Shown: piece by piece, positions 1-42,156 of the stretch | Layout: every line of letters begins with the position of its first letter | How positions within the stretch are numbered: position 1 is the first letter of the stretch | NCBI GenBank assembly: GCA_026395175.1 | Contig: JAPLZF010000012.1 | Span: forward strand, 1 to 42,156 | Direction of reading: 5' to 3' | Source of the DNA: Candidatus Staskawiczbacteria bacterium | GTDB taxonomy: Bacteria; Patescibacteriota; Minisyncoccia; Minisyncoccales; Staskawiczbacteraceae | Length of the DNA: 42,156 nt | Position numbers and translations under genes: made by a program | Notes under the pieces: model-generated | The model's input: the letters and a program-made list of their open reading frames with translations, nothing else | The model's database searches: none | Told to the model about the DNA's origin: nothing

Positions 1-1
1 C

Positions 2-988
2 CCTGTTACTTTAGCTTACAGCGGTTCAGCCCCGGACATTGGAGCATTCGAGTATGATTCAGGATATGTATACACTCCACCTGCTTGCACCCCCAGCTGG
101 TCGTGCGGTTCATGGACAACCTGCGCTTCCAGTTACCAGACAAGAACCTGCACAGATTCAAACAGCTGTGGAACAACAACCAACAAGCCTGCAACCACCC
201 AGCCATGCACATCCACGCCTCCACCTGCATCAACTTACACTTTGTCTGTTTCAGGAGCCAATGGAACAATATCCAAGAGCCCCAGCCAGGCAACCTACGC
301 TTCAGGAACCTCAGTCACCCTGACAGCAATTCCTAACTCAGGATACGAGTTTTCCAGATGGTCAGGAGGCATTACAGGCTCAACCAACCCAATAACCGTC
401 ACAATGTCTTCTGACAAGTCAGTCATAGCCACCTTCATAGCCTCAACAAACCCTCCGCTAGCAACACCTCCAACAACTCCGCCTCTAACTCCTGCAACGC
501 CTCTTACTCCTGCAGAAACAGCCGGCAACGTGGCAACAAACTGCTCAGGAATCGCATTTGTCAGAGCGCTCGTTCTTGGTTCAACAGGCCAGGATGTCAA
601 GTGTCTGCAAACCATCTTAAACACATCAGCTGCAACTCAGGTTGCCTTGTCAGCAGGAGGCTCTCCGGGCAAGGAAACAACATACTTTGGACAAAAGACT
701 CTTACAGCTGTCAGGAAATACCAAGCAGTCCAGGGATTCGTTCCTGCCAACGTGGTCGGAGTAAAAACGCGAGCCGCGCTAAACAAGTATTTGGGCGTTA
801 CTCCGCCGGCAACACCGCCAGCCTCGCAAACACCGGCTAAAACACCAACTCCGCCAGCCACTCCAAAGCCGGTTAAAACAATCACAGCTCCAACGCCTGC
901 TCCTGCTCCGGCAATCACTCCCAACAACCAGCGGGCAATGGTGCAGACTTTAGACAACATACTCAAAGCGCTGCAAGGGGGGAAGTAA
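2..988 (+). CDS. 5'-truncated large surface/secreted protein: APDIGAFE motif, Cys-rich TSP1-like module, InlB-B/Flg_new-like repeat, peptidoglycan-binding-like domain, Pro/Thr linkers
   Basis: The frame of ORF 242..988 is open back to base 2 (PVTLAYSGSAPDIGAFEYD...CTPSWSCGSWTTC...RTCTDSNSCG). It contains YASGTSVTLTAIPNSGYEFSRWSG (B-repeat-like) and LGSTGQDVKCLQ...YFGQKTLTAVRKYQ (PG-binding-like). Confidence 0.75.
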   Translation, partial: PVTLAYSGSAPDIGAFEYDSGYVYTPPACTPSWSCGSWTTCASSYQTRTCTDSNSCGTTTNKPATTQPCTSTPPPASTYTLSVSGANGTISKSPSQATYASGTSVTLTAIPNSGYEFSRWSGGITGSTNPITVTMSSDKSVIATFIASTNPPLATPPTTPPLTPATPLTPAETAGNVATNCSGIAFVRALVLGSTGQDVKCLQTILNTSAATQVALSAGGSPGKETTYFGQKTLTAVRKYQAVQGFVPANVVGVKTRAALNKYLGVTPPATPPASQTPAKTPTPPATPKPVKTITAPTPAPAPAITPNNQRAMVQTLDNILKALQGGK

Positions 989-990
989 GG

Positions 991-1551
991 TTAAACGCGT
1001 TTTACGTAGGTTTCGGTGTCTGTGTTTATTTCAATTACATCTCCTTCTTCAATGAATAAAGGAACCTGAATAACTGCGCCGGACTCCAAAATTGCTTCTT
1101 TTGTTCCGCCCTGGGCGCGGTCGCCCTTGACTCCGGGAGCAGATTCTTTAACCTTTAGCTGAACCTTAATTGGCAGCTTAAAGTTTATAATTTTATCCTC
1201 AAAAACTATTCCAATTACACTCTCGTTGGGTCTTAAAAATTTTGCCTGAGTTCCAATTTGTGCCTCTGTAAAAGAAAATCTTTTCGATGGATCTTTTGGT
1301 TCGCAGAAAAAATATTGTCCTTTGCTTTGGTATAAAAATTTTATATCTTTTTTTTCCAGGTCAGCTTCGTTAAACATATCGCCCTGCTGAAAATTTACTT
1401 CCTGGACTTTGCCGTCAATCAAATTTTTAATTTTGCTCTGAATCACCGGCCTTCTTTGGGCCATTTTTAAAAGTTGGGCCTCCAAAACCACCCAAGGCTG
1501 GTCTAGGTAGATAAATTCAACTCCTTTTTTTAAATCATTATGTGTCAACAT
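991..1551 (-). CDS. efp: Elongation factor P
   Basis: 186 aa; PGVKGDRAQGGTKEAILESGAVIQVPLFIEEGDVIEINT C-terminal signature. Confidence 0.96.
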   Translation of the reverse strand: MLTHNDLKKGVEFIYLDQPWVVLEAQLLKMAQRRPVIQSKIKNLIDGKVQEVNFQQGDMFNEADLEKKDIKFLYQSKGQYFFCEPKDPSKRFSFTEAQIGTQAKFLRPNESVIGIVFEDKIINFKLPIKVQLKVKESAPGVKGDRAQGGTKEAILESGAVIQVPLFIEEGDVIEINTDTETYVKRV

Positions 1552-1567
1552 AAATGTATAATATTAA

Positions 1568-1647
1568 GCGAGCCAATAAATTTTTTCGAGGCGAGGGAAA
1601 CCGCCTAGGGGACAGGTCGAGCCGCAGAAAAAATTTGATTGGCGAGC
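1568..1647. repeat. Intergenic long hairpin / REP- or MITE-like element
   Basis: GCCAATAAATTTTTTC (1572-1587) pairs with GAAAAAATTT-G-ATTGGC (1627-1643); inner AGGCG/CGCCT stem; GCGAGC at both ends. Confidence 0.55.
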
Positions 1648-1650
1648 GGA

Positions 1651-2346
1651 TTATTCTATTATTTTCCATTCAATTTTGTCCTGTTTGTCGGCAAACTCCA
1701 GCCACTCGCCGTATTTTGAAATTACAAACCATTTCTTTTTTGTTTCAGACCAAATCATTGGGTCGCCTCGGTAAAATGGTTTTTTGACAATTTCTTTTGG
1801 CCTTAAATTATCCAATTCCAGCCATTTTTTAAAAACCGTTTCAATTGCATAGTCCAGCTTTCTGGTGCTGGCCCATTTTGCAACCTTATCAATTGCGTCT
1901 TTTGCTTTCTCAACAGAACCCGCCAATTCCAGCAATTGTTTTGCCGGCTTTGTAAACCGAGAATATATTATCTTTTTCTTTTTAGCATTATTTTTCAATT
2001 CTTGCAACCCCACGCCTTTGGTCTCAAAAAAGTGCGTAATTATATTTTGTATGGCTGTCTCTTCTTTTAATTCCTCATATTCTTTTATCACGCCGTAGCC
2101 CTTGGCGGAGGAGGCTGTGCGTATATACTCCTCAATTTTTTTTGCATTTTTTTCGCCTATGATTTTTGGCACTTTTAATCCAGCTAATCCGTTTTCAGCA
2201 TAAATTTCAGAAACGTCTTTGTCTAAACGTTCTAAATATTCCGCAGATTTTCTGTATGCATTTATATGAAAACTGCTGTCGCCCCGAATGTTCAGCAACT
2301 CCGCTATTTCCCGAAAAATTTTCGCAATTTCCTTGTTCATTACCAT
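1651..2346 (-). CDS. Protein with a PolX-type N-terminal helix-hairpin-helix (8-kDa) domain fused to an unknown C-terminal domain
   Basis: NKEIAKIFREIAELL...AYRKSA...IIGEKNAKKIEEY resembles PolX N-termini; no polymerase palm motif follows. Confidence 0.7.
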   Translation of the reverse strand: MVMNKEIAKIFREIAELLNIRGDSSFHINAYRKSAEYLERLDKDVSEIYAENGLAGLKVPKIIGEKNAKKIEEYIRTASSAKGYGVIKEYEELKEETAIQNIITHFFETKGVGLQELKNNAKKKKIIYSRFTKPAKQLLELAGSVEKAKDAIDKVAKWASTRKLDYAIETVFKKWLELDNLRPKEIVKKPFYRGDPMIWSETKKKWFVISKYGEWLEFADKQDKIEWKIIE

Positions 2347-2379
2347 CTATTCTATCACAAGAGAAAAGAGCAGGCACTA

Positions 2380-2408
2380 TTGACAAGGCTATCCATAAAT
2401 GCTATAAT
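2380..2408 (+). promoter_or_regulatory. Perfect-consensus sigma70 promoter with extended -10
   Basis: TTGACA (2380-2385), 17 bp spacer, TGc-TATAAT (-10 at 2403-2408). Confidence 0.8.
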
Positions 2409-2612
2409 AAAACGAGTATAAAGTACATTGAAATTGGGACATGCCCTTCTTTCAAATCATTAGTCGAATACAGAATAAATCGCAGAATAGCAGATTTTTC
2501 AGAAATTAAATTAAGTTCTTTAGTGATTTGAAAGAAGGGATGTGTGTCCCTCAAATGGAAATGTTCCGTGCCGGTGGTCGGTGCGGAGTTCTACCGATGG
2601 AAGGGAACTGCA

Positions 2613-3122
2613 ATGAACGAGATTCTGGTTGTGCCACGTCGTTTAGGGTGTGTCGCTTGGATATCGAACACTCTGATGGTCCCGCTGATGTATTTTTTGG
2701 CGGGAACACTGCGGGAAAAACCGCAACAAACCCACCCTTGGACATGCCAGCGGTTGAAACCAGACGAAGCCACCCGTATGGAGGAGTCAGCAATGGCTCA
2801 TCTCACGGCCGTGGGAAAAGCGATCCAACACCATCACTGGTGGGATCCGCGGTTTCACATGCCAATCTTCACCGGTTGGCGGCAGTACGCTGTCTTAGAC
2901 AGCATGTTTGGCGGACCATGGTACGTAGGTTGGCGAGTGTCCGGTGGAGAGACCGCCGAAGTATCCCGTATGTCGCAAGTTGGACCCATCAGGGTTCTGC
3001 TCGGGCCGAAGGACGTTTCGTTCTTTGGCGTTGACGACAACGGCGTTCAAGTTCCGATTCACCAAATCGGCGGAGGTCGGATAGGCGATGGCGGGCCGTT
3101 CTCACAAGTTCCGCTTTCATAG
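2613..3122 (+). CDS. Hypothetical protein on a GC-rich islet
   Basis: ATG at 2613 preceded by GGAAGGGA; longest ORF in the islet; flanked by the promoter above and a terminator. Confidence 0.65.
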   Translation: MNEILVVPRRLGCVAWISNTLMVPLMYFLAGTLREKPQQTHPWTCQRLKPDEATRMEESAMAHLTAVGKAIQHHHWWDPRFHMPIFTGWRQYAVLDSMFGGPWYVGWRVSGGETAEVSRMSQVGPIRVLLGPKDVSFFGVDDNGVQVPIHQIGGGRIGDGGPFSQVPLS

Positions 3123-3148
3123 GTTCTCCTGGGAAGGAGAGCGAATAT

Positions 3149-3188
3149 GTCCCAGATCACGTCGTGATGATGTTTTCTGGGACTTTTT
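3149..3188 (+). terminator. Intrinsic terminator
   Basis: GTCCCAGA...TCTGGGAC stem followed by TTTTT. Confidence 0.65.
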
Positions 3189-3237
3189 ATTTGTTCCATT
3201 TATTTGCTCTATTTTACTCTCCCTTTTTATTCTTTCT

Positions 3238-3281
3238 ACTAGGTTCACAATCTACGCTATCGCGTAGTTATTGAACCTAGT
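3238..3281. repeat. Palindromic direct repeat, copy 1
   Basis: ACTAGGTTCA-CAATCTACGCTATCGCGTAGTTAT-TGAACCTAGT; 40/42 identical to 3870-3911. Confidence 0.92.
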
Positions 3282-3306
3282 TGTATTTTATAGTAATATA
3301 AATAAA

Positions 3307-3843
3307 ATGAATGCAATTAGAGAAAAAATTTTATTGCTTTTATTGGGCGGGGTTGCTTTTGGGTATAGCATTACGCCCGGCAAACAAAGAATGGTTTTAA
3401 GAACTATCTCAAGAGAATGGAACAAAATAAACAAGAGAGAATTAAGAGAGGGGATTAAATATTTATACAAATTAGATTTTATTGATAAAGATGTTTCTAA
3501 AAATGGGTTTGTGAAATTGTCTTTAACTAAAAAAGGCAGGTTGAAATTATTGAATTGCAGGCTGAATAATCTTAAAAACAAAAAAGTTAAATGGGATGAA
3601 AAATGGCGAATGGTTGCCTTTGATGTTCCAGAAAAATACAAAAGCGGAAGAGATGCTTTGCGTCGAAAATTAAGGTCTGTAGGATTTTGCGAACTTCAAA
3701 AGAGCGTTTTTGTAACGTCAATTGATTGTGAAAAAGAAATAGAATCGCTGGTTAATTTTTTTAGGCTTGAAAAGTATGTTCGTTTCGGAGTTTTAGATAA
3801 AATTGACAATGAAAAACACCTTAAAAAATTATTTAAATTATAA
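3307..3843 (+). CDS. PaaX-like winged-helix / Cas2-fold protein (CPR-type)
   Basis: WDEKWRMVAFDVPE...RDALRRKLRSVGF..LQKSVF is the PaaX-central/Cas2-like motif, preceded by a wHTH-like LTKKG wing. The ATG at 3307 is preferred over the TTG at 3271, which lies inside the repeat. Confidence 0.8.
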   Translation: MNAIREKILLLLLGGVAFGYSITPGKQRMVLRTISREWNKINKRELREGIKYLYKLDFIDKDVSKNGFVKLSLTKKGRLKLLNCRLNNLKNKKVKWDEKWRMVAFDVPEKYKSGRDALRRKLRSVGFCELQKSVFVTSIDCEKEIESLVNFFRLEKYVRFGVLDKIDNEKHLKKLFKL

Positions 3844-3869
3844 TTAAATTGTAGCCACGCTACAATACG

Positions 3870-3911
3870 ACTAGGTTCACAATCTACGCTATCGCGTATT
3901 TAGTGAACCTA
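3870..3911. repeat. Palindromic direct repeat, copy 2
   Basis: ACTAGGTTCACAATCTACGCTATCGCGTATTTAGTGAACCTA; preceded by a small hairpin ATTGTAGC-CAC-GCTACAAT (3848-3866). Confidence 0.92.
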
Positions 3912-3969
3912 CGGCTAAAATTAAAGCAAAAGTTTTGAATTTTTTAGTATTTTTTGCTATTATAAGCCA

Positions 3970-4539
3970 ATGGAAAAAAGACATCGAGTTTTTATTGCTA
4001 TCAATTTGCCGGGGGAGATAAAAAAAGAGCTAGCTGGGTTTTATGATAAATGGCCAGAATTGCCGGCAAAGTGGACAGCTAAGGATAACTTGCATATTAC
4101 CTTGGAGTTCTTGGGCGACTTAACCGATGTTGAAATTGGCGACGCCTGCAAAATTACAGCCGAAGTTGTAAAAAGGCATAACTCTTTTGATTTAAATTTG
4201 AATAAGATTTTGTATGGTCCTCCCAAAAAGAATCCGCCACGCTTGGTCTGGGTGGAAGGGCAAGAATCAAAAGAGCTGGCAGATTTAAAAAATGATTTGC
4301 AGGAATCTTTGCTGGAAAAAATAAGATTTAGGCCCGATGAAAAAGGATTTGTTACGCACATCACTTTGGCAAGAATTTCAGAGTGGGAATTTAGAAAATT
4401 TGAGCTAGAAGAAAGACCTGAAATTAATGAAAACATTGACTTAATGTTTACAGCAGAATCAATTGAGGTTATGGAGTCAGAATTAAAACGTGGAGGACCG
4501 GTTTATACAATTTTAGAGTCGCATAATTTAGGAGAATAA
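3970..4539 (+). CDS. thpR: RNA 2',3'-cyclic phosphodiesterase (2H phosphoesterase, LigT family)
   Basis: RVFIAI N-terminus, two HITL motifs, PRLVW, ESELKRGGPVY. Confidence 0.93.
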   Translation: MEKRHRVFIAINLPGEIKKELAGFYDKWPELPAKWTAKDNLHITLEFLGDLTDVEIGDACKITAEVVKRHNSFDLNLNKILYGPPKKNPPRLVWVEGQESKELADLKNDLQESLLEKIRFRPDEKGFVTHITLARISEWEFRKFELEERPEINENIDLMFTAESIEVMESELKRGGPVYTILESHNLGE

Positions 4540-4544
4540 ATTTT

Positions 4545-5795
4545 ATGAAAATACATTTAATTGGAATTGGGGGAATTGGGGTAAGCGCATTGGCGCAATA
4601 TTATTTGTCAAAAGGACACAATGTGAGTGGTTCTGATTTGGTTGCTTCAGAAATTACAGATTTTTTGAAAGAAAAGGGGATTAGAATATCTATTGGAAAC
4701 TTGGCGGAAAATATAAAAAAAGATTTAGATTTGGCGGTTTACAGCCCGGCAGTAAAACCAAACAACACGGAATTTAAAAGAGCAAAAAAATTAAAAATAA
4801 AAACTATAAGCTATCCGCAGGCTTTGGGCGAGTTAACAAAAGAATATTACACAATTGCTGTTGCCGGTTCTCACGGAAAAAGCACAACAACCGCAATGGT
4901 TTCTCTAGTTTTAACAAAAGCCGGGCTTGACCCAACGGTTATTGTGGGCACAAAATTAAAAGAATTTGAAAACAGCAATTTCAGAGCAGGAAAGTCAAAG
5001 TTTTTGGTAATAGAAGCCTGCGAGTATGATTCGTCATTTTTATATTACTCACCAAAAATAATTGTTGTAACAAATATTGATAAAGAGCATTTGGATTATT
5101 TTAAAACTTTTGCAAACGTTAAAAAAGCATTCAAGAAATTTATTGTAAAGCTTCCGGCAGATGGATTTTTAGTTAATAAATATCCCTCAAAAGAAGTTAA
5201 AAAAGTAAAAAAGATTTTGAAGGTTCCGGGAAAGCACAATGTTTTTAACGCCGTGCTGGCCTTGCAGGTTGCAAAAATTTTGGGAATTCCTGAAAAAATT
5301 TCTTTAGAGGCTCTTTCAGAGTTTAAGGGAACATGGAGAAGGTTTGAGGTGAAAGAGGGAAGGGCAAATAATAAAAAGATTACAATTATATCTGATTATG
5401 CTCATCACCCAAATGAGATTTCAGCCACATTAAAAGCAGTAAGAGAAAAATATCCCAAAAAAACAATTTGGTGTGTTTTCCAACCGCATCAGCACCAAAG
5501 AACGCATTATTTATTTTTGGATTTTGTTAAAACATTTAAAAACGCAAAAATAGAAAATATTATAATTACCGATATTTATGACGTTGCCGGCAGGGAAACC
5601 AAAAAAATAAGCAAAGCAATAACCTCTGAAAAATTAGTTGAAAAAATAAATACCCCTCGGGGCACAGGCAGGAAAAATGTTTCTTATTTGCCAATAGAAG
5701 AATTGGAATTCAACATAAAGCAAAATATAAATTCTGGCGATGTTTTAATAATTATGGGCGCCGGCAACATTTATAAACTAGCTGACAAATTTTAG
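4545..5795 (+). CDS. murC: UDP-N-acetylmuramate--L-alanine ligase
   Basis: HLIGIGGIGVSALA, GSHGKSTTT, EACEY, DYAHHPNEI, FQPH, MGAG. Confidence 0.95.
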   Translation: MKIHLIGIGGIGVSALAQYYLSKGHNVSGSDLVASEITDFLKEKGIRISIGNLAENIKKDLDLAVYSPAVKPNNTEFKRAKKLKIKTISYPQALGELTKEYYTIAVAGSHGKSTTTAMVSLVLTKAGLDPTVIVGTKLKEFENSNFRAGKSKFLVIEACEYDSSFLYYSPKIIVVTNIDKEHLDYFKTFANVKKAFKKFIVKLPADGFLVNKYPSKEVKKVKKILKVPGKHNVFNAVLALQVAKILGIPEKISLEALSEFKGTWRRFEVKEGRANNKKITIISDYAHHPNEISATLKAVREKYPKKTIWCVFQPHQHQRTHYLFLDFVKTFKNAKIENIIITDIYDVAGRETKKISKAITSEKLVEKINTPRGTGRKNVSYLPIEELEFNIKQNINSGDVLIIMGAGNIYKLADKF

Positions 5796-5796
5796 T

Positions 5797-6423
5797 ATGA
5801 TAAAAGCAGTAATTTTTGATTATGGAGGAGTTATGAAAGATGCGCACGCGTTGTCTTTGGATGTTGCTATAATATGCGAAATTTCACAAGAGGAATTTGA
5901 AAAAACAAGAGAAAAACGAAAAGAAATCGTAGGTATGACAGAACGCGGAGAAATAAATGATGAAGAATATTGGGAGAGATATTCTAAAATTATAGATAAG
6001 TCCATAAGAAAAGATGCTGTTGGAATAGCGCAAAAATTGTATAGAGAGACTTTTATTTTTCATAAAGAGATGTTTGATTTGGCAAAAAGCTTAAGAGAAA
6101 AAGGCATTAAAACAGCCGTATTATCTAATATTTTTAAATTTGAAGCAGATGTTATTAGAGAAAAAAAGGGATACGATGAATTTAATCCGGTTATTCTTTC
6201 TTATGAGGTCAGAATGAACAAACCAAATAAGGATATTTATCTTTTTGCATTAGAAAAACTGAATTTAAAATCAGAAGAGTGCATTTTTATTGATGATAAA
6301 GAAAGATATCTTGTGCCGGCGAAAGAACTTGGAATAAAAACTATTTTGTTTGAGAATCCAGAACAGACCGAAAAAGATGTTTTTTTAATTATAAATTCGC
6401 AAAATCCTCAAAACTTGGTATAA
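5797..6423 (+). CDS. HAD-family phosphatase
   Basis: IFDYGGV motif I, LSN, KP, FIDD. Confidence 0.9.
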   Translation: MIKAVIFDYGGVMKDAHALSLDVAIICEISQEEFEKTREKRKEIVGMTERGEINDEEYWERYSKIIDKSIRKDAVGIAQKLYRETFIFHKEMFDLAKSLREKGIKTAVLSNIFKFEADVIREKKGYDEFNPVILSYEVRMNKPNKDIYLFALEKLNLKSEECIFIDDKERYLVPAKELGIKTILFENPEQTEKDVFLIINSQNPQNLV

Positions 6424-6449
6424 TCAAATAATGTTTTAATTTTAAAAAT

Positions 6450-7679
6450 ATGACAGATACAAATTCTCAGAAAATTGAAGAAATTTTAAAAAGAGGGTCA
6501 AGCGAGGTTATCGTTGAAGAGCATCTTAAAGAAAGGCTTGCAAGCGGTGAAAAACTAAGAATAAAATTTGGAATCGATCCGACCGGAAACCTGTTGCATT
6601 TAGGACACGCTGTTTGCTTAATGAAATTAAGGGAGTTTCAGGAAGCAGGGCATCAGGTTATTTTTTTAATTGGCGATTTTACTGCCAGAATTGGAGATCC
6701 GACTGGTCGGACAAATGCTCGGGCGCCGTTAGGTGAAAAACAGATAAAGGAAAACATGAGGGACTACGTAAAACAAGCAGCATTGATTTTGAATATGAAA
6801 AAAGTTGAAATTCGGTATAATTCTCAATGGTGGAACAAAATGGATCTTAGAGAAATGATGCAACTTGCGATGAAGGTGACTTATAGCCAGGTTTCTGCCC
6901 GAGAAGATTTTAAAAAACGGCTTGCTGAGGACAAGGATTTTACACTGGAGGAATTTTTGTATCCTGTGTTGCAGGGATATGACTCGGTCGCGCTTAAGGC
7001 AGATGTTGAAATAGGCGGTACGGATCAAAAATTTAACATGCTGATGGGAAGACAAATTCAAAAAAGATATAATCAAAATTCCCAGGATGTTATTACTATT
7101 CCAATTTTGGAAGGCTTGGATGGTAAGGAAAAGATGAGTAAATCTTTAAGAAATTTTATAGCCATTATTGATAAGCCCCATGAGATGTATGGCAAAATTA
7201 TGTCTCTTCCGGATTTTTTGACTTTGCGATATTTTGAGCTTTGCACCAGGATTTCTATGCAGGAATTGGCTGATATAAAAGATAAATTGGCAAACGGAAA
7301 CAATCCAAGAGATATCAAAGCAAGACTGGCAAAAGAAATTGTGAAGATGTATCACGGGGATAAAAAAGCCGCGGAAGCGGAAGAAGAATTTAATAAAGTT
7401 TTTCGTGATAAAGAATTACCATCAGACATTTTGGTTTTTCAAATTAGCAAAAATAATTATTTAATTTCAGACCTGTTGTTTGACGCAAAAATGGTTGCTT
7501 CAAAAAAAGAGGCAAAAAGACTGGTTGAAGGCGGGGGAGTGCAGATTGAAATCCCAAATCCCAATGACCAAACTCCAAAACGAATTAAAATTCAAAATTG
7601 GAGAGAAGAGATAAAATTGGAAGATGGGATGATAATTAAGGTTGGCAGCAGAAAATTTATTAAAATAAAAAATAAATAA
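6450..7679 (+). CDS. tyrS: Tyrosine--tRNA ligase
   Basis: GIDPTG..LHLGH, LQGYD, GGTDQ, KMSKS, C-terminal S4-like domain. Confidence 0.97.
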   Translation: MTDTNSQKIEEILKRGSSEVIVEEHLKERLASGEKLRIKFGIDPTGNLLHLGHAVCLMKLREFQEAGHQVIFLIGDFTARIGDPTGRTNARAPLGEKQIKENMRDYVKQAALILNMKKVEIRYNSQWWNKMDLREMMQLAMKVTYSQVSAREDFKKRLAEDKDFTLEEFLYPVLQGYDSVALKADVEIGGTDQKFNMLMGRQIQKRYNQNSQDVITIPILEGLDGKEKMSKSLRNFIAIIDKPHEMYGKIMSLPDFLTLRYFELCTRISMQELADIKDKLANGNNPRDIKARLAKEIVKMYHGDKKAAEAEEEFNKVFRDKELPSDILVFQISKNNYLISDLLFDAKMVASKKEAKRLVEGGGVQIEIPNPNDQTPKRIKIQNWREEIKLEDGMIIKVGSRKFIKIKNK

Positions 7680-7680
7680 T

Positions 7681-8271
7681 ATGAAAAAAATAAATATAAT
7701 AATTTTAATAATTATTTGTTTGGTTGTTATTTTAATTGGCGGGTATTTTGCCGATAAATATTTGTTGTCTCATAAATCTGAGCCTATTACCTGTACTATG
7801 GAGGCAAAAATTTGTCCCGACGGCTCAACTGTTGGCCGAACCGGGCCAAATTGTGAATTTGCTCAATGTCCGGATTGGAGAAATTATAAAAACAACGAAT
7901 ATGGTTTTGAAATGACTTTTCCTGATTCATGGAAAGGCTTTACCATAGATGGAAGCAAATTATGGCATGGAAATAGTTTGGATAATTCTAATGTCAAATA
8001 CGACGGGCCAATGATTGTTTTTGTAAATCCTAAAACGACATCTAAAATCCAATATCAAGATATTCCAATTATGGTTTTTACGCCCGATGTTTGGAAAATG
8101 GTAAACGGTGAAAACCCAATAATTGCTGTGAGCGCAGCTCCAATTGGTCCGGCGAAAATAGGAGAGAATTCAAAATATGTTTTTGCAACTCCGCCACGCT
8201 GGTATGGATTTACAGATGCCGTAGGATTTCAGGAGGCGGTGGAAATAGTAAAAACATTTAAAGCATTTTAA
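7681..8271 (+). CDS. Membrane-anchored hypothetical protein with Cys-rich CTxEAKxCPDG module and PsbP-like domain
   Basis: N-terminal TM helix; CTMEAKICPDGSTVGRTGPNCEFAQCP; WRNYKNNEYGFEMTFPDSW. Confidence 0.75.
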   Translation: MKKINIIILIIICLVVILIGGYFADKYLLSHKSEPITCTMEAKICPDGSTVGRTGPNCEFAQCPDWRNYKNNEYGFEMTFPDSWKGFTIDGSKLWHGNSLDNSNVKYDGPMIVFVNPKTTSKIQYQDIPIMVFTPDVWKMVNGENPIIAVSAAPIGPAKIGENSKYVFATPPRWYGFTDAVGFQEAVEIVKTFKAF

Positions 8272-8289
8272 AATTAAAAATTTTACATT

Positions 8290-9621
8290 ATGCCAAGATT
8301 TTTAGTAAAAGACGCAGTAAAACACATTGGAGAAAAAGTCAGGCTTTGCGGATGGGTGAATGTCAGAAGGGCCCACGGCAAAATTTTATTCATTGACTTG
8401 CGCGACATTTCCGGAGTTATGCAGGTTGTTTTTGTGCCTTCAAACAAAGAGGTTTATGAACTGGCAGAAACCCTGAGGCCCGAATGGGTAGTGGAAATTA
8501 TAGGACAGGTTGTGAAGAGGCCAGAAAACATGGTTAATGATAAAATTGAAAGCGGGCAAGTTGAAATGTCGGTTGAAAGCCTGAAGGTTTTGGCAGAAGC
8601 TGAAACTCCGCCAATTCCGGTAGGCGAAGAAAATACAGAAGAGGTTGAAATTGACAAAAGGATGGACTGGCGATGGATAGATTTGCGTAAGCCCAAGAAT
8701 GCCCTGATTTTTGAAGTTTGGACGTTGATGGAAGAATCATTCAGGAAATATTGGACTTCAAATAATTATTTGGAAATACATTCGCCAAAATTGATTGCTG
8801 CAGCTTCAGAATCGGGAGCGGAAGTTTTTGAAGTAAAATATTTTAAAACAAAAGCGTATCTTGCACAAAGTCCGCAATTTTACAAGCAAATGGCAATGGC
8901 ATCAGGATTTGAAAAAGTTTTTGAGGTTGGGCCGGTTTTTCGCGCCGAACCGTCATTTACTTCGCGCCATGCCACAGAATTTACAGGATACGACGCAGAA
9001 ATTTCTTTTATTAATTCTCATTATGATGTCATCGAGGAAGAGGAAAGAATGATTGCCTATGGCCTGCAACAAATAAAAGAAATTTATGGAGAGAAAATTG
9101 AAAAAATGTTTGGCAGGGAAGTTGTTGTTCCCTCGGTTCCGTTTCCAAGATTGTCCATAAAAGAAGCAAAAGCAATTCTTAAAAAACGCAAGATAAAAAA
9201 TGAAAGGGAAGGCGACTTGTCGCCGGAAGAAGAACGCGAGGTCAGCAATTATATCAAAGAAAAATACGGGCATGAATTTGTATTTGTTACAGAGTATCCT
9301 GTTTCGGTAAGGCCTTTTTACCACATGCATGACGAAAAAGATCCGACGCTTACAAAAAGCTTTGATTTGCTGTGGAACGGTCTTGAAATTACAACGGGCG
9401 CTCAAAGGGAACATCGATATGATGTTTTAATGAAACAGGCAAAGCAGAAAGGAATGAATGTCAAAAAATTGAAATTTTATCTGGATTTTTTCAAGTATGG
9501 CTGCCCGCCGCACGGTGGTTATGGCATGGGACCGAATCGCATGATTATGAAACTTTTTGATTTGGATAATGTAAGAGATGCCATGTTTGTTTATCGCGGC
9601 GTAAAACGATTAACTCCATAA
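8290..9621 (+). CDS. aspS: Aspartate--tRNA ligase, short archaeal/non-discriminating type
   Basis: OB-fold (GWV..RR..GKILFIDLRD), LAQSPQFYKQ, FRAE, GAQREH, PPHGG; 443 aa with no GAD insertion. Confidence 0.92.
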   Translation: MPRFLVKDAVKHIGEKVRLCGWVNVRRAHGKILFIDLRDISGVMQVVFVPSNKEVYELAETLRPEWVVEIIGQVVKRPENMVNDKIESGQVEMSVESLKVLAEAETPPIPVGEENTEEVEIDKRMDWRWIDLRKPKNALIFEVWTLMEESFRKYWTSNNYLEIHSPKLIAAASESGAEVFEVKYFKTKAYLAQSPQFYKQMAMASGFEKVFEVGPVFRAEPSFTSRHATEFTGYDAEISFINSHYDVIEEEERMIAYGLQQIKEIYGEKIEKMFGREVVVPSVPFPRLSIKEAKAILKKRKIKNEREGDLSPEEEREVSNYIKEKYGHEFVFVTEYPVSVRPFYHMHDEKDPTLTKSFDLLWNGLEITTGAQREHRYDVLMKQAKQKGMNVKKLKFYLDFFKYGCPPHGGYGMGPNRMIMKLFDLDNVRDAMFVYRGVKRLTP

Positions 9622-9627
9622 TTTAAA

Positions 9628-10539
9628 ATGAATTTTAAGCGCGCTATTGCCGGACCGTTATTGTCAATTGTTTTTTTAGTAATTTTTTTGTATATGATTT
9701 CCGGAGTTAAATTGATTTTTGAAAATTATCAGCAGAACGAAAAAAATATTGCTTCAGCGAGCGTTGCAGACAGCGTCCAGAATATTTTTGAAGAACCTGA
9801 TATCCATGCCCAGTCGGCAATTTCCGTTTGGACTGATCTTTCAGGACAATCCGACAAAGTTTTATTCAGCAAAAACGAGCAAAGAATACTTTCTGTGGCA
9901 AGCATAAGCAAATTGATGACTGCCCTGGTAGTTGTGGAGAATTCAGACCTTTCCCAAAAAATAACAATAAGCGATAAATCCGCCAACCAAAGCAAAGACT
10001 CAGAACCGTTGAAAGCAGGAGAAACATATTTTGCAAAAGACCTTTTGTATACAATGCTGATTGGCTCGGACAATACAGCCAGTTATGCTCTTTCAGAATC
10101 GATTGGCGCAGATAAATTTGTCGGGCTGATGAATGAAAAAACAAAAGAGCTGGGGCTTTCTGACACTTCATTTGAAAATCCGACAGGTCTTGGCTTGGAA
10201 AATTTTTCAACAGCGCATGATTTGGCAAAACTGGCTGAATATTTATTGAAAGAGCATTCTTCTATTTTGGCAATAACAACCACGCCGGAATTCAATCTTT
10301 ACAGCGCTGATGGTAAAATTATGCATGAAATTATCAATACAGACAAATTATTAAATGATTCATCGGACTTGGCGGAAAGGATTATTGGAGGAAAAACCGG
10401 CGACACGAGAACTGCCGGCAAGTGCCTGCTTCTGGTGGTAACCTCGCCAGATAATCAGGGTTATTTTATAAATGTAATTTTAAATTCAAATGACAGATTC
10501 GGAGAAATGAAAAAATTAATTAATAGATATGCTAATTAG
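9628..10539 (+). CDS. D-alanyl-D-alanine carboxypeptidase (peptidase S11)
   Basis: SISK (SxxK), SDN, F.NPTGL, KTG; N-terminal TM helix. Confidence 0.92.
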   Translation: MNFKRAIAGPLLSIVFLVIFLYMISGVKLIFENYQQNEKNIASASVADSVQNIFEEPDIHAQSAISVWTDLSGQSDKVLFSKNEQRILSVASISKLMTALVVVENSDLSQKITISDKSANQSKDSEPLKAGETYFAKDLLYTMLIGSDNTASYALSESIGADKFVGLMNEKTKELGLSDTSFENPTGLGLENFSTAHDLAKLAEYLLKEHSSILAITTTPEFNLYSADGKIMHEIINTDKLLNDSSDLAERIIGGKTGDTRTAGKCLLLVVTSPDNQGYFINVILNSNDRFGEMKKLINRYAN

Positions 10540-10545
10540 CGCAAT

Positions 10546-11613
10546 ATGCAAATAACATTACTTACCTTTAATGTCATAAAAGTTTTCAGCTTAGCGGCAT
10601 TAGCTTCGGCCTTTGCAATTTTATGGTGCCCTTTGCTGACGCATTTTTTATATAAACATAAACTTTGGAAAAAATCAGCCAGGCAGAAAGCAATTTCCGG
10701 AGAAGATGCAGTTGTTTTTAATGGGCTTCATAAAGAAAAAGAAATTGGCACGCCTCGCATGGGCGGACTTTTAATTTGGCTCACGGTTGTTTTTATTGCA
10801 TTTTTATTTTTTATATTGTCTTTAATTTTTCCAAACACATGGATTGCCCAATTTAATTTTTTTTCAAGAGGCCAAACATGGCTGCCTATTTTCACTTTGG
10901 TTGTTGCGTCATTTGTTGGGTTGGTAGACGATGCTTTGGTTGTTAGAGGCCAAGGAAAATATGTAGGCGGAGGGCTGTCTTTTAAAAAACGATTTTTGCT
11001 GGTAACTTTAATCGGCCTTATCGGAAGCATTTGGTTTTACCAAAAATTAGGATGGGATGTAATTTTTATTCCTTTTGTGGGAGATGTTTCAATTGGGTTA
11101 CTTTATATTCCCTTGTTTATAACAGTAACTGTCGCCTGCTGGTCTGGTGGAATTATTGACGGATTGGACGGCCTTGCCGGCGGAACTTTTGCGTCAATTT
11201 TTGGCGCTCTTACAATTATTTCTTTTTCTTTGGGAAAAATTGATTTGGCATCTTTTTGCGCAGTTATTACGGGAACTTTGTTTGCTTTTTTGTGGTTTAA
11301 TATTCCGCCTGCTAGGTTTTATATGGGAGAAACAGGAATACTTGGCCTAACAACAGTTTTAGCTGTTATAGCTTTTTTAACAGATTCTGTTTATGTTCTG
11401 CCCATAATTGCCGGATTATTAGTGGTTGAAGTTTTGTCTGTAATAATTCAACTTTTATCTAAAAAATTTAGGAAAAAGAAAATTTTTCTTTCTACACCAA
11501 TTCATCATCATTTTGAGGCAATTGGCTGGCCTGCATATAAAGTCACAATGCGCACCTGGATTGTTGGGGTTGTTTTAGCGCTTATTGGTGTTGCAATAAG
11601 ATTGTTAAGATAG
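10546..11613 (+). CDS. mraY: Phospho-N-acetylmuramoyl-pentapeptide transferase
   Basis: TPRMGG, GLVDD, DGLDGL, PARFYMGETG, PIHHHFE. Confidence 0.95.
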   Translation: MQITLLTFNVIKVFSLAALASAFAILWCPLLTHFLYKHKLWKKSARQKAISGEDAVVFNGLHKEKEIGTPRMGGLLIWLTVVFIAFLFFILSLIFPNTWIAQFNFFSRGQTWLPIFTLVVASFVGLVDDALVVRGQGKYVGGGLSFKKRFLLVTLIGLIGSIWFYQKLGWDVIFIPFVGDVSIGLLYIPLFITVTVACWSGGIIDGLDGLAGGTFASIFGALTIISFSLGKIDLASFCAVITGTLFAFLWFNIPPARFYMGETGILGLTTVLAVIAFLTDSVYVLPIIAGLLVVEVLSVIIQLLSKKFRKKKIFLSTPIHHHFEAIGWPAYKVTMRTWIVGVVLALIGVAIRLLR

Positions 11614-11633
11614 TATAATTTGGAATTATATCA

Positions 11634-11704
11634 GGGCCCATAGTAAATCGGTATTACGCGTCCATGGCATGGACGAGGGCCGGGTTCGATTCCCGGTGGG
11701 TCCA
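11634..11704 (+). tRNA. tRNA-Ala(GGC)
   Basis: Acceptor GGGCCCA/TGGGTCC with G3:U70, anticodon arm CGTCC-ATGGCAT-GGACG, T-loop TTCGATT; CCA not encoded. Confidence 0.95.
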
Positions 11705-11705
11705 C

Positions 11706-11733
11706 AAAAAACCGAGCTTTCCGCTCGGTTTTT
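11706..11733 (+). terminator. Intrinsic terminator after tRNA-Ala
   Basis: AAAAACCGAGC-TTTCC-GCTCGGTTTTT. Confidence 0.8.
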
Positions 11734-11735
11734 GT

Positions 11736-11764
11736 TTGACATTTTGAGAAATTTAGTGTATGAT
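11736..11764 (+). promoter_or_regulatory. Sigma70 promoter for the helicase gene (probably leaderless)
   Basis: TTGACA-17bp-TATGAT, 6 nt before ATG 11771. Confidence 0.7.
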
Positions 11765-11770
11765 AAGTAT

Positions 11771-12997
11771 ATGATAGACAAAAAATTAGAAATACCTGTA
11801 AAGACTAATATAGAAACAACTTTTGGCGGGCTTTCCATAGCTCCCAGAATTCTTGATGTGCTTTCAAAAGCAGGATTTAGAACTCCAACCTCAATTCAGC
11901 ACAAAGCAATTCCAGCTGCAATTGAAGGCAAAGACATTATTGGAATTGCCCAAACCGGAACAGGAAAAACTTTGGCGTTTTCAATTCCGCTGATACAGCA
12001 AATTTTAAAAAATCCAAAAACAAAAGGTTTGATTATTTTACCAACAAGAGAATTGGCACTGCAGGTTGACGAAGCCATACAAAAAATTGGCAGGGGATTT
12101 GGCATTAAAACAGCTGTGCTGATTGGCGGAAGTTCAATTCGCATGCAAACCAAAGAAATATATAACAATCCGCATATTGTAATTGGAACTCCTGGAAGAA
12201 TTAATGATTTAATAAACCAAAGAATTTTAAATTTGCAAAATGTTTCTGTGCTGGTTTTAGACGAAGCCGACAGAATGTTTGATATGGGTTTTGCTCCTCA
12301 AATAACCAGAATTTTGCAATCGGTTCCTGAAGAAAGGCAGACATTATTGTTTTCTGCAACAATGCCCGACGGCATTGCAAAAATTGCCTCGCATCATATG
12401 AAACTTCCGGTTCGCGTGGAAATTGACAAAGCCGGAACTACTGCAGAAAATGTTGAACACGAATTGTTTGTTGTCAAGAAAGACCAAAAACTTTCCTTGC
12501 TGAAAAAATTGCTGAAAGATTATAAAGGAAGCGTTTTAATTTTTTTAAGAGTAAAACACGGCGCCAAAAAAATCTGTAATGCATTACGAGACGTTGGAAT
12601 TTCTTCAGCAGAAATCCATTCCAACAGGTCGCAAAACCAAAGAAAGGAAGCCCTGGAAGGATTTAAAAACGGCAGATATCGAGTTCTTGTGGCAACAGAT
12701 ATTGCCTCGCGTGGAATTGATGTAAAAAACATTGAATTGGTTGTAAATTTTGACCTTCCGGAAAACCCCGAAGATTATGTGCACAGAATTGGCAGAACCG
12801 GCAGAGCAGGGCTTTCGGGAAAGGCAATTTCTTTTGCAATGCCAGACCAAGGAAGTAAAGTCCGCGAGATCGAAAAGCTAACCAGGTTGTTTTTGCCAAT
12901 TTCAAAATTACCCGATGACCTGCCCGTAGAACAAAAACAAAAAGCAGATAATTTTAACAGAAACAGAAGACCCAACTATGGCAAAAGAAGATATTAA
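11771..12997 (+). CDS. DEAD-box RNA helicase (RhlE-like)
   Basis: AQTGTGKT, PTRELA, TPGR, DEAD, SAT, HRIGRTGR; start moved to 11771 because the ORF-track start lies inside the tRNA. Confidence 0.95.
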   Translation: MIDKKLEIPVKTNIETTFGGLSIAPRILDVLSKAGFRTPTSIQHKAIPAAIEGKDIIGIAQTGTGKTLAFSIPLIQQILKNPKTKGLIILPTRELALQVDEAIQKIGRGFGIKTAVLIGGSSIRMQTKEIYNNPHIVIGTPGRINDLINQRILNLQNVSVLVLDEADRMFDMGFAPQITRILQSVPEERQTLLFSATMPDGIAKIASHHMKLPVRVEIDKAGTTAENVEHELFVVKKDQKLSLLKKLLKDYKGSVLIFLRVKHGAKKICNALRDVGISSAEIHSNRSQNQRKEALEGFKNGRYRVLVATDIASRGIDVKNIELVVNFDLPENPEDYVHRIGRTGRAGLSGKAISFAMPDQGSKVREIEKLTRLFLPISKLPDDLPVEQKQKADNFNRNRRPNYGKRRY

Positions 12998-13058
12998 ATT
13001 TGATTTGTTAAATTGTTTGTTATATTATAAAAAAGTGTAATTATTAAAACATAAAAAT

Positions 13059-14105
13059 ATGGAAAAAGAAATAATGGCAGAATATATTTGGCTTGATGGA
13101 AGAAAACCAACTGCCAAATTAAGGTCAAAAACAAAAGTAATAAATGGGCCTATAGAAAGCTTGGAGCAAATTCCTGCTTGGGGATTTGACGGTTCTTCAA
13201 CAGAACAGGCAGAAGGGCATTTTTCTGATTGCCTGTTGAAACCCGTTGCCTTTATAAAGGATCCGGTCAGGGGCGAGCCAAATATTTTGGTAATGTGCGA
13301 AGTGCAAAATCCTGACGGAACTCCTCACCCAACAAACACAAGACACATCTTGGCAGATGTTGCCCAAAAGTATGCCGAGCAAAAACCATTGTTTGGAGTT
13401 GAGCAGGAATACACTTTATACCAGGATGACAGGCCATTTGGTTGGCCGGAAAAAGGGTTTCCTCATCCTCAGGGAAAATATTATTGCGGAATTGGCGCTG
13501 ACGAAGTTTATGGAAGGCCTGTTGTTGAGCATCATATGAAAGCATGCCTGGAAGCCGGAATTATGATTTCTGGAATTAATGCTGAAGTTATGCCGGGCCA
13601 GTGGGAGTTCCAGGTTGGTCCCTTGCCAACATTACAAGCAGCCGACCAATTGTGGCTGGCAAGATGGCTTTTGTACCGTTTGGGAGAAGATTATAACGCT
13701 TATGCAAAGCTTGACCCAAAGCCAATGCCCGGAGACTGGAACGGAGCCGGCGGACACACAAATTTTTCCACAGAAAAAATGAGAGCCGACGGGGGACTGA
13801 ATGTTATAAAAGAAGCCTGCGAGAAATTGGGGAAATTTCACTCGCAACACATTGCAGTTTATGGAGCCGACAATGACAAGCGCCTAACCGGAAAACACGA
13901 AACCTGCAGTATACATGAATTCAGATATGGAGTGTCTGACAGGGGAGCTTCTGTAAGAATTCCAGCCCGCGTTGCAAGCGAGGGCAAAGGATATTTGGAA
14001 GACCGCAGACCGGCAGCCAATTTAGACCCATATCAAATTTTTACCGCGCTTTTGGAAACCACCTGCGGAGAAGGCTTTGACCCAAAAAAGTACTCCTGGG
14101 CATAA
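13059..14105 (+). CDS. glnII: Glutamine synthetase type II
   Basis: 348 aa; AEYIWLDG, LRSKT, WGFDGSST, NAEVMPGQWEFQVGP, GDWNGAG, RLTGKHET, EDRRPA. Confidence 0.93.
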   Translation: MEKEIMAEYIWLDGRKPTAKLRSKTKVINGPIESLEQIPAWGFDGSSTEQAEGHFSDCLLKPVAFIKDPVRGEPNILVMCEVQNPDGTPHPTNTRHILADVAQKYAEQKPLFGVEQEYTLYQDDRPFGWPEKGFPHPQGKYYCGIGADEVYGRPVVEHHMKACLEAGIMISGINAEVMPGQWEFQVGPLPTLQAADQLWLARWLLYRLGEDYNAYAKLDPKPMPGDWNGAGGHTNFSTEKMRADGGLNVIKEACEKLGKFHSQHIAVYGADNDKRLTGKHETCSIHEFRYGVSDRGASVRIPARVASEGKGYLEDRRPAANLDPYQIFTALLETTCGEGFDPKKYSWA

Positions 14106-14112
14106 TCTATTC

Positions 14113-14137
14113 AAAAAACACCTTAAAGGTGTTTTTT
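14113..14137 (+). terminator. Intrinsic terminator
   Basis: AAAAAACACCT-TAA-AGGTGTTTTTT. Confidence 0.75.
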
Positions 14138-14176
14138 GTTATTGATTTGATAAAGTTTTTTTGGTAATATTATTGT

Positions 14177-15367
14177 ATGAATATTAAAATGAATTATAAA
14201 AAAGTAATTTTTGGAGTTGTCATTGTTTTAGTTGTTGTTGGCGCGTTTTTGGGCGGAACTTGGTATGGCGCAAAGGTTGTTGTGTATCACGTGCCACAGC
14301 CCGGAACAATTGATTTTTCACTTTTTTGGGACGCTTACAATAAACTTCAGCAGAATTTTATTGACCCTTCAAAAATAACCAATCAAAAAATAACCTATGG
14401 CGCAATAGAAGGAATGACAAATGCGCTGGGAGACCCTTATACAGACTTTTTTGACCCGCCACAGGCGCAAAGATTCCAGCAAGATTTAGCAGGCTCCTTT
14501 GACGGCATTGGAGCAGAAATTGGAGTTAAAAAAGATTTGCTGACAATAATTGCTCCGCTAAAAGGCACTCCGGCAGAAAATGCAGGATTGCGCGCCGGGG
14601 ATATAATTTCAAAAATAAACACAAAAGACACAACCAACATGACTGCCGACGAGGCAGTAAGCCTAATTCGGGGACAAAAAGGCACCGAGGTGACTTTAAC
14701 TATTTTTCGCGACGGCTGGACAAACACAAAAGATTTTAAAATTGTCAGAGACACCATAAAAGTTCCTTCAATTGAATGGTCACTTAAGGGAGACGTGGCA
14801 TACATACAAATGTATCAGTTTGACGAAACGCTTTCCCCAGATTTTAAAACAGCAGCGCTTGCCATCTTGCAAAGTCCTGCAAAAAAGATAGTATTAGACT
14901 TAAGGAACAATCCCGGAGGATATTTGCAAACCGCCCAGGACATTGCAGGCTGGTTTTTGCAAAAAGGCCAAACTGTGACAATTGAGGATTTTGGAAAAGG
15001 AAAAACCCAGCAAATATACAAAACAGAGGGAAACGCCGAATTGGCAAATTATCCGATGGTTATTTTAATAAACCAGGGCTCGGCTTCAGCTGCCGAAATT
15101 TTAGCAGGAGCCTTGCGTGACAACAGAAAAATAAAATTAGTTGGAAATAAATCTTTTGGAAAAGGTTCTGTTCAGGAAGTTGTAAATCTGCGGGACGGTT
15201 CGTTTTTAAAAATAACCATTGCGCACTGGCTGACTCCAAAAGGCAGTTTTATTTCAGATGTTGGTTTGGCTCCCGATGTTAAAGTAGACATTTCAGACCA
15301 GGACGTTCAGGCAAAAAAAGACCCGCAGTTGGACAAGGCCCTTGAAATCGTAAACAATTTAAAGTAG
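14177..15367 (+). CDS. ctpA: Carboxyl-terminal processing protease (S41A) with PDZ domain
   Basis: LGDPYT, GIGAEI, LDLRNNPGG, SASAAEI, GKGSVQ. Confidence 0.93.
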   Translation: MNIKMNYKKVIFGVVIVLVVVGAFLGGTWYGAKVVVYHVPQPGTIDFSLFWDAYNKLQQNFIDPSKITNQKITYGAIEGMTNALGDPYTDFFDPPQAQRFQQDLAGSFDGIGAEIGVKKDLLTIIAPLKGTPAENAGLRAGDIISKINTKDTTNMTADEAVSLIRGQKGTEVTLTIFRDGWTNTKDFKIVRDTIKVPSIEWSLKGDVAYIQMYQFDETLSPDFKTAALAILQSPAKKIVLDLRNNPGGYLQTAQDIAGWFLQKGQTVTIEDFGKGKTQQIYKTEGNAELANYPMVILINQGSASAAEILAGALRDNRKIKLVGNKSFGKGSVQEVVNLRDGSFLKITIAHWLTPKGSFISDVGLAPDVKVDISDQDVQAKKDPQLDKALEIVNNLK

Positions 15368-15404
15368 AATAAAAAATTATAATAGTAATAGCAAAATATC
15401 AAAT

Positions 15405-15875
15405 ATGAAAGTCATTCTCTTACAAGATGTTGAGGGTCTTGGAAAAAAATATGAAGTAAAGGAAGTAAAAGACGGCCACGCCAGAAATCTTTTGTTGCCG
15501 GAAAAAATGGCTAAGGCTGCAACAAAGGAGGCTTTAAAATGGTTGTCTGACCAAAAAGAGGTTATAGAGAAAGAAGCAGAAGAAGATTTAAAAAAAGAAC
15601 AATCTGTTGCTTCAGAGCTTGATGGGTCAGAAGTTGCTATTTTAGTTAAGGTTGGCGACGAAGACCAACTTTTTGAATCTATAAACGCGCAAAAAATTGC
15701 CGAGAAATTGAAAGAAATGGGCTTTGAAATTAAAAAATCTCAAATTAAATTGGCAGAGCCAATAAAAGAACTTGGAGAATTTCCAATTAGTGTAAGTTTA
15801 AAACACAATTTAGAGGCAGAAATAAAAGTAATAATTTCAGCAGATTCTGCTGAGAAAAAACTAGAAGAAGAATAA
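15405..15875 (+). CDS. rplI: 50S ribosomal protein L9
   Basis: MKVILLQDVEGLGK..EVKDGHARNLLLP; PIKELG. Confidence 0.96.
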   Translation: MKVILLQDVEGLGKKYEVKEVKDGHARNLLLPEKMAKAATKEALKWLSDQKEVIEKEAEEDLKKEQSVASELDGSEVAILVKVGDEDQLFESINAQKIAEKLKEMGFEIKKSQIKLAEPIKELGEFPISVSLKHNLEAEIKVIISADSAEKKLEEE

Positions 15876-15876
15876 A

Positions 15877-17502
15877 ATGCCAACAAAATATATTTTCGTC
15901 ACGGGGGGAGTTATGTCGGGCGTAGGCAAAGGAGTTGCAGCAGCTTCAATTGCCAAAATTCTCCAATCTCGAGGATTCAGTGTAACGGCTATTAAAATTG
16001 ACCCTTATGTCAACGTTGATGCCGGCACAATGAACCCAACCGAGCATGGAGAAGTTTTTGTTTTAGACGACGGAATGGAGTGCGACCAGGACATGGGAAA
16101 TTATGAAAGGTTTTTGGACACAAGCCTGTCTTCTGCAAATTATATGACAACAGGAAGCGTCTACCTTTCTGTAATCAACAAAGAACGCCACATGGAATAT
16201 GGTGGAAAATGCGTTGAGGTTGTTCCGCGAATTCCCATGGAAGTAATCGACAGGATTGATAAAGCAGTTGAAAAAGAAAATGCCGAAATTGTTGTTATTG
16301 AAATTGGCGGAACAGTTGGCGAATATGAAAATTTGCTTTTTTTAGAAGCAATAAAATTAATTAAATTAAAACATTCAAAAGATATTATTACGGTTTTGGT
16401 CAGTTACATACCAACTTTGGGCGCAGGTGGTAACGAATTAAAAACAAAACCAACCCAGCATGCAGTCAGGAATTTGAATGCGGTTGGAATTCAGCCGGAT
16501 ATTATTTTGGGCAGGGCAAATGTTCCGCTTGACGACAGGCGAAAGGAAAAAATTATGTTTACCTGCGGAGTAGAAAAAGAAGATGTAATTTCGGCTCCAA
16601 ATGTTGAAAGCATTTATGAGGTTCCGGTAAATTTTGAAAATGACAATATTTCAGACCGAATTTTAGAAAAGCTTTCTTTAAAAGCAAAAAATAAAGATTT
16701 AAAAGAATGGAGAGAATTTGTGCACAACATCCAAAACCCAGAGGGCGAAGTTAAAATTGGAATAATTGGAAAATATTTTGGCAGCGGAGATTTTATTCTA
16801 ACCGATTCATATATTTCTGTTATAGAATCTGTAAAACACGCAGCATATTTTGCCAAAAAAAAACCAATTATTGAATGGCTTGATTCTGATGTATATGAAA
16901 AAGATGCTTCAAAATTAAAAGAGCTGGACGAGTTAGACGGCATAATTGTTCCCGGCGGATTTGGAAACAGAGGAATAGATGGTAAAATTTTAGCCATTGG
17001 ATATTGCAGAGAAAATAAAATTCCATATTTTGGACTTTGCTATGGAATGCAATTAGCCACAATAGAATTTGCCAGAAATGTTGCAGGGCTAAAAGATGCC
17101 AACACAACCGAAATTAATAAAGACACAAAAAATCCTATTATAGACATAATGGAAGAACAAAAAACATTAATGAAAGAAAACAGATATGGAGGGTCAATGC
17201 GTCTTGGTGCTTATGATTGCAAATTAGTTGAGGGCACAAAAGCATTTTTGGCTTATGGAAAAAAAGATATTTCCGAACGCCACAGGCACAGATTTGAATT
17301 CAATAATAAATATCGCGACATTTTAACTGAAAAAGGATTGGTTATTTCGGGCATAAACCCGGATAGAGATTTGGTGGAAATAGTGGAGTTAAAAGACCAC
17401 CCTTTCTTTGTGGGCACGCAATTTCATCCTGAATTTAAATCAAGACCATTAACTCCTCATCCATTATTTCGTGAATTTGTGAAGGCGGCAATCCGGAAAT
17501 AA
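15877..17502 (+). CDS. pyrG: CTP synthase
   Basis: KYIFVTGGVMSGVGKG, KTKPTQH, GLCYGMQ, HRHRFE, QFHPEF. Confidence 0.98.
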   Translation: MPTKYIFVTGGVMSGVGKGVAAASIAKILQSRGFSVTAIKIDPYVNVDAGTMNPTEHGEVFVLDDGMECDQDMGNYERFLDTSLSSANYMTTGSVYLSVINKERHMEYGGKCVEVVPRIPMEVIDRIDKAVEKENAEIVVIEIGGTVGEYENLLFLEAIKLIKLKHSKDIITVLVSYIPTLGAGGNELKTKPTQHAVRNLNAVGIQPDIILGRANVPLDDRRKEKIMFTCGVEKEDVISAPNVESIYEVPVNFENDNISDRILEKLSLKAKNKDLKEWREFVHNIQNPEGEVKIGIIGKYFGSGDFILTDSYISVIESVKHAAYFAKKKPIIEWLDSDVYEKDASKLKELDELDGIIVPGGFGNRGIDGKILAIGYCRENKIPYFGLCYGMQLATIEFARNVAGLKDANTTEINKDTKNPIIDIMEEQKTLMKENRYGGSMRLGAYDCKLVEGTKAFLAYGKKDISERHRHRFEFNNKYRDILTEKGLVISGINPDRDLVEIVELKDHPFFVGTQFHPEFKSRPLTPHPLFREFVKAAIRK

Positions 17503-17587
17503 TAAAAAAGCAGGAATAAATATTTTGCACGCCCGCCAAACCCACGGCCAGCCCGAAAAGCAAAATATTTATTCCTGCTTTTTTATT
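17501..17587. terminator. Long inverted repeat (28-bp perfect arms, 31-nt loop) between convergent pyrG and rpmA; likely bidirectional terminator
   Basis: AATAAAAAAGCAGGAATAAATATTTTGC (17501-17528) and its exact reverse complement (17560-17587). Confidence 0.75.
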
Positions 17588-17864
17588 TTTTAGATTCTAC
17601 CGAAACTACTTTAGCTTTTCTTCTTGTTCCATTGAAAAGCAGTTTGGATTTTGTAGCAAATTTTACCACGCCATTTTTCATGGCATAGATTGTGTCGTCT
17701 GAACCTTTTTTAACATTTTTTCCCAAAAGATATCTTGTGCCGCGCTGTCTGATAATAATCATTCCAACTTTTACATCCTGGCCGGCATTAACCTTGACTC
17801 CAAGCCTTTTAGACTCTGAATCTCTGCCTAATCTGGATGAACCGCCTTGTTTAGTCTTTGACAT
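17583..17864 (-). CDS. rpmA: 50S ribosomal protein L27
   Basis: [20 protein letters not shown]. Confidence 0.96.
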
Positions 17865-17898
17865 AGTTTAAAATATTTATATTTAGTATAATAATATC

Positions 17899-18072
17899 AT
17901 GTTAGCAGAAATAAAGGATTTTGTCAAAGCCCGCAACTTTCTTAAAACGCATTTTAATGATATAATATTATTTATAATAGTCGCGCTTTTGGTTATGCTG
18001 GCATTTTCAGCAGGTTATATAATTGCAAAAGAGCAATCAAAAACGCCAATACAAATAAGTAATTTTAAATAA
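17899..18072 (+). CDS. Small single-pass membrane protein (57 aa; below the ORF-track cutoff)
   Basis: MLAEIKDFVKARNFLKTHFNDIILFIIVALLVMLAFSAGYIIAKEQSKTPIQISNFK*; TATAAT 6 nt upstream; ends 10 nt before uppS. Confidence 0.7.
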   Translation: MLAEIKDFVKARNFLKTHFNDIILFIIVALLVMLAFSAGYIIAKEQSKTPIQISNFK

Positions 18073-18082
18073 CAAATTTTAA

Positions 18083-18766
18083 ATGACAATTCCTAAGCAC
18101 ATAGTTTTATTCCCAGACGGCAACCGAAGATGGGCAAGAGAAAAAGGAATGCACACGTTGGAAGGCCATAAAAAAGGTTATGACAATCTTTTGGATTTTT
18201 CTGAATGGTGCAAAAATAGGGGAGTGAAGACTCTTACAGCTTTTGGTTTTTCAACTGAAAATTGGAACAGAAGCCCAGAAGAAGTAGATTACCTAATGAA
18301 ACTTTTAGAAAAATGCTTATTGGATAATTTATTAAAATATGATAAAGATGGCATAAGAGTTCGCGTAATAGGGCAGAGAGAAAGATTGCCAAAAACCTTG
18401 CAGGAAGCAGTTGTAAAAGTGGAAGACGCCACAAAAAATAATTCTAACTTGTTTTTGAATTTTGCAATTAGTTATGGCGGAAAATGGGACATTTTAAATG
18501 CAGTTAAAAAAATAATTCAGGCAGGAACTCCGGCAGAAGAAGTAGATGAAAAACTTTTTGAAGCATATTTATCAACCACTGGCTTGCCGACCCCAGATTT
18601 TATAATCCGCGCAGGTGGCGAAATGCGGCTTTCTAATTTTGTTTTGTGGCAAGCGGCTTATGCAGAATTATATTTTTCGCCAAAGTATTGGCCGGATTTT
18701 TCAGAACAAGATTTGGACACAGCCCTTGCCGAATTCGACAAAAGGGCCCGCCGCTTCGGCAAATAA
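18083..18766 (+). CDS. uppS: Undecaprenyl diphosphate synthase
   Basis: PKHI...DGNRRWA, FSTENWNR, RLSNFVLWQAAYAE. Confidence 0.96.
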   Translation: MTIPKHIVLFPDGNRRWAREKGMHTLEGHKKGYDNLLDFSEWCKNRGVKTLTAFGFSTENWNRSPEEVDYLMKLLEKCLLDNLLKYDKDGIRVRVIGQRERLPKTLQEAVVKVEDATKNNSNLFLNFAISYGGKWDILNAVKKIIQAGTPAEEVDEKLFEAYLSTTGLPTPDFIIRAGGEMRLSNFVLWQAAYAELYFSPKYWPDFSEQDLDTALAEFDKRARRFGK

Positions 18767-18797
18767 AAAACAGGGGATTGAGCCCTGTTTTTTTATT
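18762..18797. terminator. Bidirectional terminator
   Basis: AAAAAACAGGG-GATTGAG-CCCTGTTTTTT between convergent genes. Confidence 0.8.
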
Positions 18798-18798
18798 G

Positions 18799-19293
18799 CT
18801 AGTTTGTTTTGGATAAGGTTTTTGCCATGTCCAGCCATTTTGGTGCGCGGGGTTTATTTTTGTATTTTGAAGATGATTTGTGAATTTCTATTAAAGAGTT
18901 AAGCTCGTTCTTTTTCCAGCCGGTTAGGGGTTTGCCTTTATTTTTTTGAATTATTTCAACTGCTTTTGCCCATAAACCAAAATCTTTTTTCTTTTTATCT
19001 GCCAAACAATTTTTTTTAAAAAATGGTACAACAGTTTCTGTAATGTCTGAAATTTTTTGCACAGAGAATCTTGCCTGGTCTTTTGAAATAGAAATATCTC
19101 CGCAATCCATTTCTCTTTTTATTTTTTCTAAAATTTTAATGTCATTTTTTGGAGCTGTCACAACAAATTGTGCCTTCCACCGGTAGTAAGTGGGGGAGTT
19201 GGTTCGGTCGTGCCTTTGGTCTTTTCTAAATTGCAAATCAAAGCACCCGTCATTATTTACCAGGCTAACAATATTGAAATTTTCTTTCGCCAT
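18799..19293 (-). CDS. Free-standing single-motif LAGLIDADG-family protein (degenerate motif)
   Basis: IVSLVNNDGCF helix, then F.VT...ILEKIK...CG.I, RFSV, VVPFFKKN.L..KKKKDF.LW pattern typical of LAGLIDADG endonucleases. Confidence 0.75.
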   Translation of the reverse strand: MAKENFNIVSLVNNDGCFDLQFRKDQRHDRTNSPTYYRWKAQFVVTAPKNDIKILEKIKREMDCGDISISKDQARFSVQKISDITETVVPFFKKNCLADKKKKDFGLWAKAVEIIQKNKGKPLTGWKKNELNSLIEIHKSSSKYKNKPRAPKWLDMAKTLSKTN

Positions 19294-19323
19294 ATTTTTA
19301 AAATATTTTATTTGTATATTTTA

Positions 19324-19351
19324 TTGTAGCAGATATTCTATTATGCGACAA
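19324..19351 (-). other. dif-like site A (11-6-11)
   Basis: Minus strand TTGTCGCATAA-TAGAAT-ATCTGCTACAA; extra half-site GTGTCGCACAA at 19366-19376. Confidence 0.55.
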
Positions 19352-19396
19352 TGCCCTAGTTTTTATTGTGCGACACTTGGGCGTTGTTCAGTAAAT

Positions 19397-20368
19397 TTAT
19401 TTTTTGTCGGGGTCGGAGTGGAATTGGTGGTGGATGTCGCGGAGGCGCTTGTTGGTTACGTGCGTGTAAATTTGCGTTGTGGCAATATTACTGTGGCCTA
19501 AAAATTCTTGAATGCTTCGAAGGTCAACTCCTTGGTTTAGTAAATCAGTAGCGTAACTGTGGCGCAATGTATGAGGTGTGGTAAAAATTGGCACGCCAGA
19601 AAGCAGAGCATATTTTTTTACCATGCGTTCTATAGAGCGTGGAGTTAGCCTGGCATCTGCATCATCCTTTTTATCACGAAAGTTTATAAACAAAGCTTTT
19701 TGGTTTGCGTGCTTAACATTGTTTCTTATTTCAAGATATTTTCTAATAAAGTTTAATGCGCGTTCAGAAAAATAAACCACGCGGGGTTTCCCGCCTTTTC
19801 CAATAACGCCCAGTTCCATATCCTTTTTATTTTTTATGCTGTTAAACTGTTCAAGATTTAAAGCAGTAAGCTCGGCAATGCGAAGTCCGGTTGAGAAAAA
19901 GGCCTCTAAAATAGCCCTGTCCCGGGTGCTAATATCATCTTTTGGCTCAATAGATGCTAAAAGCTTGCTAACCTGCTCTAAAGTAAGGAATTTTATGCTT
20001 TTTGAGCCCTTATCTGGCTTTGAGAGGGCTATTTTGTCTGGGGGCAAGGACAAGACGTCTTTTGCCACAAAGTAGCCCAAATACGCCCTTAGGGCGATTA
20101 AATAGTAGTTCTGGGTGCCTTTAGACAGCAATTTGCCGGTGGCGGGGCTAGGCTGGCGGGAAAGGTATAATCTATATGCCCAAATGTTGTCGGCGGTCAG
20201 TTGATGGGGGAGAAGTGAGCTATTTTTCTCCTGGTCTAGCCAACCAAAAAATTTTTGCAAATAATTTTTATAATTCTCCTGAGTATTTTTTCTCAAACCT
20301 TTTTCAACCTCGCAAAAGTCTAAAAAATCTTGCAGGTGGTTTATAATTGGTTTTGATGATTTCTTCAT
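19397..20368 (-). CDS. XerC/XerD-family tyrosine recombinase
   Basis: N-terminal SAM-like domain; TGLRIAEL, GKGGK, HTLRHSYAT, LGH, TTQIYTHV (complete R-K-H-R-H-Y set). Confidence 0.93.
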   Translation of the reverse strand: MKKSSKPIINHLQDFLDFCEVEKGLRKNTQENYKNYLQKFFGWLDQEKNSSLLPHQLTADNIWAYRLYLSRQPSPATGKLLSKGTQNYYLIALRAYLGYFVAKDVLSLPPDKIALSKPDKGSKSIKFLTLEQVSKLLASIEPKDDISTRDRAILEAFFSTGLRIAELTALNLEQFNSIKNKKDMELGVIGKGGKPRVVYFSERALNFIRKYLEIRNNVKHANQKALFINFRDKKDDADARLTPRSIERMVKKYALLSGVPIFTTPHTLRHSYATDLLNQGVDLRSIQEFLGHSNIATTQIYTHVTNKRLRDIHHQFHSDPDKK

Positions 20369-20393
20369 TGTTTTAAAGAGTCCCTATTGTATA

Positions 20394-20421
20394 ACGTCGC
20401 TTTACCTACATTTTGCGACAT
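20394..20421 (-). promoter_or_regulatory. dif-like site B in the xer leader (possible autoregulatory operator)
   Basis: Plus strand ACGTCGCTTTA-CCTACA-TTTTGCGACAT, located between the xer promoter and the xer start codon. Confidence 0.5.
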
Positions 20422-20434
20422 ACTCTCTATCCTA

Positions 20435-20463
20435 ATAATAGCCGTCCCCTAGGCCTATGTCAA
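20435..20463 (-). promoter_or_regulatory. Sigma70 promoter of xer
   Basis: Minus strand TTGACA-17bp-TATTAT. Confidence 0.7.
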
Positions 20464-20491
20464 GAAAAAAGATGACCCAACAAACTACAAC

Positions 20492-20854
20492 TTATTTGGC
20501 AGGCGGAGTTTGTGCAGGACAGTTTTGTGGGTCGCCTGGATGCACAATACTATTTTCTACTCCAGAAAAATAATTTGAAATTTTTTCTCCAATATTTTCT
20601 GAAACTTTATTTTTTTCTTGCGCAACTTCGTTTTTTATGATGGCTCCCCTATTTTGCACCTCCCCGGTTACTTTTGGATAGATTTTGGAGGTGGCCCATT
20701 CAGACCCTTTTGATAAATATGCCGAGGCTTTGCTTCCTGCGCCAGACAAAAGGGTTTTTCCAACTTCCCACGAATATGCTTTCTGGCTCAAAAATATGGC
20801 CAATAATATAATAATTATAATTACAATATATTTTATGGTGCCTCGTGTATTCAT
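20492..20854 (-). CDS. Hypothetical membrane-anchored protein
   Basis: N-terminal hydrophobic helix (YIVIIIIILLAIFL); fills the gap in the operon direction. Confidence 0.7.
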   Translation of the reverse strand: MNTRGTIKYIVIIIIILLAIFLSQKAYSWEVGKTLLSGAGSKASAYLSKGSEWATSKIYPKVTGEVQNRGAIIKNEVAQEKNKVSENIGEKISNYFSGVENSIVHPGDPQNCPAQTPPAK

Positions 20855-20885
20855 ATTAAAAAAATTAATTATATTATTCCCCTAT

Positions 20886-20913
20886 TTGTCGCACAATAGA
20901 CATTATATTACAA
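20886..20913 (+). other. dif-like site C (best dif candidate)
   Basis: TTGTCGCACAA-TAGACA-TTATATTACAA resembles E. coli dif GGTGCGCATAA-TGTATA-TTATGTTAAAT; overlaps the gltX stop codon. Confidence 0.6.
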
Positions 20914-22404
20914 TAATTTTATTGCTTCCTGTATTCTTTTTAAGGTTTTTTCCTTTCCCAAAATATTGGCTATTTCAAATGGGCTTGGTGAGGATTGCTT
21001 GCCAGATAATGCCACACGTAATGGCCACAGCATATAGCCTTTGTTTTTTTCCGGATAATTTTTTTCCAAATTAAATTTTTCAGATGCCAAAAATAATTCT
21101 ACTTCTATATTTTTTAATTCCCATTTTTTATTTTCAGATAATATTTTTTCAGAATATTTCAAGGAGTCTTTTATCTCACTCTCCCCCATCTTGTTCCACG
21201 ACAATAAATTTTTATCATATTTTAGTTTATCGGCAAAGAAAAAATCTGACAATTCAACAATGTCGGATAATTTTTTCATTCTGGTTTTTGAAACCTCAAT
21301 AATTTCCTGCAATTTATTTTGTGTAATTTGTCCTGCAACCAAAAGCCCTGCTTCTTTCAAATATGGCGTGCAAAGTTCTGTCAGTTTTTCTATTGGTTTT
21401 TCCCGAATATAAAAACCATTCAAAGAATCTAGTTTTTGTATATTGAATATGGCGCCCGATTTCTGCACTTTTTCTATGGAAAATTCCTTTGACAATTGCG
21501 ACAATGAAAACACTTCTTCTTCTGTTCCCGGGTTCCAGCCCAGCAAAGCCATAAAGTTAATCAGGGCCTCGGGCAAATATCCCTGGTCCTTGTATTCTGT
21601 CACAGAAACTGCTCCAAACCTCTTGCTCATTTTGGACCTGTCGGGCGCCAAAATTAAAGGCAAGTGTCCATATTCAGGGTGATAAAACCCCAAAGCCTCC
21701 TGAATTAAGAGCTGTTTTGGTGTGTTTGAAATGTGGTCTTCACCCCTTATCACGTGGCTAATTTTCATTTCAAAGTCATCAACAACAGCAGTAAAGTTAT
21801 ACAACGGAGTTTCAAAATCTTTTGCAATAATAATGTCGCCCATTAAGATTGTGTCAAACTCCACTTCTCCTCGAATTAAATCATTAAATTTTATTTTTTT
21901 ATTTTCTACGCGAAATCTTATTACAGATAGTTTTTTTTCTGCAAAGTTTTTTTCGATAATTTTTTCTGGCAGGTGCGCGCAGGTTCCGTCATATTTTGGC
22001 GCTAATCCCCTACTCATCTGCTCTTGCCTTTTATTTTCCAGTTCTTCTGTTGTGCAAAAACAAAAGTAAGCTTTATCCTCATCTAAAAGTTTTTTTAAAT
22101 ACTTTTCGTAAAGATTATTTCTTTGAGATTGCTTATATGGACCAAATTTTCCATCAATATCCGGTCCCTCGTCCCATTTAATTCCCAGCCATTTTAGACC
22201 ATCTATTATGTCCTGTACCCATCTTAATTCAGACCTTTCTTTGTCTGTGTCTTCAACACGCAAAATAAATTTGCCGTGATTTTTTTTGGCAAATAAATAA
22301 TTGAAAAGCGCGCTTCGGGCTGTGCCAATATGCAAAGCCCCTGTTGGAGACGGCGCAATTCTAACCCTTACTGGCATATTTATTTTTGTATTTTCTTTTT
22401 TCAT
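20908..22404 (-). CDS. gltX: Glutamate--tRNA ligase
   Basis: RVRIAPSPTG.LHIG, LRVEDTD, HVIRGEDH, KMSKR; ATG at 22404 (MKKENT). Confidence 0.97.
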   Translation of the reverse strand: MKKENTKINMPVRVRIAPSPTGALHIGTARSALFNYLFAKKNHGKFILRVEDTDKERSELRWVQDIIDGLKWLGIKWDEGPDIDGKFGPYKQSQRNNLYEKYLKKLLDEDKAYFCFCTTEELENKRQEQMSRGLAPKYDGTCAHLPEKIIEKNFAEKKLSVIRFRVENKKIKFNDLIRGEVEFDTILMGDIIIAKDFETPLYNFTAVVDDFEMKISHVIRGEDHISNTPKQLLIQEALGFYHPEYGHLPLILAPDRSKMSKRFGAVSVTEYKDQGYLPEALINFMALLGWNPGTEEEVFSLSQLSKEFSIEKVQKSGAIFNIQKLDSLNGFYIREKPIEKLTELCTPYLKEAGLLVAGQITQNKLQEIIEVSKTRMKKLSDIVELSDFFFADKLKYDKNLLSWNKMGESEIKDSLKYSEKILSENKKWELKNIEVELFLASEKFNLEKNYPEKNKGYMLWPLRVALSGKQSSPSPFEIANILGKEKTLKRIQEAIKLL

Positions 22405-22416
22405 ATTGTTGGTAGC

Positions 22417-22440
22417 AGTCAGGTTGTCGTACGGCAACCT
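22417..22440. repeat. Palindromic site 1
   Basis: AGTCAGGTTGTCGTACGGCAACCT; exact reverse complement of 24422-24445. Confidence 0.92.
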
Positions 22441-22630
22441 AATGCTTTATAATAACCTTTAATTTATTTAAATCAATGTCCTTTTTAAAAATTATGAAAT
22501 CTCTTCCCATCTTCATTGCCTTGATTGAACCATTGTGTATTCGTTTTAATACAGATTGCTTGCTAATTCCCAGAATAACCACTAATTCGTTTGTCGTATA
22601 AAAGTCTTTTTCTTTTATTATTTTACTCAT
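22439..22630 (-). CDS. Excisionase-like HTH (HTH_17) DNA-binding protein
   Basis: FYTTNELVVILGISKQSVLKRIHNGSIKAMKMGRDFII; ATG at 22630. Confidence 0.85.
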   Translation of the reverse strand: MSKIIKEKDFYTTNELVVILGISKQSVLKRIHNGSIKAMKMGRDFIIFKKDIDLNKLKVIIKH

Positions 22631-22637
22631 GTTTTTC

Positions 22638-22657
22638 AGGTTGTCGTACGACAACCT
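22638..22657. repeat. Palindromic site 2 (perfect 20-bp palindrome)
   Basis: AGGTTGTCGT-ACGACAACCT. Confidence 0.92.
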
Positions 22658-24401
22658 AAGCTACTTCGGTGTTGTAACACTGTTCGCAATATACTATCTC
22701 GGGACGGTCAGGAGAATAACTAGTCTCAAATTCGTTAAGGCACTTTCCACTATGATGCGAATGATTCATGTTGCACATGCACTGCCGATGCCATAATTTC
22801 ATTGGATTTCTTTGCTCTATTCTTTCTCCGTGTCTACAATTTGGACAAAGTCGTGGAATAGGAATTTTTAATTGACGATAAAATTGTAATTCTTGAGGTA
22901 CCATACGAAAAGCCTTTGAACATTGGTGTTTGCATTTGCCAGCGTGTATACAACCTATTATTTCATTAGTAATAGAATCATCAGCAACTTCGATGTCAGG
23001 GATTACCTCTGGTTGTAATGTGATATCATAATTATTTTGTTTAACATCACGCCAATTAAATCCTAATTTTTCTGCTTTATCTTTTTCAAGCGGGAAAAAT
23101 TCTTGTGCGGTGGTTTCATTGTATCCGAATGGACTCATTTTAACTGGAAAAAATTCTCCATAGCGATATATTCTACCTTTGTCATCAATATATGGGTTGT
23201 TATTCATTTGGTCTATAATAGTTTGACGCAATTGATAATATTCCTCTTGCGGGTATTTCTTATTTAGGATGCAATATTCTTTTTTATTCATGCCCATAGA
23301 ACCAAATATATTTTTGCTACCTACGCTAAATGCACTATATTCAATATCATAGCAGTTTGTAACCGCCCACCAAGCAAACCGTATACGTGATGCTTGGTCT
23401 CCCGACTGCATAACTTCATAAAGCAAAGAAGAGTTAATCCCGAAATTTATAAAATCATATGCGTCTTTTAATCCAGGAGAAGTCACAAAGGAACAAAACT
23501 TGCAATCCTCGGCATTACCCACACAATAAGAATTAAGGGTATTTTTTGAATCAAAAATATAATCTCCACTAACATTATTATTACGAATTCCGTGCATATA
23601 TTTATTAGGGAATTTCAGCCAAAATTCACGTGCCTTTCCTTTTGCACTAACGATATCATTCCAAGTGGTTGTATTTTCCTTAACAAATTTTTCAAAATCT
23701 TCTTTAGAAACTGGGTTATTATAGACGCAATACTTCTGATTCTTAAGATTAACGCAACCAAAACAATTCTGGCAGCCGATACAGTTTTTTGAAAAATATA
23801 TATTATTACATTCCTTACAGTCTTGCGAATAAAAAGTTTTATAACACTTGTTGCAGTTTATTGTGTCATAGCAAAGTTCACCCTCCTCTAACATAAGATT
23901 GTCCACGCTATCCTTTGTGTGATTAACAAAACTACCATAAGTAACATTTTCACTATAATCACTATAAGTTATCATGTAGCAATTTTTTAAATAGCTTACC
24001 ATATTTGTATAATCTGAATTCACGAGCGTTGTATAAAGACCATAAAGACTTGGAACGGGTACTTTATGCAAAAGTTCTTGAAATTGAGCAAGAAAAGGTT
24101 TTTTAGGGTTAAAATTAATTCCATAATCAGTGGCATCCCAATCATCGCCCCACCAACAGGGATTGCAATAGACTACAAATTTACTGTCTGGAGAAAAAAT
24201 AGAAATAATACTTTTACTACATTTAGCACAAGTGTGCCTATGAAGCGTCCTCTCATTACGCCAAGCCAAACGCCTTACTAAGCGACATTCAGGGCAAAAG
24301 GTTGGTGCTGGAACTTTTATTTTTTCGTAAAACGCAAAATCATCGGGCTCTATTACGAACTCCTTTTTACAATTCTGACATACCTTAATTTCTTGTTCCA
24401 T
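22656..24401 (-). CDS. Cys-rich repeat / zinc-ribbon protein of a family common in CPR; function unknown
   Basis: CQNCKKEF..PTFCPECR..RRLAWRNER, repeated CxxCxxC segments, C-terminal VYCEQCY. Confidence 0.85.
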   Translation of the reverse strand: MEQEIKVCQNCKKEFVIEPDDFAFYEKIKVPAPTFCPECRLVRRLAWRNERTLHRHTCAKCSKSIISIFSPDSKFVVYCNPCWWGDDWDATDYGINFNPKKPFLAQFQELLHKVPVPSLYGLYTTLVNSDYTNMVSYLKNCYMITYSDYSENVTYGSFVNHTKDSVDNLMLEEGELCYDTINCNKCYKTFYSQDCKECNNIYFSKNCIGCQNCFGCVNLKNQKYCVYNNPVSKEDFEKFVKENTTTWNDIVSAKGKAREFWLKFPNKYMHGIRNNNVSGDYIFDSKNTLNSYCVGNAEDCKFCSFVTSPGLKDAYDFINFGINSSLLYEVMQSGDQASRIRFAWWAVTNCYDIEYSAFSVGSKNIFGSMGMNKKEYCILNKKYPQEEYYQLRQTIIDQMNNNPYIDDKGRIYRYGEFFPVKMSPFGYNETTAQEFFPLEKDKAEKLGFNWRDVKQNNYDITLQPEVIPDIEVADDSITNEIIGCIHAGKCKHQCSKAFRMVPQELQFYRQLKIPIPRLCPNCRHGERIEQRNPMKLWHRQCMCNMNHSHHSGKCLNEFETSYSPDRPEIVYCEQCYNTEVA

Positions 24402-24421
24402 GTTTTTGTCTTGAATTATTC

Positions 24422-24445
24422 AGGTTGCCGTACGACAACCTGACT
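24422..24445. repeat. Palindromic site 3
   Basis: AGGTTGCCGTACGACAACCTGACT. Confidence 0.92.
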
Positions 24446-24469
24446 TGTCTTGTTCTATGTCGATATTTT

Positions 24470-25585
24470 TTAGTCCAGCATTAAGAATTCTAAAATTTCA
24501 CGGGCAAGCGCGCGGGCTGCCAGCGGTTTTGCAAAAGCCAAAGCAGATTGCTTCATTTGCTCCAATTTTTCTTTGTGTAAAAATAACAATTGAATTTTTT
24601 CCATAAAAAAGTTTGGCGTTAAATTTTGCTGTTCTAAAACTTCTGCAGCTCCGGTTTCTGAATACGCGTAAGCATTTTTTGACTGGTGGTCACCGGCCGC
24701 AGACGGAAGCGGAATTAAAATGCTTGGCTTGCCACATGCGGCAATTTCAAAAATTGAGCCCGACCCCGAGCGCGAAATTATCAAGTCAGATGCCTTATAG
24801 GCATGTTTCATTTTTTCCTCATCTAAAAATCCAATCGGATGATAATATCGGTCTAAATCTTTTTCTTCTATGACCTGCGCTTCGGCAGATGTCTGTTTAA
24901 CATTTTGCGCGCCGGTAACATGAATTATTTCATAATCTTTTAGCAGGTCATTTAAAATTCTTAAAACAAAATCGTTAATTGTTTCTGCTCCCTGCGAGCC
25001 TCCAATTATTAAAATTATTGGTTTTGAAAGAGTCAAATTGAAAATTTCAGCGGCTTTTTGCTTGTCGCCCTCCAAAATTTCTTTTCTTATGGGGTTTCCA
25101 ATTAAAATTGTTTTTGCCGAACCAAAGTATTCTGTTTTTGGAAATGAAATAAAAATTTTCTTTGCCCATTTTGACGTAATTTGGTTGGACAAGCCCGGCA
25201 CAATGTCTGACTCGTGTAAAAATACGGGAATTCTTAAAATTCTGGCTGAATAAGTCACGGCAATAGAACCCGAGCCTCCCTTGCTAAAAATCAAGTCAGG
25301 TTTAATTGTCAAAAGCAAAAAAAAGCTTTGGATTACTCCGAATGGAATTTTAAATAAAATATCAGCAAAATTTTTAAAAGAAAAATATCTTCGTATTTTG
25401 CCGGAAATTATTTTTTTTATAATAAAGTCTTCCTGCGAAAGCAAAAGCAAACCAAATTCGTCTTTTGGGCCAATATAATAAAACTCTAAATCCTTCTTTG
25501 GGTAAATTCTCCTTGTCTCTCGGACAACAGCCACAATCGGAAAAATGTGCCCACCTGTGCCTCCTCCTGTAAATAGTATTTTCAT
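24470..25585 (-). CDS. murG: Undecaprenyl-PP-MurNAc-pentapeptide GlcNAc transferase
   Basis: TGGGTGGHIFP, HESD, GNPIR, GGSQGA, SRSG, HQSKNA. Confidence 0.96.
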   Translation of the reverse strand: MKILFTGGGTGGHIFPIVAVVRETRRIYPKKDLEFYYIGPKDEFGLLLLSQEDFIIKKIISGKIRRYFSFKNFADILFKIPFGVIQSFFLLLTIKPDLIFSKGGSGSIAVTYSARILRIPVFLHESDIVPGLSNQITSKWAKKIFISFPKTEYFGSAKTILIGNPIRKEILEGDKQKAAEIFNLTLSKPIILIIGGSQGAETINDFVLRILNDLLKDYEIIHVTGAQNVKQTSAEAQVIEEKDLDRYYHPIGFLDEEKMKHAYKASDLIISRSGSGSIFEIAACGKPSILIPLPSAAGDHQSKNAYAYSETGAAEVLEQQNLTPNFFMEKIQLLFLHKEKLEQMKQSALAFAKPLAARALAREILEFLMLD

Positions 25586-25604
25586 ATGTTTAATAATAGC
25601 AAAA

Positions 25605-26732
25605 TTATGTATTTTTTGAAATATTCAGCAAGAGTCCTACGCCAATAAGTTCAACTGTCAGGTGAGAGCCGCCATAGGAAAAAAATGGTAATGGAATTCC
25701 TGCCAGCGGGAAAATTCCCGCCACCGAAGCCATGTTAACAAATGCCTGCAAAGTTATCCAAAAAACAATTCCAATGGCTGTCATCTTTGAAAATCTGTCG
25801 TTTGAATTTTTGGCAATTTGAATGCCCAGCCAGAAAAAATAAATAAAAGCTGAAATTAAAATAACGCACCCGACTATTCCCAACTCCTCTCCAATTATTG
25901 CAAAAATGGAATCAGACATCGCCTGCGGTAAAAAACCAAATTTTTGTGTTGACATTCCCAAACCTTTTCCAAATACTCCGCCAGAACCCAATGAAATTAG
26001 AGATTGTCTAAGTTGAAAGCCTTTCCCTAATGGATCTGAGTCCGGGTGCAAAAAGATTAGCCAGCGGTCCAGGCGATAAGGTTCGAATTTTACCATAAAC
26101 AGCAGCGAACTTATTCCGCCGACTACTATTAGCAAAGTGTGCCACAAGGGCGTTCTTGCCGAAAAATAAAGAGCAAGTAAGGTTATTGAAATAATTCCCA
26201 GTGTGCTGGCATCTCTCTGAAAATACAGCCCAACAGAAATTAAACCCAAGAAAACTATAAAAGGCAGAAGCACATATATAATGTTGTGGTAACTGTTTTT
26301 TGTTGCAGATTTCCAGTCTTTTGCCTGTGAGTCGGCTAATTTAGAGGCAATCCATGCCGATAAATAAAGAATGGCTGTAATTTTTAAGAACTCCGACGGC
26401 TGTATGGAAAAAATTCCTATTCCAACCCATCGGCTGGCGCCTCCTGCGTTTGTGCCAATTTTTGGCAAAAAAACTAAAAACAGGGCAATTAAATTGAGAA
26501 CAACCAGCAACGGCACCCACTTTTTTAGAAATTTCAAGGAAATTTTGTATGCAATAATTCCCAAAATAATTCCGGGCAAAAGCCCTACAAGTAATTGGTG
26601 CAACAAATAATAGTTTGTGGTTCCAAATCTCTGCAAAGACGCCGGAGCCGAAAGGCACGCCAAAAATAAAAAACTGAAGCCAACCAAAAACACAACCAAG
26701 AAAAATAAAAAATAATTAAATTGTTTGTGCAT
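25605..26732 (-). CDS. ftsW: SEDS-family peptidoglycan glycosyltransferase FtsW
   Basis: GASRW, IQPSEFLK, SDSIFAIIGEELG, GIPLPFFSYGGS; adjacent to murG/murD. Confidence 0.9.
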   Translation of the reverse strand: MHKQFNYFLFFLVVFLVGFSFLFLACLSAPASLQRFGTTNYYLLHQLLVGLLPGIILGIIAYKISLKFLKKWVPLLVVLNLIALFLVFLPKIGTNAGGASRWVGIGIFSIQPSEFLKITAILYLSAWIASKLADSQAKDWKSATKNSYHNIIYVLLPFIVFLGLISVGLYFQRDASTLGIISITLLALYFSARTPLWHTLLIVVGGISSLLFMVKFEPYRLDRWLIFLHPDSDPLGKGFQLRQSLISLGSGGVFGKGLGMSTQKFGFLPQAMSDSIFAIIGEELGIVGCVILISAFIYFFWLGIQIAKNSNDRFSKMTAIGIVFWITLQAFVNMASVAGIFPLAGIPLPFFSYGGSHLTVELIGVGLLLNISKNT

Positions 26733-29233
26733 TATTTAGATTGCTCCTTTACAAAATTTTTAAATTGATTCCCTTTTTCTTCAAAATTCTTCCACACAGA
26801 ATAACTTGGCGAAGCGCAGGACAATAAGCAAATTTTACCAGGAGCAGTATATTTATAGGCGAATTTGACTGCGGCCTCCATACTTTTTGTTTTTAAAGCA
26901 TTAAGTCCTTTTGTTTTAATCTTTGTGCCAGAATTTGGAAAAAGCGCCACATTCCTTATTCTATATTTTTTTATGGTTTTTTCCAACTGCGAAAAGTTGT
27001 ATCCCCTATCCTCTCCGCCCAGAAATATCGTATCAACATTTTTTAAGGCCTTAATTGCCATTATTGTGGACTCTGGAGTTGTTGAAATTGCATCGTCATA
27101 AAATTTAATGTTTTTGAATTCGCCGATAAATTCCAACCTGTGTGGCAAAGGCTTAAAATTTTCAATTGCTGTTTTTATAACTCTGTCTGAAACCAAAAGT
27201 TCTTTTGCAACCGCAACAGCAATTAGTATGTTTTCTTTGTTGTGCTCACCGATTAAGGGCAGGTTAACTCCGTCAAGGAATTTTTTGTTTGCAATAGGAA
27301 TTTTTTTTGCTTTTGTTTCTTCTTTCCATTCTTCTAATTTCTTTATATTCTTATTATAGACAAATGTATTATTTTCGTTTTGGAAATTGATTATATTTTT
27401 TTTTGCGTCATAATAATTTTTTTCGCCTTTGTGGTAGTCCATGTGTTCGGGAAATAAATTTGTTACAACAGCTATGTCGGGCGAAAATTTAATGTCGTCC
27501 AACTGGTAGCTTGAAAGTTCTATAACAAAAATTTCATCTTTTTGTATAGGGGTCGTCATGGCCCCCAGCATTGGACTGCCAATATTTCCTAGAAGCCTGG
27601 CGTTTTTCCCACCTTCTTTCAGTATCGAATAAATTAATGAGGCTGTTGTTGATTTGCCCTTGCTTCCTGTGACGCCAATAATTTTATTCCCTAATTCCTT
27701 AACATTAGAAAAAAATATATTAGTTGCAGTAGTATAGGGTATTTTTATAAGATTTTTATTTATTCCCGGAGTTTTTATTAAAAAATCATAATCTTTTTGT
27801 TTTTTAAGATAATTTTTTCCGTCTTTTTTGTCTGCCACGCCAATTTTTAAATTTGGATATTTTTTTTCAACGTATTTTTTAGAAGCTTCTCCTTCTCTGC
27901 CAAAGCCTAAAATTAAAACGTTTTTCATTCCTGAAAATTTGAATTGAGCAGGAATATTTGGCGATGGGTGAGTTTTAAATAAATCTTTTGTGCGCGGTTT
28001 TTTTATTTTTGGCAAAAGAGTTTTTACGATAAAATCATTTTTGAATTTGGGCACACTCATGGCAAATGATGCCTTTGATTCCTCAAAAGTTCCCACGCAA
28101 TCAAATGGTTTCATTGTTCCTAAACCTAAAACATCTTTAAATAATGGCAAAAGGCTTTCATCTCGGTAAAGATTTTTTTTGAAAATATCCAGCAATTCTT
28201 CTTTTATCAGAAACGCAGAAAGCAGGTTGAAAACGAAAACGCACTTTGGGCAGCAACCGCACCATAGGCCTTTTTTATCTTCTTTAACTAATTTAAAGTT
28301 TTTATTACAGCTAGAAAAATAGGGAAAATATTTTTTGTATTTTGAGAATTGTTCTGCAATTCGTATTTCGTAAAATGGCCTTAACAAAGAAAAATATTTT
28401 ACATCAGGGGAAACAAAATTATTAAGATAATCTGAAAAGAGATTCTCAAATTCAGAAGACTTTGACCACTGGTGGTTTATTAGCTTGCCCTTGTATTTTA
28501 TGTTGCCAAAATTACTGCTGTATTCATTGGCAACAACAAAATAAGAATAGTTGTACAAAACAGCATAAAAAATTCCCAAGAAAGCGTATATTGCAGAGAT
28601 TGGTATGTGGCCGTCGTATTTGTGCTTTTGGAAAACCTGCCAGTCCAAAAAACGCTGGATTTTTAGAAATTTGCCTCCAAATTTTTCCGCCACGTTGTCC
28701 ACCAAGTCAGATTTTATGTTTGTCTCTGTAAAAATTGTTGCAACATCAATCCCCTGCTCTTTTAATAATTCGGCAGCAACAATTGAATCTTTTCCGCCAG
28801 ACAAGGCAACCAAACATTCATTATTTTTTTTCAGAGAAAATGTTTCGCTTTTTAGGTTGTTATTGTAAGGAAATTTCGGAGATTTTTTTGGGTCTAATTT
28901 ATTCTTGAACCAAAATTCTCCAAGGCCATCTTTGTAAATTGTATTCCAAAAATCAGCCTCTTCTTTTGAAAGGCTGTAAGGTAGCTTTATTTTTGTCGCA
29001 CAATAAAATTTATAATAACTAATCCCCAGCATCAAATGCAGGCCTTGCAAAAGTTTTTTTACCAGTTCTTCTGGAATATTTTTCAAATCAACTGTCTCGG
29101 GCAAAATTATTGTTTCAGAAAAAACAAGCGGTTCCTTACCTGAAAATTCCTGCTTATAACCAAAAGAAACCCTTTTTTTCTCGGGCTCAAAATTATACGA
29201 GCTAAATTCAAAAACAGTAGGTTTTGCCTCCAT
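26732..29233 (-). CDS. Fusion of a MurL-like UDP-MurNAc-L-Ala-L-Glu epimerase (aa ~1-435) and a MurD/MurD2 ligase (aa ~436-833)
   Basis: N-half: SGGKDS, GHIPIS, NHQWSKS, YFSLLRP, FSSCNKNF, WCGCCPKC, KPFDCVG. C-half: ILGFGREG, GVTGSKGKSTT, ELSSYQL, HMDYH, HRLE, FYDDAISTTPES. Confidence 0.85.
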   Translation of the reverse strand: MEAKPTVFEFSSYNFEPEKKRVSFGYKQEFSGKEPLVFSETIILPETVDLKNIPEELVKKLLQGLHLMLGISYYKFYCATKIKLPYSLSKEEADFWNTIYKDGLGEFWFKNKLDPKKSPKFPYNNNLKSETFSLKKNNECLVALSGGKDSIVAAELLKEQGIDVATIFTETNIKSDLVDNVAEKFGGKFLKIQRFLDWQVFQKHKYDGHIPISAIYAFLGIFYAVLYNYSYFVVANEYSSNFGNIKYKGKLINHQWSKSSEFENLFSDYLNNFVSPDVKYFSLLRPFYEIRIAEQFSKYKKYFPYFSSCNKNFKLVKEDKKGLWCGCCPKCVFVFNLLSAFLIKEELLDIFKKNLYRDESLLPLFKDVLGLGTMKPFDCVGTFEESKASFAMSVPKFKNDFIVKTLLPKIKKPRTKDLFKTHPSPNIPAQFKFSGMKNVLILGFGREGEASKKYVEKKYPNLKIGVADKKDGKNYLKKQKDYDFLIKTPGINKNLIKIPYTTATNIFFSNVKELGNKIIGVTGSKGKSTTASLIYSILKEGGKNARLLGNIGSPMLGAMTTPIQKDEIFVIELSSYQLDDIKFSPDIAVVTNLFPEHMDYHKGEKNYYDAKKNIINFQNENNTFVYNKNIKKLEEWKEETKAKKIPIANKKFLDGVNLPLIGEHNKENILIAVAVAKELLVSDRVIKTAIENFKPLPHRLEFIGEFKNIKFYDDAISTTPESTIMAIKALKNVDTIFLGGEDRGYNFSQLEKTIKKYRIRNVALFPNSGTKIKTKGLNALKTKSMEAAVKFAYKYTAPGKICLLSCASPSYSVWKNFEEKGNQFKNFVKEQSK

Positions 29234-29273
29234 ATTTTTATTGCTTTAGTATACCAAAAAATTACGTAAAATC

Positions 29274-29304
29274 AAACTGCCACCCGTTTTGCGGGGCGGC
29301 AGTC
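29274..29304 (-). terminator. Probable intrinsic terminator
   Basis: ACTGCC.CCCG-TTTTG-CGGG.GGCAGT-type GC stem downstream of the 29316 stop, followed by TTT on the minus strand. Confidence 0.55.
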
Positions 29305-29315
29305 TTAAAAGCGAA

Positions 29316-30407
29316 TTAAACGTTGGATGAAAGGCGTTTGAATACAATAATAAATAAAAATATTAAGACAAGCCCGACTAAAATCCACAAATACCATCTT
29401 TTCAAAAATCCCATAAAACCAGATGTTGCCGGGGCTTTAGAAACTGCGGCTACTGCTTGGACTTGGCTAAAATTTATAGAAACAGAATCGGTCTGTATTT
29501 TTCCAGAAACATTGCTCGTTGCGGTTGCCTGTTTTGTTGAAACTGCGGAAATTGTTTGTGTTTTTCCTTCAAAGGTTATTAGTTTTGTGCTTTGAGGCGC
29601 AACGGACCCAATATTGATTCCAGAAACTATGTCTCCCGAAACCAAAACTCCATTGACCTGCAAATTTCCCAAGGAAGAAATTTCAGTTGGAATATTTGCT
29701 GAGACATTAACATTGTCAATTTGAGCAGTTGAAGCGTTTGTTGCAGAAATCATAAAATAAATTTGGCTGTTTTGGCCGAGTTCTGCTGTTTTCTGCCATT
29801 GGGTGGAAGCTGAATCTTGTTTGGCAAAAAATGCAATTGACAACCCGCTTGGTATTATATTCGCGGCTGGAGTTGGAGTTGTGTTTTGCTGAGCCGGAGC
29901 CGGAGTTGTCTGGCAATAAGTATTGTAATCTGCAGAGCCGACAGCGCAGGTTGTGCCGTCGCATTTTAATGTGTTTGCGCATTTATTTTCCGAGCAAGAA
30001 TCCAAAGTGCAACTGTTTTTGTCGGCGCATTTTTTGTATAAACCGCTGGCGACTCCAAGCGAATCATACCAATAAATGCTGTTGCCTGAACATGCTGTTT
30101 TGTAATATGCCACATAATTGCTGTAATTTTGGACAGGCTGAATTGGCTGGACATAATTTACACATTGGCCATACTGGCAGGTTTGTCCGCCCTGGCAGGT
30201 GTAATATAAATCTTGCTGGTTTTGGCAGGAGTCATACCAGTAAATGCTGTTGCCCGAGCAAAGCTTGTAGGCGTGATAAGTGCAGGACCCAGAGGGTACC
30301 CCGTAATTGTAATAATATTGGGCCTGCGCTGTTCCAGCCAAAACAAAGGCTGAAGCAAAAAGCATTATTGCAAATACGCTTATAGCAAGTAAATTTGATG
30401 TTTTCAT
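29316..30407 (-). CDS. Secreted, C-terminally anchored Cys-rich surface protein with an internal repeat and a DUF11-like Ig domain
   Basis: Signal peptide (MKTSNLL...AQA), CSGNSIYWYDS twice, beta-rich segment, C-terminal TM helix followed by KR. Confidence 0.75.
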   Translation of the reverse strand: MKTSNLLAISVFAIMLFASAFVLAGTAQAQYYYNYGVPSGSCTYHAYKLCSGNSIYWYDSCQNQQDLYYTCQGGQTCQYGQCVNYVQPIQPVQNYSNYVAYYKTACSGNSIYWYDSLGVASGLYKKCADKNSCTLDSCSENKCANTLKCDGTTCAVGSADYNTYCQTTPAPAQQNTTPTPAANIIPSGLSIAFFAKQDSASTQWQKTAELGQNSQIYFMISATNASTAQIDNVNVSANIPTEISSLGNLQVNGVLVSGDIVSGINIGSVAPQSTKLITFEGKTQTISAVSTKQATATSNVSGKIQTDSVSINFSQVQAVAAVSKAPATSGFMGFLKRWYLWILVGLVLIFLFIIVFKRLSSNV

Positions 30408-30540
30408 AGTTTTTAGGGTAATATTATATTTTACCACTTCAAGAACAAAAGTCAATAGTTTGCGGTGATGCTTACAGGTTGAATAAATTGCAAATATTGC
30501 AAAAATGGAAAAAGTGATGTAGAATAAAATAACAAAAATT

Positions 30541-30613
30541 GCCCTCGTAGCTCAATTGGTAGAGCAGTTCCCTTTTAAGGAATTGGTTTCGAGTTCGAGT
30601 CTCGACGAGGGCA
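30541..30613 (+). tRNA. tRNA-Lys(TTT); integration target
   Basis: Acceptor GCCCTCG/CGAGGGC, D-arm GCTC/GAGC, anticodon arm GTTCC-CTTTTAA-GGAAT, T-loop TTCGAGT. Confidence 0.95.
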
Positions 30614-32086
30614 CAAATTAGAACAGCCGTTCGCCAAAGCCATTGCTCCGAACGGCTTTTTAAGTGTAAAAGTGAGGTTTTTACCGCTTAATTTGGAGTT
30701 CTGAAATAGAAAGTTGATAAACGCTCGTTTTTCCATTGGTTCAGAACTTTTGAATAGCGAATATGCCCGTTTAGCGAGGCTCATAATCATTGCAATAGTG
30801 ATATAAAATTCTTTGTCGGCTTTCTGGTGCTTTGCTATCTCGGTGTTTATGGCTGTCTGTTTTTCGTCGTATTCATTGATTTTTTTATTGTAGTCCTCTT
30901 TGGTTATCTCCTCGTCGGCTAATCTATCAAGCAAGTTGCTTTTTCTTTTTTCATATCTATCGTAATCAGCCCGCAGGACTTTCATTGAAGCCTCAAAAAA
31001 CTCACTCTTTGCGTCTTCACTCTGGGCTAAGAGCGTCATTAGGCGTGTTTTTTGCCCCTCTGTGAGGCTTATATTCCTCAATACTCTCTCTACTGGCTTA
31101 AAGAGGTCATTTTCGTTCACATAGAGCCTTTTGGCGTGTATTTTATGGCTATTGGTGCAACTATAATAATTGTATTTATTCTTTGTCCTTTCTGCCGTAA
31201 TCGTGCAACCACATTCGGCACATTTTACTAAACCCCTAAAAGCAAAAGGCTTGCAAGCGTATCTAAACGGCTTTTTATTGTAGCCATTAAAAACTTCTTG
31301 CACTCTGTTAAACAACTGTCTTGAAATTAAGGGCTGGTATTTATGCGGATATAACACGCCCTTGATTTTCATTTCGCCATAATAAAACGGGTCTCTTAAA
31401 ATAATATAAATTTGTCCTCTTGGTAGCGGTTTGGGAGTTTTTGTATTACTTCTTAATCCCAGCTTTTCCATTGTTTCTTGAATTTGTTTAGTTGAGGAAG
31501 TCCCTGTCGCATACATTTCAAACATTTTAACGATAAACTGGCTTCGCAGAGGGTCGGGGATTATGTTAGTCCTTTTTCCAGTTTCGTCGTGAACTCCCAC
31601 ATAACCAATTTTAGGTTTTGTAATCCATTCTTTGTTTTGGATTTTCTGCTCGTAGCTTCTTTTTACATCATCAGAAAGCCTGTTGAGGTATTGCTTAGCC
31701 AAAAATACTTTTGCCTCCCACATAAACATCTGGTTGCCAGTTGCATTTTTATTTACAAAAAATCCGTCTTGCACAAAATGAATTTCTAAATCCTCCTTTC
31801 TCCTCATTTCATCTAAATCAACAGCGTCCTTAAAATTCCTTGTTGCTCGGTCAACATTCTCGCAAAGTAAAACCCTAACATCTTTATGGCTTCTAATATA
31901 CGCAATAACTTCCTCAAATTTCTTTCTGATTTTATCTCCCGCACTTTCGTGAAATGAAAAAGTCTCAACTATTTCAAAGTCTTTTTTCTTTGCGTATTCC
32001 TGCAACCTCCTTATTTGAGCGGGGAGTGAGTGTCCTTGCTCCTCCTGCTCCTTTGTTGAAACTCTGGCGAGTATTACGGCTTTCAT
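30575..32086 (-). CDS. Large serine recombinase (integrase)
   Basis: ARVSTKEQ catalytic motif, VDRATRN, recombinase domain (DPFYYG, HKYQPLIS), zinc ribbon CAECG...YYSC, coiled coil; 3' end reads through antisense tRNA-Lys. Confidence 0.95.
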   Translation of the reverse strand: MKAVILARVSTKEQEEQGHSLPAQIRRLQEYAKKKDFEIVETFSFHESAGDKIRKKFEEVIAYIRSHKDVRVLLCENVDRATRNFKDAVDLDEMRRKEDLEIHFVQDGFFVNKNATGNQMFMWEAKVFLAKQYLNRLSDDVKRSYEQKIQNKEWITKPKIGYVGVHDETGKRTNIIPDPLRSQFIVKMFEMYATGTSSTKQIQETMEKLGLRSNTKTPKPLPRGQIYIILRDPFYYGEMKIKGVLYPHKYQPLISRQLFNRVQEVFNGYNKKPFRYACKPFAFRGLVKCAECGCTITAERTKNKYNYYSCTNSHKIHAKRLYVNENDLFKPVERVLRNISLTEGQKTRLMTLLAQSEDAKSEFFEASMKVLRADYDRYEKRKSNLLDRLADEEITKEDYNKKINEYDEKQTAINTEIAKHQKADKEFYITIAMIMSLAKRAYSLFKSSEPMEKRAFINFLFQNSKLSGKNLTFTLKKPFGAMALANGCSNLCPRRDSNSKPIP

Positions 32087-32087
32087 T

Positions 32088-33524
32088 TTATTTACCTAAA
32101 ATAATGCTTTCAACTTCTTGTTTAGCTTTTTCTATTTCGTTTTTTGCTTCTAATTTTAGTTTGGTAGCACTTTCTAATCTATCCCTAAATTCGTTTGCTA
32201 ATTTCTTTTGCGTATCAATGGGTGGGAGGGGGACAGGAATTGATAAATACTCCTCCATAATTAAATTTTTAATGCCCGTTGTTTGGTTTTGCAGATATTC
32301 CATATAATTTAATCCATACAGAGTTTTCAAAAAACAAAATAAGTATTCTGGTATGCACTCTTTTTTTACTCTGAAACATTGCAAAAAATTACTGAAAGTA
32401 AATCTGTCTTTTAAGTTCTCTATCAAGGCAACCCTGCCAACTGGCTGTATCGGACTGCCTCCTGATTTTTCTATTAAAATATCGCCATTTTTTAATTCAA
32501 CTTTTGCCAATTTATTATTTTCTATAAATCGCTCCGCAACAACAGAAAAATTTAAGTTGCCTTGATTATCAAAATTTGTATTTCTTAAAACTTTAATCAA
32601 GGAATAGCCCTCATTATTTTCTAATGTAGCGTCCTCCCCCCATTCTCCCGCAATACTTGTCTCTAATAATTCGGAGAGCGTCTTTGTTTTATATGCAGAC
32701 TTTTTAATGGCTTTTAGTATTGTTTGGGGAGTATCTAAATAACCTTTTGGGTCTAATCTTTTGCCCTCAACCTCTTTGGAATTTATGCAAAAACAATTTT
32801 TATTTTTTAAGTTTTCAATTTTTATATCTAACTCTTTTAAGATATAACTACCAACTGAATTTAGGATATTTTCTGCCTTTTGCTCTTTGTCTATTTTTTT
32901 GTCATAAGCAGACTGCATTAGTTTTACTATTTTATTTTGAGTTTCTAATGGGGGAACAGGTATCGGTAATTTTTTTATAACTTCGTTATTAACATATTTA
33001 ATCGTTGCTATCGTGGCAACCCTATCAATAAGCCTTTTGAAATAATATGTATTTAGCCATATAACGGCGTATTGCGGGTTTATTTCTTTGTTGAACCTTA
33101 TTAGTGTTATATTTTGGTTAATCGTGGCTAAATCGCTCGTATCATAAATTGTAGAAACTCCTATCGTGCCTGCCATACTTATCAAAACATCTCCTTTTTT
33201 TAGCAGTAATCCTTTTAGATTTTTTTCAAATTCCCTTTTTATTTTTTTTGCCGAGCCGTATCTAATAACATTCTCTTTCAAGTCTGTATTTCTAATAAAT
33301 AAAATCCCGTCAATTTCAGTAAAACATTTTAGGCTCGCTTTGGGAGTAGAGCCACTTTTAACTAATTCAGATAATTCTCCTATGGTCTTTGTCTTAAATT
33401 CTCCCTTTTTAATTTTACTTATAATTTCAGCAAATTCTGTTTTGTGATAATAGGGGTCTAATCTGTTATCAAGGTTTTTGCTCCAAACTACAAAGCACTT
33501 GTTATTTTTTTTAACAGCCTGCAT
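32088..33524 (-). CDS. Restriction-modification specificity (S) subunit with two TRDs
   Basis: SGSTP, GDVLISMAGTIG, LPIPVPPLETQNKI and IPVPLPPIDTQKKL conserved repeats; RLDP twice. Confidence 0.9.
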   Translation of the reverse strand: MQAVKKNNKCFVVWSKNLDNRLDPYYHKTEFAEIISKIKKGEFKTKTIGELSELVKSGSTPKASLKCFTEIDGILFIRNTDLKENVIRYGSAKKIKREFEKNLKGLLLKKGDVLISMAGTIGVSTIYDTSDLATINQNITLIRFNKEINPQYAVIWLNTYYFKRLIDRVATIATIKYVNNEVIKKLPIPVPPLETQNKIVKLMQSAYDKKIDKEQKAENILNSVGSYILKELDIKIENLKNKNCFCINSKEVEGKRLDPKGYLDTPQTILKAIKKSAYKTKTLSELLETSIAGEWGEDATLENNEGYSLIKVLRNTNFDNQGNLNFSVVAERFIENNKLAKVELKNGDILIEKSGGSPIQPVGRVALIENLKDRFTFSNFLQCFRVKKECIPEYLFCFLKTLYGLNYMEYLQNQTTGIKNLIMEEYLSIPVPLPPIDTQKKLANEFRDRLESATKLKLEAKNEIEKAKQEVESIILGK

Positions 33525-35295
33525 AGTTTTGTGGATTTTTTAAGAATTTTTTATACTCCTCATAAATTTCTCCGAAATCATTTCTCGGGTCGTCTTTTCC
33601 CGTTGCGTCATATCCTATATGCTCGGCAATTCCCATAAATATCGGGTAGTCTGTTAATTTTTCGTTTTCTCCTCGTCTCCTTAAAAATACCAAAGACGAT
33701 TTTACCCCCGCTCCAAAATGTGCGAAAGAAAAAGACGGGAGAGAGATAACTCCCATAATTTGGCAGTGCTCCATTATAAAATCTCGTATATTTTGCAGGG
33801 AGGAGTTGGTTAGTATCCCGTCTGGTAAAACAATGGCTATTCTGCCTGTTTTTGGCTTTACAAAGTTAATGCAACGCTCAATAAATAAAATTTCTGTTTT
33901 TTGATTTTGTTTATCCTCTCCCAGTTTATATTTATCTAAATAGTCCTTTTCAGTCCTTTTTATCATTGCCCCAAACGGCGGATTTGTAAGTATTAAATCA
34001 AAATGGTTTTTTTCAAATTTCGGGTGTAGTTTTTCTATTTCGTCAAAGTTTTCTAATGCGTCCGTGCTAATAACATTCGTATGCCCGTCGTCGTGGATTA
34101 TCATATTCATTTTACAAACTCTGGCTATCTGGTCGTTTATTTCAATGCCGTATAAATTATCTTTCGCAAAGCTGTGCCAATGGTCTCTGGCTTCTTGCTC
34201 GTCATAGTTTGTCTCTGCGTAATTCCTAACAGCGTCCAACGCATTAAGTAAAAATCCGCCACTCCCACAAGCAGGGTCTAAAACTAACTCGCCCCGCTCT
34301 GGGTTAGTCATTTTAACGCAAAATTGTATAATCGGTCTGGGAGTAAAAAATTGTCCCATTTTACCCTTGAAAAAGTCCGTCATAAATATCTCAAAAGCAA
34401 TTCCCTTAGTGTCTAAGTCAATTTTGTTTATTGCTAACGCCTGCAAGTGTTCTACCACATTATAAACAATTTTCGGCTCTAATTTTATGTCCTCCTTAAA
34501 AACTTCGGCGTCCTCTTTTTTGGCTTTTAGATAAATATCATTAACCCGTTTATAAACTTCGTCTGGTAGCTCGTGTGTGCCTATCTGAAATAAATAAGGG
34601 TCTCCTTTGGGAGTTATTTTTTCGTCTTTTAATTTGCAGAATAGCAATTTAGAAACTTCGTCAAAGGCAGTAGTGGGAGCGAGTTTGCCTCCCTGCCATA
34701 CGCTATCGTGTGCTTTCTCTAACGCCTTAATAAGCTCGTCTCTTGAAACTATTTTTAGCTCTTTGTCCGTTTCGCCTTTTATAAATCTGTATTTGGGAGT
34801 TTTGCCGTATTTTTTAGGAATATCCGAAATAACATTTTTAGCTCTTTCGCTCGGCTTAAATCCCGAAACATCAAAAGCGGTCTTTGTTGTCCCCGCAACA
34901 ACAGAGGCAAGTTTGGCTCGTAAATAATTTGCGTATCTAAATGCTTGGTCTATTGCTGTTTTATATTCGCTGTCTGTTATCCCGTCCTTTTTTGTTTCAA
35001 CTATAATATAAGGTTGTTTTAGCTCGTCGTCTTCATAAACAACAATATCCGCCCTATCTAAATCTGGCTTTGTCCCTATTTCAAAATCAATTCTTTCTTT
35101 TGGGTAATCGTAGTCAAGCACAAGCTCGCAAAAATACGAGGCTCTAACTTTTTCCTCTGGGTTCTTAAAACTGGTTATAAAATCCCGTGAGGCGTGGTAG
35201 GTTATTTTTGTTTTATCGTCGTTAAAAGAAACTATGCCCGCCTCAATGCCCCTGTTTATGCTTGCCTCAAAAATAGACTGGTTTTTATTTTCCAT
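33511..35295 (-). CDS. Fused endonuclease (HsdR_N-like PD-(D/E)XK) / N6-adenine methyltransferase, BcgI-like Type IIB/IIG RM subunit
   Basis: PEEKVR...RADIVVY...IIVETKK nuclease motif; GQFFTPR, LDPACGSGGFL, NPPF. Confidence 0.9.
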   Translation of the reverse strand: MENKNQSIFEASINRGIEAGIVSFNDDKTKITYHASRDFITSFKNPEEKVRASYFCELVLDYDYPKERIDFEIGTKPDLDRADIVVYEDDELKQPYIIVETKKDGITDSEYKTAIDQAFRYANYLRAKLASVVAGTTKTAFDVSGFKPSERAKNVISDIPKKYGKTPKYRFIKGETDKELKIVSRDELIKALEKAHDSVWQGGKLAPTTAFDEVSKLLFCKLKDEKITPKGDPYLFQIGTHELPDEVYKRVNDIYLKAKKEDAEVFKEDIKLEPKIVYNVVEHLQALAINKIDLDTKGIAFEIFMTDFFKGKMGQFFTPRPIIQFCVKMTNPERGELVLDPACGSGGFLLNALDAVRNYAETNYDEQEARDHWHSFAKDNLYGIEINDQIARVCKMNMIIHDDGHTNVISTDALENFDEIEKLHPKFEKNHFDLILTNPPFGAMIKRTEKDYLDKYKLGEDKQNQKTEILFIERCINFVKPKTGRIAIVLPDGILTNSSLQNIRDFIMEHCQIMGVISLPSFSFAHFGAGVKSSLVFLRRRGENEKLTDYPIFMGIAEHIGYDATGKDDPRNDFGEIYEEYKKFLKNPQNYAGC

Positions 35296-35297
35296 AA

Positions 35298-35480
35298 TTA
35301 TTTTTTTGTTTTTACCTTATTAAGAAAATTATTAAACTCCTCTTTGTCTATTCTAAACTCCTTGCCGATTTTATAGGCTTTTACTTTTTTCCGCTTAATG
35401 TAGCGGTAAATTGTCATTGTTGAAACCCTTAGCCTTTCCGCCAACTCCTCAACAAGATAAAATTCTTTTTCTTGTGCCAT
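35298..35480 (-). CDS. Excisionase-like HTH protein
   Basis: FYLVEELAERLRVSTMTIYRYIKRKKVKAYKIGKEFRI. Confidence 0.88.
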   Translation of the reverse strand: MAQEKEFYLVEELAERLRVSTMTIYRYIKRKKVKAYKIGKEFRIDKEEFNNFLNKVKTKK

Positions 35481-35483
35481 ATT

Positions 35484-35987
35484 TTATAATAATTGTTTTA
35501 GGTTTTTATAATATGTTTTTACTTCGTTTTCCCATTCTGGCGGATAAAACACTTTATTACTGCCCCGCAGTTCAATAGGTAATATCCTCATTGTATTATC
35601 TAAGCTGTGCGGTCTCCCGTTTTTCCCTGGCGTTGCCTCCCATTTTCTTTGTGCCTTTTCTATCAAAGGACAAGCTATTTTACTGGGAATAATCCAAAAA
35701 TCTGGGTCTTTTTCAAAGCCGTTAAGTTTTACAAAAGCATAATAAAAATCGTCCGCCTCTCCCTTTTCGTCTTTTGCAGATAATGGGAAGTCCGTAGCTT
35801 TTTCGTTCTGCGTTGCTTTAACAGATATTTTAACAAGTCTGCCACTCGGACTAAGAGCAAGTATATCGTATTTTTCAGCCCGCCCGAGCGTTATAGTTGC
35901 AGTAAAATTTATTGCCGATAATCTTGATGCTATGTAATACTCGCCAGCATTTCCGACATTTTGTTTTTGTGCTTTTTCTTGTGCCAT
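35484..35987 (-). CDS. Putative PD-(D/E)XK nuclease
   Basis: GNAGEYYIASRLS...YDILA...ISVKAT (E...D...xxK pattern). Confidence 0.7.
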   Translation of the reverse strand: MAQEKAQKQNVGNAGEYYIASRLSAINFTATITLGRAEKYDILALSPSGRLVKISVKATQNEKATDFPLSAKDEKGEADDFYYAFVKLNGFEKDPDFWIIPSKIACPLIEKAQRKWEATPGKNGRPHSLDNTMRILPIELRGSNKVFYPPEWENEVKTYYKNLKQLL

Positions 35988-35991
35988 ATTT

Positions 35992-36147
35992 TTAATTTTT
36001 AATTAACCTTTTATCGTCGCCATAAACAGCCTCATAAAGTCCCACGAAGTTGTTAGCTCGGCGGGTTGCTTCCTCGTCTAATAATTCTATGCCGTAGTTT
36101 TTGGCATATAGTTTCTTAAATTCCTCAATAGCTTCCTTCGGCAACAT
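35992..36147 (-). CDS. Small hypothetical protein (51 aa; below the ORF-track cutoff)
   Basis: MLPKEAIEEFKKLYAKNYGIELLDEEATRRANNFVGLYEAVYGDDKRLIKN*; stops 4 nt before the next ATG. Confidence 0.7.
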   Translation of the reverse strand: MLPKEAIEEFKKLYAKNYGIELLDEEATRRANNFVGLYEAVYGDDKRLIKN

Positions 36148-36221
36148 ATTTTTATTACTTTTTAATGCTGTTATGCCATTATACCTAATATGACAATAGT
36201 TGACAACGACTAATCTGTGAA

Positions 36222-37349
36222 TTACTTGCCTAAGTCATTATTTTTAATAGTTTCTACAATAAACTCCGCTAATTCTTTTTTGTTAAAGCCATACTTTACC
36301 TCTACATTTTTACCCTCAAAATCAACATTTCTTATTATCTCAATTTGTTTATCGGCTTCAAACCTCCCATATCCGCCAGAGCCAAAAGTCGTCCCAGTAT
36401 ATTTATGCCCGAAATTTTGGCTAAACGCTCGTTTCTGCTCCTCTGTTAGAGGCTGTTTTGATATTTGCCTAACTAATAAATGCCTAAAAGTGTGCGGGTG
36501 GTAATACTTAACTCCCGCATTTGTAAATCTTTTTTCAAAAATTTTCCTTAACGCTGTTTGTGCTTTCATAAATACTGGCTCAACTTTTCCTGTGTTGTAA
36601 TAACCTATATTATCTTTTCCGTTTTCAATTTTAGTAGCGGGAAATATAGGATTTTCTGGCGTAAATCCTCTTTGCTTTTGCAAGTAATCATACCATTGCA
36701 TAAAATAAGTTAGGGTCTCTTTGTAGAAAAAGGGGATTAAGACAGAGGTTATATTTGTTGAATTTTTTGTTTTTACTCCTAATTCAGTATGTTGGTATAA
36801 AACCTGTTTCTCTCGGTCAAAACTTTTCATTGGGAGCGTCATAATAGCCTCAATTCTCGCCCCTGTCATAACAGCCAAAGAAAGCAAAGCCTTGTCTCTC
36901 ATTTCAATCTCGTTCTCTCCCTTGATATTCTCAATGGCTTTTTTAACATCTTGCAAGTCGGGGCATTTTATATCTTTTGGCTGTATGGCTTCCTGTGTTT
37001 CCTTTTTTGTTAAATGCAGATAATCAACGGCATTGCTATCAATTCTCTTATAGCCCTTTTGCTTAGATAACCAATCAAAAAATAGCTTTATAAATCTTAA
37101 AATATGATAGCTGTAAGTTAGGCTAACATTCTCTTGGGAGCGGACTTTTTTCTTATTCCTTAGCCAGTTGGTAAATTCAACCGCTATTGTTTCGTTAAAA
37201 TTCTTAAAGTCTTTATAATCGGTAAAATCCTCCCATAAACAAATCGCATTTTCGTATCGGTTAACGCTTTTAGGTGAAAATTGTTTCTTAAATCTAAGCC
37301 ATTCATAAAATTTCCTTTTTATCTGCTCATTTTTATAAGTTGTTTTCAT
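36222..37349 (-). CDS. Tyrosine recombinase / phage-integrase family protein
   Basis: RDKALL...TGARIEA, KTK, HPHTFRH, NFGH...GYG. Confidence 0.9.
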   Translation of the reverse strand: MKTTYKNEQIKRKFYEWLRFKKQFSPKSVNRYENAICLWEDFTDYKDFKNFNETIAVEFTNWLRNKKKVRSQENVSLTYSYHILRFIKLFFDWLSKQKGYKRIDSNAVDYLHLTKKETQEAIQPKDIKCPDLQDVKKAIENIKGENEIEMRDKALLSLAVMTGARIEAIMTLPMKSFDREKQVLYQHTELGVKTKNSTNITSVLIPFFYKETLTYFMQWYDYLQKQRGFTPENPIFPATKIENGKDNIGYYNTGKVEPVFMKAQTALRKIFEKRFTNAGVKYYHPHTFRHLLVRQISKQPLTEEQKRAFSQNFGHKYTGTTFGSGGYGRFEADKQIEIIRNVDFEGKNVEVKYGFNKKELAEFIVETIKNNDLGK

Positions 37350-37412
37350 ATTTTTTTGTTTTATACCTTAATGGTTTGAATAGGACATTTAAGAGTAATA
37401 ATAAATAACTAC

Positions 37413-37811
37413 TTAATCCCGTTGGCATACCCTTAAATACTTAAATACCTTTCTCCCGCAAACCTCACAAATTCCAGCTTTTCTTAGTTGCTTGTGATTA
37501 TCTTTTCCTATTGTTTTGCCCGTTTCTATTATTTGCTCGCTTCCTGCTTTTGCCTTAACGGCTTTGTGGCATTTCAAGCATAAAAACTCATTTTCCCTTA
37601 TTGGAATTTTCCCTTTCTCCCGTTGCTTATTTATAAAATCTATTAAATCCTCTCCCCGAATAAAATATGGCTTTATACCCTCAATGGTTGCCAATCCCTC
37701 CTCACTAATCCAGCGACGGCAAGTTTTCCCGCTTACGCCATACAAATCCGTTATATCCTTTATTGAATAACTCCTCCTTGCCGTGATTAAGTTGATATTA
37801 TATTTAGGCAT
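37413..37811 (-). CDS. MerR/excisionase-type HTH protein with C-terminal zinc ribbon
   Basis: YSIKDITDLYGVSGKTCRRWISEEGL; CLKC...CEVCG. Confidence 0.8.
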   Translation of the reverse strand: MPKYNINLITARRSYSIKDITDLYGVSGKTCRRWISEEGLATIEGIKPYFIRGEDLIDFINKQREKGKIPIRENEFLCLKCHKAVKAKAGSEQIIETGKTIGKDNHKQLRKAGICEVCGRKVFKYLRVCQRD

Positions 37812-37815
37812 AGGA

Positions 37816-37998
37816 TTATTTTTCAGTTCCTTTTTTCTGCTCTTTAATTCCTTTCTTTTTATAAAGGTTCGGATTAACCCTCATATCAACCTTTAAGAGC
37901 AACTGAAAAAATCCCAGTAAATTTTGCTCGGCTTCATAGTCGTCAGCTTCTATGTTTTCATTCTCCCTGTTTAGCTCGTTGGGGCTTTCTGCTTTCAT
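37816..37998 (-). CDS. Small hypothetical protein
   Basis: 60 aa, EAEQNLLGFFQLLLKVDMRVNP; GGAGGA SD upstream; coupled to the next gene. Confidence 0.65.
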   Translation of the reverse strand: MKAESPNELNRENENIEADDYEAEQNLLGFFQLLLKVDMRVNPNLYKKKGIKEQKKGTEK

Positions 37999-38105
37999 AC
38001 CCCTATCCTCCCACGAAAAATAAACTTAAATAAATCTTAACAATAGCAACAAAAAAACCCACTTTGTTAGGGCTTTTTGGGAGTTAGCCTACCTGTTAAG
38101 TTCTT

Positions 38106-39326
38106 TTAAGTTGTTTTAAGTTTTTTTGCTTTTCTTTTCTGCAAAGATAGAAGTTGCTTTTGAGTTATGATTTTTGTTTTAATTTCTGGGTTAATAAGTC
38201 TAATATCTCGTCCAACAATTACTTCTGTAAGAGCGTATCTCCCTCCCATATAAATCGGGCAATTTTCATTGTAATTAAAATAATCCCGCATACTAACCGA
38301 AATGTCTTTTACTCCCGTTCTGTTTTCTGGTCGTATATTTTTGTCCGCTATCTCTTTAATAAAAATTTGCCAACTTTCAGAATTGTCTTTTATCTCTCTT
38401 GTCTCATTGTAGCCGTCATTAACAGCAACAGAGTGTCTGCCGTTTTTTAACTCTATGATAGTTATTTTTTCTACTTTTACTTTTCCCTCGCTTATAGCCT
38501 GTGGTTTTACTTGTTTCTTTTGCCTTTCCATTTCGTCCATTTTCAAGATAATGTGATTTTGAAATCTTATCATTGTTGGCTTAACTTTTTCAATTTTATA
38601 AAAGATTGGTTGTCTGTCAGATTTTCCCTCCTCTACCATTAGCCATTCTCCATATAAAATATCGTGGCTCATCATTAACTCCTGCATTGCCTTTGGAGAG
38701 TGATTTTCTACGCCCTCTTTAACTAATACTTTACGCCTCTCCCTGCCGTTTTTAATAATTTTATAGTATCTAATAATATCGTTCATTTTTCCCCATAGCT
38801 CGGTTTCATACCTTTTCCGTCCCTCTTGCAGTAAATCAAAATACAATTTAATCTCGTCCGTTATAAGAAAATGTTTTATATTTGGGCTGTTTTCCCAAAA
38901 GATAATATATTTTAAGGCAAATTCTTTGTGCTCGGGTATTATGTAAAGAAAGCGGATAACTTCGGATAGCTCGTCGTGTAATGCTTCGGTTAAAGCCCTG
39001 CTTCCCATTATTTTTCCACTCAAATAGCCGTCGTAATCATTCAAAGCCTCTTTTATCCCAGCATTATCAACATTGTTTTTAGTGAGATAATCAACGAGCT
39101 CTTTATGAAACCCCTTAATCTGCTCCACGCAAATTGTATCTAACATTTTTAATTTATCCTCAACAATTTTCAACTCTCCCAATAAATTATTAGCAATTTG
39201 GTCAAATTCTGGCACACTTTCAACATAATCAAGGTAATCGCATAACCCATAAAAAAAGTCCTTTGTATTCGCAAGGTCAATAAAAGAATAATATAGTCTA
39301 TCCAAAATTTCTGTTTCTCGGCTCAT
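38106..39326 (-). CDS. Hypothetical protein (island cargo)
   Basis: 406-aa ORF with no recognised motif. Confidence 0.8.
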   Translation of the reverse strand: MSRETEILDRLYYSFIDLANTKDFFYGLCDYLDYVESVPEFDQIANNLLGELKIVEDKLKMLDTICVEQIKGFHKELVDYLTKNNVDNAGIKEALNDYDGYLSGKIMGSRALTEALHDELSEVIRFLYIIPEHKEFALKYIIFWENSPNIKHFLITDEIKLYFDLLQEGRKRYETELWGKMNDIIRYYKIIKNGRERRKVLVKEGVENHSPKAMQELMMSHDILYGEWLMVEEGKSDRQPIFYKIEKVKPTMIRFQNHIILKMDEMERQKKQVKPQAISEGKVKVEKITIIELKNGRHSVAVNDGYNETREIKDNSESWQIFIKEIADKNIRPENRTGVKDISVSMRDYFNYNENCPIYMGGRYALTEVIVGRDIRLINPEIKTKIITQKQLLSLQKRKAKKLKTT

Positions 39327-39438
39327 TGCTCTTTAAGTATTTAGTATTAGACTATTTTACTTAAAAAGTTAAGCATTGTAAAGTATGCCGACTTGTATAT
39401 TCCTAAAATTTCGTGTTAGAGTATTATTATAAGCCTTA

Positions 39439-39537
39439 TTAGGCAAGCGAGAAATTAAAAGTTGAGACAAGAGCGTCTAACTCAACCCTCATAGCTCGCC
39501 AGTCAAAGGTTCTAAGTTCGTCTAATAGAGGGCACAA
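39439..39537 (-). other. Detached C-terminal coding fragment of the serine recombinase at attR
   Basis: Joining at GAGGGCACAA gives in-frame ...LCP-LLDELRTFDWRAMRVELDALVSTFNFSLA*, stop at 39439-39441. Confidence 0.75.
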
Positions 39538-39538
39538 T

Positions 39539-39573
39539 TAAAAAATTGCTAGGTCAGACCTAGCAATTTTTTA
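39539..39573. terminator. Perfect palindrome / bidirectional terminator (dnaJ and the pre-integration tRNA-Lys)
   Basis: TAAAAAATTGCTAGGTC-A-GACCTAGCAATTTTTTA, 17-bp arms. Confidence 0.8.
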
Positions 39574-40662
39574 TAATCCTTCTTTTTTCAACTGGTCAAG
39601 CAGTTCTTTTTGCTTGCGGGATAATTTTTTTGGGGTTTTAACTTTAAATTCAACATACATGTTTCCCCTGCCGTACCCGCCAAAGTGCGGAATTCCCTTT
39701 CCAGAAATTCTTAAAACTTTTCCAGTTTCTGTTCCTTGCGGAACTTGCAGTAAAATATTTGTGCCTTCCAAGGATTTTATTTCTATTTCATCTCCCAAAG
39801 CTGCCTGTGAAAAATTAATTTCTGTTTGCGAAAATAAATCGTCTCCCCTTCTCTCAAATGCTGGATGTTTTTTAACAAATATTCTTGCAAATAAATTTCC
39901 AGCTTTTGCTCCCTTTTTTCCAGCCTCGCCTTTTCCATCAACCCTTATTACTTGGTTTGTATCAATTCCAGCTGGAATATGAATTTCAATTGTTTCCTGG
40001 CCTTTTGTTCTGCCCTCGCCTTTGCATACATTGCATGGCTTTTCGGGAATTGTGCCCTCACCCTTGCACTCGGGGCAAGTTGCCAAAGTTGTATAACTGC
40101 CAAAAACCGTTTTCTGAACCTGCTGAACTTGTCCTGTGCCTCGGCAAGAAAAACATTCTTTTATTTTTGTGTTGGGCTCGGCCCCGGTTCCTTGGCACCT
40201 GTGGCAAGTGGCCTGTTTTGATAAAGTTACCTTTTCAACATGTTCTTTCAACACTTTTTCTAAAGTCAGTTCAATGTCAACCTGAATGTCTTTCCCTTTT
40301 TTCGGGTCTTTTTTGGCAGTTCGCCTTCCTCCGCCAAAAAATTGCTCAAAAACATCGCCCAAGTCACCCATGTCAAATTCAACCTCTTCTTGCTGGCGGG
40401 TGTTTCCCCATGACCAATTAAAACCTTGGCCTTCAAACGGATTCCCTCCTGGCTGGCCACCGTCAAAAACTCTTCCATACTGGTCGTATTGAGCTCGTTT
40501 TTGCGCATCAGAAAGCACCTGGTACGCTTCGTTTATTTCTTTAAACTTTTTTTCATCACCGCCTTTGTCTGGGTGATATTGGTGCGCCAGTTTATGAAAT
40601 GCTTTTTTTATTTCATCTTGCGACGCGTTTTTAGTCACGCCGAGAATTTCGTAATAGTCCAT
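39571..40662 (-). CDS. dnaJ: Chaperone DnaJ
   Basis: [11 protein letters not shown], four CxxCxGxG repeats. Confidence 0.98.
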
Positions 40663-40668
40663 GTCTTT

Positions 40669-42156
40669 TTATTTCTCTTCTTTATATTTTCCTTCTTCAG
40701 CGTCTGGTTTCTCATCATCTTTTGGTAAATCTTTTTCGTCTGGATTTGTTTGCGATTGTTCCTGTTTATAAAGTTCTCCGCCAATTTTCTGAATAAGCTC
40801 TGACAACTCCTGTGTTTTTAGCTTAATATCCTCTATGTTATCAGTTTTTTGCGCTTCCTTCAAGCCGTTAATTTTCTCTTCGACAGATTTTTTGTCATCT
40901 TCTTTTACCTTGTCTCCTGCGTCTTTTAAGGTTTTTTCACAGGTATAAATCAAAGCGTCTGCGGTATTTTTGATTTCAATTATTTCCTGTTTTTGCTTGT
41001 CGTCAGATGCGTGCATTTCTGCATCTTTTTTCATTCTTTCAACTTCATCTTTTGAAATTCCCGACGAGCCTTCAATTTTAATTGACTGAATTTTATTTGT
41101 TGCTTTGTCTTTTGCCGAAACATTTAAAATTCCGTTTGCGTCAATGTCAAATGCAACTTCTACCTGTGGAAGGCCTCGTGGAGCCGGTGGTATGCCGTCT
41201 AAAATAAATCGTCCAAGTGTTTTGTTGTCTTGTGCCATTGGCCTTTCACCCTGCAAAACATGCACCTCTACACTTGTTTGGCTGTCGGCTGCAGTTGAAA
41301 ACACTTGAGTTTTTGCAGTTGGCACAGTTGTATTTTTTGGAATTAAAATTGTGTCCACCCCGCCAAATGTTTCAATGCCCAAAGACAATGGAGTTACATC
41401 AAGCAATAAAACATCCCGCACATTTCCCTGCATAATTCCGCCCTGAATTGCAGCTCCAATTGCCACAACCTCGTCTGGGTTTACTTCTTTGTTAGGTTCT
41501 TTCCCAAAATATTTTTTCACCTCTTCTTGAATTTTTGGCATTCTTGTCTGCCCGCCTACCAATACGATTTCATTAATATCTTTTGGTTCAAGCTGGGCCT
41601 CTTTCATTGTTTTCTTAATCAAGTCAATAGACTTTTCAATGTCTTTTCCAACCATTTCTTCAAGCTGAGCTCTTTTTAATTTTAGCAATAAATGTTTTGG
41701 ACCGTTTTGGTCTGAAGTAATAAATGGCAAGTTAATTTCTGTTTCTAAACTAGAAGACAATTCAATTTTTGCTTTTTCTCCTGCTTCTTTAATTCTTTGC
41801 AAAGCCAAGTTGTCCTTTGATAAATCAACTCCGTTTTCTTTTTTAAATTCTGCCACAACCCAGTCCATAATTTTTTGGTCAAAGTCATCTCCGCCAAGGT
41901 GCGTATCTCCACCGGTTGCTTTAACCTCAATACTTCCCTGTTGTTCTTTATCTTCACCTTCTGAGGCTACAATTTCCATTGCAGTTACATCAAAAGTTCC
42001 GCCACCAAAGTCATAAACTACAATTTTCTCATCACGTTTTTTATTTAACCCATAGGCCAAAGCAGCTGCAGTTGGTTCATTTATAACCCTTCTTACATTA
42101 AACCCTGCAATTTCTCCGGCAATTTTTGTGGCTTTTCTTTGTGAATCATCAAAATA
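40669..42156 (-). CDS. dnaK: Chaperone DnaK (5'-truncated by the window edge)
   Basis: Frame open to 42156 ([11 protein letters not shown]...[12 protein letters not shown]); [32 protein letters not shown]. Confidence 0.98.

Follow-up and report, generated by a model that had tools for sequence, protein, structure and literature searches.

On balance, the three near-identical palindromes that punctuate the 2.0-kb segment at 22417-24445 of the analysed window, a 42,156-nt stretch of a Candidatus Staskawiczbacteria (CPR) contig, are best read as predicted DNA-binding sites of the 63-aa HTH protein encoded within the segment, and the segment itself as an accessory insertion between murG and gltX. 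Operators of this HTH_17 protein had been one of several options offered in a first-pass annotation. This option became the most supported one, because the site-HTH-site module recurs, its half-sites covary with the recognition helix of the enclosed protein, and an upstream palindrome is also present in the wider CPR family.

In this genome of 744 kb, all genes of the segment lie on the minus strand together with two housekeeping neighbours, murG upstream (24470-25585; Glyco_tran_28_C, 3.4e-37) and gltX downstream (20908-22404; tRNA-synt_1c, 7.4e-100). The order is murG, site 3, a Cys-rich gene (22656-24401, 581 aa, an open reading frame with no Pfam family), site 2, the HTH_17 gene, site 1 and gltX; the HTH coding sequence was set to 22439-22630 (63 aa) because its true ATG is at 22630. 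A motif search found three copies of the 20-base near-identical palindrome AGGTTGYCGTACGRCAACCT in the window and no fourth copy there, even when up to 3 mismatches were allowed, and none of 100 dinucleotide shuffles of the window contained a match. Site 3 (24422-24445, palindrome core 24422-24441) consists of AGGTTGCCGTACGACAACCT followed by GACT, with the murG stop 28 nt before it and the ATG of the Cys-rich gene 20 nt after it. Site 2 (22638-22657) is the perfect palindrome AGGTTGTCGTACGACAACCT and ends 7 nt ahead of the HTH gene ATG. Site 1 (22417-22440, palindrome core 22421-22440) is AGTC followed by AGGTTGTCGTACGGCAACCT, 16 nt ahead of the gltX ATG. The TAG stop of the Cys-rich gene (22656-22658) shares 2 nt with site 2, and that of the HTH gene (22439-22441) shares 2 nt with site 1. 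Sites 1 and 3 each deviate from a perfect palindrome at a single position, both facing inward, and the reverse complement of 22417-22440 matches 24422-24445 at all 24 nt. The first-pass annotation had described the three sites, the minus-strand layout, the TAG overlaps, the inverted outer pair and a distance of 7-20 nt from each site to an ATG, and all of these were confirmed in every detail.

The extra bases AGTC/GACT of the outer sites belong to the extended consensus of the site family and were found at other, unrelated loci, so the 24-nt identity of sites 1 and 3 is not a special terminal repeat. The sites of this family are 18-24 bp long, loop-less and symmetric through the centre, with no asymmetric core; where a site is imperfect, it combines two half-site variants, without any G-U pattern specific to one strand. 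Read as mRNA, a C-A mismatch occurs in site 1 at the place of a G-U in site 3. That sites 1 and 3 record a crossover in their chimeric half-sites was considered and rejected, since the difference is a single transition that is indistinguishable from a point mutation. A promoter scan of the region gave 14 promoter-like matches, as compared with 9.0 +/- 2.4 in shuffles, of which none was convincingly placed relative to the sites, and no dyad was found inside a promoter spacer, the arrangement of MerR activators, whose spacer between -35 and -10 is over-long (19-20 bp). 'Terminator-like' signals at sites 1 and 3 lie on the plus strand, whereas the genes are on the minus strand.

The HTH protein matched PF12728 (HTH_17) over residues 11-54 with 32.5 bits (cut-off 27, E 1e-07), which places it in this family. 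Its structural model (pLDDT 80) contains strands at residues 10-12, 38-41 and 44-48 and helices at 13-20, 24-33 and 54-62, i.e., the strand, two helices and beta hairpin of a winged-helix fold, and the predicted recognition helix comprises residues 24-33 (KQSVLKRIHN). The best Foldseek rows were all DNA-bound winged HTH proteins, namely RacA (5i44), HiNmlR (5d90), Pukovnik Xis (4j2n), BldC (6ama) and RdfS (8dgl); these matches were weak, judging from E values of 0.015-0.12 and a TM of about 0.6, and a sequence search of the PDB with the HTH profile returned nothing significant (best E 0.21). From the model, the protein is predicted to be a MerR/excisionase-like winged helix. At only 63 aa it does not qualify as a MerR-type activator, which has a C-terminal coiled coil and an effector domain, and the integrase partner within an att-bounded element that characterizes an excisionase (recombination directionality factor) was not found for it. 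A homodimer prediction gave a score of 0.01 (mark 0.42), a value that argues neither for nor against a dimer.

Known small MerR/Xis-like winged-helix DNA-binding proteins include BldC of Streptomyces (PDB 6ama; PMC5859096), the RacA N-domain (5i44), mycobacteriophage Xis (4j2n), D29 Gp36 (PMC12266134) and RdfS (8dgl; PMC11963761). They resemble the HTH protein in HTH_17 membership and in being beta-alpha-alpha-beta-beta winged helices of 55-70 aa without an effector domain, and some proteins of this type are transcription regulators, not excisionases only. Multimers of BldC and of Xis/RDF proteins line up head-to-tail on direct repeats, whereas the sites here are perfect inverted repeats, so a symmetric dimer as in RacA or MerR is predicted. 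Unlike Xis/RDF proteins, the HTH protein has no integrase or att partner, and its gene is bracketed by its own sites.

HTH paralogues were found at 33 places in 14 of the 26 genomes of the genus. A set of 35 distinct short forms (55-72 aa) was compiled, among which 24 had a palindrome on both sides (in one of these, the downstream palindrome was an unrelated AT-only one), eight upstream only, one downstream only and two on neither side. In 32 of the 35, the upstream palindrome stood just ahead of the protein's own start codon, as expected for autoregulation. The module occurs at no fewer than five loci (murG/gltX, folA/gatB, atpA/atpG, cutA/Cys and dprA). Site-HTH-site is a conserved module residing at different loci in different species, and in the course of evolution it has moved between loci.

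Five half-site classes correspond to five variants of the recognition helix, with no exception among the 33 proteins that have an assigned class. The helix S[KR]QSVLKR is paired with GGTTG[TC]C, SKVSVLKR with GGTTACC, SRI[SA]VF[KR]R with GGTTAAC, SR[IV]S[VL]FYR with TC[TC]TAAC and SR[VM]AVLKR with GGTTATC; one SKVSVLKR member, on contig C13 of genome G024, carries a GGTTATC/GGTAACC hybrid on both flanks. The half-site differs between HTH subgroups and agrees across both flanks of each gene, so that the four half-sites of one module all change together with the helix of the enclosed protein. The columns that are both diagnostic for a class and conserved within it are 25, 28, 29 and 31, inside the predicted helix at 24-33, plus column 54. 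Each site class forms one clade, with five changes on the tree, and the match amounts to about 4-5 effective independent events because the covariation is fully confounded with descent. The comparison also covered 35 relatives of greater length (84-243 aa), drawn from many CPR lineages: a TTAAC-type palindrome stood 5-50 nt ahead of the ATG of the gene itself in 20 of them and downstream in only one, an upstream-only placement that corresponds to the classic position of an autoregulatory operator.

Classical autoregulated repressors, such as antitoxins and the C proteins of restriction-modification systems, have a palindromic operator upstream of their own gene. The present system resembles them in its palindrome of 18-24 bp, 5-50 nt before the regulator ATG, which covaries with the recognition helix. 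It differs from them in the second palindrome directly behind the gene in most short forms, in the extra copies before accessory neighbours, and in the location of the module inside housekeeping operons at loci that differ by species.

If the sites are operators of the HTH protein, each half-site, (AGTC)AGGTTGYC, would be read by one subunit of a dimer, and the bound protein may gate transcription entering the gene behind each site. Site 2 would then mediate negative autoregulation of the HTH gene, site 3 would control the Cys-rich gene, and site 1 would either control gltX or insulate it against read-through. Further copies of the palindrome at C4:29700, C4:31140 and C6:25143 may extend this to a small regulon of accessory genes. 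Phylogenetic confounding, orphan sites, the lack of a located promoter and site-rich arrays were counted against the operator reading, and the end of site 2, only 7 nt from the ATG, was counted together with the absent promoter. In the arrays L169, L175 and L103, almost every gene is preceded by a site, which is more than a simple operon repressor would need.

The accessory nature of the 2.0-kb segment is seen from the murG-gltX junction in related genomes. In 17 of 22 readable genomes of the genus, gltX follows murG within 1-41 nt and no site is present, so the segment is an accessory insertion in a normally tight junction. The junction is filled differently in three genomes (G000, G005 and G024): G005 has a Cys gene and a GGTTGTCGTACGACAACC site, and G024 has a Cys gene and a GGTTAAC-type site. 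The one site at this junction in G005 is identical to site 2 of the window and stands exactly where the window has site-HTH-site. The blocks inserted at this junction are not consistently bounded by sites on both sides. No RNA run was among the sequencing runs listed as containing the stretch. In three runs, contigs of other organisms matched the window as far as 22659-22664, the outer edge of site 2, beyond which they diverged, and a 3,073-nt contig of another run covered 21270-24342 unchanged, including sites 1 and 2. No rearranged joint was seen at any site among the aligned contigs, which is not evidence against recombination since contigs are blind to rare excised or inverted forms.

Across the genus, the generalised motif gave 131 forward matches in 19 of 26 genomes, as compared with three for the control, and was not found in the other 7 of the 26; 12 copies are in this genome and the number per genome is low (0-22). 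All 10 genomes with at least five sites have an HTH match, and those without one have 0-4 sites. Five genomes (G041, G020, G018, G017 and G014) have 1-4 sites and gave no match to the HTH at E <= 1e-3; an HTH match is likewise missing from G009, whose one motif match is non-palindromic and probably due to chance. Among the 74 listed sites, 46 have no HTH gene and no Cys-rich gene next to them, and sites of a class for which no cognate HTH was found in the same genome make up 10 of 15 in G005, all 8 in G013 and all 5 in G002. Most distinct sites (85 of 112) lie between co-directional genes, with median gaps of 24 nt from stop to site and 30 nt from site to ATG, two values too alike for distance to assign a site to one of its neighbours. 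Often the site provides the stop codon of the gene before it. Site-gene-site arrays were found at L169 (4 sites), L175 (5 sites), L103 and L015 (3 sites each), and the order of the accessory families F3 and F6-F9 relative to the HTH gene varies between genomes, with all of them co-oriented. Several arm classes occur side by side in single genomes, different palindromes pile up adjacently (C4:31087-31222; G013:C15:51199/51237), and at least three other palindrome families are present in this genome.

It is possible, but we think it rather improbable, that the palindromes mark the recombination junctions of gene cassettes and function like attC or Acinetobacter pdif; integron-like cassettes, though not attC, had also been among the options of the first-pass annotation. 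A gene and its site would be a unit mobile between sites of the same class, and the cassette-borne HTH protein would recognise the sites or set directionality for a host recombinase such as a Xer-type enzyme. The variable filling of the junction, including the single site in G005, is what such a system would leave, yet the empty junctions hold no site and the inserted blocks have inconsistent bounds. Similarly, the shuffled, co-oriented arrays, the recurrence of the module at several loci, the stop codons within sites and the divergence of foreign contigs at the edge of site 2 fit mobile units, and the fold family of the HTH protein includes recombination directionality factors, but a matching enzyme did not emerge. 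No integrase lies in or next to the HTH module in the window or at L015, L020 and L062; the nearest tyrosine recombinase (19397-20368) is kept beside gltX in G005, where the HTH gene is absent, and those at C13:19448, C15:23809 and C13:36462 adjoin no array. No dedicated recombinase tracked the sites across the genus genomes, and serine recombinases were not found in G024 (22 sites) or G010 (8 sites) but numbered 10 in G022 (0 sites). A single host recombinase is not expected to recognise several coexisting arm classes, the sites lack the asymmetric core, and the upstream-only sites of the wider HTH family do not fit cassettes either. Among known systems, integron attC cassettes and the pdif/dif modules of Acinetobacter (PMC6449649, PMC13141974) share with the present arrays co-oriented accessory genes between short palindromic sites, shuffled order, and sites that abut or overlap stop codons. 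Judged by the positions of the recombinases, no IntI or attI accompanies the arrays here, in contrast to integrons, whose attC sites are 57-141 bp long and imperfect, a structure not seen in the sites here. In dif and pdif sites, which span 28 bp and are related to the chromosomal dif of every genome, a 6-bp core separates two unlike arms of 11 bp each. The sites here are not of the dif/pdif type, which is an asymmetric XerC/XerD site, because their arms are symmetric and fall into at least five classes and the motif was not found in some of the genomes. Unlike in attC or pdif systems, each coexisting site class is tied to a small HTH gene, and no recombination event was observed. Somewhat more doubtful still is an undescribed, integrase-less CPR cassette system, in which the class would be set by the cassette-borne HTH protein of about 60 aa, a host enzyme such as Xer would cut and join, and orphan sites would be excision scars comparable to solo LTRs.

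It is unlikely that the palindromes represent dispersed elements of the REP kind or hairpins in RNA (an mRNA stabiliser, a processing signal or a TAG-coupled translation signal), linked with the HTH genes only by hitch-hiking. The intergenic dispersal of the motif, its frequent position between co-directional genes, the many sites away from HTH and Cys-rich genes, the stacking of palindromes and the other palindrome families would suit such elements, as would two stop codons that overlap the 5' foot of the hairpin and hairpin ends 7-16 nt before the next ATG; the symmetry through the centre leaves no loop, however, the imperfections are half-site hybrids, the copy number is low, and the concerted shift of four half-sites with the protein helix is hard to reconcile with hitch-hiking. 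In REP/RAYT systems the palindromes border the gene of their own protein, further copies are dispersed between genes, and the palindrome class matches the protein clade. All three features are shared here, but the enclosed protein is an HTH protein without a catalytic domain, and the Y1 (RAYT-like) genes of this genome are paired with a different palindrome: Y1_Tnp matches lie at C16:153851 and C19:54897, the palindrome near the latter (C19:54546) belongs to the GGTGGGACGTC family, and C16 and C19 carry no GGTT..AACC site. The expectation in the first-pass annotation that a generic REP would be scattered over many intergenic positions was thus borne out for the dispersal, but the gene content between murG and gltX, which should then be invariant, is not. 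Very improbable is a single composite or invertible element with 24-bp terminal inverted repeats spanning all 2,029 bp of 22417-24445. The exact inverted identity of the outer sites and their inward-facing deviations speak for it, and such an element had been an option in the first-pass annotation, but it found no support, because the 24-bp pair simply follows the family consensus; moreover, the segment contains no transposase, no target-site duplication is present around it, its units are found alone or differently combined at other loci, and the spanning contig of another run is unchanged.

To our knowledge, almost nothing is known about gene regulation and genome plasticity in CPR/Patescibacteria. 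Recognisable transcription factors are scarce in these organisms, which cannot be cultivated on their own. In titles and abstract openings of the HTH_17, Staskawiczbacteria and CPR excisionase literature, no description of this site-HTH-site arrangement was found. As operators, the sites would define a family of minimal regulators with a readable putative protein-DNA code, in which helix variants correspond one to one to half-sites and target sites can be predicted, and a recurring architecture in which a regulator gene lies between its own sites. Should they prove to be recombination junctions as well, accessory genes would be shuffled within essential operons in a manner new to biology.

The two ends of the Cys-rich protein bear zinc-ribbon-like CxxC motifs, and its middle part weakly resembles a beta-solenoid. 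A Foldseek search with its model gave no match at E <= 0.001, VIA-align of residues 120-250 returned weak beta-solenoid rows only (Z 5-6.6) in a low-confidence part of the model, and its Atlas matches were to unnamed 'zinc-binding' clusters only. The protein belongs to a very large Patescibacteria family without a Pfam model, with more than 6,000 relatives and up to 23 copies in one 800-kb genome. Genes of this hugely expanded family are frequent neighbours of the palindrome sites.

A pattern search of the whole window with AGGTTGYCGTACGRCAACCT gave matches at 22421, 22638 and 24422 and no other match even when three mismatches were allowed, and none of 100 shuffles of the window gave any match. 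The genes and sites in this region are all read in minus-strand order: murG (24470-25585), site 3 (24422-24445), a 581-aa Cys-rich ORF (22656-24401) without a Pfam family, site 2 (22638-22657), a 63-aa HTH_17 gene (22439-22630; 32.5 bits against a Pfam cut-off of 27), site 1 (22417-22440) and gltX (20908-22404). The TAG stops of the Cys-rich and HTH genes each share 2 nt with the next site, and the gaps from site to next ATG were 20 nt (site 3), 7 nt (site 2) and 16 nt (site 1). The outer sites form an exact inverted pair, 24422-24445 being the inverted copy of 22417-22440. The first-pass annotation had described the sites, gene order, stop overlaps, ATG gaps and inverted pair by reading alone, and all of these were correct on direct reading.

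The source genome (744 kb, 37.5% G+C, 19 contigs, the window being contig C13) contains six copies of the narrow motif GGTTGYCRTAYGRCAACC, three of them in the window; two on C4 flank three small genes upstream of tig, and one on C6 precedes a DNA methyltransferase gene. Of the 24 other genomes of the genus, 6 contain this motif; none of the 16 genomes searched in other families of the order does. A generalised motif, GGTTRNCN{4,5}GNYAACC, had 131 forward matches, spread over 19 of the 26 genus genomes, whereas its reversed control had 3; counts ranged from 0 to 22 per genome, with 12 in the source genome. The window palindromes are real, non-random and lineage-specific. At least three further palindrome families occur in the source genome (e.g., at C19:54546, C2:49917, C3:3568 and C19:7310), among them GCCTGCCTGCCGGCAGGCAGGC, GTTTTTTGGCTCGAGCCAAAAAAC and GGTGGGACGTCsGACGTCCCACC, one copy of which adjoins a Y1 transposase gene at C19:54897. 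This genome has 39 GC-containing palindromes whose stem is 9 or longer, versus 4-7 in shuffles. In one spacer (C4:31087-31222), three different palindromes lie abreast, namely AGGTTAACACTTGTTAACCT, CAGGTTGTCATATGACAACCTG and a 32-nt member of the TTTTTGCC..GGCAAAAA family.

All 26 genus genomes yielded a gltX gene, whose upstream DNA was compared; 22 relatives were readable, and G006, G002 and G022 were left out since their contigs end there. In 17 of the 22, gltX follows murG by 1-41 nt with no palindrome, and G009 and G014 have a longer spacer without the motif. The G010 junction holds other genes plus a different palindrome. In G005 and G024 there is one Cys-rich gene each (45% and 44% identity, respectively, to the window's protein by blastp), with one palindrome of the family behind it; that of G005 is identical to site 2 and the HTH gene is absent from this junction, so that in this one relative a lone site takes the place of the window's site-HTH-site. 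These junction states indicate that the 2.0-kb segment between murG and gltX is an accessory insertion.

When the window HTH protein was used as query, matches were found at 33 places in 14 of the 26 genus genomes, with at most five per genome. A palindrome scan around each match showed that nearly every paralogue is bracketed on both sides by a perfect or near-perfect palindrome of 18-24 bp, which varies among paralogue groups and agrees between the two flanks of one gene. Addition of 57 loci from a GTDB-wide set with one genome per species brought the number of distinct short forms to 35, of which 24 have the palindrome on both flanks, eight upstream only, one downstream only and two on neither flank. 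Among 35 longer relatives, which span 84-243 aa and many CPR lineages, a TTAAC-type palindrome lies 5-50 nt before the gene's own ATG in 20 and downstream in only one, so the upstream palindrome is the ancestral state of the family; autoregulated repressors likewise carry a palindrome upstream of their own gene. Only the short forms have acquired a second copy behind the gene and copies dispersed elsewhere. The closest folds to the HTH model were DNA-bound MerR/Xis-like winged helices (RacA, NmlR, Pukovnik Xis, BldC and RdfS), all with weak scores, and a sequence search against solved structures gave no significant similarity.

Placement of the HTH module differs among species. It lies between murG and gltX in the window, between folA and gatB in G015 (folA directly precedes gatB in the source genome), between atpA and atpG in G010, between cutA and a Cys-rich gene at locus L090, and after dprA at L092 and L094. 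The module and its neighbours behave as accessory units that can be relocated within housekeeping operons. The atpA-atpG spacer of the source genome (C2:22400-23200) is about 800 nt long and contains a stretch resembling a tRNA on the opposite strand, as well as a duplicate of the first ~9 codons of atpG (MESPQNIKK); it resembles a scar left by insertion of an element at the atpG 5' end.

The recognition helix comes in five variants, each of which corresponds to one half-site class: S[KR]QSVLKR to GGTTG[TC]C (class A, the window type), SKVSVLKR to GGTTACC, SRI[SA]VF[KR]R to GGTTAAC (class C), SR[IV]S[VL]FYR to TC[TC]TAAC, and SR[VM]AVLKR to GGTTATC. Apart from one protein of the SKVSVLKR group (G024_C13), which has a GGTTATC/GGTAACC hybrid on both flanks, no exception was found among 33 class-assigned proteins. 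The residue after S[KR] tracks the inner triplet of the half-site, and the change of helix K to Y accompanies that of the outer GG to TC. The class-changing residues lie on helix 24-33 of the predicted HTH structure (pLDDT 80), and the alignment columns both class-diagnostic and conserved within class were 25, 28, 29, 31 and 54. Each half-site class forms a single clade, with five changes on the tree, so there were few independent helix/site change events; descent alone leaves unexplained why the four half-sites within a module all changed alike. Column 54 (L54 in the window), at the start of the C-terminal helix and outside the DNA-reading helix, shows a class-specific L/I switch, which might keep HTH paralogues from forming mixed dimers. 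Clusters of 2-5 tandem copies of another short palindrome, ACCGCTTAAGCGGT, lie 150-235 nt upstream of class C modules at L037, L035 and L048 (G003:C5, G011:C26 and G024:C7).

The best-supported reading is that the palindromes are predicted binding sites of the enclosed mini-regulator, which was one option of the first-pass annotation; the protein probably controls its own gene and probably also the genes behind other palindrome copies. However, 46 of the 74 sites listed adjoin neither an HTH nor a Cys-rich gene (16 adjoin HTH, 15 Cys-rich, 3 both), for many orphan sites no HTH of the matching class is present in the genome that carries them (10/15 in G005, 8/8 in G013 and 5/5 in G002 by tally), and a promoter scan of the region could place none relative to the sites. 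Such orphan sites may be read by a cross-reacting paralogue, or may be relics or excision scars. At L102 and L171 (MHPU01000013 and a metagenome contig), a class C site precedes a class C HTH gene and a class A site follows it, the latter identical to site 2 and standing before a Cys-rich gene; thus sites of one class can follow a gene of another.

Possibly the palindromes are instead junctions of a true site-specific cassette system, as the first-pass annotation also offered. In some arrays nearly every gene is preceded by a site (four sites at L169, five at L175, three each at L103 and L015), shared accessory genes vary in order relative to the HTH gene between genomes while always co-oriented, and contigs of other organisms in three sequencing runs align across the HTH gene and site 2 up to 22659-22664, where they diverge. 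The junction comparison, proposed as a check of this option, agreed with it in the single site and differing gene content of G005, but the empty junctions carry no site. Moreover, blocks do not regularly have a site at both ends, and several arm classes occur within one genome. Recombinase content also argues against a dedicated system: serine recombinases were not found in G024 (22 sites) and G010 (8 sites), G022 has ten recombinases and zero sites, and none of the three tyrosine recombinases of the source genome is adjacent to any array.

HTH modules often adjoin members of the Cys-rich family, which comprises at least 6,425 proteins at E <= 0.001 among 8,000 scored candidates; these proteins are all hypothetical, and many Patescibacteria lineages are represented. 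The family occurs in 18 of the 26 genus genomes with up to 23 matches per genome (23 in one 800-kb genome), its members being 560-600 aa long. Tandem arrays are frequent, including 8-12 genes beside pgk and cutA; besides the window gene, members lie at C2:13688-17231 and C18:224-2011 of the source genome, G017:C10:13925-39827 and G005:C1:1-15505. No Pfam model and, by structure comparison of the model, no convincing structural relative were found; CxxC pairs are invariant at both ends of the protein. Elsewhere in the window, three minus-strand genes within 6 kb encode a large serine recombinase (31631-32080; 506-aa frame), a distant HTH_17 paralogue (35310-35483; 36% identity) and a tyrosine integrase (36462-36950; 381-aa frame), and this trio may be an integrated element.

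What the first reader, a model, noticed from the sequence alone, without database searches (positions are those of the whole stretch)
30575..39537. Serine integrase with its att site inside its own gene: integration/excision would swap the C-terminal tail
Seen: the 10-bp core GAGGGCACAA occurs at the tRNA-Lys 3' end (30607) and at 39528, and the first copy lies within the integrase ORF. Integrated, the protein ends ...NLCP-RRDSNSKPIP*, encoded by antisense tRNA. Re-joining the ends in silico gives ...NLCP-LLDELRTFDWRAMRVELDALVSTFNFSLA*, a 29-codon stop-free in-frame tail in AT-rich DNA 9 kb away. Known precedents involve tyrosine systems: SSV1-type split integrases, Myxococcus phage Mx8 integrase, and mycobacteriophage integration-dependent immunity, where attP in the repressor gene removes an ssrA-like tag. 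Inference: a large serine recombinase may use its own recombination product as a state switch for directionality, activity or stability. The excised-form tail ends in hydrophobic FNFSLA, loosely ssrA-degron-like.
Basis: partly seen in the sequence, partly recalled or inferred. Interest (0 to 1): 0.88.

Follow-up and report, generated by a model that had tools for sequence, protein, structure and literature searches.

The report
Serine integrase gene crossing its attP
A small mobile element in a tiny-genome (Patescibacteria) bacterium inserts into a tRNA gene using a serine integrase whose own gene spans the recombination site, so insertion swaps a conserved 29-residue protein tail for a few residues read from the tRNA's opposite strand.

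Summary
A large serine recombinase (LSR) ORF (30575-32086, minus strand) overlaps the 3' end of tRNA-Lys. The 10-bp core GAGGGCACAA bounds an 8.9-kb element at 30607 and 39528.

- **Mobility:** public contigs hold the empty site joined exactly at the core, in 2 of 4 runs laid.
- **Family pattern:** 59 of 94 rows (93 homologous loci plus the window) show the same antisense-tRNA overlap, mostly tRNA-Asn, also Gln, His, Arg, Lys, Ile and Glu.
- **Tail:** in 12 of 13 elements with a recognisable distal tail, re-joining the ends is in frame. It restores a tail with a conserved F-D/N-W-R-A-M-R-x-E-L-D-A stretch.
- **Selection:** tail dN/dS is 0.03-0.27 with near-saturated synonymous change, so the tail is protein-coding rather than only att DNA.
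- **Excised-form ORFs:** about 7 of 112 full-length homologue clusters carry such tails directly.

Not shown: any functional difference between the two isoforms. The AlphaFold model of the tail has low confidence. The degron idea is not conserved. A conserved excisionase-like gene could supply ordinary directionality control.

The closest precedent is the tyrosine integrase IntP of phage Mx8. My searches found no serine-integrase case, and no report of serine integrases targeting tRNA genes.

The parts
30541..30614 (+). tRNA-Lys(UUU) gene, the integration target (attB-derived part of attL). It is single-copy in the assembled genome.
   Evidence: ARAGORN. The only full-length match in G000.
30607..30616 (.). 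Left copy of the 10-bp core GAGGGCACAA. It covers the last 6 nt of the acceptor stem, the discriminator and 3 nt downstream, and lies inside the integrase ORF.
   Evidence: The empty-site joint has 10 letters that fit either side.
30575..32086 (-). Large serine recombinase gene, integrated-state isoform of 503 aa. Residues 1-493 are element-encoded up to ...NLCP.
   Evidence: Pfam Resolvase 2.7e-19, Recombinase 8.2e-11, Zn_ribbon_recom 2.6e-09. Translation. 954 homologues.
30575..30606 (-). The 10 codons RRDSNSKPIP plus the stop, read from the antisense of the tRNA T-arm and anticodon arm. This is the integrated-state tail. 'DSN' is the antisense T-loop.
   Evidence: The same 'DSN' tails occur in 42 of 112 full-length homologue clusters.
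30625..30663 (+). Hairpin followed by TTTTT, directly downstream of the tRNA and antisense inside the integrase ORF. Probably an element-supplied replacement terminator for the tRNA.
   Evidence: MFE -17.7 kcal/mol, z = -4.0, 0 of 200 shuffles as good. A hairpin plus T-run at the same place in 20 of 53 distinct related loci. The consensus terminator scan missed it because of its loop limit.
32088..35295 (-). Cargo: type I restriction-modification specificity subunit (32088-33524) and an N6-methylase with an HSDR_N_2 N-terminus (33511-35295).
   Evidence: Pfam Methylase_S 7.5e-32, N6_Mtase 1.9e-44, HSDR_N_2 2.9e-15.
35298..35480 (-). 60-aa HTH_17 excisionase-like protein. It is the most widely shared accessory gene of these elements and a candidate recombination directionality factor.
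   Evidence: Pfam HTH_17 8.3e-13. PHROG 66 'excisionase and transcriptional regulator' 9.3e-10. tblastn hits in 38 of 97 related loci.
35484..39326 (-). Element backbone, in window coordinate order: 167-aa unknown, 51-aa unknown, tyrosine recombinase (36222-37349), 132-aa HTH_17 protein (37413-37811), 60-aa unknown, 406-aa unknown (38106-39326).
   Evidence: Parts of the backbone are shared with other elements; the tyrosine recombinase is found in only 5 of 97 loci.
39439..39528 (-). Displaced native C-terminal tail of the integrase: 29 codons LLDELRTFDWRAMRVELDALVSTFNFSLA plus the stop. It is in frame with the ORF across the core and is closed by a TAA just upstream in the integrated state.
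   Evidence: Conserved at the protein level in other elements.
39528..39537 (.). Right copy of the 10-bp core (attR).
   Evidence: Joint.
39539..39573 (.). Perfect 17-bp-arm hairpin between the core and the dnaJ stop codon. It is the native bidirectional terminator that follows the tRNA in the empty site.
   Evidence: Inverted repeat I11, 100% complementary. dnaJ at 39571-40662.

Best explanation
Window 30617-39537 is an 8.9-kb integrative element of a Patescibacteria genome. It is inserted at the 3' end of the single-copy tRNA-Lys(UUU) gene by its own large serine recombinase.

Shown:
- The recombination core lies inside the recombinase ORF, about 30 codons before the native stop. In the excised circle the gene would encode 522 aa (493 + 29), ending in a conserved tail.
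- Integration leaves residues 1-493 at attL. These are completed by 10 codons read from the antisense tRNA, and the tail-coding segment is left 8.9 kb away at attR.
- The arrangement is a family trait of tRNA-targeting serine integrases in Patescibacteria. The crossover sits at the acceptor end and discriminator of the tRNA, and the join is in frame.
- The tail is under purifying selection as protein.
- In this subfamily the last ~100 nt of the gene also carry, on the other strand, a hairpin plus T-run that can terminate the tRNA transcript after integration.

Inferred:
- The tailed isoform is the form made by the free element, so it is the one that carries out integration.
- The prophage makes a tail-less isoform that differs in activity, stability or directionality, by analogy with Mx8 IntP/IntX.
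- Excision would be done by the tail-less form, probably with the conserved HTH_17 excisionase-like protein.
For: - Domains and overlap.
- Core copies.
- Exact boundaries and mobility: the joint 30606->39528, with 10 shared letters, appears in contigs of runs X4 (depth 25.7) and X5 (depth 6). X3 holds the occupied form (a 7688-nt contig over 32036-39700, depth 21.8). In X4 identical flanks reach depth 91-124 and the element is almost absent.
- Family pattern: 10 of 10 genome loci with 49% identity or more, and 59 of 94 rows overall, have an antisense tRNA at the ORF end (Asn 42, Gln 5, His 4, Arg 4, Lys 2, Ile 1, Glu 1).
- Distal tails: found by tblastn in 11 further loci (10 distinct contigs, since L046 = L037), plus L042.
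- Frame: 12 of 13 elements share a 5-10 nt core that starts within 3 nt of the first base of the antisense tRNA where ARAGORN called one. All 12 join in frame.
- Selection: tail dN/dS is 0.03-0.27 with pS 0.56-0.78, against 0.14-0.44 for the preceding 60 codons.
- Tailed ORFs seen directly: P0023, P0031, P0062, P0072, P0074, P0095, P0112, i.e. 7 of 112 full-length clusters by regex.
- Antisense terminator.
- Which recombinase: the tyrosine recombinase is in only 5 of 97 loci, so the serine enzyme is the integrase.
Against: - No isoform-specific function was tested.
- The AlphaFold2 model of a natural tailed homologue (P0072) gives residues 490-524 pLDDT below 50.
- Tail length and sequence vary widely across the family, from about 7 to 36 residues after the crossover.
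- The two closest relatives in genomes, L035 (96% identity, at tRNA-Arg) and L036 (90%), have no recognisable distal tail.
- No circular junction was seen in contigs, and none of 53 whole-contig loci has overlapping ends.
- Empty sites could be ancestral strains rather than excision products.
- A conventional excisionase-like gene is present.
- Dyad symmetry of the reconstructed attP is weak: the best centre scores 94/264.
- In 19 of 19 congeners tRNA-Lys lies next to dnaJ in the opposite orientation. The local history of the site is therefore not fully understood.
Confidence: 0.8

Rival explanations
1. The overlap is a by-product of genome compaction and has no regulatory meaning. attP happens to sit in the 3' end of the gene, the tail is a dispensable appendix, and both isoforms work alike. 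Directionality is set in the usual way by a separate factor.
For: - Tails vary greatly in length and sequence across the family, and some are only 7-15 residues.
- The tail is modelled with pLDDT below 50.
- Integrated-state genes are intact without it in 59 or more loci.
- An excisionase-like gene is conserved.
- L035 and L036 lack the tail segment altogether.
Against: - Within the window's subfamily the tail is as constrained as the enzyme body: dN/dS 0.03-0.27 against 0.14-0.44, with synonymous sites near saturation.
- Conservation runs about 80 nt past the crossover. From recalled knowledge, a serine-integrase attP half-site spans about 25 bp, so this reaches well beyond it.
- All 12 resolved joins are in frame.
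Confidence: 0.3
2. Tail conservation reflects only DNA-level constraint: the sequence is the integrase's binding site in attP and is never used as protein.
For: - Both attP arms are conserved at the DNA level.
- The right arm shares G[GA]A[CT] and GAAC motifs with the antisense tRNA T-arm: 9 and 7 of 12 in attP, against 10 and 11 of 12 in attB.
Against: - Synonymous differences reach 56-78% of synonymous sites, while nonsynonymous differences are 8-30%.
- The frame is kept in 12 of 12 resolved elements.
- Gene callers found full-length ORFs with such tails in public data.
Confidence: 0.07
3. The tyrosine recombinase in the element (36222-37349) is the real integrase at the tRNA, as in classical tRNA islands, and the serine recombinase overlap is incidental.
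For: - Tyrosine integrases are the enzymes known to target tRNA genes (PMC4383910, passages read).
- One is present in this element.
Against: - It lies in the middle of the element and occurs in only 5 of 97 related loci.
- The serine recombinase abuts an antisense tRNA in 59 of 94 rows.
- The shared core is only 5-10 nt, with no long displaced tRNA fragment.
Confidence: 0.03

Closest known systems
Myxococcus phage Mx8 IntP/IntX. The Tojo et al. 1996 title is cited in PMC4383910 and was seen. Details on IntX activity are recalled, not read.
   Same: attP lies inside the 3' end of the integrase gene. Integration leaves the catalytic body intact but replaces the C-terminal residues, so prophage and free phage encode different isoforms. 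The target is a tRNA gene.
   Different: Mx8 Int is a tyrosine recombinase with a long attP. This enzyme is a large serine recombinase with a 5-10 nt shared core, and the new tail is read from the antisense tRNA. The pattern is also a trait of a large family across many tRNA targets, not one phage.
SSV1-type 'suicidal' integrases of archaeal viruses and plasmids (PMC7253208, abstract seen in the listing).
   Same: The recombination site lies within the integrase's own ORF.
   Different: In SSV-type systems integration splits the gene into two inactive parts. Here all recognised domains (residues 1-493) stay together and only the last 29 residues are exchanged. The catalytic family also differs (tyrosine).
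Integration-dependent immunity of mycobacteriophages (recalled; only mentioned in the abstract of PMC4929511 in the listing).
   Same: Integration changes the C-terminus of a phage protein because attP is inside a gene, so the DNA state sets the protein isoform.
   Different: There attP is in the repressor gene and the lost part is an ssrA-like degradation tag. Here it is the integrase gene, and no conserved degron-like ending was seen (own tally).
Canonical large serine integrases (phiC31, Bxb1, A118). General properties are recalled; the abstracts of PMC1470463 and PMC12286644 were seen.
   Same: Resolvase, Recombinase and zinc-ribbon domains with a long coiled-coil insertion. Very short identity between the sites.
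   Different: In those systems attP lies outside the gene and the targets are protein-coding genes or intergenic sites. [quoted passage not shown]

Membership tests
Large serine recombinase (serine integrase) | N-terminal resolvase catalytic domain with the nucleophilic serine | tested here: met
   PF00239 at residues 3-152, E 2.7e-19. R8, V9 and S10 are invariant in 22- and 62-sequence alignments.
Large serine recombinase (serine integrase) | Recombinase domain followed by a zinc-ribbon domain with conserved cysteines | tested here: met
   PF07508 at 182-265 and PF13408 at 283-330. C289, C292 and C310 are invariant and C294 nearly so.
Large serine recombinase (serine integrase) | Coiled-coil insertion in the zinc-ribbon domain | tested here: met
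   The AlphaFold2 model of homologue P0072 has long helices at 343-390 and 396-419 after the ribbon strands, with block pLDDT about 78-92. This is a model only.
Large serine recombinase (serine integrase) | Recombines short attP and attB sites with a 2-bp staggered crossover | not testable with these tools
   Only the shared cores of 5-10 nt and weak dyad symmetry could be seen.
Integrases whose ORF extends across attP with a C-terminal swap (Mx8 IntP type) | Crossover inside the integrase ORF near its 3' end | tested here: met
   The core at 30607-30616 is inside ORF 30575-32086. The empty-site joint lies at the core.
Integrases whose ORF extends across attP with a C-terminal swap (Mx8 IntP type) | The excised form restores an in-frame, conserved C-terminus | tested here: met
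   12 of 12 resolved elements are in frame. dN/dS is 0.03-0.27.
Integrases whose ORF extends across attP with a C-terminal swap (Mx8 IntP type) | Tyrosine recombinase chemistry | tested here: not met
   The overlapping gene is a serine recombinase. This is therefore an analogue, not a member.
Integrases whose ORF extends across attP with a C-terminal swap (Mx8 IntP type) | The isoforms differ in activity | not testable with these tools
   Needs biochemical or genetic assays.
SSV1-type split integrase | Integration separates the gene into two non-functional parts | tested here: not met
   All Pfam domains (residues 3-330) and the conserved body to residue 493 stay in one ORF.
Integration-dependent immunity | attP within the repressor gene, removing an ssrA-like tag | tested here: not met
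   attP is in the integrase gene. Tail endings are not conserved as a degron-like motif (own tally).

The most novel reading that the evidence does not exclude
The integrase reads its own DNA state. The free element makes a tailed isoform tuned for attP x attB integration. The act of integration then rewrites the gene so that the prophage makes a tail-less isoform with altered directionality, activity or stability. That would be a one-gene, self-resetting toggle in a large serine recombinase. It would be combined with triple use of the same ~100 nt: protein tail, attP arms that mimic the tRNA T-arm, and an antisense terminator for the target tRNA.
Probability: 0.3. Interest if true: 0.88.

Novelty: new variant of a known kind. 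Interest (0 to 1): 0.74.

Why it matters
- **Genome engineering:** large serine integrases are leading tools for inserting large DNA, and their one-way behaviour normally needs a separate directionality factor. A natural family in which the recombination event itself edits the enzyme's C-terminus offers a testable design for state-dependent control.
- **Target range:** serine integrases were stated not to be known to target tRNA genes (PMC4383910). This family uses at least seven tRNA species and seems to read the conserved T-arm and acceptor end. A 96%-identical enzyme sits at a different tRNA (L035, tRNA-Arg). That matters for target-range prediction and for landing-pad design.
- **Patescibacteria biology:** the family defines a common, small, restriction-modification-carrying mobile element in organisms where mobile elements are poorly described.
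- **Annotation:** the C-termini of these genes in databases are state-dependent artefacts of where the element sits, and the true native tail is usually unannotated at the far end of the element.

Tried and rejected
- **Empty site in congeners.** 19 of 19 same-genus loci have tRNA-Lys beside dnaJ but in the opposite orientation, and the left flank is not syntenic. This gave no empty site and left an unexplained local inversion. The empty site came from contigs instead.
- **Circle evidence.** No 'goes back' joint was seen in the four runs laid. These are contigs, which drop rare variants, so this says nothing either way. None of 53 whole-contig loci has terminal overlaps of 15 nt or more.
- **Heuristic searches for the distal core.** Searches by longest common substring picked spurious matches. 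I replaced them with a tblastn search using the window's tail and an anchored frame test. L078 stayed unresolved.
- **Mis-framed query.** One search used a mis-framed tail peptide. It was corrected.
- **L035 and L036.** No tail was found.
- **L049.** The sequence at the integrase end is not a tRNA by ARAGORN or Rfam.
- **Terminator scan.** The consensus scan found nothing at 30400-30900 because of its loop limit. Folding was used instead.
- **Structure.** AlphaFold2 of P0072 gave the tail pLDDT below 50, so no docking site can be claimed.
- **Tail peptide search.** The 32-aa tail was searched against 1.84 billion representatives and gave 2 hits. P0122 is a repeat protein and looks spurious. 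P0123 is a 68-aa fragment that ends in an 87%-identical tail. Neither is informative about excised forms.
- **Dyad symmetry.** For the reconstructed attP it is weak, 0.36 at best.
- **Contig L073.** Its integrase ORF ends in an attP-like tail, but the ORFs listed downstream of it lie on the opposite strand, an arrangement unlike the window element's. It is not interpretable.
- **Degron idea.** Rejected as not conserved.
- **Tyrosine recombinase as the integrase.** Rejected.
- **Literature.** Eight searches and passages of five papers gave no report of a serine integrase with attP in its own ORF or of tRNA-targeting serine integrases. Supplementary tables, for example the att-site table of PMC10083194, are closed and might hold such cases.
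Full report
**1. What is in the window.**

ARAGORN finds tRNA-Lys(ttt) at 30541-30614 on the plus strand. A 503-aa ORF runs on the minus strand from 32086 to 30575. It matches Resolvase (E 2.7e-19), Recombinase (8.2e-11) and the recombinase zinc ribbon (2.6e-09). It is therefore a large serine recombinase. Its last 40 nt are the antisense of the tRNA, and it ends ...NLCPRRDSNSKPIP*.

GAGGGCACAA occurs at 30607 (acceptor 3' strand, discriminator and three more bases) and at 39528. It also occurs at 17230(+) and 40050(-), both inside genes. That is four copies against 0.04 expected. Read on the minus strand from 39537, the distal copy continues in the ORF's frame as LCP-LLDELRTFDWRAMRVELDALVSTFNFSLA*.

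Between the two copies, in window coordinate order, lie these genes:
- a type I restriction-modification S subunit and a methylase;
- a 60-aa HTH_17 excisionase-like gene;
- a 167-aa and a 51-aa unknown;
- a tyrosine recombinase (36222-37349);
- a 132-aa HTH_17 protein;
- a 60-aa unknown and a 406-aa unknown.

To the right of the distal core sit a perfect 17-bp-arm hairpin (39539-39573) and the convergent dnaJ gene, followed by an Hsp70 (dnaK-type) gene. The genome is 744 kb in 19 contigs. The records of the nearest relatives are titled as Patescibacteria MAGs.

**2. The element's ends are real and the element is, or recently was, mobile.**

Contigs of four public runs were laid on 30400-39700.
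- A joint from 30606 to 39528 that skips 8921 bases, with 10 letters fitting either side, appears in X4 (depth 25.7) and X5 (depth 6). Its short sides of 18-20 letters are what a junction-specific 31-mer unitig would give. That reading is my inference.
- In X4 the flanks are identical to the window at depth 91-124, and the element is nearly absent.
- X3 holds only the occupied form: a 7688-nt contig over 32036-39700, depth 21.8.
- X5 holds both forms.

The empty site is therefore tRNA-Lys, then the hairpin, then dnaJ, joined exactly at the core. No circle junction was seen, but contigs cannot show rare forms. The empty form could be ancestral or the result of excision. The runs may include the window's own source, so they are not fully independent.

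**3. It is a family trait.**

The protein has 954 homologues at E <= 0.001, of which the best 120 are listed. Their C-termini fall into classes. Of the 112 that are 450 aa or longer:
- 59 stop within a few residues of the conserved ...SNLL-R/P position;
- 42 continue with 'DSN'-type tails, which are the antisense of the tRNA T-loop;
- 7 carry longer tails with a D/E-hydrophobic-R-T motif, often followed by W. These are P0023, P0031, P0062, P0072, P0074, P0095 and P0112;
- 4 are other.

This classification is by regular expression and is approximate.

Loci were fetched from genomes, metagenomes and viral contigs.
- 10 of 10 genome loci with 49% identity or more have an antisense tRNA at the ORF end.
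- Over all 94 rows the count is 59: Asn 42, Gln 5, His 4, Arg 4, Lys 2, Ile 1, Glu 1.
- Of the other 35 rows, 8 have an ORF that runs off the contig end or stops prematurely, and 10 more have a contig that ends within about 115 nt after the ORF. Four have attP-like tails (L073, L092, L101, L118).
- Some rows are the same contig filed twice (L037 = L046, L044 = L086).
- L035, with a 96%-identical enzyme, sits at tRNA-Arg(tcg) rather than tRNA-Lys.

**4. The displaced tail is conserved, in frame and protein-coding.**

A tblastn search with the window's tail finds it upstream of the integrase in L037, L049, L038, L039, L052, L118, L111, L078, L094, L080 and L121. L042 was found by motif.

In 12 of these 13 elements (counting the window), a 5-10 nt core is shared between the distal site and the integrase end. 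In the tRNA-Asn cases the core is GCTCC. Where ARAGORN called a tRNA, the core starts within 3 nt of the first base of the antisense tRNA. In all 12 the join keeps the frame. L078 was not resolved.

The tails of the window's subfamily read (P)-x-x-x-x-L-x-x-F-D/N-W-R-A-M-R-x-E-L-D-A-hydrophobic-x-S/A-T/N-F/Y....

Pairwise Nei-Gojobori estimates were made over the first 27 codons in five elements.
- The tail gives dN/dS 0.03-0.27, with 56-78% of synonymous sites changed.
- The 60 codons before the crossover give 0.14-0.44.

The constraint is therefore on the protein, not only on the DNA. It also extends about 80 nt past the crossover. That is beyond the roughly 25-bp half-site of serine-integrase attP sites, a figure I recall rather than tested.

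Against this:
- Tails in other subfamilies are short and different.
- L035 and L036 have no tail segment.
- The stop-free frame alone would occur by chance about one time in ten at this base composition (my estimate).

**5. Other layers in the same DNA.**

*A terminator on the other strand.* On the tRNA's strand, 30625-30663 forms a strong hairpin followed by TTTTT (-17.7 kcal/mol, z -4.0). A hairpin plus T-run lies at the same place in 20 of 53 distinct loci, with different stem sequences. It lies antisense to the conserved K-x-P-F... codons. I infer that the element brings a replacement terminator for the tRNA. That would also limit antisense transcription into the integrase gene.

*Conserved att arms.* Both attP arms are conserved at the DNA level, while the host flank of attB is not. 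The attP right arm shares G[GA]A[CT] and GAAC motifs with the antisense T-arm: 9 and 7 of 12 in attP, against 10 and 11 of 12 in attB. This fits an enzyme that reads the conserved T-arm and would explain the many tRNA targets. Dyad symmetry is weak.

**6. Which recombinase, and how it probably works.**

The tyrosine recombinase is in only 5 of 97 related loci. The HTH_17 60-aa gene is in 38. The serine recombinase is the gene that always abuts the tRNA. I conclude that it is the integrase.

Shown:
- attP lies within the ORF;
- integration exchanges a conserved 29-residue tail for 10 tRNA-antisense-coded residues;
- the tail is selected as protein.

Inferred:
- The free element makes the 522-aa form, which carries out integration.
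- The prophage makes the 503-aa form, which must carry out any excision, probably with the excisionase-like protein.
- The two forms differ in activity, stability or directionality.

The AlphaFold2 model of the tailed homologue P0072 (mean pLDDT 80.8) shows the expected domains and coiled coil, plus a small C-terminal helix and hairpin subdomain (426-490). The tail itself (490-524) is below pLDDT 50, so it gives no hint of a docking site.

**7. Comparison with what is known.**

The Islander paper says that only tyrosine-family integrases are known to target tRNA genes. It also says that some integrases (Mx8, SSV) extend across attP (PMC4383910; passages read).

The large survey of serine recombinases (PMC10083194; passages read) has no occurrence of 'tRNA' in its main text.

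Eight literature searches and passages of three further papers gave no report of a serine integrase whose ORF spans attP.

The closest analogue is Mx8 IntP/IntX, a tyrosine enzyme. SSV-type splitting and integration-dependent immunity share the principle but differ in what is cut. I therefore rate this a new variant of a known kind. The principle of attP inside a gene of the element is known. Its occurrence in a serine integrase, across a whole tRNA-targeting family, with a selected tail and an antisense terminator, appears new.

**8. Open points.**

- In 19 of 19 congeners tRNA-Lys lies beside dnaJ in the opposite orientation. Contigs with that arrangement are also in the samples: a joint 30541/39619 on opposite strands, at depth 41-52 in X5 and X6. 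The window's lineage has an inversion of the tRNA that I could not explain.
- The two extra copies of the 10-mer are unexplained. One of them, inside dnaJ, shares 12 nt with the attR side.

Noticed in passing
window 17230-17239 (+) and 40050-40059 (-): Two further exact copies of the 10-bp core lie inside genes, one of them in dnaJ. That makes four copies in the window against 0.04 expected. The dnaJ copy shares 12 nt (core plus TT) with the attR side and is inverted relative to it. It may be chance through E-G-T codons, or a secondary site.
   Followed up: partly
window 30541-30614 versus L004-L022: In 19 of 19 same-genus loci, tRNA-Lys(ttt) lies next to the dnaJ 3' end and is co-oriented with dnaJ. 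In the window, and in its empty-site form, the tRNA is inverted and convergent with dnaJ. The left flank (a 379-aa unknown and an 833-aa Mur-ligase fusion) is not syntenic with the relatives.
   Followed up: partly
L004 about 1150-1180: A relative carries a second copy of the antisense tRNA-Lys 3' end (about 19 nt), roughly 140 nt beyond the intact tRNA. It could be a scar or a short insertion at the same att position.
   Followed up: no
L035 11473-11545: A 96%-identical integrase sits at tRNA-Arg(tcg) instead of tRNA-Lys. The two tRNAs share the antisense T-arm stretch GAGACTCGAACTC. This suggests easy target switching among tRNAs.
   Followed up: partly
loci (for example L053, L057, L060, L061, L077, L079, L080, L084, L098, L110, L121, L125): Many metagenome contigs end within about 30-120 nt after the integrase stop, that is at the tRNA or att site. 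L037 begins exactly at the distal att site. This fits assembly breaks caused by mixed occupied and empty populations.
   Followed up: no
L118 9641-9686 and 69-149: The integrase of this contig ends in a short attP-like tail (..NDLRTYLLAS*) rather than a tRNA. A second, different tail segment lies about 9.6 kb upstream. It may be tandem or nested elements of the family.
   Followed up: no
L049 11470-11524: The integrase end of this element reads into sequence that neither ARAGORN nor Rfam recognises as a tRNA, although a typical distal tail is present 11.3 kb upstream. It may be a non-tRNA or degraded target.
   Followed up: partly
window 38106-39326 (-): A 406-aa protein sits next to the distal att site and has no Pfam or PHROG match. 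Its C-terminal part is shared with several related elements (L035, L036, L038, L039, L049, L052). It is a candidate replication or maintenance protein of the element.
   Followed up: partly
window 30575-30577: The stop codon of the integrated-state integrase is the antisense of the tRNA anticodon loop and overlaps the UUU anticodon. The length of the integrated tail therefore depends on which tRNA is targeted; tRNA-Asn targets mostly give a stop right after the crossover.
   Followed up: partly
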